A DNA stretch of 64,000 bases from Myxococcota bacterium (GCA_041687695.1 JAWLBL010000001.1:113710-177709); one strand, 5' to 3'. Numbered from the stretch's first letter, positions 1 through 64,000 are shown. Numbers and translations are program-made. Notes: generated by a model from the sequence alone, not told the origin.

Positions 1-329
1 GCGCCGGGTTTGGCCGCCAGACCCCGGCGGCAAGCCGCCGGGAGACGGGGCTCCGGCAAGCCGGAGCACTCCAAGGCCGCCTCCGCCGGCATCAACACGA
101 CCCTCTTCCAGCCGGCCCGGCCCATCCCCTGCACTCGCCGCCGCCTGGGATGACCAGCGTCCAGAGGGTGTCGCAGAAGGCCAACCGGAGCGCTCCACCT
201 TGGTGGAGCCCCCATCCGGCGCAGCTTGCTGCGCCGGGTTTGGCCGCCAGACCCCGGCGGCAAGCCGCCGGGAGACGGGGCTCCGGCAAGCCGGAGCACT
301 CCAAGGCCGCCTCCGCCGGCATCAACACG
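1..329. repeat. REP-like ~99-bp direct repeat (1-99 and 231-329); a related copy lies at ~57346-57520
   Basis: gcgccgggtttggccgccag...ggagcactccaaggccgcctccgccggcatcaacacg occurs at 1 and 231, with internal palindromes such as cccggcggcaagccgccggg. Confidence 0.85.
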
Positions 330-348
330 GAGGAAAGTGATTAGGAGG

Positions 349-430
349 AAAGGGGTCAGGTCCGGTCAGGTCTACGCAATTTGCATTTTCCGCACGCGCA
401 AAATGCAAATTGCGTAGACCTGACCCCTTT
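349..430. repeat. Perfect 26-bp-arm inverted repeat (REP/MITE-like hairpin), possibly acting as terminator for the CBS gene
   Basis: ggtcaggtctacgcaatttgcatttt (364-389), 10-nt loop, aaaatgcaaattgcgtagacctgacc (400-425); flanked by aaaggggtcagg and cctgaccccttt. Confidence 0.85.
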
Positions 431-437
431 CCCCCTC

Positions 438-848
438 CTAGGCGTGGTGCGAGAAGGCGCGCAGGAGGTCGTCGTAGCTCAGCAGGCCGCAGAAGCGGCC
501 GGTCAGCTGGTCCACCACGGGCAGGGCGCCCAGGCGCATCTCGGCCATGATGGCCGCGGCGTCGCTGATGTCGGACTCGGGGTCGACGGCCAGGACCTCG
601 GGGGTCATGACGTTGGCGATGGGCGCGCTGAGGCGGTCGTTCATCGCGTTGATGGCGCCGGCCTCCCACAGCGGGGTGAGGGACAGACGGCACAGGTCGC
701 GGTCGTTGACCATCCCGACGAGGATCTCGCCCTCGAGGATGGGCAGGTGGCGGACGGGGTGACTGGCCAGCATCGACAGGACCTCGTCGATCGTCGTCTC
801 GGGCGCGGCGGTGACGGGGTGCTGCGACATGATCTGGCGGACTTTCAT
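438..848 (-). CDS. CBS domain pair protein
   Basis: MKVRQIMSQHPVT...VRHLPIL...VGMVNDRDL...VMTPEVLAV...LGALPVVD...GLLSYDDLL; GGAGG RBS before ATG at 848. Confidence 0.85.
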   Translation of the reverse strand: MKVRQIMSQHPVTAAPETTIDEVLSMLASHPVRHLPILEGEILVGMVNDRDLCRLSLTPLWEAGAINAMNDRLSAPIANVMTPEVLAVDPESDISDAAAIMAEMRLGALPVVDQLTGRFCGLLSYDDLLRAFSHHA

Positions 849-1041
849 GGCGCCTCCGGAGCGCCGATCGGCGGCGCCGTGGGGCCGAGGCCGGGCCGCA
901 CGGGTGCGCCACCCGGCGGAGGGGCGGGGAGCGGGATCGGAGCCGTAGGGGCGAAGGGTGGGCCAGGACATCGAACCTTCCGGGTCACGGTGCGGGGGAG
1001 TGCAGGGACGGCAGGAGCGAGTCGGGGGGCTCGGGCGGGTT

Positions 1042-1413
1042 CTAGGGCATGCAGACACGCGCCTCGGCGCCGCAGGCGAGGCAGGAGACGGCCTCGAGCT
1101 CGGCGTGGGCCGGGCAAGGGTTGACGACGACCTCGCGGCAGGTCAGGCCGGCGGCGCAGTCGTCGCGGTCACAGTCGTCGCGGAGGTAGCAGCCGCGCGA
1201 CTCGAGGGGACGGTCCCAGCCCGAGCCGCAGCCGGGCTCGAGCCAGCGGCAGCGGGCGTCGCCGGCGCAGGACCGGGCGGACTCGTACTCGGCGCAGGGC
1301 AGCGTGGGGACGTTGGCCGCGGGGGCGGGATCGTCGGCGACGCGCGTGCAGGCGGCGAGCCCGAGCGCGGTCGCGAGGCACCCGACCCACAAGAAAGTGG
1401 GCGCTCGTTTCAT
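1042..1413 (-). CDS. Small Cys-rich putative lipoprotein
   Basis: Signal peptide ending in LAAC lipobox; about 10 Cys in the mature part. Confidence 0.6.
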
Positions 1414-1805
1414 GGCGTCACGACTGGCAGCGGGGGGGCTGGGGGCAGGCGCGGGGCGAGGGAGCGGACGGCCGGGGAGGCCGTCGGGGGGCTCGGGCCC
1501 GGGACGCCGGTTCCAGCGAAGGCGGGGACGGGGACAACGGGATCAAACCCATCCGGGGCAGCGATCTTCCGGCCCGAAGACCGGCGCGCGAGAGCGCGGA
1601 GGCGCGAGGGAGGCGAGCGAGGGCGCGAGGGAGGCGACGCGCGGCCGGGGATGGGCCCGGCGGGGCGCCGCGGTCGTGCTCTCGACTCGTAGTGTCGCGG
1701 TGGGGCTGGTCCGCCGCCAGAGTGCGGTCGCAAAGCAGCCCTGGGGCTCGCGGCCAGACCCGGGCGGCGGTAGGTTCGCCGCTCACTCGAGCCATGGAGA
1801 GGCAG

Positions 1806-2798
1806 ATGCGCGTCGCGGTCTTCAGCACCAAGCCCTACGACCGGCGGTCCCTGGACCGGGCCAACCAGGCCCACGGCCACGAGCTGGTCTACTTCGAGGC
1901 GCGCCTGCTGCCCGAGACGACGATGCTGGCCCGCGGCTTCGAGGCCGTCTGCCCCTTCGTCAACGACCGCTGCGACGCCGAGGTGCTGACCGATCTCGCG
2001 GAGCACGGGCTGAAGGTCCTGGCCCTGCGCTCGGCCGGCTACAACCACGTCGATCTCGCGGCCGCCGAGGCGCTCGGCGTGGCCGTCGCGCGGGTGCCCG
2101 CCTACTCGCCCCATGCCGTGGCCGAGCACGCGATGGCGCTCATCCTGACGCTCAACCGCAAGATCCACCGCGCCTACGGCCGCGTGCGCGACGGCAACTT
2201 CAGCCTCGAGGGCCTGCTCGGCTTCGATCTGCACGGCAAGACGGCGGGGCTGGTCGGGACGGGCCGCATCGGCGCCGTCATGGCGGCCATCCTGCGCGGC
2301 TTCGGCTGCCGCGTCCTGGCCTACGACCCCTACCCCAGCGAGGCCTGCCGCCAGCTGGGCTGCGAGTACGTCCCCATGGACGCGCTGCTGTCCCAGGCCG
2401 ACATCATCAGCCTGCACCTGCCGCTGACGCCCGAGACCTTCCACCTCATCGGCCCCGAGGCCGTCTCCCGCATGAAGCGCGGCGCCATGCTCATCAACAC
2501 CAGCCGCGGCGGCCTGGTCGACACCAAGGCGGTCATCGCCGCCCTCAAGAGCGGCCACCTGGGGTCCCTGGGCCTGGACGTCTACGAGGAGGAGGCCGAC
2601 GTCTTCTTCGAGGATCTGTCCGGCCAGGCCATCCAGGACGACGTGCTGGCCCGCCTGCTGACCTTCCCGAACGTCGTCATCACCGGCCACCAGGGCTTCT
2701 TCACCGCCGAGGCCCTGCACAACATCGCCGAGACGACCCTCGGCAACCTGACGTGCCTCGAGCGGGGCGAGTCCTGCCCCAACCTGGTCAAGCGCTGA
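1806..2798 (+). CDS. ldhA: D-lactate dehydrogenase (D-2-hydroxyacid dehydrogenase)
   Basis: [52 protein letters not shown] motifs. Confidence 0.9.
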
Positions 2799-4146
2799 GG
2801 CGCCGCAGCTCGCGGCTGGACAGCCAGGCGAAGCGCAGGGTCAGGAAGGTGGCGACCGCGACCAGGCCCGCGGTCAGGCCGTACCACAGCCCCAGGGCGC
2901 CCCAGCCGTACTCGAAGCCCAGGGTCCAGGCGACCGGGAAGCCGATGAGCCAGTGGGCGACGACGTGGGCCACCGAGGGCAGGCGCACGTCGCCCGCGCC
3001 GCGCAGGGCGCCGGACATGATGGCCTGGTTGCCGTCGAAGAGCTGGAAGAAGGCGGCGACCCCCAGCAGGCTGACGGCGGTCGGGACGACGGCCGCTTCG
3101 GGCGAGAAGGCGCGCGCGAGCGGCTCGGGCACGGCGTAGAAGACGACCGCGGTGGCGCCCATGAAGGCGAGCCCCAGGGCCGCGGCGGCGAACCCGGCCC
3201 GCCGCGCGCCCGGGCCGTCGCCGCGGCCGACCGCCTGCCCGACGCGGGCCGAGGCGGCGCTGCCGATGCCGACGGCGGCCATGAAGGTCAGCGCCGACAG
3301 GTTCAGCGCGATCTGGTGGGCGCCAGCGACGTGCGGGCCGAAGCGGCCGGCCAGGACCCCCAGCAGCGAGAAGACGCCGGCCTCGGCCAGGCCCTGCAGG
3401 CCGATGGGCAGCGCCAGCAGGACCAGGGCGCGCGCGGCCGGGCGGCGCTCGGCGGGCCCCGCGGCGGCGCGCACGGCGCCCAGGGCGGAGAGGATGAGGG
3501 CGACCATGACGGCGCTGCTGAGGGTGGTCGCGAGGCCCGCGCCGACCGCGCCCAGCGGCGGCAGGCCGACCGGCGGCAGCCCGATCCAGCCCAGGGCCTC
3601 GTCGCCGAAGACCAGCAGCAGGTTGGCCAGCAGGTTCACCACGTTGGCGACGACGGCCGCGACGATGAGCGGCCGCACGACGTTGTGGCTCTGCAGGAAG
3701 GAGCGCCCGGCCAGATAGACCAGGAACAGCACGTTGGCGGGCGCCCGCGCCAGCAGGTAGTCGCCCGTGCGGGCGGCCAGCTCGGGAGCGATGCCGAAGC
3801 CGTCCAGGTGATAGCCGGCCACGACGCTCAGCGCGGCCAGCGGAATCCCGACCAGCACGCAGACCCGCACGCCCAGCGACCACCAGGCCGACGCGCCGCG
3901 CAGGTCGCCGGCGCCGACCGCCTGGGCCACCAGCGGCTCGAGCGCCAGCGAAAAGCCCGCCCCGAAGGTGATGAACCCGAAGGTCACGGCCACGCCCAGC
4001 GAGACCGCGCCCAGCTCGGGCACCGAGAAGTGCCCCACGACCGCGGTGTCGACCAGCCCCATCGCCATGACGGCGACCTGCGCCACCACCAGCGGCAGCG
4101 CCAGCCGCGCCGTCGCGCGCATCTCGTCGAGCGTCGCCGATCCCAA
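2788..4146 (-). CDS. MATE family efflux transporter (NorM-like)
   Basis: About 12 TM segments; [32 protein letters not shown] start after GGAGG (alternative ATG at 4122). Confidence 0.9.
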
Positions 4147-4373
4147 GCACCCTCCGCGGGCCGGGCACGCTACCGGCTCGCGCGCCCGCGCGCCACCGGA
4201 ACCCACCCGGCGACGCCGCGCGCGACGCGGGCCGGGTCGCCAGCGGCCCCGTCCGCCCGCCCGAAAACTCGCGTCCCCGTCGACGGCGATGCACGCTGCA
4301 CCTCGGAGCGGGCGGCCGCCTCGGCGTGCCCAGGCCCCCATGCCGCGCGCGACCGCCCCGGAACGGACAGGCG

Positions 4374-7166
4374 ATGGAACTGGACCACCGCGCGATCCTC
4401 GGCCGGCTGCCGGACGCGATCGTGGTCGCCGACATGGGCGACCGCATCGTTTATGTGAACGCCGCGGCCGAGACCATGCTCGGCTGGCCTCCCGGCGAGC
4501 TGGTCGGCCAGCCGCTGGTCGCGATCATGCCCGAGCGGCACCGCCAGGCGCACGCGCAGGGCATGGCGCGCTACGCCGCGACGGGCGAGACGCGCATCAT
4601 GGGCCGCCCCGTGCGGGTCGCCGCGCGCCGCCGCGACGGCGCCGAGCTCCCGGTCGAGCTGGTGCTTGCGACCCATCGCGAGGGCGACCGAGAGCTGGTC
4701 GTCGCGTCGCTCCGCGACGACACGCGGCGTCTGACGCTCGAGCACAGCGAGCAGTGGCTCGAGACCACCCTGCGCAGCATCGGCGACGGCGTCATCGCGA
4801 CCGACGCCGAAGGCCGGATCTCGTTCATGAACCCGGTGGCGGAGCACCTGACCGGCTGGCCCGCGCACGAGGCTCGCGGCCGTCGCCTCGACGACGTCTT
4901 CCACGTCGTCCTGGAGGACACACGCGAGCGCATCGAGAGCCCGGTGGCCCGGGTGCTGCGCGAGCGCCGCATCGTCCACCTGAAGAACCACACCATCCTG
5001 GTCGCCCGAGACGGCACCGAGCGCGTCATCGAGGACAGCGCGGCCCCCATCCTGTCGCCGTCGGGCCGCCTCGAGGGGGTCGTGGTCGACTTCCGCGACG
5101 GCACCGCGCGCCGCGACGCCGAGCTGGCCCGCGCCGAGCTGGCGCGACGGGAGGCCGAGGCCCGCGAGCAGGCCGAGCGGCAGCGAGCCGACCTGCGGGC
5201 GCTGTTGGACCAGGCCCCCGTCGCCATCACCATCCGCCGCGGCCCCGAGCTGCGGTACGAGCTGGTCAACCAGCTGGCGGCCGAGTGGCTGGGGAGGAGC
5301 GATCTGGTCGGCTCGACGGCCGAGGAGGCCTTCCCCCAGGCGCCCGCGCAGATCTTGGCGTTGGCTCGGCGGGTCTTCGAGAGCGGCGAGCCGTCGCTCC
5401 AGATCGAGATCCCCCTGCGCGTCCCAGGCGTCGGCCGCTTCGACGAAGAGCGCTTCCTCGACGGCATCGTTCAGCCCCTCCGCGACGCCGGAGGCCAGGT
5501 CACCGGGGTGATGACGGTCGCCATCGACGTCACCGAGCAGGTCCGCGCGCGCCGCGCCATCGAGGAGGCGCACCGCCGCACGACCCTGGTCGCCGACGCC
5601 ATCCCGCACATGGTCTGGATGCGCCCCAGCGACGGCGGGCCCGCGTCGCTCAACCGCCGCTGGTACGAGTACACCGGGCTCAGCCCCGAGGACCTCAGCC
5701 CCGACGCCTGGACCCGCGCCATCCACCCCGACGACCTCCCCGCCCTGCTGGCCGCCTGGGAGCGCAGCGTGCGGGAGCGCAAGCCCCTCGAGCACGAGGC
5801 CCGCATGCGGCGCGCCTCCGACGGCACCTACCGCTGGCACCTCGTGCGCGCCGTCCCGCTCGAGCACCCCGACCAGAGCGGCATCGACTTCGTCGGCAGC
5901 TCGACCGACATCGACGACCGCAAGCGCGCGCTCGAGTCGGTGCGCTTCTTCGCGGAAGCGAGCGTGGTGCTCGCTTCGAGCCTGCAGCTCGACGACACCC
6001 TCGACAGCCTGGCCGCCCTCGCCGTGCCGACCCTGGCCGACTGGTGCACCATCCACCTGTTCGACGACTTCGACGGCGCGCCCCGGCTGGTCCACACGGT
6101 GGTTCGCCACGCAGACCCCGACAAGACGGCCTGGGCCGAGGCGGTCAGCCGCCGCTACCCCCCCGAGCTGTCGGCACCCCAGGGCATGGGGCAGGTCATG
6201 CGCACCGGCCGGCCCGAGCTGTACGAGACCATCACCGACGAGATGCTCGAGGCCGGCCGCGACCCCGAGTACGCCGCGCTGCTGCGCAAGGTGGGCATGC
6301 GCTCGGTGATGATCGTCCCGCTCGAGGCGCGTGGCGCGACCCTCGGCGCCTTGACCCTCATCGCGGCCGAGCGCCAGCGCGCCTTCGACGCCTCGGATCT
6401 GGTCACCGCCTCCGAGCTGGCGGCCCGCGCCTCCACCGCCATCCTCAACGCGCGGCTGTTCGAGCAGGCCCAGCGCGCCGTCCGCGTCCGCGACGAGTTC
6501 CTGTCCATCGCCTCGCACGAGCTCAAGACGCCCCTGACCTCGCTCAGCCTGTCGCTGCAGTCGCTCCAGCGCCAGCTGGGCGCCCCCGAAGGCCGCCGCG
6601 ACCCGGCCCGCCTGGCCGACCGCCTGGACAACGCCCTGCGCCAGAGCGGCCGCCTGGACGCCCTCATCGAGCGCATGCTGGACCTGTCGCGCGTCCAGGA
6701 GGGCCCCCTGGCCCTGCGCCCCGAGCGGGTCGATCTGACCCGGGTCGTGCGCGACGTCGTCGAGCAGGTCCGCTGGGAGGCGAGCGAGAGCGGCTCCGAG
6801 GTCGAGGTCGACCTGCCGGGTCCGGTGATCGCCTCGTGGGATCCGCTGCGCCTCGAGCACGTCGTCCTCAACCTGGTGCGCAACGCCATCAAGTTCGGCC
6901 AGGGGCGGCCGGTGCAGATCCGCGTCGAGCCCCAGGACGGCGCCGTCCGCCTCGTCGTGCGCGATCACGGCATCGGCATCGACCCGGCCGACCACGAGCG
7001 CGTGTTCGAGCGCTTCGAACGGGCCGTGACCAGCCGCCACTACGGCGGCTTCGGCCTGGGCCTGTGGATCGTCCGCCGCATCGTCGAGAGCCTGGGCGGG
7101 ACCATCGACCTCGACAGCGCCCCCGACCAGGGCGCCACCTTCACCGTCACGCTGCCGCTCGCCTGA
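4374..7166 (+). CDS. Multi-PAS/GAF sensor histidine kinase
   Basis: Four PAS-like domains, GAF (LADWC), H-box SHELKTPL, N-box NLVRNAIKF, DHGIG and GFGLGL. Confidence 0.92.
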   Translation: MELDHRAILGRLPDAIVVADMGDRIVYVNAAAETMLGWPPGELVGQPLVAIMPERHRQAHAQGMARYAATGETRIMGRPVRVAARRRDGAELPVELVLATHREGDRELVVASLRDDTRRLTLEHSEQWLETTLRSIGDGVIATDAEGRISFMNPVAEHLTGWPAHEARGRRLDDVFHVVLEDTRERIESPVARVLRERRIVHLKNHTILVARDGTERVIEDSAAPILSPSGRLEGVVVDFRDGTARRDAELARAELARREAEAREQAERQRADLRALLDQAPVAITIRRGPELRYELVNQLAAEWLGRSDLVGSTAEEAFPQAPAQILALARRVFESGEPSLQIEIPLRVPGVGRFDEERFLDGIVQPLRDAGGQVTGVMTVAIDVTEQVRARRAIEEAHRRTTLVADAIPHMVWMRPSDGGPASLNRRWYEYTGLSPEDLSPDAWTRAIHPDDLPALLAAWERSVRERKPLEHEARMRRASDGTYRWHLVRAVPLEHPDQSGIDFVGSSTDIDDRKRALESVRFFAEASVVLASSLQLDDTLDSLAALAVPTLADWCTIHLFDDFDGAPRLVHTVVRHADPDKTAWAEAVSRRYPPELSAPQGMGQVMRTGRPELYETITDEMLEAGRDPEYAALLRKVGMRSVMIVPLEARGATLGALTLIAAERQRAFDASDLVTASELAARASTAILNARLFEQAQRAVRVRDEFLSIASHELKTPLTSLSLSLQSLQRQLGAPEGRRDPARLADRLDNALRQSGRLDALIERMLDLSRVQEGPLALRPERVDLTRVVRDVVEQVRWEASESGSEVEVDLPGPVIASWDPLRLEHVVLNLVRNAIKFGQGRPVQIRVEPQDGAVRLVVRDHGIGIDPADHERVFERFERAVTSRHYGGFGLGLWIVRRIVESLGGTIDLDSAPDQGATFTVTLPLA

Positions 7167-7286
7167 TCGAACCCCGGTCGCAGGCTTCCGCCGCGCGCCG
7201 CCGAGCCGCGGCGTCCACTCGCGGAATACAGTCTCCAAGCCTGCTTCGTTGACCGCGTCGGGGGACTTCCGGATATCGATCGACGC

Positions 7287-7628
7287 ATGCCCCCCAACGA
7301 CACCAGCCGCCTGACTGGGGTCACGGTCCTGCGGCTGATGGACGCCCAGGCGCAGCTCGAAGAGGCGCGGCTCCTCAGGGCGCGAGCCCTCGCCGCCTCG
7401 GAACGCGACGCCGCCGACCCCGCCTTGTCGCGGATGCGCCTGCTGCGGGTCCGCGCCTGGTCCGCCCTGCTCATGGCCCAGGCGGACCTGTCCCCCACGC
7501 ACCCGGCCTACCGCCCGCTCACCCTGGCGCTCGAGTCGCTCTTCACCGAGACCGACGCGATCGACATAGAGGCCGAGGCCCTGCTCCGTCTCCGCGAGGC
7601 CCTGCAGAGGCTGCTCCAACGGCCTTGA
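7287..7628 (+). CDS. Hypothetical helical protein
   Basis: 113-aa ORF with host-like codon usage; no recognisable motif. Confidence 0.5.
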   Translation: MPPNDTSRLTGVTVLRLMDAQAQLEEARLLRARALAASERDAADPALSRMRLLRVRAWSALLMAQADLSPTHPAYRPLTLALESLFTETDAIDIEAEALLRLREALQRLLQRP

Positions 7629-7786
7629 GCCGGCCGCCCGCGACGCCGCCGCGCCCTGGCGCTGTTAGCCCCTGAAATGGCCCCCTGTAACCCAGCGCGC
7701 TAACCCAGAGCGTCTGCCGATCCTGCAGCGCAGCGTGGCTCGCCCACGCCCCCGGCGCGGCCCCTCGCCGATTGGACCCTGCGGCC

Positions 7787-8176
7787 ATGACCCTGCCGAC
7801 CCGCTCGACCTACGACCCCGATCGCGCCCCCGACCCGCAGCGCCTCGCCTGGGCCCTGCACGACGCCTGGGCGGCGAGCGACTGGGTGACCTTCCGCAGC
7901 CTCCTGCGCCCCGAGGTCGTCTTCGAGAGCCCCAGCCTCGGCCGCCTCGAAGGCCTCGACGCGGTCGTCGCCCTCTTCTCCGCGGGCCGCCGCCTGCCCG
8001 GCCTGACCGCCATCGACCACCGCCGCACGGTCGCCGACGACGGCGTCGTGGTCCGCGCCTCCGACGCCTCCATCGCCCACGTGCGCGGCATCGCCATCGT
8101 CGACATCCTCTCCGTCCGCGAGGGCCGCGTCGCCCACTGGCTCTCCATCACCGAGCCCTGGCCCATCCACCCCTGA
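7787..8176 (+). CDS. SnoaL-like / NTF2-family protein
   Basis: AWAASDWVTFRSLLRPEVVFESP..GRLEGLDAV and VREGRVAHW pattern. Confidence 0.65.
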   Translation: MTLPTRSTYDPDRAPDPQRLAWALHDAWAASDWVTFRSLLRPEVVFESPSLGRLEGLDAVVALFSAGRRLPGLTAIDHRRTVADDGVVVRASDASIAHVRGIAIVDILSVREGRVAHWLSITEPWPIHP

Positions 8177-8328
8177 CACCAGGGCACCGGGAGCCTGCAC
8201 CACCACACCGCACCAAGCCTCGAGCTCGCGCCCCGGGTCGGTTGCGGGCCTCGGCGGGCTGTGCCACGTTGGAGTCGGTGCCCAAGCACCGTCTCCCGTA
8301 CAACCTGCAACCCTTCATGAGGCACGCC

Positions 8329-9141
8329 ATGAAGAAGATCACGGCGGACGACCTGCGTCCCGGCGTTCTCCCCGACATCCCCCTCGCCATGCCCACCGCC
8401 GAATCGCTGCTCGCCGAAGCCGCGTCGATGGGGGCCTTCTCCGAGGTGACCGTCCACGTGGCCGACCTGGTCGCCGACGCCGAAGAGATGCTCGGCGGCG
8501 AGGAGGATCTCCCCGACCTGACCGCGCGGGGCTATCGCGTCAGCGCGGGCGTGTTCGAGCGCATCCGCCTGCTGATGGGCTTTCTGGCCCCGCACCGGGC
8601 CGAGCTCGGGCGCGTGGACGAGGCCGCGGCCATCAAGACCCAGCAGGCCGAAGCCGCGCGGGTCCGCCTGCTCGAGATCCGTGGCCGCATCGCGGCGCTC
8701 GGCAAGGCAGCCTCGCTCCCGGCCAGCCTCTTCTCGCTCGACAGCCACCGCACCAACCGCCTCAACGTCGTGATGATGAAGATGGAGGAGGTGCTCGAGA
8801 ACGTCGGCGTCGTCCGCGACCACCTCCCCGACCGGCAGCGCGTCGACGCCCTGGTGGTCGAGGCCCGCCAGCTCATCGACGCCCAGAAGACGGCCCGTCG
8901 CGAGGCCCGCCTGATGCGCGCCAACCGCACCATGGGCACCCTCGAGCGCGAGCGCCTGGAGCGCCTGCTCTTCGACGCCCTCATCTACGTGTCCGCCCAG
9001 GGCCTCGCCGCCTACGGCGACGATCCCACGCGCCGTGCCCGCTACAGCCTGGACCACTGCTACGGCGACCGCCCCAGCCGCGTCGGCGACCCCGGCGCCA
9101 GCGGCCCCGCCCCGGCCACCCCGGTCACCGAGCCCGCCTGA
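8329..9141 (+). CDS. Hypothetical helical protein
   Basis: Strong GC3 bias in this frame from MKKITADD; start could be 8317. Confidence 0.65.
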   Translation: MKKITADDLRPGVLPDIPLAMPTAESLLAEAASMGAFSEVTVHVADLVADAEEMLGGEEDLPDLTARGYRVSAGVFERIRLLMGFLAPHRAELGRVDEAAAIKTQQAEAARVRLLEIRGRIAALGKAASLPASLFSLDSHRTNRLNVVMMKMEEVLENVGVVRDHLPDRQRVDALVVEARQLIDAQKTARREARLMRANRTMGTLERERLERLLFDALIYVSAQGLAAYGDDPTRRARYSLDHCYGDRPSRVGDPGASGPAPATPVTEPA

Positions 9142-9795
9142 CCCGCCCTCGGCCTCGGCGTCGCTTGCCCAAGGGCGACGCCGGGCTCGCCCCACCTCCT
9201 GCCGAGCGCGCCGCCTCGTCTGCCGACCTCGACCGCCCCCCCCCGAGCTTTCCGAACCGCCTCCCGGCCGTTCGAGACTGGGGAAAATTTGGCCACCAGG
9301 CCTCGCTTCCGGGTCACCACCCCCTCGAATCCGGGTCACCAGCCAAGCCGGCGGGCTCACCCGCTCGGCCATTCGCCCCACCCGCCGCTCCGGCGCCCCC
9401 ACCGCCCAGGCTATCTCCCCCACCGGCCCTCGGGTGGGCTTTGGGAGGCCTCGGAGGGACTTCGCGAGCCCTCGGAGCTGCCTGGCGCCGCCAGGTTTGC
9501 AGTCCTGGGGCCCAGGTGCCCGGCACCGGGATCGGGAAGCGGCCCTACCGGCGCCTTCGCTGAGGTCAGGTCAAGGCCGCCGCACCGGCCAGACCGCCCG
9601 GCGCCGGTTGGCAGTCGGCCCTCAGGCCTCCTGGGCTCTTCAGCTGACGAGGGTCCGGAAGACGCCCATGCAGTCCGAGTACCGTTGATTCGGCTGCTCC
9701 GTGCGTCAGGTTTCGGTGCATACTCCGCCTACGATCGCTGCAGTCGGGGTCTCCCTGGCGGCTGCGTCATCGGGCTTCTCGATGAGGAAGACGCG

Positions 9796-11229
9796 ATGTC
9801 CCTTCAAGCCCAAGTCATCCAGGACGCCTTGAAGGCCGCCGAGTTGACGCCTGCTCAGCTCGCGGACTTCGCGGGAGTCGCCGAGGAACGGATCCAAGCG
9901 ACCATCGACGGTCGCGAGTCGCTGGACGTTCGCAGCCTGGACCGGATAGCGCTGGTCTTCGGGGTGCCCGTCGGACCGTTCCTCGACGGCGAGGCCGTGC
10001 GCTCTCCCGCCACGATGCTCTTCCGCTCCCACGCGAACCTGGGCGTCGACCTCGAAGAGCTGGCCGCGACGGATGGACACCTGCTGCTCGCGGACCTGAT
10101 GCGCTGCGCACGCGAGCTTTCGGACCTGCGGCGCACGATGGACCAGTCCGTCTCGACCAACGGCTTCGATGCGCTACCCGACAGCGCGCCCATTGCGCCG
10201 GAGCCCCCCTTTGGAGCCGATGATCTGGCCATGCAGGTCCGCCAGGCGCTCGGCCTGGGCCTCGACCCCATCGCGTCGATGGCTCGGCTACTCGGCGAGC
10301 GCCTTGGTGTCGACCTGTTCTGGGTGACGCCCGACGAGCTGTCCAGCCGCATCGAAGGCGCATGCGCCTGGTCGCCCACTCCGGCCATCATCGTCAACCT
10401 GGTTGGTGGACAGGGCTGTTGGTGGAACACCCGGACCACCCTGGCCCACGAGCTCTGCCACCTGGCCTTCGACCGAGGTATTGCCGAAGGAATGGGACGA
10501 GGACGCTTCTTCTGGTTCAGTCCCAAGAGCGAAGACGCGATCCGGCAGCGGTACTTCCGCTCTGAGGCCCCCGACCTGATAGAACAACGAGCCAATGCTT
10601 TCGCGGCCTACTTCCTGGCGCCGCCTCAGGGGGTCGAGCGGCTGGTCGGCGATGCGGACCCGACCTCCGAGACCTCTGTCGCCGAGGTGATGGCCCACTT
10701 CGGCGTCGGCCGGATGGTCGCCGTCAATGTCATCAGGAATGTCTTCGGCCTCTCCAAGCAGGTCCGGAACGACATGCTTGCCCGCCGAGCGACGGCGACT
10801 CGGCACGCGCTGGATCGGAATGACGTGCACCCCGACCAGCAGGCCGTCCGAGTGGGCCTTCGGACCGGGAACCTCGAAGACCTGGCGCTGCAGGCCTTCG
10901 CCAAAGGCCGAATCGATGCCATCGAGGTCCGCCGCCTGCTCGGCCTCACCTTGTGCGAGGCGCTGCCTCGAAGTGGCCAGCTGACAGAGGCACAGCGAGC
11001 GGCTCCGCTTCCGCCCGACCACGGCGCACGCATGTTCGCGATGCATCAACTCATGCGCCGTTATCGGCGTAGTGACCTCGACATCGGACCGGGCACGCGT
11101 GTCAAGGACCGCTGGGTGCTCCCGGTCTACGCCGTGTCGAAGAGCGGGCGCGAGCCTTGGGGGAGCGTGACCGTCACGGACGATCGCATGATTGAGGTGA
11201 CTCCGAACGCCGATGACGACCGGGCCTGA
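9796..11229 (+). CDS. XRE-HTH plus ImmA/IrrE-family Zn metallopeptidase with C-terminal extension
   Basis: N-terminal HTH (LTPAQLADFAGV), RTTLAHELCH (HExxH), EQRANAFAAYFL; GAGG RBS. Confidence 0.85.
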   Translation: MSLQAQVIQDALKAAELTPAQLADFAGVAEERIQATIDGRESLDVRSLDRIALVFGVPVGPFLDGEAVRSPATMLFRSHANLGVDLEELAATDGHLLLADLMRCARELSDLRRTMDQSVSTNGFDALPDSAPIAPEPPFGADDLAMQVRQALGLGLDPIASMARLLGERLGVDLFWVTPDELSSRIEGACAWSPTPAIIVNLVGGQGCWWNTRTTLAHELCHLAFDRGIAEGMGRGRFFWFSPKSEDAIRQRYFRSEAPDLIEQRANAFAAYFLAPPQGVERLVGDADPTSETSVAEVMAHFGVGRMVAVNVIRNVFGLSKQVRNDMLARRATATRHALDRNDVHPDQQAVRVGLRTGNLEDLALQAFAKGRIDAIEVRRLLGLTLCEALPRSGQLTEAQRAAPLPPDHGARMFAMHQLMRRYRRSDLDIGPGTRVKDRWVLPVYAVSKSGREPWGSVTVTDDRMIEVTPNADDDRA

Positions 11230-11759
11230 TGGACTCATGTGACGAGTGGCGGCAGCTCCACGTGGAGCAGGCTACGCCGGGGTCATGCATCGCAGCCTGC
11301 ACCGCCATGGTCGCAAACTTCCGGGGCGCAGGTGTCTCCGAGGCTACGCTCAGGACCGAGTGGGGCTCCGAGCCGTATTTTGCCTTTCAGGCGGCCGATC
11401 ATCTCAACATGCTCGACAGGTGTCTGGATCCGCTCGAACCCGCGACTCATCCATTCCTGGCCCGGCTGGTCACGCGTCACCCTCGCATCGTGACGATGAA
11501 CGGTGGCCCCTGGACCCTCTTCCAGCGCACGAGGTTCGGCGCGCCGCTCCATGGAGACATGAAGAACGGTCGGCCGGCGACGGAGATCCGCCACGAACCC
11601 TTGATGTGGCACGCGGTCTTGATGGTAGAGGCAAGCGAGCGGGACTACCTGGTCCTGGACCCGTACTTTCCCGCGACCGGTCAGCCTTGGCGCGTAAGCC
11701 GGAGTGAATGGGTGGATTGCTGGACCGGGGTCGTCCTCCTCTTCGAGGACGAGTTCTAA
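11229..11759 (+). CDS. Papain-fold / C39-like cysteine peptidase
   Basis: Q-x5-C (QATPGSCIAAC), WHAVLMV, YLVLDPY give a putative Cys-His-Asp triad; TGATG overlap with upstream gene. Confidence 0.7.
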   Translation: MDSCDEWRQLHVEQATPGSCIAACTAMVANFRGAGVSEATLRTEWGSEPYFAFQAADHLNMLDRCLDPLEPATHPFLARLVTRHPRIVTMNGGPWTLFQRTRFGAPLHGDMKNGRPATEIRHEPLMWHAVLMVEASERDYLVLDPYFPATGQPWRVSRSEWVDCWTGVVLLFEDEF

Positions 11760-11764
11760 GCCCG

Positions 11765-14700
11765 TCACGCCGCGGCGGTGGTCCTGTAGCGGCCCTGGGG
11801 GTCGGTCAGCAGGAGGCGGCGCTCGGCGAGGCGGTCGAGGATGGCCTGGATGCGCTTGCGTTGGCCGAAGTGGAAGGCCGAGGCGACGCCTTCGAGGTCG
11901 AGGGGGACCGGCGAGGCTTGCAGGACCTGCAGGACCGAGCCGAGCTGGTCGAGCGGGTCCTTGGGCCAGGGCAGGCGGGCGGCGGCGGTCTCGGCGGTGG
12001 GCTTGGAGGCGGCGGTCGCCTGGGCCTGGACGGGGGCGGCGGCGGCGTCCTTCAGCGAGCGGATGAGGCCGGCGGCCTCTTCGGCGGCGCGCTCGCGGTT
12101 GAGGGCCACCAAGCGCTCGAGCAGGTCGTCGTCGCTCAGATCCGCCGGCCAGCCGTAGGCGTCGAGCACCGCCGCGTCGAGGGCGTCGTGCAGACGGGCC
12201 AGCTCGTCGGTGCCGACCTTGAGGTGCAGGGCCTGCTCGGCCTTGCTGAAGGGCTGCTGGGCCCGGTGCTTGGCCAAGAGGTTGTACATCTTGGTCAGGT
12301 GCACGTCGGGGTGCTGCTCGAGCACCCGCTTGCGGTAGCCGTCCAGCGCCTCGCCCAGCTCGGCGATGCGGGCGCGCTGTTCTGGGGTGGGGTCGGGGAA
12401 GGGGTAGGTGTCGAAGCAGCGGGTGTTGTCGTAGGTGGGTCGGTCTTCCAGGGTTCCGCCTGTCGCGAGACTCCAGACCACGTGAGGGTGCGACGACAGC
12501 ACACCGAGTGCGAAGCTGTCGGACAGGGTCACCGCAACGAGCTTGCAATCGGGGCAGATCGCGATGTCCAAGAAGACGAAGACGCGGTGCTTGGCGGTAC
12601 GAGCAGTAGCGATGAAGCGCGATCGGCCCTGCAAGGCGGCGCGTAGCTTCGAGTTGGAACGCCCGAATAGCCACCAGTCGCGCTTACGCTGGGCATCACG
12701 GTTCTGGTCCCGCTCCGGCTTCACGTGGTCGTACAGCCACTGGTAGGCCGGCGGGTAGCGGTCGCGCAGCTGCTCGGCGGTCAGGCCGAAGGCGTCGATG
12801 ACGTAGTTCTCGAGCCGGCCCTGCATCAGCTCGCGGGCGTTCAGGTGCGGGCGGATGATGGGCGGCAGGTCGTTCAGGTCGTAGCCCAGGGCGGTGACCT
12901 GCGCGGGGGTCAGGCGGAAGCCCTTGCCGACCAGGTTCATGCCCTGGAAGGACAGGTTCGCGTTGGCCTTCAGCGGCACCGCCGAGGCGACGTCGGCGCC
13001 GGCGGTCAGATCCGCGTGGATGCGGGTGACCGGGCGATAGGCGACGGCGACCGCCTTGGGGTCGGCCTCGTCGGTGACCCGGCCCAGGCGGGCCAGGCGA
13101 CGGACGCCCTCGGCGGCGCGTTCGGCGACGGTCATGCTGATGCGGACGGCGGCGCCCTCGTCGACCCAGGGGTGGTCGGCGATGGCCATCAGCAGATCCA
13201 GGCGCGGGTCGGCGTCCAGGTGCTGGGCGATGACCTGGCGGTTGAAGGTCTGGCCCAGGCTGTTGGTGGTGATCAGGCCGAAGCGGCGGGCGCGTCCCTC
13301 GCGGACGGCTTGCGCCGCGCGGTGCCACCAGTAGACGACGAAGTCGATGACGTTCGGCACGTCAGGGTAGGCGGCGCGGACCGCCTCGACGTAGGGGTCG
13401 CCCAGCGCCTCGCGCATCACCTTGTTGCCGATGAAGGGCGGGTTGCCGACGATGAACTCGGCCTCGGGCCAGGCGGCGCGGGTCACACCCTGGTAGTCGA
13501 AGACCGGGACCTGGGCCGAGGTGTCGGGGACCTCCTTGCCGGTGACGTGGTGGACCTTGTTGGTGCGGCCGTCCCAGCGGGTCAGGGGCTGGCCGTCAGG
13601 ACCGACGCGGGGGACCTTGGCCTGGTAGTCGATGAGGGCGTCGCGGTGCTGGATGGAGCGCTCTTCGCTGAGCACGGGGTCGGGGACGGCGGCGCGGCCG
13701 CGGTGGCGGATCTCCCACTGCAGGTGGCCCATCCACAGGACCAGCTGGGCTATCTCGGCCGCCCACTCGTTGATCTCCAAGCCCAAGAAGTGGCTGGGGA
13801 CCACCGACTCGCCCTCGATGGCCAGGCCCTGCTGGCCGCCGCCCAGGGTGCGCAGGGCTTCGAGCACCTCGTGTTCGAGGGCTTTGACCATGGCGTAGGC
13901 GACGACCAGGAAGTTGCCGGTGCCGCAGGCGGGGTCCAGGACGCGCACCCGGGCGACGCGCTCGCGGAAGGTGCCGAGGAGCTTGCGGGCCTCGCCCAGG
14001 CGCTGCGGGGTCGGGGCGGCGGCGCTGTCGTCGTCGGCGGCCAGCAGCTCGTCGACGCGGGCCTGGACGGCGTCCCACTCGGCGCGCAGGGGCTCGTCGA
14101 TGGTGGCGCGGACCAGGCGCTCGACGTAGGCGCGGGGGGTGTAATGGGCGCCCAGACGGTGGCGCTCGCGCGGGTCGAGGGCGCGCTCCAGCAGGGTGCC
14201 GAAGATGGAGGGTTCGACGAAGGACCAGTCGAGGGCGGCGACTCCGGCCAGGTCGTGGACCTCGTCGGCCTGGAGCGGCAGGGCCGTGGCGTCCTTGAAC
14301 AGGGCGCCGTTGAAGCGCCGGATGAGCTCGAAGTCGAAGGGCTGGCCGCGGTCCATCGCCTGGAACAGGGCCGAGAGCATGGGGGCCAGCAGGTCGGAGC
14401 GCTGCAGGCCCTTGGCCAGCAGGCGGCTGAAGGCGCCCGGGGGGAGCAGCTCGACGTCCTCGGCGAACATGCAGAAGATGCAGCGCATCAGGAAGCGCGC
14501 GACCTCGTGGGGGTCGTGGCGGCGGCCCAGGCGCGCGGCGAGCTCGGCGAGGCGCTCGGCGGCCTCGAAGGTGACGGCCTCCTGGACGTGGGTGCGGTCG
14601 AGGGTGTGGGGCGCCTCGAAGCAGGCCAGCAGGACGCGGGCGTTGTCTTCGTCGGCGATGCGATCGAGCGGGATCACGATGCGCAGCGGGCTGAAGAACT

Positions 14701-15199
14701 CGCCGTACCACTCGCCCTTCTTGGGCCAGATCCACAAGGCATGGCCGACGTCGGCCACGATGAGCAGGGGCGGCCGGCCCTCGGACAACAGGCCGGCGTA
14801 GAAGCGGGCCTGCCCTTCATAGGCGCCCTGGATGTAGCTGGCGTAGGCCGGGGTGCCGCGGACGGGGGCCGAGCCCGGGTCCTTGTTCGACGAGCGCCCG
14901 CACTTGGCCTCGAGGACGAAGTGGCCCTTCTTGTAGAGATCGATGCGTCCGTGCTCGCCGGTCCCGGGGACGACGACCTTCTTCTCGAAGCAGTAGTCCT
15001 CGGCCGGCAGGGTCCCGTCGTACGGCTTGGCGGTGCCCAGGGCCTCGCAGAGCTGCTCGAGGAAGCCCTGCGCGAGCTGTTGCTCGTTGCCGGTGATGGC
15101 CTTCCAGCGCTGGGCGAACTCGTGCAAGCGCTCGAGGATCTCGGGCGCAACCGGTTTCGCGTTCGGATCGAAGAGGGCGGTGACGCTGTGATCGCTCAT
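11765..15199 (-). CDS. MmeI-like type IIL/IIG fused restriction endonuclease-methyltransferase
   Basis: IDLYKKGHFVLEAK nuclease motif, GAHYTPR, LDPACGTGNF, IVGNPPF (N6-MTase), C-terminal TRD ending LDAAVLDAYGW. Confidence 0.92.
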   Translation of the reverse strand: MSDHSVTALFDPNAKPVAPEILERLHEFAQRWKAITGNEQQLAQGFLEQLCEALGTAKPYDGTLPAEDYCFEKKVVVPGTGEHGRIDLYKKGHFVLEAKCGRSSNKDPGSAPVRGTPAYASYIQGAYEGQARFYAGLLSEGRPPLLIVADVGHALWIWPKKGEWYGEFFSPLRIVIPLDRIADEDNARVLLACFEAPHTLDRTHVQEAVTFEAAERLAELAARLGRRHDPHEVARFLMRCIFCMFAEDVELLPPGAFSRLLAKGLQRSDLLAPMLSALFQAMDRGQPFDFELIRRFNGALFKDATALPLQADEVHDLAGVAALDWSFVEPSIFGTLLERALDPRERHRLGAHYTPRAYVERLVRATIDEPLRAEWDAVQARVDELLAADDDSAAAPTPQRLGEARKLLGTFRERVARVRVLDPACGTGNFLVVAYAMVKALEHEVLEALRTLGGGQQGLAIEGESVVPSHFLGLEINEWAAEIAQLVLWMGHLQWEIRHRGRAAVPDPVLSEERSIQHRDALIDYQAKVPRVGPDGQPLTRWDGRTNKVHHVTGKEVPDTSAQVPVFDYQGVTRAAWPEAEFIVGNPPFIGNKVMREALGDPYVEAVRAAYPDVPNVIDFVVYWWHRAAQAVREGRARRFGLITTNSLGQTFNRQVIAQHLDADPRLDLLMAIADHPWVDEGAAVRISMTVAERAAEGVRRLARLGRVTDEADPKAVAVAYRPVTRIHADLTAGADVASAVPLKANANLSFQGMNLVGKGFRLTPAQVTALGYDLNDLPPIIRPHLNARELMQGRLENYVIDAFGLTAEQLRDRYPPAYQWLYDHVKPERDQNRDAQRKRDWWLFGRSNSKLRAALQGRSRFIATARTAKHRVFVFLDIAICPDCKLVAVTLSDSFALGVLSSHPHVVWSLATGGTLEDRPTYDNTRCFDTYPFPDPTPEQRARIAELGEALDGYRKRVLEQHPDVHLTKMYNLLAKHRAQQPFSKAEQALHLKVGTDELARLHDALDAAVLDAYGWPADLSDDDLLERLVALNRERAAEEAAGLIRSLKDAAAAPVQAQATAASKPTAETAAARLPWPKDPLDQLGSVLQVLQASPVPLDLEGVASAFHFGQRKRIQAILDRLAERRLLLTDPQGRYRTTAAA

Positions 15200-15334
15200 G
15201 GGCCGGGAAGGTAGCAGCGCGCCAGCGCGAGCGGCAAGGACCTCGGGTAACCGATTCGCGAGCCGTGCGGTGTTGCACCACAGGAAGCGATCGGTAGGCT
15301 CGGGCCCGGTCGCTCCAGCTTCATCGAGGTGTTC

Positions 15335-15988
15335 ATGCCCTGGTTCGAGGTAAAGGCCCGCGTCGCGCTGAGGTGCGAAGTCACCGTTCACCAATCCATC
15401 GAGGCGGCGACGCCCGAGGAGGCCCAGCGCATCGCCGGTGAACGCGCGCCCGCGTTGGCCAAGTGGCCCGAGCACCCGGCGAGCCATTCACCGAGCGCGA
15501 GCCTGGTGTCGGTCGCCCGCGCCGCGACCTCGGATTTCGTCGCCTACCCACCAGACGCTGCCTTGATGGAGACGGGTCATTGGCGTCCGACCGAGCCGCC
15601 CGGGATGACCGACGGCAGCATCGTGCTTTTCACGAAGCTGGCCAGGAACGCGTCGGTGGAGGAGCTGGCCCGGGGCCATGCGACGCCGGTCCAGCTCAAT
15701 GCGCTCGCGAAGCCGGTGCGCGCCTACGAGGACGGGGTCCTGCCGGTCCGCCGGCATCGCGGCTGCTTCGCGCAATGGGTTCTGGACCTGTGCAGCCAGC
15801 TCGGGTGCTTCCTGCTCGAGGGCGAAGCCGAGCCCACCCGCCCGGCGTTGCTGATCGACGCCTCGTCGCGCGCGTGCGTCGGGATCGTGATGCCGCTGAA
15901 GGACGGCGAGTCGAACGCCCCGCCCGTTCCCGACGCGTGGGTGAAGGCCACAAGCCCGAACCTGGCCGAGTTGCTGCGGGTCACCTGA
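15335..15988 (+). CDS. Hypothetical protein
   Basis: GAGG RBS before ATG; divergent from the RM gene; no recognisable motif. Confidence 0.5.
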   Translation: MPWFEVKARVALRCEVTVHQSIEAATPEEAQRIAGERAPALAKWPEHPASHSPSASLVSVARAATSDFVAYPPDAALMETGHWRPTEPPGMTDGSIVLFTKLARNASVEELARGHATPVQLNALAKPVRAYEDGVLPVRRHRGCFAQWVLDLCSQLGCFLLEGEAEPTRPALLIDASSRACVGIVMPLKDGESNAPPVPDAWVKATSPNLAELLRVT

Positions 15989-16037
15989 GGTCCGATTCCG
16001 GCGAGCGGTTGGTGTCGGCAAGCCCGCGGGCCTATCC

Positions 16038-16304
16038 TCAGGGCACGAAGGCGCTTGGTCCCAGTTCCAGGTGACGGCGCAGGTCTTGGACGTCCGATCC
16101 GTGACTCGCGCTAGCTGACTTGGGTCTCGGATAGCCGAGGGCGGCCAGCTGCTGCTCGACCTCTTGGAGCAGCCGCCGCGCGGCCGTCGTTCGTCGGCGG
16201 AGGAGTTCGTCCCTGACCTTCGACAGACCTCCCGTACCCCACCAATGCTCGTGGGCGAAGGTTCGAATCTGTTCGGCGTTCGCGGATGCGAGGTTCAGCG
16301 CCAT
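16038..16304 (-). CDS. Small hypothetical protein
   Basis: 88-aa ORF with GAGG RBS directly after the upstream ORF; lower GC. Confidence 0.4.
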   Translation of the reverse strand: MALNLASANAEQIRTFAHEHWWGTGGLSKVRDELLRRRTTAARRLLQEVEQQLAALGYPRPKSASASHGSDVQDLRRHLELGPSAFVP

Positions 16305-16313
16305 CTCTGAACC

Positions 16314-16685
16314 TCACATCTCGCCGTGGACCTCGCCCCACCCGAAAGCGAGGCGATGACGCGTACACGCCTCGTGCAGAGCCTTCTTGACCTCTCGAAC
16401 CTTGCGTTCGTCGAGGTAACCGCGAAAGACCCACTCCATGCGGTGGACCGAGTCGACGTCCCACTCGCTATTGATGCGTTCATCCTGGTCGTCCCAGTGT
16501 TCGACGCTGCGAAGCCAGCAGGTCGATACCCGTTCACACAAGTACTTCATGAACCTGAGGGCGTCATCGCCTGGAGGCGAATCGACGAAGACTGTGGCGA
16601 CGGTCAGCGACCGGGCCGTCTCGACCCAATCGGGACAGTCATCGCTATCGATGTGCATGCTCCCCTCCATCGCGTTTTCATCCAT
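16314..16685 (-). CDS. Hypothetical protein
   Basis: Lower-GC ORF with globular-looking composition; start uncertain. Confidence 0.45.
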   Translation of the reverse strand: MDENAMEGSMHIDSDDCPDWVETARSLTVATVFVDSPPGDDALRFMKYLCERVSTCWLRSVEHWDDQDERINSEWDVDSVHRMEWVFRGYLDERKVREVKKALHEACTRHRLAFGWGEVHGEM

Positions 16686-16949
16686 GCGATCGTGTGAAAC
16701 GGCGTGTCGACCGAGAACCATAGTTCAGGTGTCGTTCGTTGGGCAAGTGAGCACTGAACGCATGTATTTGAATCACCGCGCTCCGTCGTGGGCGACAGGG
16801 CGCGGCGCCGAAGGACAGGGCGCAGCTGGAACGGCATCGTGGCGGTCAGGCGCAGGGGTGCGGGATTGGCCGGGTTGGCCGGGAGATGGCTGGAAGGGGC
16901 GTCTGGCGACGCGGCGCTCGACGCCCCACCCTCGGGCCTGGACGTCGGG

Positions 16950-17504
16950 TCAGTCGTCGTCCCGCTCGCGGGCCCGGGGGCGCTCGCGGTCGTCGTCACT
17001 CTGGCGGCCGCCCAGCGGGACCTTCACGCGCGGCGCTGCGTCGGTGCCGACGTAGGCCGCCGCGGCGCCGTGGTGATAGACCAGCTCGCCGCCCTCGTGC
17101 CCGGTGCGCAGGCCCAGGCCGGCCACGGCGATGGCGCCGACCGTCGTCGCGGCCAGCAGGCCGCGCGAGAGCTTCTCGCGTCGGGCCAGGGCGAAGGCCG
17201 CTGCGGACAGGGCGAGGACGCCGACCGCGGCCCAGGTGAAGACCTCGGCCGCCTCCTCGTGCTCCTCGATGGCGTCGTGGGCGACGACCTCTTCGACGCG
17301 CTCCTCCTCGGCCTCGCCCGTCTGCAGGCCCGCGAAGGCGCTGGCGACGAGCAGGACCTGCAGGGCCAGCAGCAGGCCGAGGGGGCGGCGGATCACGCCC
17401 TGGCGGGCGAAGAAGACCAACAGGAAGAGCGCGACCAGCGGCACGACGAGCGCGAGGCCGAGCGGGAGGTGAACCAGGCCGGGATGAAGGGGTAGTTCGC
17501 CCAT
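16950..17504 (-). CDS. DUF2231-like membrane protein (His-containing)
   Basis: LHPGLVHLPLGL, IEEHEEAA, TGHEGGELVYHHG; AGGAG RBS. Confidence 0.75.
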   Translation of the reverse strand: MGELPLHPGLVHLPLGLALVVPLVALFLLVFFARQGVIRRPLGLLLALQVLLVASAFAGLQTGEAEEERVEEVVAHDAIEEHEEAAEVFTWAAVGVLALSAAAFALARREKLSRGLLAATTVGAIAVAGLGLRTGHEGGELVYHHGAAAAYVGTDAAPRVKVPLGGRQSDDDRERPRARERDDD

Positions 17505-17699
17505 GGGAGTGCTCCTTGGTGGGGTGGATGACCAGGGGTCCGTGTCGAGCATGGAGGCCCCCTCGGCGCGCTGGCCATCCGTCGCGTGACGCGAGAGGCG
17601 CTCGGACCCGCCGCGTCTGGGGCTCGTCCGTCATCCGTCGTATGTCCGAGAGACCATAAAGACCTGGCGCCGCCGGTGCAGGCCGGCCATCCTGATCCC

Positions 17700-18254
17700 A
17701 TGGCTTCGTCCCGCCCCGGTCTGGCGCTCGCGCTGTTCGCCATCGTGCTGAGCCTGATGGCGGTCGACATCGTGGCCGACCTGCAGGGCGGGGACGACCG
17801 AGGTTCCCACGTCGCGCTCGAGGGCCTGGTGATGGCGGTGGCGCTGCTCGGCGCGGTCATCCACTACCGCCTGTGGCGCCAGGAGCGCGCCAGCGCGCGG
17901 CGCGCGGTCCTGGCGGCGCGCTCGGACGTGGCCTCCTGGCGGGCCGAGGCCGAGCGCTGGCGGGCCGAGGCCCAGGACGTCTTGCGAGGGCTCGGCGCCG
18001 CCGTCGACCGGCAGCTGACCGCCTGGCAGCTCACCGAGGCCGAGCGCGAGGTGGCGCTGCTCGTGCTCAAGGGCCTCAGCCACAAGGAGATCGCCAGCGT
18101 GCGGGGGACGAGCGAGCGGACCGCCCGAGACCAGGCGCGCGCGGTGTATCAGAAGGCCGGGCTCGCCGGCCGCGCCGAGCTGGCCGCGTTCTTCCTGGAG
18201 GATCTGCTGGTCCTCGAGCCCCACGCCTCCAAGGGACCGGGCCTCGGCGGCTAG
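17700..18254 (+). CDS. Membrane-anchored LuxR-family regulator
   Basis: Two N-terminal TM helices; LTEAEREVALLVLKGLSHKEIA..R.TSERT....VYQKAG. Confidence 0.85.
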   Translation: MASSRPGLALALFAIVLSLMAVDIVADLQGGDDRGSHVALEGLVMAVALLGAVIHYRLWRQERASARRAVLAARSDVASWRAEAERWRAEAQDVLRGLGAAVDRQLTAWQLTEAEREVALLVLKGLSHKEIASVRGTSERTARDQARAVYQKAGLAGRAELAAFFLEDLLVLEPHASKGPGLGG

Positions 18255-18496
18255 CTCGGCGGCGCCCTCGTGTTGGATCGCCCTGATCGCGTCTCCGTCC
18301 TCGGTGTCGTAGCCGGTAGTCTGGGCGGACTCGCCGAAGACCAGCGTCACCGGGCCGCAGCGGCCCCACCTCCAACCCTTGCGCGCACCACGTACGCGTC
18401 CCGGCGGCGCCCACCGGCACGATGGCGATGCCGCCGCGTGTCGCCAGCACGAAGCCGCCCTGCTGGACGGGTTTCGGCTCGCCCTCGGCGTCGGCG
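18241..18496 (-). pseudogene. Degenerate, frameshifted copy of the plsC 3' end
   Basis: Aligns by eye to 26950-27204; GGFVLATRGGIAIVPVG and TLVFGESAQTTGYDT fall in different frames. Confidence 0.85.
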
Positions 18497-18527
18497 GCGC
18501 TCATCGGGACGGCCCCTGGACCTGGCC

Positions 18528-21500
18528 TCAGGCGCCCGAGGCCACGGTGACCGGGGCGACGGGGGGCTGGGCGTCCTCGGCGGGCGAGGCGGCCCGCGGG
18601 TCGCGCGCGGCGAGGCGGGCGTACAGGACCGGGACGACCAGCATGTTGAGCAGGGTCGAAGAGACGAGGCCCCCCAGGATGACCACGCCCATCGGGGCCT
18701 GGATCTCGTTGCCGGGCGCGTGGCCGGCCAGCACCAACGGGACCAGCGCCAGGGCCGAGCCCAGGGCGGTCATCAGGATGGGCGACAGGCGCTCGAGCGA
18801 GCCGCGCTCGACGGCCTCGGCGAGGCTGGCGCCCTCGACCGTCCGCAGGTGCTCGAAGTGCGAGACCATCATCAGCCCGTTGCGGGTGGCGATGCCGAAG
18901 AGGGTCACGAAGCCGACCAGCGAGCCGATGCTGAGGACGGCGTCGCCCATCGCCACCGCCGCCACGCCGCCGATGAGCGCGAGCGGCAGGTTGACCATGA
19001 CCATCAGGGCGTTGCGCAGCGAGCCGAAGGCCGCGAAGAGGAGCAGGAGGATGCCGACGACGACCACCGCGCCCAGCACCGACAGGGTGCGGGTGGCCTC
19101 GGACTGGCTCTCGAACTGTCCGCCGTAGTCGAGCCAGTAACCCTCGGGCAGCTCGACCTGGTCCCCGATGCGCTGGCGCAGCTCGGCGACCACCGAGCCC
19201 AGGTCGCGCTCGGCGACGTTGGCCATCACCACGATCTTGCGCTGGTTGTTCTCGCGCGTGACCAGGTTGGGCCCGGCGTCGCGGCGCACCTCGGCCAGCA
19301 GGCTCAAGGGCACGGTGGGGCCGGCGGGGGTGGCGACCAGGGTCGCGCGGACCCGGTCGAGGTCGGCCCGCGCCTCGTCGGCCAGGCGCACGACGACGGG
19401 CCACGAGCGGTCGCCAGCATAGACGCGCGTCGCGGCGAGGCCGGCGTGGGCGACCTCGATCAGCTCGGCCAGGGCGCCGGTGCGCAGGCCGAAGCGGGCC
19501 ACGGCCTGGCGGTCGAAGTCGACCGAGAGCTGCGGGATGTCGACCTGCTGCTCGAGCGAGACGTCGACCGCGCCCGGCACCTGCTGGGCGACCGCCTCGA
19601 TCTGTCGCCCGAGCGCCCGCAGGACGAAGAGATCGTCGCCGAAGAGCTTGATGGCGATGGCGGCCCGGGTGCCCGAGAGCATGTGATCGATGCGGTGCGA
19701 GATGGGCTGCCCCAGGGTCACGACCGCGCCCGAGACGGTCGCCAGCTCGGCGCGGAGATCGGCCAGGAAGGCCTCGCGCGAGCGGGTCAGCGGGTGTAGG
19801 CGGACGTCGATTTCGGAGGCGTTGACGTCCTGGGCGTGCTCGTCCAGCTCGGCGCGGCCGGTGCGTCGGTCGGTGGCGGCCACCTCGGGGAAGGCCAGCA
19901 GGATCTCCTCGACCCGCCGGCCGATGGCGTCCGACTTGTCGAGCGAGGTGCCGGGGACGGTGACCACGCTGACGGTCAGCGCGCCCTCGTTGAACTCGGG
20001 CAGGAAGGTCGTGCCCAGGCGCGGGCCCAGCCAGGCGGCGAGGCCCACCAGGCCGGCGACCAGGGCGGCGACCGCCCAGCCGTGACGCAGGGCGCCGCGC
20101 AGGACGGGGCGGTAGGCGGCCTTGAGCCCGCGGACCACGGCGCCGTCCTCGTGGCGGCCGGCGGCCGTGCGGGGCAGCAGCCAGGCGCACAGGGCCGGGG
20201 TCAGGGTCAGGGCGACGACCAGCGAGGCGAAGATGGCGACCAGGTAGGCGAGGCCCAGCGGGAAGAGCAGGCGCCCCTCGACGCCCGAGAGGAAGAAGAG
20301 CGGGAGGAAGACCAGCATCACGATGAAGGTGGCGAAGACGATCGAGCTGCGGATCTCGCGGCTGGCCTCGTAGACCACCTCGAGGACGGGAAGGCGCTGC
20401 TCCGGGGCGCGGCGGGCGTTGTCGCGCAGGCGCCGCACGACGTTCTCGACGTCGATGATGGCGTCGTCGACCAGCGAGCCGATGGCGATGGTGAGCCCGC
20501 CCAGGGTCATCGTGTTGAGGCTGGCGTCCATCGCGCGCAGGGTCAGCACGGCGACGATCAGCGACACCGGCAGCGCGGCCAGCGAGATCAGGGTCGCGCG
20601 GGCGTTCAGTAGGAAGACGAAGAGGATGACCGCGACCAGGATGGCGCCGTCGCGCAGGGCGTGCGAGACGTTCGAGACGGCGGTCTCGATGAAGTCGGAC
20701 TGGCGGAAGAGGTCGCGCTCGAGGGTGATGCCCTTGGGCAGGGCCTTGGCGAGGGAGGCCAGCTCGGCGTCGAGCGCCTCGGTCAGGGCCAGGGTGTTGG
20801 CGCCGGGTTGCTTGGTGATGCCGAGCACGACCGCCGGGCGGGCGTTGGCCGAGCCGGTGCCGCGCTCGAGCCCGGGTCCGATGACGACGGTGGCGACCTG
20901 GCCGACGGTGACCGGGACGCCGCCGGTCAGGGCGACGACGACCTGCTCGACGTCCTCGCGCGAGGTCAGGCGGCCGACGGCGCGGATGAGCGACTCCTGG
21001 GCGCCCTCGATGAGGAAGCCGCCGGTCGAGTTGGCGCTCGAGGCCTCGAGGGCGGCCACGACCTGCTCGAGGGTGACGCCGTGGCGCCGCAGGCGGTCGG
21101 GGTCGACCTGGACCTGGAACTGCTTGGCGTCGCCGCCGATGGGGATGACCTGGGCGACCCCGGGGACGGCGAGCAGGCGCCGCCGCACGGTCCAGTCGGC
21201 GGCCTCGCGGACGGCCATGGGGGGCTGGGTCTCGTCGCCGGTCAGGGCGACGAAGAGGATCTCGCCCATGACCGACGAGACGGGCGCCAGGGTGGGCGGC
21301 CCGATGTCCTCGGGGAGCTGCCCGGCGGCGAGCTGCAGGCGCTCGGCGACGACCTGGCGGGCGACGCGCATGTCGACGCCCCAGTCGAACTCGACCCAGA
21401 CGACCGAGAGGCCGATGCCCGAGGCCGAGCGGACGCGGCGGACGTCGGTCGCGCCGTTGACGGCGGTCTCGACCGGGAAGGTGACCAGGGACTCGACCTC

Positions 21501-21674
21501 TTGGGGCGCGAGGCCGTGGGCCTCGGTGACGATGGTCACGGTGGGCGCGGTGAGATCGGGGAAGACGTCGACCGGCATGCGCAGCGTCTCGTAGGCGCCC
21601 CAGCCCGTCAGGACGAGCGTGGCGACGATGACGACGACGCGGTGGCGAATCGACCAGGCGATCAGACGATCCAT
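18528..21674 (-). CDS. CusA/CzcA-family heavy-metal RND permease
   Basis: PVDVFPDL, GSLVDDAIIDVEN, RTGRAELDEH, RLSPILMTAL; 1048 aa. Confidence 0.95.
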   Translation of the reverse strand: MDRLIAWSIRHRVVVIVATLVLTGWGAYETLRMPVDVFPDLTAPTVTIVTEAHGLAPQEVESLVTFPVETAVNGATDVRRVRSASGIGLSVVWVEFDWGVDMRVARQVVAERLQLAAGQLPEDIGPPTLAPVSSVMGEILFVALTGDETQPPMAVREAADWTVRRRLLAVPGVAQVIPIGGDAKQFQVQVDPDRLRRHGVTLEQVVAALEASSANSTGGFLIEGAQESLIRAVGRLTSREDVEQVVVALTGGVPVTVGQVATVVIGPGLERGTGSANARPAVVLGITKQPGANTLALTEALDAELASLAKALPKGITLERDLFRQSDFIETAVSNVSHALRDGAILVAVILFVFLLNARATLISLAALPVSLIVAVLTLRAMDASLNTMTLGGLTIAIGSLVDDAIIDVENVVRRLRDNARRAPEQRLPVLEVVYEASREIRSSIVFATFIVMLVFLPLFFLSGVEGRLLFPLGLAYLVAIFASLVVALTLTPALCAWLLPRTAAGRHEDGAVVRGLKAAYRPVLRGALRHGWAVAALVAGLVGLAAWLGPRLGTTFLPEFNEGALTVSVVTVPGTSLDKSDAIGRRVEEILLAFPEVAATDRRTGRAELDEHAQDVNASEIDVRLHPLTRSREAFLADLRAELATVSGAVVTLGQPISHRIDHMLSGTRAAIAIKLFGDDLFVLRALGRQIEAVAQQVPGAVDVSLEQQVDIPQLSVDFDRQAVARFGLRTGALAELIEVAHAGLAATRVYAGDRSWPVVVRLADEARADLDRVRATLVATPAGPTVPLSLLAEVRRDAGPNLVTRENNQRKIVVMANVAERDLGSVVAELRQRIGDQVELPEGYWLDYGGQFESQSEATRTLSVLGAVVVVGILLLLFAAFGSLRNALMVMVNLPLALIGGVAAVAMGDAVLSIGSLVGFVTLFGIATRNGLMMVSHFEHLRTVEGASLAEAVERGSLERLSPILMTALGSALALVPLVLAGHAPGNEIQAPMGVVILGGLVSSTLLNMLVVPVLYARLAARDPRAASPAEDAQPPVAPVTVASGA

Positions 21675-21683
21675 GGGAGGCTC

Positions 21684-23300
21684 CTAATGCGCGTGGCCGT
21701 GGGCGGGGACCGAGCCGGCCGCCGAGGCCAGCTTGACGTCCCAGGCGCCGGTGGTGACGACGTACTCGCCCGGTGCCAGGCCGTCGGTGACCTGGACCCA
21801 GCCCTTGGAGCGCAGGCCCAGGGTGAGGGGCCGGCGGGCGAAGGCCTCGCCGTGGACCTGGACGTAGGCCACGGGGCGACCGGCGTCCTGGACGATGGCC
21901 GCCTCGGGGATGGCGACCGCGCGGACGGGGGCGCCGGTGCCCAGGGTGACCTTGACGAACTGCCCGATACGCAGGCGCCCGTCCGGGTTGTCGAGCTCGA
22001 AGCGGATCGGGACGGTGCGGCTGACCGCGTCCACCACGCTGCCGACGCTGGCGAGGCGCCCGTTCAGCGCGCTGACGGCGTGCAGAGCGGGGTCGCCGTC
22101 GACGCTGAACCAGGCGTCGGACGGGGTGCCGAGGCGCGGCAGGTCCGACTCGAAGACGCGGACCTCGAGGACCACCCGGCCGAGATCCATCAGCGTGAAC
22201 AGGCCGTCGCCGGGCTGCACGTGCCGGCCGCTGAAGGCCTCGGAGGCGACCAGGGTGCCAGCGAAGGGAGCGCGGACCTCGACGCCGGCCGCGGGGCCGC
22301 CCTTCGCGGCGGCCTCCCACTGCTCGAGGCGTGCGCTGGCGCCAGCGAGGCGGGCGCGGGCGACCTTGACGGCGCCGGCGGCCTCGTCGACCGCGCGTCG
22401 AGGCACCAGCCCGTCGGCGTGCAGGCGCGTGGCGCGGGACAGGGCCGGGGTCGCCGCGTCGAGCTCGGCGCGAGCGGTGCGGACCTCGGCTTCGAGGGCG
22501 GGGCGGTCGCTGGGGCCGCCGACCGGGGGGACCACGGTCGCGAGGAGCTGCCCGGCCTCGACCCGGGCGCCCGGCTGGGGGGCCGGGTCGGCCAGGACCA
22601 CGCGCCCGGCGAGCGCGGCCGACAGGCGCGCCTCACGGCCGGGGACGACGCCGATGTCGCCGATGGCGCGCAAGGTGGGCTGCAGGTCCTGCTCGGCGAC
22701 CCGCAGCATGGCGAAGTCGGTCTTCCACTGCTGCTCCTTCAGGTAGCCGATCTCCGAGGGATCTTCGGCCTCTTCGGGGGCGGCCTCGCGGGCGGCGGCG
22801 GCGTCCGCGTGGACCACGCAGCCGGGCAGCTCCATCACGTCGGGGGCGCCGGCGGTGCGGATGGTGACGGTCAGCTTGCAGGCGCCGGCCTTCGTGGGCC
22901 GCAGCACCGGGCGGAAGATGCCGGGGTTGCGCGGGGCGTCGGCCGTGACCTCGACCTCGCTGCCGTCGGACTGGACCAGGGTGACGGTCAGGGCGCCCTC
23001 GGTGGCCGGCCGGAAGCTGGGGACCAGCGTCACGTGGGCGGCGAAGGCGCTGTCGAGGCCGACCGCGAGCGCGTCGTTCTCGCTGAACAGCTCGTGGCGA
23101 TCGGACCAGAGGGTGTAGGCCAGGCCGGGGCGCTCGTCGGGGTCGGGCGCCCCGTGGTCGTCGTGGCCGTGGCCGTGGCCGTGTTCGTCGTGCGCGTGGC
23201 CGCCCGCTTCGTCGTGGGGGTGGTGGTGGCAGGCGGCGGCGAGGGCGACGAGGGCGAAGGGCGTCACGAGGCGCAGCGGGCGACAGGCGGAGAGGCTCAT
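21684..23300 (-). CDS. RND periplasmic adaptor (CzcB/CusB-like) with His-rich N-terminus
   Basis: AAAC lipobox followed by HHHPHD..HGHGHGH; EVRAPFAG, VDAVSRT, C-terminal AHGHAH. Confidence 0.9.
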   Translation of the reverse strand: MSLSACRPLRLVTPFALVALAAACHHHPHDEAGGHAHDEHGHGHGHDDHGAPDPDERPGLAYTLWSDRHELFSENDALAVGLDSAFAAHVTLVPSFRPATEGALTVTLVQSDGSEVEVTADAPRNPGIFRPVLRPTKAGACKLTVTIRTAGAPDVMELPGCVVHADAAAAREAAPEEAEDPSEIGYLKEQQWKTDFAMLRVAEQDLQPTLRAIGDIGVVPGREARLSAALAGRVVLADPAPQPGARVEAGQLLATVVPPVGGPSDRPALEAEVRTARAELDAATPALSRATRLHADGLVPRRAVDEAAGAVKVARARLAGASARLEQWEAAAKGGPAAGVEVRAPFAGTLVASEAFSGRHVQPGDGLFTLMDLGRVVLEVRVFESDLPRLGTPSDAWFSVDGDPALHAVSALNGRLASVGSVVDAVSRTVPIRFELDNPDGRLRIGQFVKVTLGTGAPVRAVAIPEAAIVQDAGRPVAYVQVHGEAFARRPLTLGLRSKGWVQVTDGLAPGEYVVTTGAWDVKLASAAGSVPAHGHAH

Positions 23301-24577
23301 CGGGGGCTCCTGGCGGTGGCGCGGAAGAGGTCGAGGCGGGCTTCGGCGGCGGCGCGGCGAAGCGCGAGGAGGTCGAGGCGGGCCTCGACCAGGGTCCGGT
23401 GGACGTCGAGCAGCTCGGCGATGGGGCGCTCGCCTTCCCGCCAGGCCGCCTCGGCGCGGGCGGCGAGGGCCTCGAGGCGGGGGAGCCGCCCTTCGGCGAA
23501 GGTCCGGGTCAGGGCGGCGCGCTGGATGAGGGTCGCGTGGGCGGCACGCACCTGGCCGGTGATCTGGCGCTCGAGGACCTGCTCCTCGGCCGCGAGGCTG
23601 GCGAGGGCCGCCTGGGCGCGGGCGCGATCGGCCTGGCCGCGATCGAAGAGGGGGACCTCGACGCTGACCCCGGCGGTGTAACCCCAGGCGGTGCCGTCGC
23701 CGAGGTCGCTCGACTTGGCGCCGGCGGAGACGACGAGGTCGGGGATCCAGGCGCGGCGTGCGGCCTCGAGCTCGCGCTCGGCGCGGTTGCGGCGCTCGCG
23801 GAGGGCCCGGCGGTCGGGGCGGGCCTCGAGCGCGGCGGCCACCAGCGCGTCGACGTCCTCGGGGGGGCTGCCTTCGGCGAGCTCGCCGGCGGCCTCGAGG
23901 CCTGGCGCCGGGCGCCCCAGGACCAGGCCGAGCGCGACCCGGTCGGCGGCCAGGTCGGCGGCGGCGCGCGCGATGCGCACGTCGAAGGCGCCGAGCTCGG
24001 CCTCGAGGCGCTCGAGGTCGTAGGCCGAGGCCTCACCGCCCGCGACCAGCCGGCGCGCGCGGTCCACCGTCTCGGCGAAGGCGCCGCGGCCCTGGGTCAG
24101 GGCCTCGAGGCGGTCGCGGGAGGCCGCGGCGGCGAGCCAGGCGGCGGTGGCCTCGGCGCGCAGGGCCAGCCGGGCGGCCTCGGCCTGCTGCTCGGTGGCG
24201 GCGAGCGTGGCGCGCGCGGCGGCACGGCGAAGCCCGCGGCGCCCTGACAACTCGATGGGGAGGCCGGCGCGCAGGAAGTCGTCCGAGTAGCCCTGCCCGT
24301 CGTCGAAGACCTCTTCGCGGTCGTAGGAGACGGTCGGGTTGGGCAGGACGCCGGCGGCCTCGACCTCGGCGCGGGCGGCCTGGATCGTGGCCTCGAGGGC
24401 CGCGAAGCGCGGGTCCTCGGCCGGCTGGCGCTGCAGGAGATCCGCGAGGGTGATCTCGGGGGCCTCGGGTGGGGCGGGCGGCGCGGGAGGCGGCTGGGCG
24501 AGCGCGGCGGCGCTGGGTAGCGCCAGGGTCAGGGCGATGAGCAGGGCCGAGGGACGGGCCCGGGGCGACGGCGACAT
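23297..24577 (-). CDS. TolC/CzcC-family outer membrane factor
   Basis: Signal peptide, LPNP, PIELSGRR, VPLFDRGQ; 4-bp overlap with the adaptor gene. Confidence 0.88.
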   Translation of the reverse strand: MSPSPRARPSALLIALTLALPSAAALAQPPPAPPAPPEAPEITLADLLQRQPAEDPRFAALEATIQAARAEVEAAGVLPNPTVSYDREEVFDDGQGYSDDFLRAGLPIELSGRRGLRRAAARATLAATEQQAEAARLALRAEATAAWLAAAASRDRLEALTQGRGAFAETVDRARRLVAGGEASAYDLERLEAELGAFDVRIARAAADLAADRVALGLVLGRPAPGLEAAGELAEGSPPEDVDALVAAALEARPDRRALRERRNRAERELEAARRAWIPDLVVSAGAKSSDLGDGTAWGYTAGVSVEVPLFDRGQADRARAQAALASLAAEEQVLERQITGQVRAAHATLIQRAALTRTFAEGRLPRLEALAARAEAAWREGERPIAELLDVHRTLVEARLDLLALRRAAAEARLDLFRATARSPR

Positions 24578-24767
24578 GGACGGCTCCGGCGAGGAGGTTG
24601 GCGCTGGGCCGCACGGCGGCGCCGCGCGTGCCCGGGAGGGCGTCCGAGGCCGTGTCGCGCGGCGCTCGTGTGAGTGCATGCACGGACGCCACACGCCGAG
24701 AGGGCGGGGCGGCACGGCTGCGAGCGCGGGGCGGGTCGGGCGGCGGACGCCGGACGCACTTGTCCCG

Positions 24768-25205
24768 TCAGACCGGAGGCGATCCCTTGGGGGCGAGGCG
24801 CAGGACGGCGATGGGCGGCCCGCGCGGGCTCGCGCGAGGCCGGATCGCCGCCTGGTCGGCAGGGATCAGGGGGGGCGGGGCCAGGCCGGCGAGCGTCTGC
24901 GCGGCGGTCAGGGCCGGGATCTTGGCCAGCGGCGCGTAGCCCTCGTGCTGGTGCTGGTCGGGCGCGCCGTGGTCGTGGTCGTGCGCCGCGTGGTCGGCGG
25001 CGTGCGCGGCGGACTCGGACCCGTGGGAGTCGTGTGCCGGCGCGTGGGCGTGGGCCCCCGAGACGCCGACGGGCGCGTGCGGGTGCCCGCCCAGATGGCC
25101 GAGCGCGCCCAGGTACGCGAGCAGGCACACGGCCGCGAGACGTCGCGTCCAGCGGGCCTGGAGGCGGTGCGAGTCGCTGGCTGAGGTTGCTCGGGGACCG
25201 GCCAT
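24768..25205 (-). CDS. Small His-rich exported protein (DUF2946/CzcI-like)
   Basis: Hydrophobic segment, His-rich tract, C-terminal SPRGPP; typical position upstream of czcC; start uncertain. Confidence 0.5.
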   Translation of the reverse strand: MAGPRATSASDSHRLQARWTRRLAAVCLLAYLGALGHLGGHPHAPVGVSGAHAHAPAHDSHGSESAAHAADHAAHDHDHGAPDQHQHEGYAPLAKIPALTAAQTLAGLAPPPLIPADQAAIRPRASPRGPPIAVLRLAPKGSPPV

Positions 25206-25333
25206 TGGGGTCGCACTCTCCCGTCGCGCACCCGCGGTGTCAAGCAAGGGCAGGCTGCGTTCGGCCGCGTCGGCGCCCGGGACCTCGAAGACGCGCGTGT
25301 GGCGGCGTCGCGCAGGGGCCGCTACAAAGGGCC

Positions 25334-26941
25334 ATGCTCGACGGCGCGCCCTCCCCTGCCCCGCTGCTGCCGCCCCGGCTGGGGGCGGCGGTGTTCGCGG
25401 CGCTGTTCGGGCTGTTCCTGCTGACCGGGTCGCGGGGCGAGGTCGGCAGCGACAGCTCGACGCTGATGGCGGTGGCCGAGAACCTGGTGCTGCAGGGGCG
25501 GCCCGAGGTCGACACCCTGGTGCCCGGGTACTCCGTGCGGGGCCCCGACGGGGCGCTGTACGCCAAGTACGGGCTGGGGCAGCCGCTCTTGATGACGCCG
25601 GCCGTGTTCTGGAAGCGGGTGCTGGTGTTCTCGGGCCTTCCCGCGGCCGAGCAGACCCTGCTGTCGACCCTGGGTCTGCTGGCGCTGCCCGCGGCCGCCG
25701 GGGCGCTTTCGGGGTTGCTGCTGCTGCTGATGGCGCGGCTGGCCGGGGCGTCGCTGGCGGCGGCCAGCCTGGCGGTGGTGGCGCTGGCGCTGACGACGCC
25801 GCTGTGGGTCTACGCGCGGATCCTGTGGTCCGAGGCGCTGCAGACGGCGCTGGTGGCCGTGGGGCTGGCCCTGCCGCTGATGCAACGGCACCGGCCAGAG
25901 GCGCGCTGGCCGTTGCTCGCGGGGTTGGCGCTGGGGCTGGCGGTCCTGACCAAGAGCTTCCTGGTCCTGGCGGTGCCCGCGGCCGCCGCGCTGCTGGCCT
26001 TGGGGCGCCGCGAGCACGCGGTCCGCGACCTGGCGCTGCTGGGCGCCGGGCTGGCCCCCTTCGCCGCGCTGGCGGCCTGGTACAACGCGCTGCGCTTCGG
26101 CACGCCGCTGTCGGCCGGCTACGCCGACGGGGTCGACGTGCTGGGCTTCTCGACGCCGCTGCCAGAGGGGCTCTACGGCCTCGTGCTCAGCCCGGGCAAG
26201 GGCCTGCTGCTCTACGCCCCGGCCCTGCTGCTGCTGCCTTGGGGCCTGCGCCCGCTGTGGCGCCGCGCCCGGGGGCCCGTGCTGGTCGTCGCCGCGCTGA
26301 TCGCCGCGTGGACGGGCGCCGTCGCCTGCTGGTGGGCCTGGCACGGTGGCGAGACCTGGGGCCCGCGCCTGATGGTGCCGCTGCTGCCCGTCATGATGGT
26401 GCCGGTCGCCCTCGCCCTCGACCGGGTCCTCGCGCGCGGCCGCCTCGCCCACGCCCTGACCGCCCTGGCCCTGCTCGCCGGCTTCGCCGTGCAGCTCCCC
26501 GGCGTGCTGGTCTCCTTCGCCGACTTCTACCGCACCGTCCCCTACCGCCCGTACGCCGAGGTCATCGGCCTGGACCGCCCGGTCACCGCGGCCGAGCTGG
26601 ACCGCGACAACCTGGCCCACGTCCACTTCGACCTGCCCTACAGCCCCATCGCCGGCCACTGGTGGCTGGCCCTGCAGCTGCCCGCGCCGACCCTGGCGGA
26701 CCCGCCCTGGGCCGGCTCCGACGCCGTCCCCGACCGCCCGCCCCGCCTGCGCCCGGACGCGCTGCGCGCCGACCTGTGGCTGGCCCGCGACCTGCCCGTC
26801 GCCGGCCCGCTGGCCTGGGGCCTGGCCGCGCTGCTCCTGCTGGTCGTGGCCGCCGCGGCCGTCCGCTGGGCGCGCCTCGTCAGGACGCCAGGGTCACCGG
26901 CTCGGAGCCCGACTCCGGCAGGTCCTCGACCCCCGCGTTGA
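25334..26941 (+). CDS. GT-C fold membrane glycosyltransferase (ArnT/PMT-like)
   Basis: Many TM helices; YAKYGLGQ, WSE, YNALRFG, SPGKGLLLYAP, WGPRLMVP. Confidence 0.7.
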   Translation: MLDGAPSPAPLLPPRLGAAVFAALFGLFLLTGSRGEVGSDSSTLMAVAENLVLQGRPEVDTLVPGYSVRGPDGALYAKYGLGQPLLMTPAVFWKRVLVFSGLPAAEQTLLSTLGLLALPAAAGALSGLLLLLMARLAGASLAAASLAVVALALTTPLWVYARILWSEALQTALVAVGLALPLMQRHRPEARWPLLAGLALGLAVLTKSFLVLAVPAAAALLALGRREHAVRDLALLGAGLAPFAALAAWYNALRFGTPLSAGYADGVDVLGFSTPLPEGLYGLVLSPGKGLLLYAPALLLLPWGLRPLWRRARGPVLVVAALIAAWTGAVACWWAWHGGETWGPRLMVPLLPVMMVPVALALDRVLARGRLAHALTALALLAGFAVQLPGVLVSFADFYRTVPYRPYAEVIGLDRPVTAAELDRDNLAHVHFDLPYSPIAGHWWLALQLPAPTLADPPWAGSDAVPDRPPRLRPDALRADLWLARDLPVAGPLAWGLAALLLLVVAAAAVRWARLVRTPGSPARSPTPAGPRPPR

Positions 26942-27662
26942 TGGCCCGCGCCTCGGCGGCCAGCGCGGCGATGCGCTCGTGCACGATGGCCATCAGCGCG
27001 TCCTTGTCGTCGGTGTCGTAGCCCGTGGTCTGGATGGGCTCGCCGAAGACCAGCGTCACGGGGCCGCTGCGCACCCACTTCCAGCCCTTGCGCACGACGT
27101 ACTGCGTCCCGGCGATGCCCACCGGCACGATGGGGATGCCGCCGCGGGTGGCCAGCACGAAGCCGCCCTTCTTGAAGGGCTTCAGCTCGCCCTCGCGGTC
27201 GGCGCGGCTGCCCTCGGGGAAGATGATGACGGGCTTGCCGGCCGCGATGGTGCGCGCCGCCTTGTCGATGCTGGCGAAGGCCTTGCCGCGGTCGTTGCGG
27301 TTGATGGCGATCATCCCGACCGCCCACATCGCCCAGCCGAAGAAGGGGAAGTAGAACAGCGAGTGCTTGGTCAGAAACCGCAGCGGCACGTCCGAGACCG
27401 CCATCAGGGCGGGCGGGTCGAAGTGGCTCTGGTGGTTGGCCATCAAGATGACGCCGGGGCTCCGGTACAGGTGCTCGATGCCGCGCACGTTCAGGCGCGT
27501 CACGCCGCAGCTGCGGACCAGGCACCAGGACCAGCCGCGGGTCAGGTGCCACCACAGGTCGCGCTTTCGGTCCAGCAGACCGACCACCGTGATGACGGTC
27601 ATGACGATCGAGGTGCAGACCACCAGGTAGAACAGGGTCCACACGGTTCGCAGGTACTTCAT
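26880..27662 (-). CDS. plsC: 1-acyl-sn-glycerol-3-phosphate acyltransferase
   Basis: NHQSHFD, FPEGSR, FKKGGF motifs. Confidence 0.9.
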   Translation of the reverse strand: MKYLRTVWTLFYLVVCTSIVMTVITVVGLLDRKRDLWWHLTRGWSWCLVRSCGVTRLNVRGIEHLYRSPGVILMANHQSHFDPPALMAVSDVPLRFLTKHSLFYFPFFGWAMWAVGMIAINRNDRGKAFASIDKAARTIAAGKPVIIFPEGSRADREGELKPFKKGGFVLATRGGIPIVPVGIAGTQYVVRKGWKWVRSGPVTLVFGEPIQTTGYDTDDKDALMAIVHERIAALAAEARAINAGVEDLPESGSEPVTLAS

Positions 27663-27834
27663 CGGGCTCTCTCGGCTGAGTGACCCCGGCATTACCACGC
27701 CGGGGCGGCGCCGTTCAAATGCCCGTTGCGCGGTCGCGATTCCCCGCTGACACCGGCGTAGGCGGCCACGAGGCCGCTGCAGGCAGGTCACGCCCGCGGC
27801 CTCGAGGCCGCGAATGGCAGGTCACCGAGGTCCC

Positions 27835-30800
27835 TCAGGGCAGCTGCAGGCAGTACACCCGGCGCGGCACGGCGCAGGACCCGACCTCGGCGGCGGTCCA
27901 GGCCTCGCCCTCGCCCGCGCAGACGCCCACCAGGGTCCCGCCGCCGGCGGCGCTGTGGGTCCACTCGCCGCAGCTGGCGCCGTAGGTCGACAGCGGCGGC
28001 GGCGCCTTGCCCTTGGGGGTCGTGCCGGTCCAGGCCGTGCACTCGGCCGACGCAGGCTGCGCGAACTCGGTCCAGGTCAGCGGGGCCGCCAGCGCGCCGT
28101 CGACCAGATCCGCGGCGTCGGTCGCGACCAGCCTCGTCCACAGCTGGTGCTCGGGGTCCCAGGTGCGCCAGGGGCCGCCGCCCGAAAAGCGCGAGATCGC
28201 GTCCTGGCCGGGCACCGAGAGCCAGGCCGCGTACGAGCCCGGCAGCCCCGCCGCGAAGGCCAGGCTGGCGCACAGGCTGTCGGCGCCGGCGACGCCGTTG
28301 AGGTCGCCCGCCTTGGCCTCGAGCGAGGTCACGAAGGCCCGCGGGTGGTCCGCCACGCAGCCGGCGAAGCTCTCGCTGCTGCCCTCGGGGCAGTAGCAGG
28401 TCGCCACGCCGCCCTCGGCCTTGCAGCGATCGGGGCCGGGGGGCTGGCATGGATCCAGGCCGTCCTCGGTGTTCTGGGGCAGGCAGGGGTCCAGCACGCA
28501 CACGCCGAAGGCCTTGACCCAGCCGGCCTCGCACCCGCAGACCGCCACGCCGTCCACCGCCGTGCAGCCCTGCTCGTGCGGGTTGGTGCAGGGGTCGGGC
28601 AGGCAGGGGTCGTCGGTGCAGCCGCCCAGCCCGTCGTCGTGCAGCGGCGGCGCGCACAGGCAGCGCGCCTCGCCGGTCGAGGCGTCGCAGATGGGCTTGA
28701 GCGGGTCGATCGTGCACGGGTTCGGGTCGCACAGGGCGTTGTCGAAGCGGAAGCCGAAGAGCTCGCCCGGGCCGATGAGCTGCATGCGCACGCGGAAGCG
28801 CTGGGCGGTGATGGCGTCGAGCGGCGGCAGGTCGACGAAGTCGTCGATGTAGTCGCCCTTGTTCAGGATCTTCTCGCTGAACTGGGTCACGGTGCCGATG
28901 GAGGTCAGGCCCTCGACGCGGACGAAGAGCTTGCCGTCGACGCGCGCGTTCACGTACAGGCGCGAGGCGACCTTGCCGGGCGCCATGCGCATCGGGCGCG
29001 TCACCAGGTTGTTGGTGCCGCCCGCGGCCTCGAGCCCGGCGAACCCGCCCTCGCGCACCGTGGCGCGGAAGACGCCGCCGGCCGCCTTGGCGTCGGTGCA
29101 CGTGCTCATCTCGACGCCGCCCGCGAAGAAGTGCCACAGGCCGCCCTCGGCCGCCGGCGGGCCGCCGGTCAGGCTGTCGATGCTGGTGTCCGGCTGCCCG
29201 TCGTCGAAGGCGTTGGCCAGGATGGCGTCCAGATCGGGGGTCAGCTCGTCGCGAACGAACGCCCAGTGGCGGCCGTCGCGGCTGGAGACCAGGGACACGT
29301 AGGCGGTCTTGGGGCAGACGTTCAGGCGCTTCTGGACGAGGCCGAGCCACACGCTGCCGGCGCGCCAGGCCACCATGTCACCCATGACGCGGCCGGCGCC
29401 CAGCTCGTCCTGGGTGGGGCCCAGGACGCCGGGCATCTGGACGGCGTTGGGCGAGGCGATCCAGCCCGCGGTGGGGTCGGCGCTGCCGAAGGCGACGGCG
29501 CGGGCGTCGCCGAGGGTGGCCGAGGTGACGGCGGCCAGGGCGACGAAGCGCTGGTCGACCGGGTCCCAGACCAGGCGGGTGCGCTCGCCGACGCGGGCGT
29601 AGAGATCGGGCAGCTCGGCCGTGGTCTTCATGTCGAGGACCGGCCCGGAGGCGGCCGGGGTGAAGGCCACGCCGTCGGGCGAGGTGTAGACGTAGACCCC
29701 GGGCGCGCTGACGGCGCCGATGGGCAGGCGGGTGACCGACAGGACGAAGGCGCCGCCCTTCAGGGCGACCTCGGCGGTGACCAGGCCGTCGTCGCGCAGG
29801 ACGCAGTGCGAGGCGGGGACGGCCTCGTCCAGGACGGGCTCGACCCAGGGGCCCTCGGGCGAGGCGGCGGCGGAGACGCACAGCCAGGAGGGCTGGCTGT
29901 CGACCGCGTACAGCTGGCGGTAGCCCATGGTGTAAAGGCGCCACGGGTAGGGCTTGAGCGGGTGCTCGTCGGGCAGGGCCGCGCGCACGTCCTCGGGCAC
30001 GTGGACCAGGCTGCCGGCGGCGCGGGCGCGGCCGATGGCGGCGGCCCCCTCGAGGTCGGGCTCGACGACCCAGCCGCCCTGGCGGGTCAGCGTGTGCACG
30101 CGGCGCGACAGGCCCTCGCGGCTGGCGATGAACCAGTCGTCGACGAAGAGCTGCGGGCGGTCGTCGATGACCAGATCGCCCTTGCCCGGGCCGGGGACGG
30201 CCGCGAGGCTCTGGATGGGGCCCTCGATGCAGCCGCCCTCGTACTCGATGAAGCCGGGGTCGCAGGCGCACTGGGCGGCGCCGGGCAGCTCGGGCACGCA
30301 GGTGGTCTGCGCGTAGCCGTTACAGGGGTTGGGGTCGCAGGGGTCGTCGACGCAGGTCTCGGTCGTCTCGCAGACGTCGGGGCACTCGGGCGGGACCTCG
30401 CAGTCGTCGCAGGGCTCGCAGACGCCGGGCGTGCAGGTCTCGTTGCCCCAGGTGACCTGGCCGGGCGCGCACTGGCACAGGGCGACGGGCCCCTCGGGCA
30501 CGCAGGTCGTGAACGGCGCCTCGCCGCAGGGGTTGGGCAGGCACGGGTCGAAGGTGCAGGCGCCGGTCCCGTCGTCGTGCGCCCCGGGGTCGCAGTAACA
30601 CAGCGGCGACCCGTCGGGGTTGAGCGCGCACGAGGTCTTGAGCGGCTCCTTGCAGGGGTTGGGCGTGCAGGCGCTCGGGGCGACGCAGGTCAGCAGATCG
30701 CCCTGGTAGACCTCGATGAAGCCGTTCAAGCACCCGCCGCAGAAGCCCGAGAAGCACTCCTTGTTGAGCAGCGTGCAGCCCTCGCACGGGTCCGTCGGGT

Positions 30801-31107
30801 CGAGCGCGCAGTCGCCGAACTCGTCGGCCACGTAGCCCGGCAGGCAGTCCCAGCACAGCCCGCCCGAGCACTCCTTGTGCTGCGCGAGGCACGGGTCGGG
30901 GATGCACGGGTCCTGGACCGTCTCGCCGGGCCCCACCTCGGCGCCGCCGTCGGGGGACGAGCCGTCGGGTCCCTTGGCGTCCGGCACGTCGGGGCCGTCG
31001 TCGCCCTCGGCCACCTCGTTCGCCCACAGGTCCACCACCTCGGTGCACCCGCCCGCGGCGATGGCCCCGACCACGACAGCCAGCGCCCACCCTCTCGTCG
31101 CTCCCAC
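27835..31107 (-). CDS. Large Cys-rich surface lipoprotein: EGF-like DPCxPNPC repeats, central propeller-like region, DUF1554-like C-terminus
   Basis: AGGC lipobox; repeated DPC-x-P-N/D-P-C; SRDG..W Asp-box-like motif; AFVTS..GDLNGVAGADSLC...AWLS...YCLQ; GGAGG RBS. Confidence 0.75.
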   Translation of the reverse strand: MGATRGWALAVVVGAIAAGGCTEVVDLWANEVAEGDDGPDVPDAKGPDGSSPDGGAEVGPGETVQDPCIPDPCLAQHKECSGGLCWDCLPGYVADEFGDCALDPTDPCEGCTLLNKECFSGFCGGCLNGFIEVYQGDLLTCVAPSACTPNPCKEPLKTSCALNPDGSPLCYCDPGAHDDGTGACTFDPCLPNPCGEAPFTTCVPEGPVALCQCAPGQVTWGNETCTPGVCEPCDDCEVPPECPDVCETTETCVDDPCDPNPCNGYAQTTCVPELPGAAQCACDPGFIEYEGGCIEGPIQSLAAVPGPGKGDLVIDDRPQLFVDDWFIASREGLSRRVHTLTRQGGWVVEPDLEGAAAIGRARAAGSLVHVPEDVRAALPDEHPLKPYPWRLYTMGYRQLYAVDSQPSWLCVSAAASPEGPWVEPVLDEAVPASHCVLRDDGLVTAEVALKGGAFVLSVTRLPIGAVSAPGVYVYTSPDGVAFTPAASGPVLDMKTTAELPDLYARVGERTRLVWDPVDQRFVALAAVTSATLGDARAVAFGSADPTAGWIASPNAVQMPGVLGPTQDELGAGRVMGDMVAWRAGSVWLGLVQKRLNVCPKTAYVSLVSSRDGRHWAFVRDELTPDLDAILANAFDDGQPDTSIDSLTGGPPAAEGGLWHFFAGGVEMSTCTDAKAAGGVFRATVREGGFAGLEAAGGTNNLVTRPMRMAPGKVASRLYVNARVDGKLFVRVEGLTSIGTVTQFSEKILNKGDYIDDFVDLPPLDAITAQRFRVRMQLIGPGELFGFRFDNALCDPNPCTIDPLKPICDASTGEARCLCAPPLHDDGLGGCTDDPCLPDPCTNPHEQGCTAVDGVAVCGCEAGWVKAFGVCVLDPCLPQNTEDGLDPCQPPGPDRCKAEGGVATCYCPEGSSESFAGCVADHPRAFVTSLEAKAGDLNGVAGADSLCASLAFAAGLPGSYAAWLSVPGQDAISRFSGGGPWRTWDPEHQLWTRLVATDAADLVDGALAAPLTWTEFAQPASAECTAWTGTTPKGKAPPPLSTYGASCGEWTHSAAGGGTLVGVCAGEGEAWTAAEVGSCAVPRRVYCLQLP

Positions 31108-31171
31108 GCGTCCTCCTGGATCGGATCGGGCTCGGACGCCGGAGCATAGCGGCGGGGCGGGAAGCCAGCAA

Positions 31172-31272
31172 GTTGGGTGGGTGGGGGTGGGGGGTGGTGG
31201 GGGGGGGGGGTGAGGTGGGGGGTTTGGGGGGCGAGGCGGCAGGGGGTGGGGGCGAGGCGGCAGGGGGTGGGC
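31172..31272. repeat. G-rich low-complexity tract with a long poly-G run and a short tandem duplication
   Basis: gggtgggtgggggtgggggg..., (gggggcgaggcggcaggggg) twice. Confidence 0.7.
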
Positions 31273-31430
31273 GAGGTGCGGTAGCCTTCGCTTCGGCCGG
31301 CCTCAAGGGCTTTGTCCCCCTTGGCCGTCCTGACGGCCGGCCAATTCCTCGCGGACGACAAAGCCCTTGACCCCGGCCTACGCTGCGGCTGGGGGGCTGA
31401 TATTGGCCCGGACGGGGGCGTCCGGGCCGC
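31273..31430. ncRNA. Conserved structured element (RNA or ssDNA), copy 1
   Basis: 14-bp stem tcaagggctttgtc/gacaaagcccttga (31303-31316 / 31357-31370) with nested and flanking stems; near-identical at 55086-55244. Confidence 0.5.
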
Positions 31431-31557
31431 GGGGCGGCCCGAGACCCGGACTGGGTCGTGGGGTGCCGGGGTGGGCGGCTGGTCGGAGGTCCATGGGCCG
31501 GTCGCGCATGGTGGGCGTTGGGTCGGCATGCGGGGCAGAATTAAACGATTGAGTGAT

Positions 31558-31876
31558 TAGTCGTCCCGGGGCAGTGGTCCAAGGGCGGGTCGCCGTCCCG
31601 GGGCGGGAGCCAGCGGGTCGTCGTCCCGGGGCGGGAGGTCCGGGGGCGGGTCGTCGTCCCGGGGCGGGAGGTCCGGGGGCGGGTCGTCGTCCCGGGGCGG
31701 GAGGTCCGGGGGCGGGTCGTCGTCCCGGGGCGGAAGCCAGCGCGTCGTCGTCCCGGGGCGGAAGCGCGTCGTCGTCCCGGGGCGGAAGCCAGCGCGTCGT
31801 CGTCCCGGGGCGGAAGCCAGCGCGTCGTCGTCCCGGGGCGGAACTCCCAGAGCGGGTCGCCGTCCCGGGGCGGAAG
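31558..31876 (+). repeat. Array of 11 copies of the 21-bp motif GTCGTCGTCCCGGGGCGG(A/G)AG with 3-12 bp linkers
   Basis: Counted directly; first copy is partial. Confidence 0.95.
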
Positions 31877-32133
31877 CGCGGGGCGGAAGCGCGGGGCGGA
31901 CGCGCGGGGCGGGGCCGAGTCGAGAAATCGACATCTGGATGGGGCGGGGAGGGAAATAGTTGTTGACGGATTTCAGGGGCGCTCTGCGGGCGATCGAGGG
32001 TCGGGGTCGAGGAGGGGCTGGAAGGGGCCTGGGAGGCTCTACAGCGCGCTGATCCGGGGGAAGGGTCGTCGCGAGTCGTCCGGAGGCGCTGAACGGGCGT
32101 CCAGGGGGCGCTACGAGGGAGAGGGGCCCCCCG

Positions 32134-32161
32134 TGCTATGCTCGTGGCCTCGATTGGGAGG
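32134..32161 (+). promoter_or_regulatory. Extended -10 (TGnTATGCT) and RBS of HNH gene 1
   Basis: TG-C-TATGCT at 32134-32142 and GGGAGG; conserved in copy 2. Confidence 0.5.
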
Positions 32162-32169
32162 GCTTCGGG

Positions 32170-33321
32170 ATGAGCAAGGGCTTGGAAGTGCTGAGGAAGT
32201 TGAGCGACGAGGGGCTGCTGGGGCGGGTCGGCGAGCTGGTCGACCTGGAGCGACGGACGACGGCCAATCTGGTGGTCTCGTTGGCCGAGGTCGAGGTGAG
32301 GGAGCTGCACCTGCGGGATGGGAGCCCGTCGCTGTTCACGTGGTGTCGCGAGCGGTGGGGCTTTGGTGAGGACAAGGCCTACAACTACGTGAAGGCCGTG
32401 GAGTGGGTGCGACGGTGGCCGGAGATGGGGGCCATGCTGGCCGACGGACGGCTGAGCTTGAGCGGGATGCGGGTGATCGGGCCGCATCTGGACGAGGGGA
32501 ACGTAGGCGAGCGGCTGGCCGAGGCCGCCGGCAAGAGCAAGCGCGAGCTGACGGAGCTGGTGGCCCGATGGTCGCCGCGGCCGGACGTGCCGGCGCGGCT
32601 GTTCAAGCTGCCGCCGTCCCGGGGCGGAGAGACCGGCGCGGCGAAGCGGGCGACCGCTGAGGAGGCGGACCAGGCGAACACGCTGTCGCTGGAGCGGCCG
32701 AAGGTGGAGCATCGGGTCGAGCCGCTCTCGGAGGCGCGGTATCGGGTGCAGGTGACGGTCGGAGCTCGGGTCGCCGCCAAGCTCGAGGAGGCGATGGCGA
32801 TCGCCGGGCATCAGGTCGCTTCCGGCGACTATGAGACGCTGCTGGAGATGGCGCTGGACGTCTTCCTGGCCGCCAAGAAGAAGCAGCGGTTCGGGGTGGG
32901 AGCCAGGCGGCGGACGAAGAAGGCCGTGGAGAAGGCGCCGAAGGGGGACGACGGGGTCGCCATGGCCGGCGAGTCGGTCGAGGAAGCGGCCGAGAGCGTG
33001 GCCGCGGCGGACGAACCGGCCGGGGCGGAGCCGGACGCGGCGGGGCCGGAGGTGAGAGACCGGAGCCGGGCCATTCCGGCCGAGGTCAAGCGGGCCGTGG
33101 TGGAGCGGGATGGCCTGAGGTGCACCTTCGAAGGCCCGGGGGGACGGTGCAGCGAGACGAGGCGGCTCGAGCTCCACCACGTCGAGGCGTTCGCGAGGGG
33201 CGGCCGGCACTCCGTCGACAACCTCCGCGTCGTCTGTCAGGCCCACAACCTGCTCATCGCCCGGCAGGAGCTGGGGGCCGACTACGTCGCGCGGAAGATC
33301 GGCCGGCGGGACGCGGCGTGA
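32170..33321 (+). CDS. HNH endonuclease with DUF222-like helical N-terminus, copy 1
   Basis: VKRAVVERDGLRC..C...LELHHVEAFARGG.HSVDNLRVVCQAHN; N-terminal LSDEGLL...LAEVE.RELH...SLF.WC. Confidence 0.9.
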   Translation: MSKGLEVLRKLSDEGLLGRVGELVDLERRTTANLVVSLAEVEVRELHLRDGSPSLFTWCRERWGFGEDKAYNYVKAVEWVRRWPEMGAMLADGRLSLSGMRVIGPHLDEGNVGERLAEAAGKSKRELTELVARWSPRPDVPARLFKLPPSRGGETGAAKRATAEEADQANTLSLERPKVEHRVEPLSEARYRVQVTVGARVAAKLEEAMAIAGHQVASGDYETLLEMALDVFLAAKKKQRFGVGARRRTKKAVEKAPKGDDGVAMAGESVEEAAESVAAADEPAGAEPDAAGPEVRDRSRAIPAEVKRAVVERDGLRCTFEGPGGRCSETRRLELHHVEAFARGGRHSVDNLRVVCQAHNLLIARQELGADYVARKIGRRDAA

Positions 33322-33377
33322 CCTTCCGCCCCGGGGCGGTGGGCTCGGTCTGCCCTCCCCTTTCAACGACAAGCGCT

Positions 33378-33517
33378 CGGCCACGGTCACGGCCACCGAA
33401 CCGGCCACGGCCACGGAACCGGCCACGGCCACGGAACTGGCCACGGCCACGAAACCGGCCACGGCCACGGTACCGGCCACGGCCACGGCCACGGAACCGG
33501 CCACGGTCTCGGCCACG
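33378..33517. repeat. Hexamer/18-mer tandem repeat (ggccac ggccac ggaacc)n
   Basis: Directly visible between the HNH gene and the convergent mlaC-like gene. Confidence 0.85.
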
Positions 33518-33543
33518 AAGGCGGACGCGTTCACGGCTACGGA

Positions 33544-34215
33544 TCAGCGCGTGGCGGGGCTCGGGATGCGGGCCAGCTCGGCCTCCAGGGCGGGGAGGCC
33601 CCCCTCCTTGTAGGCGCGGCCGAAGCGGGCGCGCCACAGGCGCATCAGGCTGGTGCCGTCGAGGAGGACGTCGCGGACGCGCCAGGAGTCCTGGGTGAGG
33701 CGGAGGTCGAGCGTCAGGGTGCGGGCGCGGCCGGTGGGACGGTGGTGGATGCGGACCTCGACCGCCGCGCGGGCGCAGTCGCCGGTCACGGAGACGACCT
33801 CGAGGGTCGAGCGGGTCGGGTCGCCGAGGCGGGCGCGGTAGTGGGTCTGGAGCAGGGCCGCCAGGGCCCGGGTCCAGCGGGCGCGGGCGGTCTCGTCGGC
33901 GGCGTCCCAGGCGGCGCGGAGGACGTCCTGGGCGAAGCCGGTGGTGTCGAAGCCCGCGCGGGACCAGGCGTCGAGGCCGCGGGCCAGCAGCTCGGCGCGG
34001 CGGGGGCCCGGCAGGGCGGCCTGGTGGACGGCGACGAGGCGGGCGAAGGCGTCTCGGACGGCCTGGGCGGCGGCGTCAGGGCCGGGGCACGGGGCGGTCG
34101 GGGTCGTTGAGGCGACCTGGGGCGGGGGCTCGGCGCGCGTGGGCGGGGCCGTGAGCGCGAGGAGGGCCGCGGCCGCGAGGACGTGCGACAGCTGGGCGGC
34201 GAGCGTGCGGCGCAT
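33544..34215 (-). CDS. MlaC/Ttg2D-like periplasmic lipid-binding protein
   Basis: Signal peptide; FD...AQDVL..AW and WRVRDVLLDGTSLMRLWRARF...GGL. Confidence 0.7.
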   Translation of the reverse strand: MRRTLAAQLSHVLAAAALLALTAPPTRAEPPPQVASTTPTAPCPGPDAAAQAVRDAFARLVAVHQAALPGPRRAELLARGLDAWSRAGFDTTGFAQDVLRAAWDAADETARARWTRALAALLQTHYRARLGDPTRSTLEVVSVTGDCARAAVEVRIHHRPTGRARTLTLDLRLTQDSWRVRDVLLDGTSLMRLWRARFGRAYKEGGLPALEAELARIPSPATR

Positions 34216-34455
34216 GGGGACCGGGGGGGCGGGGAGTGGAGGGGGTCGGCGGGGAGGCATAGCGGAGCCGAGAGGTCGGCGCAATCGGGACGTAACCGGC
34301 GTCGGAGTCGCGTGTAGGCTTGCAACGCGAGGGGGGGCGCGGGACTTCCGAGCGGGCGGGCGGCGTTGGTGGGGGCTCGACAGCGGCGGCTCGATGAGGC
34401 AGCGTCGCGAGACCGACGCCCGCCGTCTGTGGCCGTTTCCCACTCCACGAGGCCT

Positions 34456-37416
34456 ATGGCTATCGACAAACCGGGTGAGCGCCCCTCGAAGGGGGCCGAC
34501 GTCCCCGAGGTGCCCGAGGCGCCGCCCGCGCGGCCCGGGCCCGACGTGCCGGCGACCGGGCTCGAGCCGTCGCCCACACCGAGCCAGATGCTGGTCGTCG
34601 ACCGGCAGGCGCAGTGCGCGCCGCCGCCGTCGCTGTTCCGCGACGTCGAGGAGCGGCGGCTGCTCAACCCGAGCCAGATGCTGTCGCGGCCGAACCTGCT
34701 GACGCGCCTGTTCTCGCACGTCATGTTCAAGCGGGTGGCCTTCGACGACAAGCACGTCGCGACCATCCGGGACGCCGAGCGCGAGGGCAACGTGGTGTTC
34801 GCCATGAACCACCACAGCCTGCTCGACTACCTGTACTTCAACTACGCCTTCAAGCGCATCGGGCTGCCGCTGGTCTTCTTCGCCAACGAGATCGCCATGA
34901 CGGCCTTCCGGCCGCTGTGGCAGCTCGCCGGGCGCGGCCTGCGCCGGCTGTTCGGGCGCCTGAGCCGCCGCCTGCAGGACACCGAGCTGCTCGCCTACGG
35001 GCTCGAGCGCAAGCGCCCCGCCCTGGTCTTCCTCAAGCGCAGCTCGCTGTGGCCCTGGGCGACCAGCGGCAGCGCCGACAAGTACCTGAAGACCGTCCTG
35101 ACCGCCCAGCTCGACCGCATCCACGCTTGCGAGGGCACCGGCCGCCAGCCCATGCCCATCCGCGTCATCCCGCAGCTGCTCATCTGGTCGCAGGACCCCG
35201 ACCGCTACGGCCGCCGCCTGCGCGACCTCGTGTTCGGCAACCCCGAGGCGCCCAGCCCGCTGCGCAAGATGATCAGCTTCGTGCTCAACCGCCGGCGCGC
35301 CTTCGTGCAGGTCGGCAAGCCCATCGACCTGGTCGAGTTTCTGGGCGCGCAGCCGCCGGGCACCAACCTGGACGAGCTGGCGCGCAAGCTGCGCTTCGTC
35401 ATCCGGCAGGCGCTGACGCTCGAGGAGCGGGTCATCAAGGGCCCCATCCTCAAAGACGCCAAGCGCATCCGCGAGGAGATCCTGCGCACGCGCGAGATGC
35501 AGGCGGCCATCCAGCACATCGCCAAGGACACCGGCCGCACGGTCGAGCAGACCGAGAAGGAGATCGGCGGCTACCTGAAGGAGATGGCCGCCGACTTCAG
35601 CATCTCGTACATCGAGTTCATGTGCATGATGCTGACGGTGATCTTCGACCGCATCTACAGCGAGGTGGTCCCGGATCTGCAAGGCATCGACAAGGTGCGC
35701 GAGGCCGCGCGCAAGGCACCGCTCATCCTGCTGCCCTGCCACCGCAGCCACGTCGACTACCTGGTCATCAGCTACCTGTTCTACGCCAACGGCCTCATCC
35801 CGCCGCACATCGCCGCGGGCAACAACCTGAACTTCTTCCCGATGGGGCACATCTTCCGCCGCTCGGGGGCCTTCTTCATCCGGCGCACCTTCAAGGGCAA
35901 CCAGGGCTACACGGTCGCCTTCCGCGAGTACCTGCGAAAGCTCATCAAGGAAGGCTACTGGATCGAGTTCTTCATCGAGGGCGGGCGCTCGCGCACCGGC
36001 AAGATGCTGCCGCCCAAGTACGGCATGCTCGACAGCATCATCGAGGCCGTGCAGTCGGGCGCTGCGCCGGACGTGTACCTGGCCCCCGTGTATCTGGGCT
36101 ACGAGCAGATCATCGAGGAGCGCGCCTACACGCAGGAGCTGTCGGGCGCCGAGAAGAAGAAGGAGAACATCACGTCGCTGCTCAAGACGACCAAGGTGCT
36201 GTGGTCGCGCTACGGGCGGCTGTACGTGAACTTCGCCGAGCCGATGAGCATCCGCGAGCTGCTCGACCAGGCCGGCCTGCTCGCCGAGGACCACGGCCTG
36301 CCCGAGGGCGAGGCCCACGACCAGTTCGTGCGGCGCACGGCCTACCGCGTGCTGGCCGGCATCAACGACGTGGCGATGGTCACGCCGACGGCGGCGACCG
36401 CGATGGCCCTGCTGATGCACCCCAAGCGGGGCGTCAGCCGGCAGGTGCTGCTGGCGCGCGTCGGCTTCATCCTCGAGGTCGCCAGCCGCAAGCAGGCGCC
36501 GCTGTCCAAGACGCTCATCCACGCCCTGAAGATCCGCCGGCAGGAGGTCGCCGCCGCCGTCGAGGCCCTCGAGGCCGAGGGGCGCCGCCACCTGACGCTG
36601 GCGCTGGGCGAGGCCAGCCAGGTCGCCGCGGCGCGCGGTCAGGCGGTGGTCGAGGCGGTCGACGAGGCGCTGAGCCGCTTCATCCAGCAAAAGCACATCG
36701 AGCGGCACGTCTTCGACGACGAGGTCGTCTACACGCCGGTGCCCGACCAGCGCATCAACCTGGACTTCTACAAGAACAACATCGTCCACCTGTTCACGGC
36801 CGAGTCCATCTTCGCGGCGGCCTACTTCGGCGTCGCCAAGCGCGAGGCGGCGACCGTCGGGCGCGTGCGCGAGGCGGCGCGCTTTCTGTCGCGGACCTTC
36901 AAGCACGAGTTCGTCTACAACCCGGACCGCCCCTTCGACGTGCAGTTCGAGGCGACCCTGGACGAGTTCGTCGCGTCGGGCTTCCTGACGGTCGACGAGG
37001 TCGCCGAGGGTGAGGCCAGCTCCATGACCGGGGACGAGGCCATCCTGCGGGTCACCGAGGTGGCCGAGACCACGATGCGCCTGCTGCACCAGGTGCTCGA
37101 GCCGTGGCTCGAGGCGTACTGGCTGCTGGCGGTCGGCCTCGAGCAGCACCTGCTGCAGACCATGCCCGAGAAGGAGTTCGTCAAGCGGGTGCAGCGCATG
37201 GCGCGGCGGCTGTACCAGGAGGGCGACATCTCGTGCCCCGAGGCGTCGAGCTCGGTGACGTTCTCGCACGCCATCAACGCCTACGAGGAGATGGGCCTGG
37301 TCAAGCGGAGCCGCAAGGGCCGCGACAAGCTGCTGAGCCTGGACGCGCCGTCGGCCGAGCACCCCGAGACCATCCCGGCCCTGGCCGACCGCCTGCGGGA
37401 CTTCTTCAGCTACTGA
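34456..37416 (+). CDS. plsB: Glycerol-3-phosphate acyltransferase
   Basis: PCHRSHVDYL, AAGNNL, GAFFIRRTF, FFIEGGRSRTGK. Confidence 0.92.
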   Translation: MAIDKPGERPSKGADVPEVPEAPPARPGPDVPATGLEPSPTPSQMLVVDRQAQCAPPPSLFRDVEERRLLNPSQMLSRPNLLTRLFSHVMFKRVAFDDKHVATIRDAEREGNVVFAMNHHSLLDYLYFNYAFKRIGLPLVFFANEIAMTAFRPLWQLAGRGLRRLFGRLSRRLQDTELLAYGLERKRPALVFLKRSSLWPWATSGSADKYLKTVLTAQLDRIHACEGTGRQPMPIRVIPQLLIWSQDPDRYGRRLRDLVFGNPEAPSPLRKMISFVLNRRRAFVQVGKPIDLVEFLGAQPPGTNLDELARKLRFVIRQALTLEERVIKGPILKDAKRIREEILRTREMQAAIQHIAKDTGRTVEQTEKEIGGYLKEMAADFSISYIEFMCMMLTVIFDRIYSEVVPDLQGIDKVREAARKAPLILLPCHRSHVDYLVISYLFYANGLIPPHIAAGNNLNFFPMGHIFRRSGAFFIRRTFKGNQGYTVAFREYLRKLIKEGYWIEFFIEGGRSRTGKMLPPKYGMLDSIIEAVQSGAAPDVYLAPVYLGYEQIIEERAYTQELSGAEKKKENITSLLKTTKVLWSRYGRLYVNFAEPMSIRELLDQAGLLAEDHGLPEGEAHDQFVRRTAYRVLAGINDVAMVTPTAATAMALLMHPKRGVSRQVLLARVGFILEVASRKQAPLSKTLIHALKIRRQEVAAAVEALEAEGRRHLTLALGEASQVAAARGQAVVEAVDEALSRFIQQKHIERHVFDDEVVYTPVPDQRINLDFYKNNIVHLFTAESIFAAAYFGVAKREAATVGRVREAARFLSRTFKHEFVYNPDRPFDVQFEATLDEFVASGFLTVDEVAEGEASSMTGDEAILRVTEVAETTMRLLHQVLEPWLEAYWLLAVGLEQHLLQTMPEKEFVKRVQRMARRLYQEGDISCPEASSSVTFSHAINAYEEMGLVKRSRKGRDKLLSLDAPSAEHPETIPALADRLRDFFSY

Positions 37417-40133
37417 CGGTGCGGCGCGGGGGTGTCGAGCACCTCGCGCACCTTTCGGATGAGCGCGTTCATCGTGAAGGGCTTGCCGATGAAGGCGGTG
37501 CCCGGCTCGAGCACGCCGCGGTGCACGATGGCGTCGTCGGTGTAGCCCGACATGAACAGGACGCGCATGGCCGGGCGCAGGACGGCCACGCGGTCGGCCA
37601 GCTCGCGGCCGCTCATCTGCGGCATCACCACGTCGGTCACCAGCAGATCGATGTGCGGCGCCCCGCGCTCGAACATCAGCAGGGCCTCGCTGCCGTTGTG
37701 GGCCTCGAGCACCTTGTAGCCCTGCCGCTTGAGCGCGCGCACGGCCAGGTTGCGCACCTGGGGCTCGTCCTCGACGACCAGCACCGTCTCCTCGCCGGTC
37801 GGCAGGTACAGGTACTCGGAGCTCTCCCGCACCACCTCGGGCTGCCCCTTGGCGCGCGGCAGCCAGATGACGAACTCGGTCCCCTCGCCCCGGCGGCTCG
37901 CGGCCGTGATGTAGCCGTCGTTCTGCTTGACGATGCCGTAGCAGGTGGCCAGCCCCAGGCCCGTCCCCTTGCCCTTCTCCTTGGTCGTGTAGAAGGGCTC
38001 GAACAGGTGGGACATGACCTCCTCGTCCATGCCGTGCCCGGTGTCGCGCACGACCAGCTGGGTGTACTCGCCGGCGCTCATGAAGTAGTGCTGCGCCAGC
38101 TCTTCGGGGCCGACCACGACGTTGCGCGTCTCGATGGTCAGCGTGCCGCCCTGTTGCATCGCGTCACGCGCGTTGACGACCAGGTTCAGCAGCACCTGCT
38201 CGAACTGCCCCGGGTCGATGTGCGCGGGCCACAGCCGCGAGGCGGTCAGGGTGACGACCTCGATGTCCTCGCCGACCAGGCGCCGGATCATCTTGTCCAT
38301 CTCGAGCACGAGATCGTTCAAGCTCGTCACGCGCGGCTCGATGATCTGCTTGCGCGAAAAGGCCAGCAGCTGCTTGGTCAGGTTGGCGGCGCGCTCGGCG
38401 GCGGCCAGCACCTCGCCCATGTCCTCGTGGGCCGGGCTGTCGGACGGCAGGGCCTCGAGCACGAAGGCGCCGAAGCCGCGGATGGCCGTCAGCAGGTTGT
38501 TGAAGTCGTGCGCGACGCCGCCCGCGAGGCGTCCGATGGCCTCCATCTTCTGGGCCATGCGCAGGGCCTGCTCGCTGCGCAGGAGCTTGTCCTCGGCCTG
38601 CCGCTGCGCCGTCATGTCGCGCGCGTAGACGATGCGCGCCGGCCGCCCGCGGTAGCGGTAGGGCTTGCTCGTCAGCTCGACGTGCACCAGCCCGCCGTCC
38701 TTGCGCCGGCCGACCACCTCGGCCTGGTGGGCGCCGCCCGCGGCCTCGAGCCGCGAGGAGGCCCCGGGGGTCGCCTCGGTGACGAGCGAGGCCAGCCCGC
38801 GTCCGAGCAGCTCGTGGCGCTCGTAGGCGAACAGGCGCGTCAGGGCCTCGTTGGCGTCCACGATGACGCCGTCGCGCGTGACGGCGATGCCCTCGCGCGA
38901 GGCGTTGAAGAGATCGCGGAAGCTCTCGGCGACCTCGCGCAGCGCGTCGTCCGAGACCTTGCGCTCGGTCACGTCGCGGATGACGACGAAGACCTCGTCG
39001 GCCGACACGGCCTGAAAGCGCGCCTCGAAGTAGCGGCGGGGCGGCGTCGGCGCGAGATCGGCGCCCGACCGGGATCGCTGCCAGCCACGCCCGCGGCCGT
39101 CGGCGGGGAGGTCGGCGCGCGATCCGGTGCGCTCGGGGCGCGGCTCGGGGCGCGGGGGATCGAGGCTGAAGTCGACGGAGACGAGGCCGCCCGCGGTGAG
39201 CGCCTGCTCTAGGGCGGTCATCATGCGGTCGGCGATCTCGGCGGGGAGCGCGTCGCGCAGGGTCTGCCCGTCGCCGCCGCGGCCGGGGCCCAGCTCGGTG
39301 CGGCGCTCGGCGTGGGTGCTGAGGATGACGCCGTCGCGGCGGATGCGGAAGTACTGGTCGGGGAAGGCGCGCGCGATGGCCTGCAGGGCGCTGGTCGTGC
39401 GCTCGAGGGCGGCCTGGCTGGCGCGGCGCTCGGTGATGTCGTGCAGCGAGGCGAGCCAGGCCTGGGTGTCGCCCCAGGGGATGCGCGTGGTGTGCAGCTC
39501 GGCCGAGACGTTGCGGCCGTCGCGCTGCAGCGTCACCTCGCGCGGGCGGGACAGATCGAGCGGCCAGTCGAAGCGGGCGCCGACGAGGCCGCCGGGCGGA
39601 GCGCCGAGGAGCCGCTCGGCGGCGGGGTTCGAGAAGATGATGCGCCGCTGGGCGTCGACCACCAGCATGGCCTCGGCGGTGGCCTCGACGAGGGTGGCGT
39701 AGCGGCGGGCCAGCTCCTTGCCCTGGACGCTGGCGGGCGGCTCGGCGCGGTGCACGGTGGCGCTGGCGGCGCGGGCGACCGCCTGCTCGAGCTGCGCGGT
39801 GCTGAGGTCGCTGCTGCGGAGCACCACGTCGCCGCCACGGGTGACCTGCCTGGGGTCCAGGCCGGTGGGGCAGATGGTGACCAGCGGCAGCGGCCCGAGG
39901 TCGGCCAACCGGCTCAGCTCGCGCGACGCCTTGGACGCGTTGGCCGGCAGGCCCAGCACCACGACGTCCACGTCCTCGTGCTGACCCCACCGCGCGAGCA
40001 GATCGCTGACCCGCGTGAGGTGCGTCAGGCGCACGCGCGGTGAATGGCAGCGCGCAAGGAGCCCCAGGAGGCGCTCCGCCTGCTCGCCCGGCTCCTGCAC
40101 CAGCAGGACATGTTTCGTCTGGCGTGACGTCAA
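37410..40133 (-). CDS. Hybrid PAS sensor kinase/response regulator (CckA-like) with degenerate N-terminal receiver
   Basis: GRLAGGVAHDFNNLL, NARDAM, GTGLGL, C-terminal receiver LLVTDVVMP; start uncertain. Confidence 0.9.
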   Translation of the reverse strand: MTSRQTKHVLLVQEPGEQAERLLGLLARCHSPRVRLTHLTRVSDLLARWGQHEDVDVVVLGLPANASKASRELSRLADLGPLPLVTICPTGLDPRQVTRGGDVVLRSSDLSTAQLEQAVARAASATVHRAEPPASVQGKELARRYATLVEATAEAMLVVDAQRRIIFSNPAAERLLGAPPGGLVGARFDWPLDLSRPREVTLQRDGRNVSAELHTTRIPWGDTQAWLASLHDITERRASQAALERTTSALQAIARAFPDQYFRIRRDGVILSTHAERRTELGPGRGGDGQTLRDALPAEIADRMMTALEQALTAGGLVSVDFSLDPPRPEPRPERTGSRADLPADGRGRGWQRSRSGADLAPTPPRRYFEARFQAVSADEVFVVIRDVTERKVSDDALREVAESFRDLFNASREGIAVTRDGVIVDANEALTRLFAYERHELLGRGLASLVTEATPGASSRLEAAGGAHQAEVVGRRKDGGLVHVELTSKPYRYRGRPARIVYARDMTAQRQAEDKLLRSEQALRMAQKMEAIGRLAGGVAHDFNNLLTAIRGFGAFVLEALPSDSPAHEDMGEVLAAAERAANLTKQLLAFSRKQIIEPRVTSLNDLVLEMDKMIRRLVGEDIEVVTLTASRLWPAHIDPGQFEQVLLNLVVNARDAMQQGGTLTIETRNVVVGPEELAQHYFMSAGEYTQLVVRDTGHGMDEEVMSHLFEPFYTTKEKGKGTGLGLATCYGIVKQNDGYITAASRRGEGTEFVIWLPRAKGQPEVVRESSEYLYLPTGEETVLVVEDEPQVRNLAVRALKRQGYKVLEAHNGSEALLMFERGAPHIDLLVTDVVMPQMSGRELADRVAVLRPAMRVLFMSGYTDDAIVHRGVLEPGTAFIGKPFTMNALIRKVREVLDTPAPHRQ

Positions 40134-40210
40134 TCGGCCACCGCGGTCCGGTTGCGGACCGAACCAGCGTACCACGAGGCGACGGGCGTGAGTAGCCTAA
40201 CCAACGGGAT

Positions 40211-40798
40211 CTATTGCGGCTCGCAGGTGGTCACCGGGCAGGCGGCGTCGGCGACGCCGTTGAGCCTGACCAGCGCGGCGGTCTCGTCCGCGCCGCCGTT
40301 GATGACGAGGCTGGCGGTCAGGTCGACGTGGGTCGGCTGTGGGGTGTTCCCGAGGCAGACGAGGGGCTGCTGCTGGGCGAACTGGACGATCACGGTGGGC
40401 CGCACGCCGGTGGCCTCGGCGGGCGTCACGCTGAAGTCGCTGCCCGACAGGGCGAAGGTCCAGGCGGCCTGCTCGCCGACGAGGCCGGCGCTGGCCGAGG
40501 CGTCGAAGGTGATCTCCCAGCCGGGGGCGCCGCCGCAGGCGGTGGTGGGGCAGCCGGCGGGCGGCGGCGGCGCGAAGTTCAGCGTGCAGCCCTGGCTGGT
40601 GCCTGGTTTGGTGATGCGGGCGACGGGGGTCACCGGCGCGTCCCCCGCGGCGTCCGCTTGGGGCGCGTCGCCCAGGGCGTCCGCCGTAGCCGCGTCGCCG
40701 ATCGGCAGCGGATCGGTGTCGAACATCAGGCTGCAGCCGGCCAGCGTCGCCGCGAGGGCCAACAGCCCCAGCCGCCGGGCACCACGCGCGCTCACCAT
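40211..40798 (-). CDS. Putative lipoprotein
   Basis: LAGC lipobox; PKD-like FDASAS segment; follows the kinase and TPR genes. Confidence 0.6.
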   Translation of the reverse strand: MVSARGARRLGLLALAATLAGCSLMFDTDPLPIGDAATADALGDAPQADAAGDAPVTPVARITKPGTSQGCTLNFAPPPPAGCPTTACGGAPGWEITFDASASAGLVGEQAAWTFALSGSDFSVTPAEATGVRPTVIVQFAQQQPLVCLGNTPQPTHVDLTASLVINGGADETAALVRLNGVADAACPVTTCEPQ

Positions 40799-41724
40799 CG
40801 CCACCCCACACCCGTCGGTCCGACCGTCAGACCGGACGTCGGCTCGCCGGCCTCGGACGGGCCCTGCCACAGCAGCCAGCCGGCCACGGCCCCGGCCACC
40901 CCGACCGCCAGCGCGACGTCGGCCACCAGGCTGGCGGCGGCCACCTCCTCTCGCAGCGCCGCGTGGCGCCGCGCGTCGTCGGCCGTCGGCGCGTCGAGCC
41001 GCTCGATCTCGCGCAGATCCCGATGGTCGCCATAGGCCATCGCCCCGAACACGCCCGCGGTCGCCAAAGCGAGCCCCGCCCCGCCCCAGGCCACCCAGGA
41101 CGCCGTGTTGCTGGGGGCCACCGGAGCCTCGACGCCCGCGACCGGACCCAGGGTCGCCGTGGCCAGCTCGCCGGCCGCCTCCCAGCGCTCGCGCGGCCCC
41201 AGCGTGCGCGCCAGCCGCGTCGTCGCCGACCCCAGGCGCAGCGACACCGTGGTCGCCCCCGGGTCCACCCGCACCTCGCAGGGCGTCGTGCAGCGGGCCT
41301 CGCCCGACGGCGCGTTGACCACGGCGGCGGCCCCCGGCGGCGTCGAGGTCACCACGACCGTCGCCTGATCGGCCTCGCGGCTGACCTGCGCCGCGTCACG
41401 GCGTCGCCGCACGTCCGAGGCGGCCGCCGAGTCGGGCGCCTCGGCCAGGAAGCGGTCGTAGTACTCGATGGCCAGCGCCCAGCGTCCCTGCTGCTCGTAG
41501 GCCACCCCCACGTTGAACAGGTAGACCGGGTCGGGGAACAGGTCGTAGGCGGCCTTGAAGCGGTCGGCGGCGGCGTCGTAGCGCCCGGCGGCGAACTGAC
41601 GCTCGCCGGCCTCGAACTCGCGCACGGCGGCCGCCTGGCGGGCGCGCGGGTCCGGCTGGGCCCGGGCTGCGGGCGCGACGGCGAGCAGGGACGCGGCCAG
41701 GAGCGTGGCGACGCGCCGCCTCAA
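40792..41724 (-). CDS. TPR + PEGA-domain protein
   Basis: Signal peptide, TPR (AADRFKAAY..YLFNVGVAYE), PEGA-like (VTSTPPGA), C-terminal TM segments; TTGA overlap with the kinase stop. Confidence 0.8.
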   Translation of the reverse strand: MRRRVATLLAASLLAVAPAARAQPDPRARQAAAVREFEAGERQFAAGRYDAAADRFKAAYDLFPDPVYLFNVGVAYEQQGRWALAIEYYDRFLAEAPDSAAASDVRRRRDAAQVSREADQATVVVTSTPPGAAAVVNAPSGEARCTTPCEVRVDPGATTVSLRLGSATTRLARTLGPRERWEAAGELATATLGPVAGVEAPVAPSNTASWVAWGGAGLALATAGVFGAMAYGDHRDLREIERLDAPTADDARRHAALREEVAAASLVADVALAVGVAGAVAGWLLWQGPSEAGEPTSGLTVGPTGVGWRW

Positions 41725-43442
41725 GGGCCGCCCTCCCCTTCGGGCAGCGCCGGGCGCATCAGCAGCCCGGTCGGATCCTTGGGCGCCGGGGTCGCGGCGG
41801 CGGCGGGCGCGGCGCGGACGGCCCTGGGGCGCGGCGCAGGTGCGGGCGCCACGCGCGCGGGGGCCGAGGGCGGCTCGGGCTTTGCGTCCTCGAGCGCCAG
41901 CGTCACCTCGGCCGTCTCGGACCGCGCAGCCGACAGCCGGACGACCTGCTCGCGGTGCCCGACGTAGCGCAGGGTGTAGGCGACCTCGCCCTCGCCCGCG
42001 GTCAGGGCCCGTTGGAAGGGCGCGGTGCCCAGCACCTGCCCGTCCAGGACGATCTCGGCGCCGCGCGGGCGCACGTCGAACCGGTGCAGGACGGGCGTCG
42101 CCTCGGGCGCGTCGGCGGTCTGGGGCGGAGGCAGGCTCGGCCGCGGCTCGGCGCGAACCAGCTCGGGCTGCACCGCCTCGGGGGCCGGCGTCGTCGGGCG
42201 GGGGTCGCGCTCGGCCACCGCCGAGGGCGCCTCCAGCGGCGGCCCGGACGGCGGCGACTTCGGCCAGACGGCGACGCCCACCGCCGCGCCCACCGCGACG
42301 ATGGCCGCGGCCAGCGCGACCACGCGGCCACGCGGCGTCGAGACCGTCGAGCGCGCGTGCGGCAGGGCCTGGGCCGTGGCGGCGTGCTCCTGGGTGGCGG
42401 CCGGGACGGGCGGGTCGGTGGGCCCCCGACTCGCCGGCCGCGCCGGCTCGGGCGCGGCGAGGGCCGAGGCGGCGGCGGCCTCGAGGGCGTCGGCCAGGGC
42501 GTCCGCGTCCGGGAAGCGCAGCGCCGGGGACTTCTGGAGGCAGCGCAGGACGATCGCGTCGAACCAGGCCGGGCACGAGGGCGCGACCTCGGACGGCGCG
42601 CGGGGCGGCCGCGTGACCTGGGCCGTCAGGATGTCGAGCGGGCTGGCGCCGCCGAAGGCGACCTCTCCGGTGACCAGTTCGAACAGCAGGCAGCCCAGCG
42701 CGTAGAGGTCGGCCCGTCCGTCGACCGCGCCGCCCCGCGCCTGCTCGGGCGCCATGTAGTGGGGCGTGCCGATGGTGCGGCCGGTGCGGGTCAGCCGGTC
42801 CTGCTGCCCCTCGGCGGCGCCGTCGGGCCCGGCGATGGCGCCGGCGATGCCGAAATCCAGCACCTTGATCGCCGGGTCGGCCCCCGTCGGCGCGGGCAGC
42901 ACCCAGACGTTCTCGGGCTTCAGATCCCGGTGCACGAAGCCGGCCCGGTGGACAGCGCCCAACGCCCGCGCCACCTGCGCGCCGACGCGCGCGGCCGCCG
43001 TCGCCGACAGCGGCCCGGTCGCCTCCATCCAGGCCAGGAGATCCTGCCCCTCGAGGTGCTCCATCACCAGGTAGTGCAGCCCGTCGCGCGTCACGCCGAA
43101 GTCGGTCGGCTCGACCACGCCGGGGTGCCGCACGGCCGCGGCGGTGCTGGCCTCGCGCAGAAAGCGCGCCCGCGTCTCGCGCACCAGCAGCAGCTCGGGG
43201 TGCAGCAGCTTGATCGCCACCGCGCGCCCCAAGAACAGGTGACGCGCCCGCACCACCAGCCCCATCCCGCCCTCGCCGAGCAGCCCCTCGACCAGGTAGC
43301 GCCCGTCGAGCACGTGCCCGGCCAGGGCGCCCGGGTCGGCCGCGTACTCGCGCAGCGCGGGCCGCAGGACCTCACCGTCCGTCGGGCAGGCCACGAGGTC
43401 GGGGCCGTCGAACTCTTGGTGGCAGCGCAGGCAGACCTTCAT
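41721..43442 (-). CDS. Membrane Ser/Thr protein kinase with PEGA domain
   Basis: GEGGMG, VAIK, HRDLKPEN, DFG, GTPHYMAPEQ; TM helix; PEGA-like C-terminus. Confidence 0.95.
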   Translation of the reverse strand: MKVCLRCHQEFDGPDLVACPTDGEVLRPALREYAADPGALAGHVLDGRYLVEGLLGEGGMGLVVRARHLFLGRAVAIKLLHPELLLVRETRARFLREASTAAAVRHPGVVEPTDFGVTRDGLHYLVMEHLEGQDLLAWMEATGPLSATAAARVGAQVARALGAVHRAGFVHRDLKPENVWVLPAPTGADPAIKVLDFGIAGAIAGPDGAAEGQQDRLTRTGRTIGTPHYMAPEQARGGAVDGRADLYALGCLLFELVTGEVAFGGASPLDILTAQVTRPPRAPSEVAPSCPAWFDAIVLRCLQKSPALRFPDADALADALEAAAASALAAPEPARPASRGPTDPPVPAATQEHAATAQALPHARSTVSTPRGRVVALAAAIVAVGAAVGVAVWPKSPPSGPPLEAPSAVAERDPRPTTPAPEAVQPELVRAEPRPSLPPPQTADAPEATPVLHRFDVRPRGAEIVLDGQVLGTAPFQRALTAGEGEVAYTLRYVGHREQVVRLSAARSETAEVTLALEDAKPEPPSAPARVAPAPAPRPRAVRAAPAAAATPAPKDPTGLLMRPALPEGEGGP

Positions 43443-43558
43443 CCGATGGCGGAGCCTACCATCCGTCCGCCTTCGGGGGAACGACCGGCCTGCCACCTGA
43501 CCGGCGTCCGGAACGGCCGGTTGCCCCCGTCGCCCCGCCCCGCATAGACTCGCCGACC

Positions 43559-44701
43559 GTGAGCGCCGACACACCGACCCGTGGCCCCACCGAGCGCACG
43601 CTGCTCGCCCTCGGCGAGGCGTCGGGCGGCGTCGCCCACGACTTCAACAACGCGCTGACCGCCATCCTGCTGCGCGCGACCCTCATCAAGGCGACCAGCA
43701 GCGATCCCAGGGCCGTGCGCCACGCCGAGGCCATCGTCGAAGCCGCCCGCGGCGCCGGCGAGGTCGTCGAGCGGCTGCGGACGCTGCTCCGCCCCGACAC
43801 GCGCGCCGACTTCGTGCAGGTCGACCTCGAGGCCGTCGCCCGCCAGGCCGCCGAGCTGGCCGGCCCGCGCGCCCGCCGGCAGGACGTGCGCCTGCGCGTC
43901 CACGCGAGCCCCGTGGCCCCGGTCGCCGGCCGCCCCGCCGAGCTGCTCCAGCTGGCCGCCAACCTGCTCAACAACGCCATCGACGCGACCCCCGCGGGCG
44001 GCGCCGTCACCCTGACCGTGCGCGGCGACGGCCCGACGGCGCGCCTCGAGGTCGCCGACGAGGGCCCGGGCCTGCCTCCCGAGGTCGCCGCCCGCCTCTT
44101 CGAGCCCTTCGTCAGCACCAAGGGCGGCGCCGGCACCGGCCTGGGCCTGGTGCTGTGCCGCCGCATCGCCGAGCGCCACGGCGGCACGCTGCGCCTCGAC
44201 CCGCGCGACCCGAACGGGCTGGTGGTCTGGACCGCGCTGCCCCTCGCGGACGCCGCCGTCCCCGCCCCGCGGCGGCCCACCAGCCTCGAGCTGGCCGCCG
44301 TGACCCAGACGACCCGCGTCCTGCTGGTCGACGACGATCTCGCCACGCGCGAGGCCCTGGTCGTCCTGCTCGGCGCGGCCGGCCTCGACGTCACGCCGGT
44401 CGACTCGGTGGCGCGCGCGCTGGCCCACCTGTCCGAGGCGCGGGTCGACGTCCTGGTCACCGACCTGTCCCTGGGCGCCGGCGGCCGCGGCGTCGATCTC
44501 GTCCGCGCGGCCCGCGCCGCCGACCCGATGCTGCCGGTCGTCGTCGTCAGCGGCGAGCTCGGGGCCGACGACCCGCGCGCCGCCCCGGCCGGCGCCGACG
44601 TGGTGCTGCGCAAGCCGGTCGAGCCCGGTACGCTGGTGGCCCGCGTCCGCGAGCTGGCCCAGCGCCGCCGCGACGTCGAGGCCACCCTGGCGATCCCATG
44701 A
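43559..44701 (+). CDS. Cytoplasmic hybrid histidine kinase (HisKA-HATPase-REC, no sensor domain)
   Basis: GVAHDFNNAL, NAIDA, GTGLGL, VLLVDDD...VTDL...KP. Confidence 0.88.
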   Translation: MSADTPTRGPTERTLLALGEASGGVAHDFNNALTAILLRATLIKATSSDPRAVRHAEAIVEAARGAGEVVERLRTLLRPDTRADFVQVDLEAVARQAAELAGPRARRQDVRLRVHASPVAPVAGRPAELLQLAANLLNNAIDATPAGGAVTLTVRGDGPTARLEVADEGPGLPPEVAARLFEPFVSTKGGAGTGLGLVLCRRIAERHGGTLRLDPRDPNGLVVWTALPLADAAVPAPRRPTSLELAAVTQTTRVLLVDDDLATREALVVLLGAAGLDVTPVDSVARALAHLSEARVDVLVTDLSLGAGGRGVDLVRAARAADPMLPVVVVSGELGADDPRAAPAGADVVLRKPVEPGTLVARVRELAQRRRDVEATLAIP

Positions 44702-44733
44702 CGCCGGTCCCGCCCCGCAGGGAGACGCCGCCC

Positions 44734-44958
44734 ATGATCGACCCCGAGCCGCTGGCCCCGCACCTGCACACGCTGCGCCGCGCGCTCAACGGCGTCGTCC
44801 TGCAGGTCGAGGTGGCCCGCCTGGCCGCGCCAGACGCCAGCGACATGCTTGCGCAGGCCCTGGACCGCATCCGGGACGAGGCCCGCCGCGCGACCGGCGA
44901 GGTGGAGGCGCTCGAGCGGGCCCTGCGCGGGGCCGCCCCCGGCGAGGAGGCCCCGTGA
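44734..44958 (+). CDS. Small protein resembling a stand-alone HisKA/DHp helical hairpin
   Basis: LHTLRRALNGVVLQVEV...ALDRIRDEARR; GGAG RBS; GTGA overlap with the next gene. Confidence 0.5.
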   Translation: MIDPEPLAPHLHTLRRALNGVVLQVEVARLAAPDASDMLAQALDRIRDEARRATGEVEALERALRGAAPGEEAP

Positions 44959-46421
44959 CCTCCTCGAGCGTGAACCGCCAGGTGCTGATCGTCGAGGACG
45001 ACGCCGCCACCCGCGACGCCCTGGCGCTGCTCGTCGGGCGCCGGGGTCACCGCGTCTTCACGGCCGACACCCTGGCCCAGGCGCGCGCGACGCTCGAGCA
45101 GCACCCCGACCTCGACTTCGTGCTGACGGACCTGGGGCTCCCCGACGGCGACGGGCTCTCGCTGCTGGCCCCCGAGGCGGGGCTGACCGCGCGCCACGCC
45201 TTCGTCGTCCTCACGGGCGAGCGCCGCATCGAGCGCGCCGTCGAGGCCATGCGCCTGGGCGCCATCGACTTCCTGAACAAGCCCGTCGAGCCCGACACGC
45301 TGGCGCTGACCCTGACCCGTGTCGAGCGCCACCTGGACGACCAGGACGCCCAGCGCGAGCTGCGCCGCGAGCTGGCGCGCCACGGCGCGTTCGAAGGCCT
45401 GGTCGGTCGCACCGACGCCATGCAGGCGGTCTATGCCCTGGTCGAGCGGGTCGCGCGCAGCCGCCTGCCGGTCTTCGTGCTCGGCGAGAGCGGCACCGGC
45501 AAGGAGCTGCTCGCCCGCGCGATCCATCGGGTCAGCCAGCGGCGCGCCCGCCCCTTCGTGGCCATCAACTGCGGCGCCATCCCCGACGCCCTGGTCGAGA
45601 GCGAGCTGTTCGGCCACGAGCGCGGCGCCTTCACCGGCGCGACCACCCGCCGCGCGGGCGTGTTCGAGCAGGCCGACCAGGGCACGCTCTTCCTCGACGA
45701 GCTGCCCGAGATGCCGCCCGAGCACCAGGTGTCGCTGCTGCGCGTGCTGGAAGAGGGCCGCGTCCGCCCGGTCGGCAGCGCCCGCGAGCTGCCGGTCGAC
45801 GTCCGCGTCGTGTCGGCGACCAACCGCGACCCGGAGCAGGCGGTCCGCGAGGGACGCCTGCGCGAGGACCTGTTCTTCCGCCTGCACGTCTTCCCCATCA
45901 CGCTGCCCCCGCTGCGCGATCGCAAGGACGACATCCCGCTGCTGGCCGCCCACTTCGTCCGCCAAGTCGCCCAGTCCGAGGGCGGCCCCGAGCTGCCCCT
46001 GACCGACGCGGCCATGGACGCCCTGCGCGCCCACACCTGGCCGGGCAACCTGCGCGAGCTGCGCAACGTCATCGCCCGCGCCTGGCTGCTGGCGCCCCAC
46101 GACACGGGCGGGTCCATCGATCGGCCGCACCTGCCGCCCGCCATCGCCCAGCTGGCCTCGCCCGGCGCCGCGCGCGTCGCCCCGGCCGCCGCACCCGCGC
46201 CGGCCGCCGCCACCGCCGTCGCCCCGGACACCGACGACGCGATCCGCGTCCCCATCGGCACCACCCTCGCCGACGCCGAGCGGGCCCTGGTCGAGGCCAC
46301 CCTCGCCCGCTTCCATGGCCACCGCGAGCGGACCGCGCAGGCCCTCGGGATCACCCCCAAGACCCTGTACAACAAGTGCCGCGCCTGGGGCCTGCAGCCC
46401 CCCCGCAACGTCCGCTCTTGA
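44955..46421 (+). CDS. Sigma-54-dependent NtrC-family response regulator
   Basis: Receiver, GESGTGKE, GAFTGA, WPGNLREL, Fis-type HTH. Confidence 0.95.
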   Translation: MTSSSVNRQVLIVEDDAATRDALALLVGRRGHRVFTADTLAQARATLEQHPDLDFVLTDLGLPDGDGLSLLAPEAGLTARHAFVVLTGERRIERAVEAMRLGAIDFLNKPVEPDTLALTLTRVERHLDDQDAQRELRRELARHGAFEGLVGRTDAMQAVYALVERVARSRLPVFVLGESGTGKELLARAIHRVSQRRARPFVAINCGAIPDALVESELFGHERGAFTGATTRRAGVFEQADQGTLFLDELPEMPPEHQVSLLRVLEEGRVRPVGSARELPVDVRVVSATNRDPEQAVREGRLREDLFFRLHVFPITLPPLRDRKDDIPLLAAHFVRQVAQSEGGPELPLTDAAMDALRAHTWPGNLRELRNVIARAWLLAPHDTGGSIDRPHLPPAIAQLASPGAARVAPAAAPAPAAATAVAPDTDDAIRVPIGTTLADAERALVEATLARFHGHRERTAQALGITPKTLYNKCRAWGLQPPRNVRS

Positions 46422-46638
46422 GGCGCCCCGATCGCCTCGGTGGCGCCCCGCGCCGTTTCCGACCCCAACGTGGATCGGCCCCGATCCGCGCGCGAGACTG
46501 CACCCAGGTCCCGGAAGCGGTAACCGCTCCCCCGGTTCCTCCCATCATGATCCTTGGGTCCCTCTGCCGGTGCATCCGTGCGCCGGTTCCCCTACCGACT
46601 TCCGGGACCTCTTTCCCCCTCCGCCGCGGCGACCCACC

Positions 46639-48528
46639 TCACCAGTAGGTGACGCCCGGCACGTGCGACGCGCCCTCGAGGACGGCCCCCCCGTGCGGGA
46701 CCCGGACCTCGACCGTGACGTCGTGGGGGAACGCCGGGTCGGACGACACGAAGGTGCAGTGAAAGCTTTTCGCCAGCGCCTCGGCGAAGAGCGCCTTCTG
46801 GATCTGCTGGTCGAGGAACGCCTCGAGCTGCACGGCCGTCCCGCCGGTCGCGCAGCTCACGAGGCGCGCGTTCGGGTACGACCCCATCAGCATGGGCTCG
46901 GGCCAGCCAGGGCTGACGCTGTGGACGACCGCGTGGCGGTAGAGCTTGCCGATGGTCGTCAGCAGCGAGTGTTTCACGGCCGCTTCGCTGCTGCCGTCGC
47001 CGACGTCGTGGGCCGGAGCGTCGGTGATCAGCAGCATCACCTTCTGGGCCCCGGGTCGCCACTGCAGCGTGTCCATGGCGTGGACGAGGGCGTCCAGCGC
47101 GTTCTCGGGGGCCTCCCAACCGCCTGACGCGAGCAGGTTGCCCAGGTATTGGGTCACCTTGGTCAGATCGGCGGTGAGCGCCAGCGGCTGGAAGTGTTCG
47201 GCCGGCGCGTGATCCGTGAAGGGCACCACCGCGAACTGCACGTTCAGCCCCGCGCCCGACAGGAAGGTCGCCAGCTGCTGCGTGGAGTCTCGGACGTGGT
47301 CGATCTCGTCCTGCATGCTGCCGGTGACGTCGACCACGAAGACGATGTCGGCGGTGGCGTGGGTGCTGTTGGGCAGCGGCACGCAGGTCGCGGGGACGTG
47401 CTGTCCGTCCTCGGTGACGCGGATCCAGCCGCCGGCCGGCTCGGGCTCGCCAGGTGACCAGGCGGCCAGCGCGTCGACGAAAGCTCCGGTCACCAGGTTC
47501 CGGACCGGCGCCACGTTGACGAAGGCCGTGTCGAGGGCGTCCTCGATGCCCACCTCGAAGGTCACGAGCAGCGTCGTCGGGTCGGCCGGCGGCGTCCACG
47601 GCTCGTGCCCCTGCGGCGGCAGGGGCGTGCACGCGTTCAGGCGCGCGCAGCCGGTGGAGGGCCCGCAGTCGAACTGGCAGGTCGGGGGCCCGTCGCCGTC
47701 CTGGACGCAGCGCTCGTAGGCTCCGCAGGGCTTGGGCAGCCACGTCACGCCGTCGGCGGCGCACTCGGCCCAGGCGTTCGAGGCGCCGCACCGCGCCTCG
47801 CCGGGCGAGCAAGCACCCGGCAAGCACCCCAGGCCCGGGACGCACTGGCCGTCGGCGCCGCAAGCGCCGGGCAGGATCAGCGCGTCCGTGGCCGGGTTGG
47901 GGCATACCAGCTCCAACGGCCCGTCGAGGCACGAGGCGCACTCGCTGGCCTGGCAGCCGGGCGCGGTCGCCAGGACCGACAGGCCGTCCTTGCCGCAGGT
48001 CCCGACGCCGCCGCTCTCGGCGCAGGCCGTATGGCCCGGCGTACAGATCCAGGGGACGCACCCCTTGCCCGTGACGCAGGTCGTGTCGGGCGGGCAGGCC
48101 TCCATCGCGCCGCCCGGCACCAGCCCGGTCCCCGCGGCGTTGCACTCGCCCCGCTCGCCGCCGACGCACACGGCTGCGCCCGGCGCGCAGACGACGAGCT
48201 TGCACAGGACCGTCTCGGGATCGCAGCGCTTGAGTCCGTCGCAGAAGCCGATGGAGGTCCAGCCCTGGCCGTTCGCCTTGCAGCGCGCGCGCTCCTTGGG
48301 CGAGGCGCAGAAGACCTCGTCCGGGGTGCACACCTGGCCGTCGGCGCCCGCGTCGGTGGGGCCCACCTCGAGCAGGACCAGACCGTCGGCCTTGGTGTCC
48401 GGCGACGCGTCATCGGCCCCGCCGACCGTGCCCGAGCACCCGGCCGTGCCCCCGACCCATCCCCCGAGCAATCCGACGCTGAGCCCCAAGATGCCGATTA
48501 TCGCATGCGTTTTTCGGCCACGAAGCAT
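46639..48528 (-). CDS. Cys-rich exported vWA-domain protein
   Basis: Signal/lipobox (TAGC), Cys-rich repeats, MIDAS DIVFVVDVTGSM, LITDA. Confidence 0.8.
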   Translation of the reverse strand: MLRGRKTHAIIGILGLSVGLLGGWVGGTAGCSGTVGGADDASPDTKADGLVLLEVGPTDAGADGQVCTPDEVFCASPKERARCKANGQGWTSIGFCDGLKRCDPETVLCKLVVCAPGAAVCVGGERGECNAAGTGLVPGGAMEACPPDTTCVTGKGCVPWICTPGHTACAESGGVGTCGKDGLSVLATAPGCQASECASCLDGPLELVCPNPATDALILPGACGADGQCVPGLGCLPGACSPGEARCGASNAWAECAADGVTWLPKPCGAYERCVQDGDGPPTCQFDCGPSTGCARLNACTPLPPQGHEPWTPPADPTTLLVTFEVGIEDALDTAFVNVAPVRNLVTGAFVDALAAWSPGEPEPAGGWIRVTEDGQHVPATCVPLPNSTHATADIVFVVDVTGSMQDEIDHVRDSTQQLATFLSGAGLNVQFAVVPFTDHAPAEHFQPLALTADLTKVTQYLGNLLASGGWEAPENALDALVHAMDTLQWRPGAQKVMLLITDAPAHDVGDGSSEAAVKHSLLTTIGKLYRHAVVHSVSPGWPEPMLMGSYPNARLVSCATGGTAVQLEAFLDQQIQKALFAEALAKSFHCTFVSSDPAFPHDVTVEVRVPHGGAVLEGASHVPGVTYW

Positions 48529-48856
48529 TCGGTCCTCGGCGCGCGGAAATGGTGTCCCCGGTGGTCGGGTTCGGATCTACGGTAGCCGAAGCGCTCATAT
48601 CAAGCCGGTCCCCGCCAGCCCCGCGCTGCGTGCCGGTCGCGTAGAGCCCGACGGCGCCCTCGAAGAGCCCAGCTTCCCTGAACCGACCCGCCGGCTCGGA
48701 GCCGCCGGTCCGTCGCGCAGGAGCCGCCCGTGGCGGTGCGCGCGATCTGCAACGGGGTGCGCGACAGCATGGTGCGCGCCTCGTCGCGGGCGCCCCTGCG
48801 CGGCGGACCCGCGGCCCCGATCCTCGGGTGCCCGCGGGCCCGCCGCGCGGTCGATC

Positions 48857-49420
48857 TCAGATCACGTCGATGTCGACGTCGAACACGATGACGACCTCGA
48901 CCCGGGTCTGCTGCGCGGGCAGCTGCGAGTCGGTGATCTCGGCGGTGACCGTGCCGCGCTGGTTGACCAGATAGGCCTTGAGATCGGCGTTGGTCGTCTG
49001 GAAGTCCACCGAGGTCTCGCCCGGCGGGAACTCCTCCTGGCGCGCGACCTCGATGCGCGGCAGCCCCTCGGCCTCGAGGAAGAAGACGACCGCGCCGAAG
49101 AACGACAGGTCCTGGCCCTCGGGCTCGAGGACGCGGAAGGTCACCCGCTCGAGGACGACGCTGTCGACGTCGTCGGGGTCGTAGCCCTCGGTCTGGAAGG
49201 TGCCCGACTGGGTGATGTCGAAGCTGGTGGCCTCGGCGAGCTGGGGGAACTGCTCGAAGAGGTCGCCGAGCACGCTGCGGCCGTCGACGACGACCTCTTC
49301 GGTGATGCGGACGTCGAAGTTGTCGAGGCGGCGCACCTCGTCGCAGCTGCTGGTCGAGGCGAGGGCGGCGAGGAGGACGAGGGCGACGGTGAGGGGCGCC
49401 TTTGGGCCGAGGCGAAGCAT
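48857..49420 (-). CDS. Putative lipoprotein, hypothetical
   Basis: GGAGG RBS; signal peptide ending in TSSC; beta-rich mature part. Confidence 0.65.
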   Translation of the reverse strand: MLRLGPKAPLTVALVLLAALASTSSCDEVRRLDNFDVRITEEVVVDGRSVLGDLFEQFPQLAEATSFDITQSGTFQTEGYDPDDVDSVVLERVTFRVLEPEGQDLSFFGAVVFFLEAEGLPRIEVARQEEFPPGETSVDFQTTNADLKAYLVNQRGTVTAEITDSQLPAQQTRVEVVIVFDVDIDVI

Positions 49421-49636
49421 GGAGGACCTCCGGGGGGAGACGAGACGGCGTGGAGGGGATTGGGGGCATGGTACCGCGGCCCCCGCGAGCGCGAAGCAAC
49501 GAGGCGCGCGGCGGCGCGTGGCCTTGCGAGACGCACCCTTGCAGCGCGGGGGAAAGCGGGTTAGGAGCCTGCAACGAGCTGAAGAACACCGCGGGCCGCC
49601 CACGGCGGGCGGGCCGCCGACGAGGGAGTGCCGTCC

Positions 49637-50692
49637 ATGGCTGAGCAGGCCCGCGCCTACGTCTGCGACTCCGACGCGACCGACGAGCTCGGCCGCGACC
49701 GGCTGCGCGACTTCCTGCAGCAGATGCTCCTCATCCGCCGCTTCGAGGAGCGCGCCGCCCGCGAGTACGCGGCGGGTCGCATCAGCGGCTTCTGTCACCT
49801 GTACATCGGCCAGGAGGGCGTCGCCGTGGGCGCCCTGGGCGCGACCGAGGCGCGCGACCACGTCATCACGGCCTACCGCGACCACGGCCACGCCCTGATT
49901 CGCGGCTGCACGCCCCGCGGGGTGATGGCCGAGCTGATGGGCAAGGCGACCGGCTCGTCGCGCGGGCGCGGCGGGTCGATGCACCTGTTCGCGGCCGAGG
50001 CGGGCTTCCACGGCGGCCACGGCATCGTCGGGGCGCACATCCCGATCGCGGCGGGCTTCGGCTTCGCCAGCAAGTACCGCAAGAGCGGCGACGTGACGCT
50101 GTGCTTCTTCGGCGAGGGCGCCATCAACCAGGGCGCCTTCTACGAGTCGCTGAACCTGGCCAGCCTGTGGGGCCTGCCGGTCGTGTTCATCTGCGAGAAC
50201 AACTACTACGCGATGGGCACACCCCTGCAGCGCGCCAGCGCCATCAGCGATCTGTTCACCAAGGCCGACGCGTTCGGCATGCGCGGCGACGTGGTCAACG
50301 GCATGGACGTCGCGGCGATGTGGCGCACGACCGGCGAGGCGGTGCAGCGCGCGCGCGCCGAGATGCGGCCGACCCTCATCGAGGCGCGGTGTTATCGCTT
50401 CCGCGGGCACTCGATGAGCGACCCGGCCAAGTACCGCACCAAGGAAGAGGTCGACGAGCGGCGGGCGAGCGACCCCATCCAGCTGGCGACCAACACGCTG
50501 ACCGAGCGCGACTGGGCCACCCAGGACGAGATCGACGCCTGGGACGAGGACGCCAAGGCCAAGGCGGCCGACTCGAGCGAGTTCGCGCAGGAGTCGCCGG
50601 AGCCGTCGCTCGACGACGTCGGCAACTACGTCTACGCGGACCCGATGCAGTGGCGCCCCGACGAGGCGACCTTCCCGCACCGGCGCGACTGA
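49637..50692 (+). CDS. pdhA: Pyruvate dehydrogenase E1 alpha
   Basis: GFCHLYIGQE, GGSMH, TPP-binding GEGA..QG, YRFRGHSMSDP. Confidence 0.95.
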   Translation: MAEQARAYVCDSDATDELGRDRLRDFLQQMLLIRRFEERAAREYAAGRISGFCHLYIGQEGVAVGALGATEARDHVITAYRDHGHALIRGCTPRGVMAELMGKATGSSRGRGGSMHLFAAEAGFHGGHGIVGAHIPIAAGFGFASKYRKSGDVTLCFFGEGAINQGAFYESLNLASLWGLPVVFICENNYYAMGTPLQRASAISDLFTKADAFGMRGDVVNGMDVAAMWRTTGEAVQRARAEMRPTLIEARCYRFRGHSMSDPAKYRTKEEVDERRASDPIQLATNTLTERDWATQDEIDAWDEDAKAKAADSSEFAQESPEPSLDDVGNYVYADPMQWRPDEATFPHRRD

Positions 50693-50751
50693 CCTGCTCC
50701 CCCCCCCCCCCCAACGAATGGCCGTGACGAATCCGTGAAGGAGACCCCCGC

Positions 50752-51735
50752 ATGGCGGAGTTGAGCTTCCGCGAGGCGCTGAACCAGGCCCTCGACGAGG
50801 AGATGGCCCGAGACGAGCGCGTGTTCCTGATGGGCGAGGAGGTCGGCTACTACGACGGCGCCTACAAGGTCTCGCAGGGTCTACTGGCCAAGTACGGCGC
50901 GCTGCGCGTGGTGGACACGCCCATCACCGAGCTGAGCTTCGCGGGCGTCGGCGTCGGCGCGGCGATGGTGGGGCTGCGGCCGGTCATCGAGATGATGACC
51001 TTCAACTTCGCCATCCTGGCCCTGGACCAGATCTTCAACCACGCCGCGAAGATGCGCCTGATGAGCGGCGGGCAGTACTCGGTCCCGATGGTCTTCCGCG
51101 GGCCCAACGGCGCGGCGCACATGCTCAGCGCCCAGCACTCGCAGGCCACCGAGAACTGGTTCTGCAACGTGCCGGGCCTCAAGGTGGTGTCCCCGTCGAT
51201 TCCGAACGACGGCAAGGGGCTGCTCAAGGCCGCGATTCGAGACGAGGATCCCGTGATCTTCCTCGAGTCCGAGATCATGTACAACATGAAGGGGCCGGTC
51301 TCGGACGCCGAGGACTACGTCATCCCGCTGGGCCAGTGCGACGTCAAACGCCAGGGGAAGGACGTCACGGTCATCAGCTACTCGAAGGGCATCCACCACG
51401 CGCTGGGGGCGGCCGAGGCGCTGGCCGGCGAGGGCGTTTCGGTCGAGGTCATCGACCTGATGACGCTGCGGCCGCTGGACATGGAGACCATCCGGCGGTC
51501 GGTGAAGAAGACCGGGCGGGTCGTCACGGTCGAGGAGAGCTGGCCGTACGGGGGCATCGGGGCCGAGCTGGCCTATCGCATCCAGATGGACTGCTTCGAC
51601 TGGCTGGACGCGCCGGTGACGCGCGTGACGCAGCTGGACGTGCCGATGCCCTACGCCGAGAACCTCGAGGCGCTGGTCCTTCCGAACGTGCGCGACGTGG
51701 TCGCCGCCATCAACGCCGTCACCTACCGGAGCTGA
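50752..51735 (+). CDS. pdhB: Pyruvate dehydrogenase E1 beta
   Basis: MGEEVG, DTPITE, FRGPNG, AQHSQ, PMPYA. Confidence 0.95.
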   Translation: MAELSFREALNQALDEEMARDERVFLMGEEVGYYDGAYKVSQGLLAKYGALRVVDTPITELSFAGVGVGAAMVGLRPVIEMMTFNFAILALDQIFNHAAKMRLMSGGQYSVPMVFRGPNGAAHMLSAQHSQATENWFCNVPGLKVVSPSIPNDGKGLLKAAIRDEDPVIFLESEIMYNMKGPVSDAEDYVIPLGQCDVKRQGKDVTVISYSKGIHHALGAAEALAGEGVSVEVIDLMTLRPLDMETIRRSVKKTGRVVTVEESWPYGGIGAELAYRIQMDCFDWLDAPVTRVTQLDVPMPYAENLEALVLPNVRDVVAAINAVTYRS

Positions 51736-51739
51736 ACCG

Positions 51740-53134
51740 ATGCCGACCGTCGTCGAGATGCCGCGCCTGTCGGACACGATGCGCGAGGGCACGCTGGCCG
51801 AGTGGAAGAAGCAGGAGGGTGAGAAGATCGAGGCCGGCGACGAGCTGGCCGACATCGAGACCGACAAGGCGACGATGGCCTTCGAGAGCTTCGACTCGGG
51901 GGTCGTCCTCAAGCACCTCATCGGGCCGGGGGACACGGTCCCGCTGGGGACGCCCATCTGCATCCTGGGCAAAAAGGACGAGGACGTCTCGAAGCTGGCG
52001 GCCGAGCTGGCCGAGAAGGTGAAGCAGGCGATGGCCGAGGGGCTGGGCGAGGAGCCCGCGCCGGAGCCGCCGGTCGCCAAGAAGCAGGCGGACGAGGGCG
52101 AGGCGCCCGAGACGCTGGCGGAGGGCGACGACAAGGCCGAGATCGGCACCGGCCTGGACAACGGCCTGCAGCGGGCGGGCGACGAGGCCGAGCGCGAGCA
52201 CCACGACGAGGCGGCGCACCGCGAGGCGGCGCGGCACGGGCGGGCGCCGGCGCCGCGGGACGCCGAGGGGTTGCGGGTCAAGGCGTCGCCGCTGGCGCGG
52301 CGCATCGCGGCCGATCGCGGCGTGGACCTGACGACGGTCGAGGGGACGGGCCCGGCGGGGCGCATCATCAAGCGTGACGTCGAGTCGCTCGAGCCGACGC
52401 GACGCGCGGCGGCGGCGGCGGGCGCGGCGCCAGCGGCGGGCGCGGCGGGCCGGCCGGACCAGGAGGTGCGCGTCACGCAGATGCGCAAGACGATCGCGCG
52501 GCGGCTGGTCGAGGCGAAGAACGAGGCGCCGCACTACTACCTGCAGATGGTGGTGGACTGCGAAAAGCTGGTCGCGCTGCGGACCGAGCTGAACGACAGC
52601 CAGGACAAGCTGAAGATCAGCTTCAACGACCTGGTGATGCGCGCGTGCGTCGTGGCGCTGCAGGACCACCCGTGGGTGAACGCCGGGTGGCAGGGCAAGA
52701 CCATCAAGCAGTTCGGCGGCGTGCACCTGGGCTTCGCGGTGGCCATCGAGGACGGGCTGATTACCCCGGTCGTGCGCGACGCCGAGCGCAAGGGCCTGCT
52801 GCAGATGGCCGTCGAGGTGAGGGATCTGGCCGAGCGGGCGCGGACGGGCCAGCTGGAGGAGCGCGAGTACCAGGGCAACAGCTTCTGCGTGTCGAACCTG
52901 GGCATGTACGGCATCGAGCGCTTCACGGCGATCATCAACCCGCCGGCGGCCTGCATCCTGGCCGTGGGCGCCCTGCGGCAAGAGCCGGTCGTCAAGGACG
53001 GCGCGCTGGCCGTGGGCCAGACGATGGCGCTGAGCCTGTCGTGCGACCACCGGGTCGTCGACGGGGCGACCGGCGCCGCTTTCATGAAGGATCTCAAGCA
53101 GATCCTGGAAAAGCCCCTGAACCTGCTGCTGTAG
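51740..53134 (+). CDS. pdhC: Dihydrolipoamide acetyltransferase (E2)
   Basis: Lipoyl motif IETDKA, ASPLARR, DHRVVDG. Confidence 0.95.
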   Translation: MPTVVEMPRLSDTMREGTLAEWKKQEGEKIEAGDELADIETDKATMAFESFDSGVVLKHLIGPGDTVPLGTPICILGKKDEDVSKLAAELAEKVKQAMAEGLGEEPAPEPPVAKKQADEGEAPETLAEGDDKAEIGTGLDNGLQRAGDEAEREHHDEAAHREAARHGRAPAPRDAEGLRVKASPLARRIAADRGVDLTTVEGTGPAGRIIKRDVESLEPTRRAAAAAGAAPAAGAAGRPDQEVRVTQMRKTIARRLVEAKNEAPHYYLQMVVDCEKLVALRTELNDSQDKLKISFNDLVMRACVVALQDHPWVNAGWQGKTIKQFGGVHLGFAVAIEDGLITPVVRDAERKGLLQMAVEVRDLAERARTGQLEEREYQGNSFCVSNLGMYGIERFTAIINPPAACILAVGALRQEPVVKDGALAVGQTMALSLSCDHRVVDGATGAAFMKDLKQILEKPLNLLL

Positions 53135-53144
53135 GAGGCCGCGC

Positions 53145-54542
53145 GTGGCCGAGGACAACAACGCCTTCGACCTGGTCGTCATCGGCGGCGGGCCCGGCGG
53201 CTACGTCGCCGCGATCCGGGCCGCGCAGCTGGGCCTGACGACCGCCTGCGTCGAGCGCGACAAGCTGGGCGGCGTCTGCCTGAACTGGGGCTGCATCCCG
53301 ACCAAGGCGCTGCTGCACAACGCCAAGCTCTACCAGGAGCTGTCGCACGGCAAGACCTGGGGGTTCGAGGTCGACGGCCTGCGGGTCGACTGGTCCAAGG
53401 TCATCCAGCGCAGCCGCAAGGTGGCCGACCGCCTGAACAAGGGCGTGCACGGGCTGTTCAAGAAGTACGGCGTCACGCACATCGCCGGCGAGGGCCGCAT
53501 CGATCGGCCGGGCCGGGTGCTGGTGGGCGATCGGGCGCTGTCGTGCAAGCACATCATCGTGGCGACCGGCGCGCGGCCGCGGCCGCTGCCGGGGCTGGCC
53601 TTCGACGGCGAGCGGGTGATGAGCTCGAAGGAGGCGATGGTCGTCGACCCCATGCCCGAGAGCGTGCTGGTCATCGGGGGCGGGGCCATCGGCAGCGAGT
53701 TCGCCTACTTCTTCAACGCGTTCGGCAGCAAGGTGACCCAGGTCGAGCTGCTCGACCGCATCCTGCCGGTCGAGGACCGTGAGGTCAGCGAGGCGCTGCA
53801 GCGGTCGTTCAAGAAGCAGGGGCTCGAGGTCCTGACCGGGACCGTCGCGGCCGACGTCGAGGTGACCGAGGGCGGCGTGCGGGCGCGCCTGAAGCCGGCG
53901 AGCGGCGACGGCGAGGGCGAGGTCCGCGAGTTCAGCCGGGTGCTGGTGGCCATCGGGGTCGTCGGCAACACCGAGGGGCTGGGGCTCGAGGGCGTCGGCG
54001 TCGAGCTGGACCGCGGGATGATCAAGGTCAACGAGGACCTGCGGACGACCTGCCCGGGCATCTACGCCATCGGCGACGTCGCCGGCCCGCCCTGGCTGGC
54101 CCACAAGGCCTCGGCCGAGGGCATCCACTGCGTCGAGCGCATCGCCGGCCACGCGGGCAAGCCGGTCGACAAGACCAACATCCCGGGCTGCACCTACTGC
54201 GAGCCGCAGGTGGCCTCGGTCGGCCTGACGGAGGAGCTGGCCCGCGAGCGCAACATCCCCTTGAAGATCGGCAAGTTCCCCTTCTCGGCCAGCGGCAAGG
54301 CCCTGGCGCTCGAGGAGAAGGAGGGCTTCGTCAAGGTGCTCTTCGACGAGCGCACCGGCGAGCTGGTCGGCTGCCACATCATCGGCCCCGGCGCGACCGA
54401 GCTCATCGCCGAGGCGGCCCTGGCGCGGACCCTCGAGGCGACTGAGGCCGAGATCCTGGGGACCATCCACGCGCATCCCACGCTGGCCGAGGCCCTGCAC
54501 GAAGCGGTCGGCCAGGCGTTCGGGGAGGGGGTGAACTTCTAG
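53145..54542 (+). CDS. lpdA: Dihydrolipoamide dehydrogenase (E3)
   Basis: GGGPGGY, GGVCLNWGCIPTK, HAHPTLAE. Confidence 0.96.
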   Translation: MAEDNNAFDLVVIGGGPGGYVAAIRAAQLGLTTACVERDKLGGVCLNWGCIPTKALLHNAKLYQELSHGKTWGFEVDGLRVDWSKVIQRSRKVADRLNKGVHGLFKKYGVTHIAGEGRIDRPGRVLVGDRALSCKHIIVATGARPRPLPGLAFDGERVMSSKEAMVVDPMPESVLVIGGGAIGSEFAYFFNAFGSKVTQVELLDRILPVEDREVSEALQRSFKKQGLEVLTGTVAADVEVTEGGVRARLKPASGDGEGEVREFSRVLVAIGVVGNTEGLGLEGVGVELDRGMIKVNEDLRTTCPGIYAIGDVAGPPWLAHKASAEGIHCVERIAGHAGKPVDKTNIPGCTYCEPQVASVGLTEELARERNIPLKIGKFPFSASGKALALEEKEGFVKVLFDERTGELVGCHIIGPGATELIAEAALARTLEATEAEILGTIHAHPTLAEALHEAVGQAFGEGVNF

Positions 54543-54567
54543 CCTTAGGGGCTTCGGGTCGAGCGGC

Positions 54568-55058
54568 CTGGGATCGCCGGCTTTGAGTCGGCTGGGGAGG
54601 CGCGGGGCGGTGGATCGGCGGTCTGGGACCGCCGGCTTCCAGCCGGCTGGACGGCGCGGGGCGGTGGGTTGGCGGCCTGGGATCGCCGGCTTCCAGCTTC
54701 CAGCCGGCTGGACGGCGCGGGACGGTGGGTTGGCGGGCTGGAATCGCCGGCTTCCTGCTGGCCGGACGGGAGCGGGGCGGTGGGTCGGCGGTCTGGGATC
54801 GCCGGCTTCCAGCCGGCCTGGACGGCGCGGGGCGGTGGGTCGGCGGTCTGGGATCGCCGGCTTCCAGCCGGCTGGACGGCGCGGGGCGGTGGGTTGGCGG
54901 CCTGGGATCGCCGGCTTCCAGCCGGCTGGACGGCGCGGGGCGGTGGGTTGGCGGGCTGGGATCGCCGGCTTCCAGCCGGCCTGGACGGCGCGGGGCGGTG
55001 GGTTGGCGGTCTGGGATCGCCGGCTTCCAGCCGGCTGGACGGCGCCGGACGGTGGGTC
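54568..55058. repeat. Tandem array of 9 REP-like units of ~54-55 bp, each with a GCCGGC-TTCCA-GCCGGC hairpin
   Basis: ctgggatcgccggcttccagccggc at about 54568, 54623, 54677, 54738, 54793, 54848, 54902, 54956, 55011. Confidence 0.92.
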
Positions 55059-55085
55059 GAGGGGCCGAGGGGTTGAGGGGTCGAG

Positions 55086-55244
55086 GAGGTGCGGTAGCCT
55101 CCGCTTCGGCCGGCCTCAAGGGCTTTGTCCCCCTTGGCCGGCCTGGTGGCCGACCAATTCCTCGCGGACGACAAAGCCCTTGACCCCGGCCTACGCTGCG
55201 GCTGGCGGGCTGACATCGGCCCGGAAGGGGGCCTTCCGGGCCGC
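55086..55244. ncRNA. Conserved structured element (RNA or ssDNA), copy 2
   Basis: Stem 55116-55129 / 55170-55183; compensatory change in the 3' hairpin relative to copy 1. Confidence 0.5.
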
Positions 55245-55371
55245 TTCGCGTCCCGGCGCGGGCACTGGGGCAGCGGGTGCGGGGGGAGGCGGCTGGTCGG
55301 AGGCTCCAGGAGGCGGGTCGAGGCTGGTCGCGGGGGTCTGGGATGGAGTGGGAATTAAACGGCCGTGTAAT

Positions 55372-55823
55372 TAGTCGTCCCGGGGCGGAAGTCCAGGTCG
55401 TCGTCCCGGGGCGGAAGTCCAGGTCGTCGTCCCGGGGCGGAAGTCCAGGTCGTCGTCCCGGGGCGGAAGTCCAGGTCGTCGTCCCGGGGCGGAAGCGCGC
55501 GGGTCGTCGTCCCGGGCCGGAAGGCGCGCCGGTCGTCGTCCCGGGGCGGAAGCGCGCGGGTCGTCGTCCCGGGGCGGAAGTCCAGGTCGTCGTCCCGGGG
55601 CGGGAGCGCGCCGGTCGTCGTCCCGGGGCGGAAGCGCGCGGGTCGTCGTCCCGGGGCGGAAGGCGCGCCGGTCGTCGTCCCGGGGCGGAAGTCCAGGTCG
55701 TCGTCCCGGGGCGGGAGCGCGCCGGTCGTCGTCCCGGGGCGGAAGTCCAGGTCGTCCTCCCGGAGCGGAACTCCAGGTCGTCGTCCCGGGGCGGAAGCCC
55801 AGGTCGCCGTCCCGGGGCGGAAG
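55372..55823 (+). repeat. Array of 17 copies of GTCGTCGTCCCGGGGCGGAAG with 5-8 bp linkers
   Basis: Counted directly; linkers tccag, cgcgcgg and (g)cgcgccg recur. Confidence 0.95.
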
Positions 55824-56043
55824 CCGGGACCAGAAAAGCGACATGCGGACGCGGCGAGGATGCAAATAGTTGTTGACGGATTTCGGGGAGACGTTTTGGG
55901 CGATCCGGGGTCGGCCGGAGGGAGGGCCTGGAAGGCCCCTGGCAGGCTCCACGGCGCGCTGATCAGGGGTCAGGGTCGTCGCGAGTCGTCCGAGAGGCCT
56001 GAACGGCCGTCCAGGGGGTGCTCCGAGGGGATTGAGACCCCCG

Positions 56044-56071
56044 TGTTATGCTGCAGGCCTCGATTGGGAGG
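56044..56071 (+). promoter_or_regulatory. Extended -10 (TGnTATGCT) and RBS of HNH gene 2
   Basis: TG-T-TATGCT at 56044-56052 and GGGAGG. Confidence 0.5.
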
Positions 56072-56079
56072 GCTGCGGG

Positions 56080-57300
56080 ATGAGCAAGGGCTTGGAAGTG
56101 CTGGGGAAGTTGTCCGACGAGGGGCTGCTGGGCCGGGTCGGCGAGCTGGTCGATCTGGAGCGGCGGACGACGGCCAACCTGGTGGTTCTGCTGGCCGAGG
56201 TCGAGGCGAGGGAGCTGCACCTTCGGGACGGCAGCCCGTCGCTGTTCGAGTGGTGCCGGACGCGGTGGGGCTTTGGAGAGGACAAGGCCTACAACTACGT
56301 CAAGGCCGTCGGGTGGGTGCGGCGGTGGCCGCAGATGGGCGCCATGTTGGCCGATGGGCGGCTGAGCCTGAGCGGGGTGCGGGTCATCGGACCTCACCTG
56401 AGCGAAGAGAACGTCGGCGAGCGGCTGGCCGAGGCCGCCGGGAAGAGCAAGCGCGAGCTGACCGAGCTGGTGGCGAAGTGGTCGCCGCGGCCGGACGTCC
56501 CCGCGCGGGTGTTCCGGTTGCCACCGCCCCGGGGCGGAGCGCGGGCCGAGGCGCCGAAGCGGACCGAACCGCGGCGCTCTGCCGAGCTGACGCTGGCACA
56601 GCCCAAGCCGAAGCACCGGGTCGAGCCGCTCTCGGAGGCGCGGTATCGGGTGCAGGTGACGGTCGGGGCGCGGGTGGCGGCCAAGCTCGAGGAGGCGATG
56701 GCGCTGGTCGGGCATCAGGTCGCGTCCGGGGACTACGAGACGCTCTTGGAGATGGCCCTGGACGTCTTCCTGGCCGCGAAGAAGAAGCAGCGGTTCGGGG
56801 TCGGGGCCAAGCGGCGGGCGAAGAAGGCCGCCGTGAAGGCGCCCGAGTCGGCCGAGAGCGTGGCCGTGGCCGGCGAATCGGCCGAGAGCGTGGCCGTGGC
56901 CGGCGAGTCGGTCGAGAGCGTGGCCATGGCCGGAGAGTCGGTCGAGGCCGCGGCGAGCGATGCGGAGGCGGAGGTGACGGAACGCAGCCGTGCCATCCCG
57001 GCCGAGATCAAGCGGGCCGTGGTCGAGCGGGACGGGCTGCGGTGCACCTTCGAGAGCCCGGGAGGGCGGTGTACCGAGACACGCCGGCTGGAGTTGCACC
57101 ACGACGAGGCCTTCGCCAAGGGCGGCGCTCACTCGGTCGAGAACATTCGGGTCGTCTGTCAGGCCCACAACCTGCTCATCGCCCGCCAGGAGCTGGGGGC
57201 GCGGTTCGTCGCCAAGAAGGTCGGCGAGCGGCGGGCGGGGGCCGTTCCGCCCCGGGACGGGAGCGCCGACCATCGGCCCGGACGAGCAGGTCGTGGATGA
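56080..57300 (+). CDS. HNH endonuclease with DUF222-like helical N-terminus, copy 2
   Basis: Close paralog of 32170-33321; LELHHDEAFAKGGAHSVENIRVVCQAHN; internal (ESxESVAxAG) x3 repeat. Confidence 0.9.
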   Translation: MSKGLEVLGKLSDEGLLGRVGELVDLERRTTANLVVLLAEVEARELHLRDGSPSLFEWCRTRWGFGEDKAYNYVKAVGWVRRWPQMGAMLADGRLSLSGVRVIGPHLSEENVGERLAEAAGKSKRELTELVAKWSPRPDVPARVFRLPPPRGGARAEAPKRTEPRRSAELTLAQPKPKHRVEPLSEARYRVQVTVGARVAAKLEEAMALVGHQVASGDYETLLEMALDVFLAAKKKQRFGVGAKRRAKKAAVKAPESAESVAVAGESAESVAVAGESVESVAMAGESVEAAASDAEAEVTERSRAIPAEIKRAVVERDGLRCTFESPGGRCTETRRLELHHDEAFAKGGAHSVENIRVVCQAHNLLIARQELGARFVAKKVGERRAGAVPPRDGSADHRPGRAGRG

Positions 57301-57345
57301 CTCCGCCCCGGGACGACGACTACTCGCCGGCTTCCAGAGACTGTC

Positions 57346-57520
57346 GTATCGACGCCGCCGAAGGCGGCCTTGGAGTGCTCCAGCTTGCTGGAGCCCTGAT
57401 TCGCGCAGCTTGCTGCGCCGGGACGGCGGCGATGTCCCGGCGGCAAGCCGCCGGCGCTGGGGCGCGAGCAAGCTCGCGCACTCCGAGTGGGCTCTTTGCG
57501 ACACCCTCTTCCAGCCGGCC
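57346..57520. repeat. REP-like composite palindrome related to 1-329
   Basis: ggcggccttggagtgctccagcttg is the near reverse complement of 57-81; shares gcagcttgctgcgccggg and accctcttccagccggcc. Confidence 0.75.
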
Positions 57521-57646
57521 TGGTTGAGCGACGACCGAGCGCGGTCCGCCTGGGATCTGTCCCCCCACCCCCAGCCCGCGCCACCCTTTACACCCCGCCC
57601 TCCCCGGCTATCCTGCCGCGGGCCTGACCCTTGGAGGAGGCGCGCG

Positions 57647-58390
57647 GTGGAGGAAGTCGAAGTCCTGCGGATGGCTGAGGCGGAGTCGCGCTCGTGGTGG
57701 TTTCGCGGGCGGCGGCGGGTGCTGGAGGAGGTGCTCAAGCGCCTCGCGATGCCGCCGGACGTGAACATCGCGGATCTGGGGTGCGGGACGGGCGGCAACC
57801 TGGTGATGCTGCGGGCCTTCGGCAAGGTCACCGGGGTCGAGGTCTCGCCGGTGGCGGCCGAGGTGGCGCGCAGGCGGGCCGGGGTCGAGGTGCGCTGCGC
57901 CAGCATGGAGGCGACGGGGCTGCCGGACGCGTCGTTCGATGTGGTGACCGCCTTCGACGTGCTGGAGCACATGGAAGACGACCGGGCGGCGCTGCTGGAG
58001 GTGTGGCGGCTGCTCAAACCGGGTGGGCGATTCGTGGTCACCGTGCCGGCCTTCATGATGCTGTGGAGCGCGCACGACGAGGCGCTGCACCACAAGCGTC
58101 GCTATCGGCGAGGGCCGCTCGCGAAGGCGCTGATGGGCGCCGGCCTGGACGTCGAGTGGCTGACCTACTTCAACGCGGCGCTGTTTCCGCCGGTCGCGGC
58201 CATCCGCCTGCTGCGGCGGCCGTTCGGGGGCGGCGCCAAGGTGGCCGACGGGGTCGAGGCGCTGCCCGGGCCGCTCAACGATCTGCTCGAGGGCGTGTTC
58301 GCGGCCGAGCGGCACCTGGTCGGCCGGGTGCCGCTGCCGGCGGGCGTCAGCCTGGTCGGGGTGGCGCGCAAGCGGGCGGCCGAGAGGTAG
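57647..58390 (+). CDS. Class I SAM-dependent methyltransferase
   Basis: WWFRGRR, IADLGCGTG, FDVLEH, LWSAHDE; GGAGG RBS before GTG. Confidence 0.88.
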   Translation: MEEVEVLRMAEAESRSWWFRGRRRVLEEVLKRLAMPPDVNIADLGCGTGGNLVMLRAFGKVTGVEVSPVAAEVARRRAGVEVRCASMEATGLPDASFDVVTAFDVLEHMEDDRAALLEVWRLLKPGGRFVVTVPAFMMLWSAHDEALHHKRRYRRGPLAKALMGAGLDVEWLTYFNAALFPPVAAIRLLRRPFGGGAKVADGVEALPGPLNDLLEGVFAAERHLVGRVPLPAGVSLVGVARKRAAER

Positions 58391-58451
58391 GCCGGGCGCC
58401 TCGCGGTCCGTAGGGTTGTCGGCAGGGAACCGGTGGGCAAGTGAGGCGACC

Positions 58452-59066
58452 ATGGACTATCAGGAGCTCATCCGACACGTGCGCCGCCACGGGCAGCTGC
58501 CCAACGACGAGGCGGCCGCCGAGGTGATCGGGGCCACGCTGCGCACGTTGGCCGAGTACGGGGCACACCTGCCACGGGCGACCGACGCGCTGCCCGAAGA
58601 GGTCGTCGCGGTGCTCAGCGGACGCACGCCTGCGATCCACCCGACGCTGTCGCCGGGGCGCGCGGAGCTGCGGACCGAGTACCCCAACGACGCCGTGGAT
58701 CTCGCCCCCGAGCGCATCGAGCGCCCTGGGGTGTGGGAGACGCTGGGCGCACCCGTGGAACGCAGCATCTACGACGAGCTGCAGGCGCTGCGACCCGGCG
58801 CGCAGGGGCCGACGCCGACCGACGAGGCCGGCCTGATGCGCCGCTCCGAGGAGGCCGAAGACGCCGCGCGAGCGCTCTCGGGCGCCGCCGACTTCGTCGA
58901 GCGCGTGCGGGAGCGAGAGGTCGGGTTCGTCTCGCACGACGCGGCCGAGGTCCACGTCCGGGCCGTGCTGCATGCCCTGAGCCGCGCCCTGGGCGAGGCG
59001 CGGACGCACGAGCTGGCCGAGTCGGTGCCCGAGATTCGGCTGCTGTGGCCGCGGGCGAGGGCCTGA
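58452..59066 (+). CDS. DUF2267-like protein (two repeats)
   Basis: YQELIRHV...ATLRTLAE and DFVERV...RAVLHALSRAL helical repeats. Confidence 0.55.
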   Translation: MDYQELIRHVRRHGQLPNDEAAAEVIGATLRTLAEYGAHLPRATDALPEEVVAVLSGRTPAIHPTLSPGRAELRTEYPNDAVDLAPERIERPGVWETLGAPVERSIYDELQALRPGAQGPTPTDEAGLMRRSEEAEDAARALSGAADFVERVREREVGFVSHDAAEVHVRAVLHALSRALGEARTHELAESVPEIRLLWPRARA

Positions 59067-59068
59067 GG

Positions 59069-59473
59069 TCAGCGCGGGGCGCGCAGCACGTCGAGGAACG
59101 GCACGTCACCAGGGGCCCAGGCCAGGGCCCCGAAGCGGTCGGGGCCGACGCTGATCACGGCGTCGTGCACCGTCAGGCCGAAGGTGCCCGAGGTCAGCCG
59201 ACAGGCGTAAAAACGCATGTCCAGCACCGCCGACCGCACGGGGACGAGGCCCTGCCACATCAGCGCGCCGACCTCGACCAGGACACCCAGCTCCTCGCCC
59301 AGCTCGCGCTCCAAGGCCTGCACGTCGGTCTCGTCGGCCTCGACCTTGCCGCCCGGGAACTCCCACAGCCCCGGCGAGCGCTGGTCGGGCGCGCGGCGGA
59401 AGGCCAGGACCTCGCCGGGCGCGTCACCGGGGAAGACCCCGGCGACGACGCGTAGCGCCGAACGCGCGCTCAC
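59069..59473 (-). CDS. NUDIX hydrolase, MutT/NudG-like
   Basis: WEFPGGKVEADETDVQALERELGEELG Nudix box. Confidence 0.88.
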   Translation of the reverse strand: MSARSALRVVAGVFPGDAPGEVLAFRRAPDQRSPGLWEFPGGKVEADETDVQALERELGEELGVLVEVGALMWQGLVPVRSAVLDMRFYACRLTSGTFGLTVHDAVISVGPDRFGALAWAPGDVPFLDVLRAPR

Positions 59474-60261
59474 TCGGCGAAGGGGTCTTCGCAGGGGTGC
59501 TCGCCGACGAACGTGCCGATTCGGCAGTACGGCTGGTCCGCGTCGGTGCTCGTGCTGTCCGTCACGAAGTCGTAGAACCAATCCCACAGCAGCCCGCCGC
59601 CGCCGTTGCCGAGCGTGTAGCCCGTGAAGATGAGGCCGGGCTCCCAGCAAGCACCGACGGGACCTTCGCAGAAGCCGTCCGTCTGCACGTCCGTGGTCAC
59701 GAAGCCCTTCATCTCATTGGGAAATTCGGGCTTGAGGCCGCAGAAGTACCAGCCGCGCTTGACGCTGGTCGCCATCTTGCCTTTGTCGTCCTTGGCATAG
59801 GACCGGATGGTGAAGGTGTTGCCGTCGAACTTCACCGTCTCGAGGGCGCCGTCTTCGCCGATCTTGGTGGGGTCGTCCGGATCGTGCACGAAGCGCCACG
59901 TCCCCTGGATCTCGGGGTCGCCGTTCGGGCAGGCATTGCAGGTGTAGGTCGTCCCGTCGTGGATGAAGCCCGTCCACGGGATGACGGTGCCGTTGGTCGA
60001 GCCGCCGGCGGGCAGGCACCCTGGGTTCCGGTCGGGCAGCGCATCCGGGATGCTCCACTTGAACCGCGCGCTCTCCTTCAAGGTCGGGAAGACGTCGGGC
60101 GTCTTCGTGTCCTCCTCGACCGTGCTGTCGGGCGTCGTCGAGGTGTCCTCGGTCGAGGCGTCCGGCGGCGGCACCAGCTTGGTCTCGGTCTCGCAAGCCC
60201 CCAGCAGCAGCGCGCCACCGGCGAGGGCCGTCAGGACGTGGCGGTAGGTTCGGCGCGTCAT
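59470..60261 (-). CDS. Putative lipoprotein, hypothetical
   Basis: LGAC lipobox; co-oriented directly after the GH57 gene. Confidence 0.7.
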   Translation of the reverse strand: MTRRTYRHVLTALAGGALLLGACETETKLVPPPDASTEDTSTTPDSTVEEDTKTPDVFPTLKESARFKWSIPDALPDRNPGCLPAGGSTNGTVIPWTGFIHDGTTYTCNACPNGDPEIQGTWRFVHDPDDPTKIGEDGALETVKFDGNTFTIRSYAKDDKGKMATSVKRGWYFCGLKPEFPNEMKGFVTTDVQTDGFCEGPVGACWEPGLIFTGYTLGNGGGGLLWDWFYDFVTDSTSTDADQPYCRIGTFVGEHPCEDPFAE

Positions 60262-60262
60262 C

Positions 60263-63200
60263 TCAGTCCTCCAGCTCGGTCACGGTGGTGAGCTTGCCCA
60301 GGCTGTTCTCCTGGGGCGGGTCGTCGCCCAGCACGTCGCGCAGGATGACCTTGGTCACCTTGGGGTCCAGGGGGACGACGTACTGGCGGTTGGTGAAGGG
60401 GAACTCCTCGGTGCCGGGCCACTGACCCTCGTCGGTGCCGGTGCCCACCGTGTACTTGTACTGGAGGACCTCGCCACGCGGGAAGCCGAACGTGGCGCTC
60501 CAGACGCGGTCGCCGGCCTGGAGATCGCCGGCCTTGCCGGTGTCGCTCAGCGCGATCTTGTTCGGGATCCAGTCGCCGATCTTGTCGTGGTTGCCGACGA
60601 TGAAGACCGTGCCGTTGCCGTCGGGGACCGGCAGCGTCTTCAGCCCCAGGGTGTTCAGTGGGATCTGGCTGCCCGTCGCGTCGACCTCGACCGTGACGAA
60701 GACCATGTTGGTGACGTCGTCGAAGACGCGCTTGGCGTTCAGCGACGGGGCCGCGTCGATGACCTCGCTGCCCTCGATGGCGACCACGTAGAAGTTGAGC
60801 GGGTCGCTGGGGCCGGCCAGGTTCAGGTCGGCGAACGGCACGCGCAGCTCGACCACCATGGCGCCGAACTGCGGGCCGCCCAGCGTGGCGGCGTGGGGCT
60901 CGCTGGTCCAGCCGCCCTGCCCGTCCGCCACCTCGAGCAGGAGCTTGGCCTGGCTGCCCGAGAAGTCGACCCGCAGCCGGCGCGCCACCTCGAGGCCGAC
61001 GAAGGACTCGCCGGGCGGCGTGAACGGGTTGGCCGGGTCCTTGGTGAAGGTGCCCGCGGCGGGGTCCAGGATGTGCTTGTGGTCGAACAGGACCGCCAGG
61101 CTGTAGGGCGTGTTCAGCTTGGCCGACAGGTTCTCGTTGGCCTGGATGCCGACGTACAGGGCCTGCGCGTCGTAGCCGTAGTAGATGGTCGACAGGTCGT
61201 CGTGGGCGCTGATGGCGGTCGACGAGTCGCTGTCGAAGAAGAAGCCGCCGGGCGGCGTCCACTCGACCTCGCTGGGCAGGAACAGGCCGTCGAGGGTCGG
61301 CGGCGGCGTGTCACCGCCGTAGGGGCCCTCGAGGCCCTTGGGCTTGGCCTGGATGAGCGGCGCGAAGTCGGGCACCTGCATCGTCGGCTCGCCCATCATC
61401 GCCAGGGCGGCGTTCATCTCGGCGTACATGCCCAGCAGCTGGCTGCGGAAGGCGCGGTCGAAGGGGCTGTCGTCGTTCGAGGGCGTGGTCTGGTCGACCC
61501 CGTACCACCAGAACCAGTCCGACCCCTCGGCGGCGTACATGAAGTCGAAGGCGCGGTAGATGTGCCAGGGCAGGCTGCTCTGGTCCTTGGGGGCCGCGGC
61601 CAAGGGGTTCGGCTGCGGCAGCCCCGAGGCGGCGAGATCCGCGCGGGCCTTGCGCAGGTACTCCCAGGCCTTGTTCTCCTCCTGCTCGCCGATCCAGGTC
61701 GAGAAGGTCGCGCCGATCCACGACCCCGGCCACAGCGGCTCGATCTCGACCTGGTCCGCGATGGGGTGCGGGGCGATGGCCCGCGCCGGGTTGCCGTGGA
61801 TGTACTCGCTGGTCGTGACCGTGACGATCTCGCCCGTCTCGTAGGCCTCGCTCAGCTTCTTGTACAGCGCGTGGTGGAAGCCCTTGGCGTCGTGCTCCTG
61901 GGTGTAGGCCTCCCAGGCGTTCTCGCCGTCCAGGATGATGGTCAGCAGGCGGTCCTCGCCACCCAGGCTGGGGGCCAGCTTGGCGACGTCGTCGATGAAG
62001 TTCTGGGCCGCGTCGACGCCCTTCCAGGTCTTGTATTCGAAGCCCATGCGGTCCGACAGGAAGGTGTCGCGGAACACGATGAGCATCGAGTCCGACGTGT
62101 CGCCGCCATGGCCGACCACCCCGTCGCTGTCGACGCGGTAGGGGCGCCAGACCGGCGCGTGCTCGTCGTTCATGGCGCGCTTGAGCACGTCGTGGTCGGT
62201 GGCCGTCCACTCGAAGCCGGCCTCGACCAGCAGGGGGACGATCTCTTCGGCGACCGAGCCCTCGCCGCACCAGATGCCGCGCGGCTTGACCCCGAAGATG
62301 TCCTGGTAGTAGCGCACGGCCCGCTGCACCTGCGCCGCCGCGTCCTGCGGATACGAAAAGGGCGGGCTCGGCCGCGGGTCGAAGGGCTGCGACTGCGCCA
62401 TCAGCTCGGTGTCGTAGATGAGCGGCAGGATGGGGTGGTACATCGGCGTGGTCGTCACCTCGACCTGCCCCGTCCCGGCCTCGACGTCGTAGAAGAGCTT
62501 CTGGTGGATGGGGATGGTGTTGCGGGTGACCTTGTGGCCCTCGATGAGCAGATCCACGGCGAGCTGCTCGCTCGGCGGCTGCTTCAGGTAGTACTTGCCG
62601 CCCTTCTTCTCGAGGAAGGTGTGGACGCGGGTCACCGACCCGTCGGGCAGCGTGACCGGCCCCTCGAGGAAGTCCGGGTCGAACCAGGCGATCTCGAACC
62701 AGATCTTGAGCGCGAGGAAGTCGTCGTGGTCGTACTCGGCGCGGTTGGCGTCGCGCAGGGCCACGTACTCGGGGAAGTACTGCATGATGGGGTCGGCCGT
62801 GGAGACCAGCGTCCACGGGCCCTTCCACACGAGCTGGAGCTGCTCCTCGGTGATGGTGGCGGCCGTGGGCGTCGGCTGGAGCAGGAAGTCGACGAAGGGG
62901 TCGGTCTTGCCGGTCCACTTCGCCAGAAAGCCCGGCACGTCCATCGTGTTCGCGTGGACGTCGATGAACGGGTCCATGCGCGCCACGTAGATCTCGAGCA
63001 GCTGCCGGAGCAGCACCGTCGTCAGGTTCACGTTGAAGTGGACGTCGGGGTAGCCCTCGATGATGGAGGTCATGTCGTAGTAGTCCTTGGTCGCGTGCTT
63101 GCGCACCCAGGGACCACTGAGCTGGTCGGACTGCGGGTCGAGGTACAGCGGCTGGTGCTGGTGCCAGACGATGTTGAGGAAGAGCGTGCGGGTGACCTTG

Positions 63201-63748
63201 GCCTTGTTGAGGGTCACCGAGATGGGGTTGCCCGCGAGGTCCTGCACGTTCTTGACGGTGAGCGTGTAGGTCAGGCTGGGGTTGATGGCGCCGGCGTCGA
63301 CGGTGAGGTCGACGTACTGCGGCGCGTCGGGGTGCTGGGCCACCGCCAGGACCGGCAGGTCCTGATTGTTCGAGGCCTTGATGCCGTAGTTGGCCAGGGT
63401 CTCGGCGCCGGCGCCGACGGGCTCGGAGAAGCGGGCGGTGACGATGCCCTGCTTGTTCGAGAAGGCGGAGCGCAGCTCGGGCCGCACCGTGTCGGGGGGC
63501 GGGCCGGCGTCGGGCGTCGCGGTGTCGGCGCTGGCGTCGGGGGGCGAGGTGGCGTCGGGGTCCGACGGGTCGGCGTCGCTGGTGGGGACGTCGTCGTGCT
63601 TGGCGCCGTCGCCCTGCGGGATGTCGGCCGGCGCCGAGTCGCTGGAGGTGTCGTGCGGGATGACCGGGAAGACCTGGGGATCCGAGCCGCACGCGGGCCC
63701 TGAGAGGGCGGCGAACGCGAGGGCGAGCGAGAGGACCAGACGACGCAC
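60263..63748 (-). CDS. GH57 amylopullulanase-like lipoprotein with Ig-like and C-terminal carbohydrate-binding-like domains
   Basis: WHQHQP, YHPILPL, WCGEG, LDGENAWE, AEGSDWFWW; signal peptide ending in PAC. Confidence 0.9.
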   Translation of the reverse strand: MRRLVLSLALAFAALSGPACGSDPQVFPVIPHDTSSDSAPADIPQGDGAKHDDVPTSDADPSDPDATSPPDASADTATPDAGPPPDTVRPELRSAFSNKQGIVTARFSEPVGAGAETLANYGIKASNNQDLPVLAVAQHPDAPQYVDLTVDAGAINPSLTYTLTVKNVQDLAGNPISVTLNKAKVTRTLFLNIVWHQHQPLYLDPQSDQLSGPWVRKHATKDYYDMTSIIEGYPDVHFNVNLTTVLLRQLLEIYVARMDPFIDVHANTMDVPGFLAKWTGKTDPFVDFLLQPTPTAATITEEQLQLVWKGPWTLVSTADPIMQYFPEYVALRDANRAEYDHDDFLALKIWFEIAWFDPDFLEGPVTLPDGSVTRVHTFLEKKGGKYYLKQPPSEQLAVDLLIEGHKVTRNTIPIHQKLFYDVEAGTGQVEVTTTPMYHPILPLIYDTELMAQSQPFDPRPSPPFSYPQDAAAQVQRAVRYYQDIFGVKPRGIWCGEGSVAEEIVPLLVEAGFEWTATDHDVLKRAMNDEHAPVWRPYRVDSDGVVGHGGDTSDSMLIVFRDTFLSDRMGFEYKTWKGVDAAQNFIDDVAKLAPSLGGEDRLLTIILDGENAWEAYTQEHDAKGFHHALYKKLSEAYETGEIVTVTTSEYIHGNPARAIAPHPIADQVEIEPLWPGSWIGATFSTWIGEQEENKAWEYLRKARADLAASGLPQPNPLAAAPKDQSSLPWHIYRAFDFMYAAEGSDWFWWYGVDQTTPSNDDSPFDRAFRSQLLGMYAEMNAALAMMGEPTMQVPDFAPLIQAKPKGLEGPYGGDTPPPTLDGLFLPSEVEWTPPGGFFFDSDSSTAISAHDDLSTIYYGYDAQALYVGIQANENLSAKLNTPYSLAVLFDHKHILDPAAGTFTKDPANPFTPPGESFVGLEVARRLRVDFSGSQAKLLLEVADGQGGWTSEPHAATLGGPQFGAMVVELRVPFADLNLAGPSDPLNFYVVAIEGSEVIDAAPSLNAKRVFDDVTNMVFVTVEVDATGSQIPLNTLGLKTLPVPDGNGTVFIVGNHDKIGDWIPNKIALSDTGKAGDLQAGDRVWSATFGFPRGEVLQYKYTVGTGTDEGQWPGTEEFPFTNRQYVVPLDPKVTKVILRDVLGDDPPQENSLGKLTTVTELED

Positions 63749-63871
63749 GAATCTCTCCTGGTTCGTCGGGCCACCCTGCCATGAGCGCCGCCGGGAATCC
63801 AGCCCACCCAGGGCCCCTCGAGAGCGCCGCCGGGCAGCGTCCGGACCGCGCGAGGCGGTCGCGACCGGGGG

Positions 63872-64000
63872 CTACTGCGGGCCGATGGTGGCCAGGAGCG
63901 CCCGGGCCTTGTCGCGGACGGCCGGGATGGGGTCGGCCGCGAGGGCGCCGATGACCACGCTGGCGGCCGGGTCATGGAAGGCGACCAGCTCGAGGGCGCG
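63872..64000 (-). CDS. 3' end of a HEAT-repeat-like protein, truncated by the window edge
   Basis: ...ALAADPIPAVRDKARALL..PQ* read manually. Confidence 0.45.
   Translation of the reverse strand, partial: RALELVAFHDPAASVVIGALAADPIPAVRDKARALLATIGPQ

Follow-up and report, generated by a model that had tools for sequence, protein, structure and literature searches.

What is a single HNH nuclease gene doing behind a folded segment and a long row of short repeats, and why does the whole arrangement recur within one stretch of bacterial DNA? The preliminary description of the window (the whole stretch analyzed here, 64 kb) took two such loci for either a selfish or mobile element or an RNA-associated nuclease system. 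Our analysis favors the former. With a probability only slightly better than even (about 0.55), both loci belong, as copies, to a lineage-specific family of small (2.2–3.2 kb) self-propagating DNA elements, each with one DUF222-like/REP13E12-type HNH gene, and the same estimate holds for the best reading of their behavior, as selfish, nuclease-driven elements of the REP13E12/DUF222-HNH kind.

Anatomy of the Two Loci

Both loci are present as described, with their parts in the same fixed order, and they align at 86% mean column identity over about 2.1–2.3 kb. Copy A opens with a G-rich tandem-repeat tract (31174..31279, plus strand; TRF rows 31174-31281; G 0.74 and C 0.08 in the last 100 nt), which lies outside a 165-nt structured end piece (31280..31444, plus strand; covariance-model match C1:144989-145153). 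An AT-rich motif found by pattern match (31538..31560, plus strand) abuts the first unit of an 11-unit array of a quasi-palindromic site, which passes into a degenerate 13-nt tail repeat (31556..31912, plus strand; cores from 31564 to 31863). The conserved leader (31913..32169, plus strand) precedes the gene for a 383-aa protein (32170..33321, plus strand), and a single palindromic site in inverted orientation (33326..33339, minus strand) lies 5 nt past the stop codon. This site is the element terminus: homology among the one-armed copies C1a, C2b, C2c, C4a, and C12 stops just beyond it.

In copy B, a short G-rich tract of 8-nt repeats (55050..55092, plus strand) stands between a REP-like 54-bp minisatellite, which the insertion interrupts, and the structured end piece (55093..55258, plus strand; covariance-model match C1:168802-168967). 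Then follow, all on the plus strand, the AT-rich motif (55352..55374, by pattern match), a 17-unit array (55374..55825), the leader as delimited by alignment (55826..56079), and the gene (56080..57300), whose 406-aa product is 79–80% identical to its paralog and whose second linker contains an in-frame 30-nt tandem repeat (TRF 56844-56946). Two inverted sites (57244..57321, minus strand) close the copy, one at 57247 in the ORF tail and one at 57303-57321 past the stop, where the element ends (57321). All parts claimed for the loci were thus recovered, from the structured segment of about 160 bp and the AT-rich motif to the arrays of 11 and 17 units, the leader of about 255 bp, and the inverted site after the stop. 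The motif core occurs 26 times in forward and twice in reverse orientation in the 64-kb window, every time within one of the two loci. Three sites had escaped the first reading: a cognate site in each ORF, located in a disordered linker in copy A (32614..32629, core 32617, plus strand; pattern match) and in the corresponding linker in copy B (56524..56539, core 56527, plus strand), and the extra inverted site of copy B at 57247.

A Family of Symmetric Elements

The statement that the arrangement is present twice holds within the window; the genome as a whole contains 22 copies of the HNH gene, 21 of them intact ORFs (378–431 aa), and 43 strong covariance-model matches to the 165-nt folded segment. 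The HNH gene is the sole ORF of this dispersed multicopy unit; the flanks differ between copies, and the insertion sites are unrelated. The complete, ancestral element is symmetric, consisting of a left arm, the leader, the HNH gene, and an inverted right arm, and full copies of this form are found, for example, at C4:340300-343200, C6:74783-77993, C11, and C33. Going inward, each arm starts with a variable G-rich minisatellite; the 165-nt folded segment comes next, then a short AT-rich motif, and last the 16-bp quasi-palindromic sites in a row. The inverted arms of two-armed copies measure 600–900 bp, and one-armed copies retain only the inverted site of 14–19 nt. Gene-less pairs of arms, of the type left by internal deletion, lie at C27:85544-86549 and C7:201564-202476. 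Copy A is a member of a clade whose right arm was lost once, yet which still spread. Copy B is a two-armed copy that was truncated independently, its inverted sites being the first unit of an otherwise lost right-hand array (compare the full right arm at C4:342322-343058).

The earlier view of a multicopy, self-contained element whose conserved non-coding parts travel with the gene is upheld by the surroundings of the hairpins. The HNH gene is invariably on their inner side; that side carries at least three motif cores in 34 of 42 cases (of the other eight hairpins, four are no more than 159 nt from a contig end) and an HNH gene within 2.5 kb in 26 of 42. A G-rich tract is found outside 23–28 of the 43 hairpins, and with a strict pattern 22 of 42 arms show a relative of the AT-rich motif about 90–120 nt inward of the hairpin. 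Breaks in the assembly coincide with arms.

The family is patchily distributed, occurring in 3 of the 18 genomes from the order and in 6 of 31 relatives, and a tblastn search of plasmids gave no match to the protein. No target-site duplication was seen in a non-exhaustive reading by eye of the junctions of A, B, and C4:340435-343058. HNH is the sole domain that Pfam, NCBIfam, and PHROGs recognize in the element's one ORF; a DDE, HUH, serine, or tyrosine recombinase is not among their matches.

The Folded End Piece

The end piece of copy A combines a long imperfect palindrome, branched at its tip, with an 11-bp stem-loop. The folding z-scores are –4.62 (copy A, DNA parameters) and –4.53 (copy B, RNA parameters); none of 200 shuffles is as stable. 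Compensatory changes occur in 6 of 53 pairs, a level reached by none of 500 shuffles, and 98.7% of cells are paired, versus 26–51% when the partner is slid; when the 35 full copies are all included, compensation is seen in 11 of 50 pairs. With 91% column identity, the hairpin is conserved far above synonymous sites (median dS 0.47). Distances between hairpins are correlated with distances between proteins (Mantel r 0.48, a value equaled or exceeded in 18 of 5000 permutations), and both arms of one element rank among each other's nearest relatives (1–9 of 24). No Rfam family reaches its gathering threshold in the window, and at E ≤ 1 only an unrelated sRNA (E 0.38) is reported in 31150-32250; a search of 31100-33600 for sigma-70-like promoters and intrinsic terminators found 0 of either.

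Site Arrays and Leader

The repeat is a 16-bp quasi-palindrome with CCCGGG at its center. Its earlier description as a 21-bp repeat fits the conserved block of about 21–22 nt, to which each unit of the array adds a variable part of 2–11 nt, so that the period is 24–33 nt. In subfamily 1, the asymmetric form of the site is found upstream in all 14 copies and the palindromic form in none; in subfamily 2, all seven copies have the palindromic form, and C33 alone also has the other one. In the ORF linker, the site matches the type of its own subfamily in 13 of the 14 subfamily-1 copies and all 7 subfamily-2 copies. Because the site variant tracks the protein subfamily, even inside the ORF, we read the arrays as protein-binding sites, and this covariation of sequences suggests that they are likely bound by the encoded protein itself. 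Two other candidates were rejected: an iteron-type replication origin, given the varying period of 24–33 nt, the lack of a Rep-type domain, and the 22 chromosomal copies, and a CRISPR-like array.

The leader contains blocks that are invariant in an alignment of 19 copies, three of which recur in the elements of a relative from the same order (G011, see below); it is probably a promoter with regulatory blocks plus a ribosome-binding site. As a candidate structured RNA it was rejected, because its consensus fold is worth no more than –17.6 kcal/mol and the covariation term is –1.46.

The Encoded Protein

The Pfam HNH model (PF01844) matches the product of copy A (P0001) with 23.1 bits versus a cutoff of 21.4, and that of copy B (P0002) with 16.5 bits, below the cutoff; 64 of 96 relatives match at E ≤ 0.01. 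The catalytic His337 as well as Cys318 and Cys327 are invariant in the 96 relatives, and conservation is 90% or higher at Cys356, His359, and Asn360. In agreement with the preliminary description, Pfam finds no RuvC or Nop-type domain in the window proteins and the 96 relatives. The epithet DUF222-like is borne out only weakly, as the window proteins give no match to DUF222 (PF02720) at E ≤ 0.1, and 3 of the 96 relatives match it weakly (best E 3.2e-4).

The AF2 model has a pLDDT of 84, and the N-terminal domain folded alone reaches 95. The top nine Foldseek matches of this domain are all ParB/Noc (TMq 0.40–0.54, eight of nine at 0.48–0.54, E about 1), and its comparison with KorB/ParB yields VIA Z of 6.2–7.0, below the tool's safe level for helical folds. 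The middle domain resembles ribbon-helix-helix (RHH) centromere-binding proteins and antitoxins with Z of 4.4–4.8; the fold matches of both DNA-binding-type domains are too weak to rule out that they reflect a common helical arrangement. RHH-like features of the model are a strand at 191–194 and helices at 199–214 and 221–241. A ribbon-type homodimer is predicted, with contacts of 193–196 with 191–195 and a score of 0.45 versus 0.00 for the best control; among solved one-chain pairs, 20 of 30 attain this mark, and among single chains, 1 of 23. Between runs, 95% or more of the homodimer contacts coincide, with pLDDT of at least 64; RHH dimers have been solved already, so this pass may reflect likeness. 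Taken together, the protein models as a ParB/KorB-like helical domain, an RHH-like dimer domain, and an HNH nuclease.

Selection and Spread

The paralogs are under purifying selection. The 91 pairs of subfamily 1 have a dN/dS ratio of 0.245 and the 21 pairs of subfamily 2 one of 0.227; among the most similar pairs (dS 0.16–0.21) it is 0.15–0.24, and the three domains, with 0.16, 0.10, and 0.21, are all constrained. The one-armed copies, eight in number, form one clade (FastTree, midpoint root, without support values), and a derivative with a single arm has spread. Near-identical copies are absent (maximum nucleotide identity 93.5%, minimum dS 0.156), and hence there is no sign of recent movement.

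Related Elements in Other Genomes

In the same-order relative G011, eight loci carry a unit of 2.1–2.3 kb with inverted arms of 254–425 bp, in which 28 of 88 pairs are compensated. The arm sequence is unrelated to the hairpin of the window family, and the rows on both sides consist of a different palindrome, CCCCGGGG-centered. G011 is an independent lineage with analogous covarying arms and palindrome arrays. G015 has a single complete locus without inverted arms. Closer protein relatives, 72–81% identical, are encoded on other NCBI contigs.

Whether hairpin and array accompany the homologs of the gene, a question raised by the preliminary description, thus has a divided answer: the same-order relative has arms that are analogous and of different sequence, and the distant homologs (30–40% identity) mostly have none. 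None of the 80 distant-homolog loci and none of the 30 related genomes yielded the hairpin of the window family. Tandem arrays occur in the flanks within 1.5 kb in 11 of the 80 distant loci (a short-period upstream array in five); of the 59 distant loci whose flanks extend 800 nt or more in both directions, 6 are flanked by inverted repeats at E ≤ 0.01. Since distant homologs mostly have neither the hairpin nor inverted repeats, the arms are lineage-specific and not needed by the family at large. In metagenomes, a 17-nt invariant piece of the hairpin has at least 119 matches; these are chance matches, as 0 of 80 loci scored by the covariance model hold the hairpin. The distant relatives are likewise multicopy within genomes, and in most genomes the repeated unit comprises little beyond the gene and a short leader. 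The family profile recovers 11,069 cluster representatives at E ≤ 1e-30 and 45,130 at E ≤ 0.001.

Discussion

The analysis documents the repeating unit with its anatomy, the joint variation of site and protein, the base pairing of the end piece, the selection on the gene, and the spread of the one-armed form. The steps of binding, cleavage, and copying that we infer for a selfish, nuclease-driven element would run as follows. The protein would bind its own site arrays and control its own promoter, and would bring the arms together; the HNH domain would nick or cut the folded ends or the sites, or DNA close to them; and host recombination or repair would then copy or convert the element. Such a route would be homing-like, nuclease-stimulated gene conversion rather than DDE-type transposition. 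The copying by host repair must be assumed, since an HNH nuclease alone cannot join DNA. The lack of near-identical copies, the absence of a target-site duplication at the junctions read, the weak fold matches, and the distant homologs that do without arms also weigh against this picture.

A comparable unit is the REP13E12 family of Mycobacterium tuberculosis (Gordon et al. 1999, as cited in PMC10589994), which, in the part of the literature accessible to us, shares with the window family a dispersed multicopy unit (about 1.3–2 kb in REP13E12), one HNH gene, a helical N-terminal domain, and the lack of a recognizable transposase. According to the accessible text of a 2026 preprint (PMC13061034), the REP13E12/DUF222-HNH loci of M. 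tuberculosis are among the most often gene-converted and have no defined biological function. The window proteins give no match to DUF222, which 3 of their 96 relatives match weakly, and inverted arms, site arrays, and folded ends, here elaborate and covarying with the protein, are not mentioned for REP13E12 in the accessible parts of PMC10589994 and PMC13061034. Free-standing HNH homing genes, such as mobE of phage T4 (PMC2790892, accessible part), likewise consist of a single HNH gene, whose spread is thought to need a break made by its own product and subsequent repair copying. Homing genes target one cognate allele, whereas the copies of the window family occupy many unrelated sites and possess their own binding-type site arrays, folded inverted ends, and a long history of purifying selection.

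Hairpin repeats of the REPIN/BIME type flank, in inverted orientation, the gene of their presumed mover RAYT (TnpA-REP), a single-copy HUH tyrosine (Y1) enzyme, and also occur gene-free. The window family resembles them in its flanking inverted hairpins, some without a gene, but its enzyme is an HNH protein with 22 copies, and its hairpin is 165 nt long, branched, and accompanied by site arrays. ParB–parS, KorB–operator, and the RHH proteins ParR and ParG bind palindromes of about 13–16 bp or rows of repeats beside their own genes. The N-terminal domain of the window protein matches best the DNA-binding domains of ParB, Noc, and KorB, and the middle domain RHH centromere-binding folds, with modest scores (Z 6–7, E about 1); in contrast to ParB/KorB systems, the window family has no partition ATPase, no CTP-binding N-terminal ParB domain is seen, and a nuclease is attached. 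In the literature searched, with most subscription journals outside it, HNH elements that combine site arrays with folded, inverted arms are not described.

HNH genes of the DUF222/REP13E12 type occur widely and in multiple copies; most genomes offer few clues, because the repeated unit contains little beyond the gene and a short leader. The window family is an unusually readable example of how such genes may spread. Its cis-acting parts are large and legible, independently so in one relative: sites that track the protein, a site within the gene, and folded ends with compensated pairs.

A bolder version, which we put forward tentatively, is an undescribed class of prokaryotic mobile element without a DDE, HUH, serine, or tyrosine enzyme, in which an array-binding HNH nickase would act on branched inverted ends in an ITR/Rep-like manner, and the element would be copied through synthesis primed from a hairpin or a nick, or through break-induced conversion. 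Parvoviruses such as AAV have branched inverted terminal hairpins and rows of short repeats that bind their own nicking protein Rep (HUH plus helicase). The resemblance would be one of working principle only, the window family being chromosomal and bacterial with an HNH enzyme. Terminal inverted repeats are also shared with classical insertion sequences, whose target-site duplication and recombinase were not found here. If such a class exists, the same logic would explain the multiplication of the huge DUF222-like HNH family, and if the HNH enzyme proves to be the sole element-encoded activity needed, it would represent a new way for bacterial DNA to move.

It is unlikely that the arms are instead regulated transcription units, in which the array would be an operator, the AT-rich motif a promoter, and the folded segment a structured ncRNA, with the HNH protein acting mainly as a repressor and RNA partner and the RNA serving the element (e.g., in antisense control or priming) without a programmable guide. 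The strand asymmetry of G011 speaks for such units: one strand folds more stably in every one of the 15 arms (mean difference about 30 kcal/mol), G.T cells number 135 versus 6 A.C (24 versus 21 for a structure derived from the opposite strand), and the favored strand reads array, AT-rich stretch, structure. This specificity points to a single-stranded, possibly RNA, form, which the best explanation does not require; a specific single DNA strand would fit it as well. In the genome of the window, the hairpin is slightly more stable on the strand with the same order (26 of 35 with RNA parameters, 32 of 35 with DNA parameters), and the flank of a transcript outside the hairpin would be C-rich. On identical pairs, however, this hairpin has no strand bias (G.T 11 versus A.C 7), the searches for promoters, terminators, and Rfam families were negative as given above, and DNA ends classically take the form of symmetric, inverted arms.

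We equally doubt that the paralogs are a domesticated family, no longer mobile and kept for a host use such as recombination, chromosome organization, or defense. That purifying selection continued after the latest duplications is as compatible with a maintained function, possibly useful to the host, as with a selfish one: nearly all ORFs (21/22) are intact despite the median dS of 0.47, the low dN/dS extends to the closest pairs and all three domains, and recent copies are absent. A host function accords poorly with the patchy distribution, the unrelated insertion sites, the gene-less arm derivatives, the assembly breaks at arms, and the spread of the one-armed derivative to eight loci, and PADLOC found 0 defense families for the three proteins tested.

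An RNA-guided nuclease in the IscB/HEARO or TIGR-Tas sense, with guides from the upstream array or the leader, is disfavored and very improbable, and the RNA-associated alternative of the preliminary description is not supported. Like the IscB–HEARO/omega RNA (OMEGA) systems, the window family has a conserved non-coding region, here with a repeat array, upstream of an HNH gene of the same subtype, and an association with mobile DNA; the IscB HNH is the nearest in NCBIfam, and IscB chains are among the fold matches with Z of 6.3–7.1 over 59 residues. The match to the IscB model (NF040563), however, covers the HNH piece alone (residues 302–365) with 28.6 bits, far below the cutoff of 175, there is no RuvC domain, guide-bearing RNA, or match to HEARO or another Rfam family, the leader fold is weak, and the protein has two DNA-binding-type domains instead. 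TIGR-Tas systems are characterized, in the accessible part of PMC12045711, by a Nop-type RNA-binding domain and array units with two guide-length spacers; Pfam finds only HNH here, and the variable parts of the array, at 2–11 nt, are too short for guides. Finally, a chance proximity of HNH genes to an unrelated REP/MITE-type repeat, to which the excess of hairpins over genes (43 versus 22) and a few hairpins without a nearby gene might point, is largely refuted by the fixed order, orientation, and spacing of the hairpin relative to array and gene, the inner arrays of 34 of 42 hairpins, the correlated hairpin and protein distances, and the close relationship of the two arms of one element.

Architecture and ends of the element

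The two HNH loci of the window, copy A (31273-33339) and copy B (55086-57322), are homologous from end to end, with 86% mean column identity, and hold the same parts in the same fixed order, as the preliminary description had proposed. A folded segment of 165 nt (the hairpin) is followed by an AT-rich motif (31538-31560 in A and 55352-55374 in B), a repeat array, a roughly 255-bp leader, an ORF with a C-terminal HNH domain (383 aa in A and 406 aa in B), and an inverted repeat copy directly 3' of the stop codon. The arrays indeed contain 11 and 17 units, respectively, but the unit is more than a 21-bp motif: about 21-22 conserved nt are followed by 2-11 variable nt. The motif core occurs 26 times forward and twice in reverse in the 64-kb window, in every case within these loci.

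Copies A and B are partial forms of a larger family. The source assembly (7.97 Mb, 73% G+C) encodes the protein at 22 places, and a covariance model based on 20 hairpins yielded 43 strong matches (E<=1.3e-13), with weak opposite-strand echoes at the same places. The joint map of hairpins, arrays, leaders, and genes shows that the ancestral element was symmetric. This form is readable in full on contig C4 (C4:340300-343200), where a G-rich minisatellite, the hairpin, a spacer of about 110 nt, the AT-rich motif, and an array precede the leader and gene, and an array, the AT-rich motif, the hairpin, and a C-rich minisatellite follow, all inverted. Three or more motif cores lie within 800 nt of 34 of the 42 hairpin matches that span 90 nt or longer, and an HNH gene within 2.5 kb of 26, on the inner side every time; of the eight matches lacking such cores, four are no more than 159 nt from a contig end. 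Thus the non-coding parts do accompany the gene. The 12-nt core was found 192 times in the genome (27 singletons, seven doublet clusters, and the remainder in 17 clusters of at least three) versus about 33 occurrences expected by chance from base composition, and the arrays are therefore element-specific.

Pairs of arms at C27:85544-86549 and C7:201564-202476 enclose no gene and look like internal-deletion derivatives, which are known from other mobile DNA. Clusters of five hairpins (C3:293015-295046) and two hairpins (C47:29731-30290) with short arrays of palindromic sites and no HNH gene may be tandemly rearranged arms.

Eight copies, including A, have a single arm and form one clade in the protein tree of 21 copies (FastTree, LG+gamma, midpoint root, no support values; the broken copy C2b excluded), whereas two-armed copies make up its sister clade and the whole of a second protein subfamily. 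In five copies (C1a, C2b, C2c, C4a, and C12) homology ends a few nucleotides past a palindromic site and the flanks differ; this site is located just past the stop codon in A and within the 3' tail of the ORF in the other one-armed copies compared. Given the single clade, the shared end, and the differing flanks, the right arm was apparently lost once, and the shortened form seems to have reached new loci afterwards. Copy B groups with the two-armed copies; of its right array the first unit is left, and the element ends at 57321.

The outer flanks of the hairpins carry variable tandem repeats, which are rich in G on the strand that runs into the element (for example, window 31174-31279 and C4:343060-343250 of the source genome). 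Tandem repeats occupy at least 30% of the outer flank in 23 of 43 cases, compared to 4.1% of 5000 random windows, and the oriented G minus C value exceeds 0.2 in 28 of 43, compared to 7.6% of random windows in either direction. The minisatellite unit is different at each end, even at the two ends of a single element.

Conservation of the hairpin

The description of this segment as structured and conserved is confirmed by several observations. Folding z-scores are -4.62 in A and -4.53 in B, with none of 200 shuffles equally stable. Over 20 copies, 98.7% of the cells are paired, versus 26-51% when the partner column is slid, and changes on both sides compensate in six of 53 pairs, a number that none of 500 shuffles reached; all 35 full-length copies together give 11 compensated pairs out of 50. 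Hairpin column identity is 91% against a median gene dS of 0.47, and the 110 nt between the hairpin and the AT-rich motif are hardly alignable (three BLAST matches); the hairpin is thus selected and not merely young. Hairpin and protein distances are correlated (Mantel r 0.48; 18 of 5000 permutations as high) in 15 copies, those lacking a left hairpin and C22, C8, and C1c, with partial or indel-rich hairpins, being excluded.

The protein and its candidate binding sites

Pfam, NCBIfam, and PHROGs recognize only the HNH domain in the protein, and PADLOC gives no match. The AlphaFold model (96 relatives; pLDDT 84.3) contains three folded parts with disordered linkers between them. Residues 26-138 resemble the DNA-binding domains of ParB, KorB, and Spo0J (VIA Z 6.2-7.0). 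When this N-domain was folded alone (pLDDT 95.2), the best nine Foldseek matches were all ParB or Noc, with TMq 0.40-0.54 (0.48-0.54 in eight), probability 0.60-0.96, and E about 1; further probabilities were mostly at most 0.1, except for the ParB-family protein Spo0J at ranks 14 (0.30) and 49 (0.20). The predicted match to ParB-type domains is consistent, although statistically insecure.

For residues 191-246 the matches are ribbon-helix-helix proteins, namely the pCXC100 centromere-binding protein (Z 4.8) and the MazE6 N-domain (Z 4.4). A homodimer of residues 176-250 joined by an antiparallel ribbon was predicted with a score of 0.45 (best control 0.00), a mark that 20 of 30 solved one-chain pairs and one of 23 single chains attained; at least 95% of contacts are shared between runs, and the pLDDT of the partner is 64 or higher. 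Since ribbon-helix-helix dimers are already solved, this result may reflect likeness to those structures. The HNH part is similar to phage, McrA, and IscB HNH domains (Z 7.1-7.8), and the catalytic His337 is invariant across the 96 relatives, of which 12 have an added RuvA_C domain and three show weak matches to DUF222. At E<=0.001 the family profile collects 45,130 cluster representatives, of which 11,069 remain at E<=1e-30. Linker length differs among the paralogs, whose intact ORFs encode 378-431 aa; a 30-nt in-frame tandem repeat (3.4 copies, window 56844-56946) lies in the second disordered linker of the B protein.

The site repeated in the arrays is a 16-bp quasi-palindrome centred on CCCGGG, of which several types exist. 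All 14 copies of subfamily 1, to which A belongs, have the asymmetric form upstream (1-28 sites each) and none has the palindromic form, whereas all seven copies of subfamily 2, whose proteins are 54-58% identical to A, have a perfect palindrome, C33 alone carrying the other form as well. One more site, always of the own subfamily's type, occurs within the ORF in the part encoding the first disordered linker; its position is nt 449-452 in subfamily 1 (13 of 14 copies) and nt 497-524 in subfamily 2 (seven of seven). In the gene-less arm pairs two different perfect palindromes alternate, and the asymmetric site combines the left half of one with the right half of the other. Mainly because site type covaries with protein subfamily, the repeats appear, on indirect grounds, to behave as binding sites of the element's own protein.

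Occurrence in other genomes

The hairpin model had no match in 30 related genomes, 80 loci of distant homologs, or 80 metagenome loci. Distant homologs (28-48% identity) occur in several copies per genome in Acidobacteriota, Eisenbacteria, and Polyangiales MAGs, where the repeated unit is the ORF with flanks of about 200-350 bp on its upstream side and 50-300 bp on its downstream side. Flanking inverted matches were detected in only six of 59 distant loci, and a short-period upstream array in five of 80. In one Acidobacteriota MAG (L008), the homolog lies between two direct-repeat copies of 137 bp that are 93% identical and are situated, with respect to the ORF, at about -239..-105 and +39..+175; this end structure is different from that of the source-genome element.

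The family is present in three of the 18 genomes of the order that were analysed. One of them, G011, has an analogous element at eight loci (L226-L233, e.g., L231:1695-3963), with proteins 33-35% identical, a 2.1-2.3-kb unit, and inverted arms of 254-425 bp (~250 nt). Externally, the arms are accompanied on either side by an AT-rich stretch and by rows of a unit that contains two palindromes, one of them centred on CCCCGGGG; a perfect 12-nt palindrome occurs at least three times in the flanks of seven of 90 loci (six from G011, and L047), all centred on CCCCGGGG. Leaders of G011 and of the source genome have three sequence blocks in common. The single complete locus of another genome, G015, has no inverted arms. 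Co-occurrence of such parts with homologs therefore holds for G011 in an analogous form and for few of the distant loci: arms built on this principle, though of different sequence, exist in at least one other lineage and are not a general feature.

Interpretation

The simplest account, in agreement with the mobile-element reading in the preliminary description, takes the family, here 22 gene copies and 43 hairpins, to be a selfish element of the type known as REP13E12/DUF222-HNH. The element's own protein would bind the site arrays, providing autoregulation and end pairing; the folded ends would mark the place of putative cleavage by the HNH domain; and host repair of the nick or break would copy the element to new places. 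This account fits the mycobacterial relatives, REP13E12/DUF222-HNH loci being described as gene-conversion hot spots (PMC13061034). Within this kind, the cis-acting parts would have become large in the source lineage. We found no description of HNH elements with such arms in the literature searched.

An RNA role of the arms is a live rival, favored by the G011 fold. The 15 G011 arms, which have no Rfam match, form a closed multi-hairpin structure (88 pairs, 94.3% of cells paired, 28 compensated) that is strongly strand-specific, with 135 G.T versus six A.C cells (24 versus 21 for the opposite-strand structure) and the outer-to-inner strand more stable in 15 of 15 arms. On identical pairs, the source-genome hairpin has 11 G.T and seven A.C cells, and its strand opposite the gene shows slightly greater stability in 26 of 35 copies under RNA parameters and in 32 of 35 under DNA parameters.

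Alternatively, the copies may be a domesticated paralog family useful to the host. The main point in its favor is their age and constraint. Intact ORFs are retained in 21 of 22 copies (C2b lacks its 5' end and contains a stop codon); median dN/dS is 0.245 in subfamily 1 (91 pairs) and 0.227 in subfamily 2 (21 pairs), and 0.16, 0.10, and 0.21 in the three domains. The closest pairs have dS 0.16-0.21 and dN/dS 0.15-0.24, and nucleotide identity between copies does not exceed 93.5%; thus the copies are old, each constrained since the last duplications. Long constraint after duplication is unusual for insertion sequences. Finally, with regard to the RNA-associated nuclease suggested earlier, an RNA-guided enzyme is not supported, as HNH is the sole domain recognized by Pfam, NCBIfam, and PHROGs and the loci match no Rfam family.

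Sequences adjoining the elements

Copy B splits an array of an unrelated 54-bp repeat, nine tandem units of which lie at 54563-55057 and a degenerate copy at 57500-57555. Each unit contains a small stem-loop of the GCCGGC...GCCGGC type, and the 18-nt core occurs 109 times at about 56 places in the genome; it is a REP-like family separate from the HNH element, copies B and C12 of which adjoin its arrays. Upstream of A, ORFs of about 1100 aa are open on both strands (27814-31149), as expected at 73% G+C, and the minus-strand ORF (27835..31107) has no Pfam match at E<=1e-4. On the other side, A is followed by a minus-strand gene that encodes a C-terminal MlaC domain (33544..37362), and the gap between the element and the stop codon of this gene contains an 18-nt tandem repeat (33378-33541; 5.8 copies, 91% matches).
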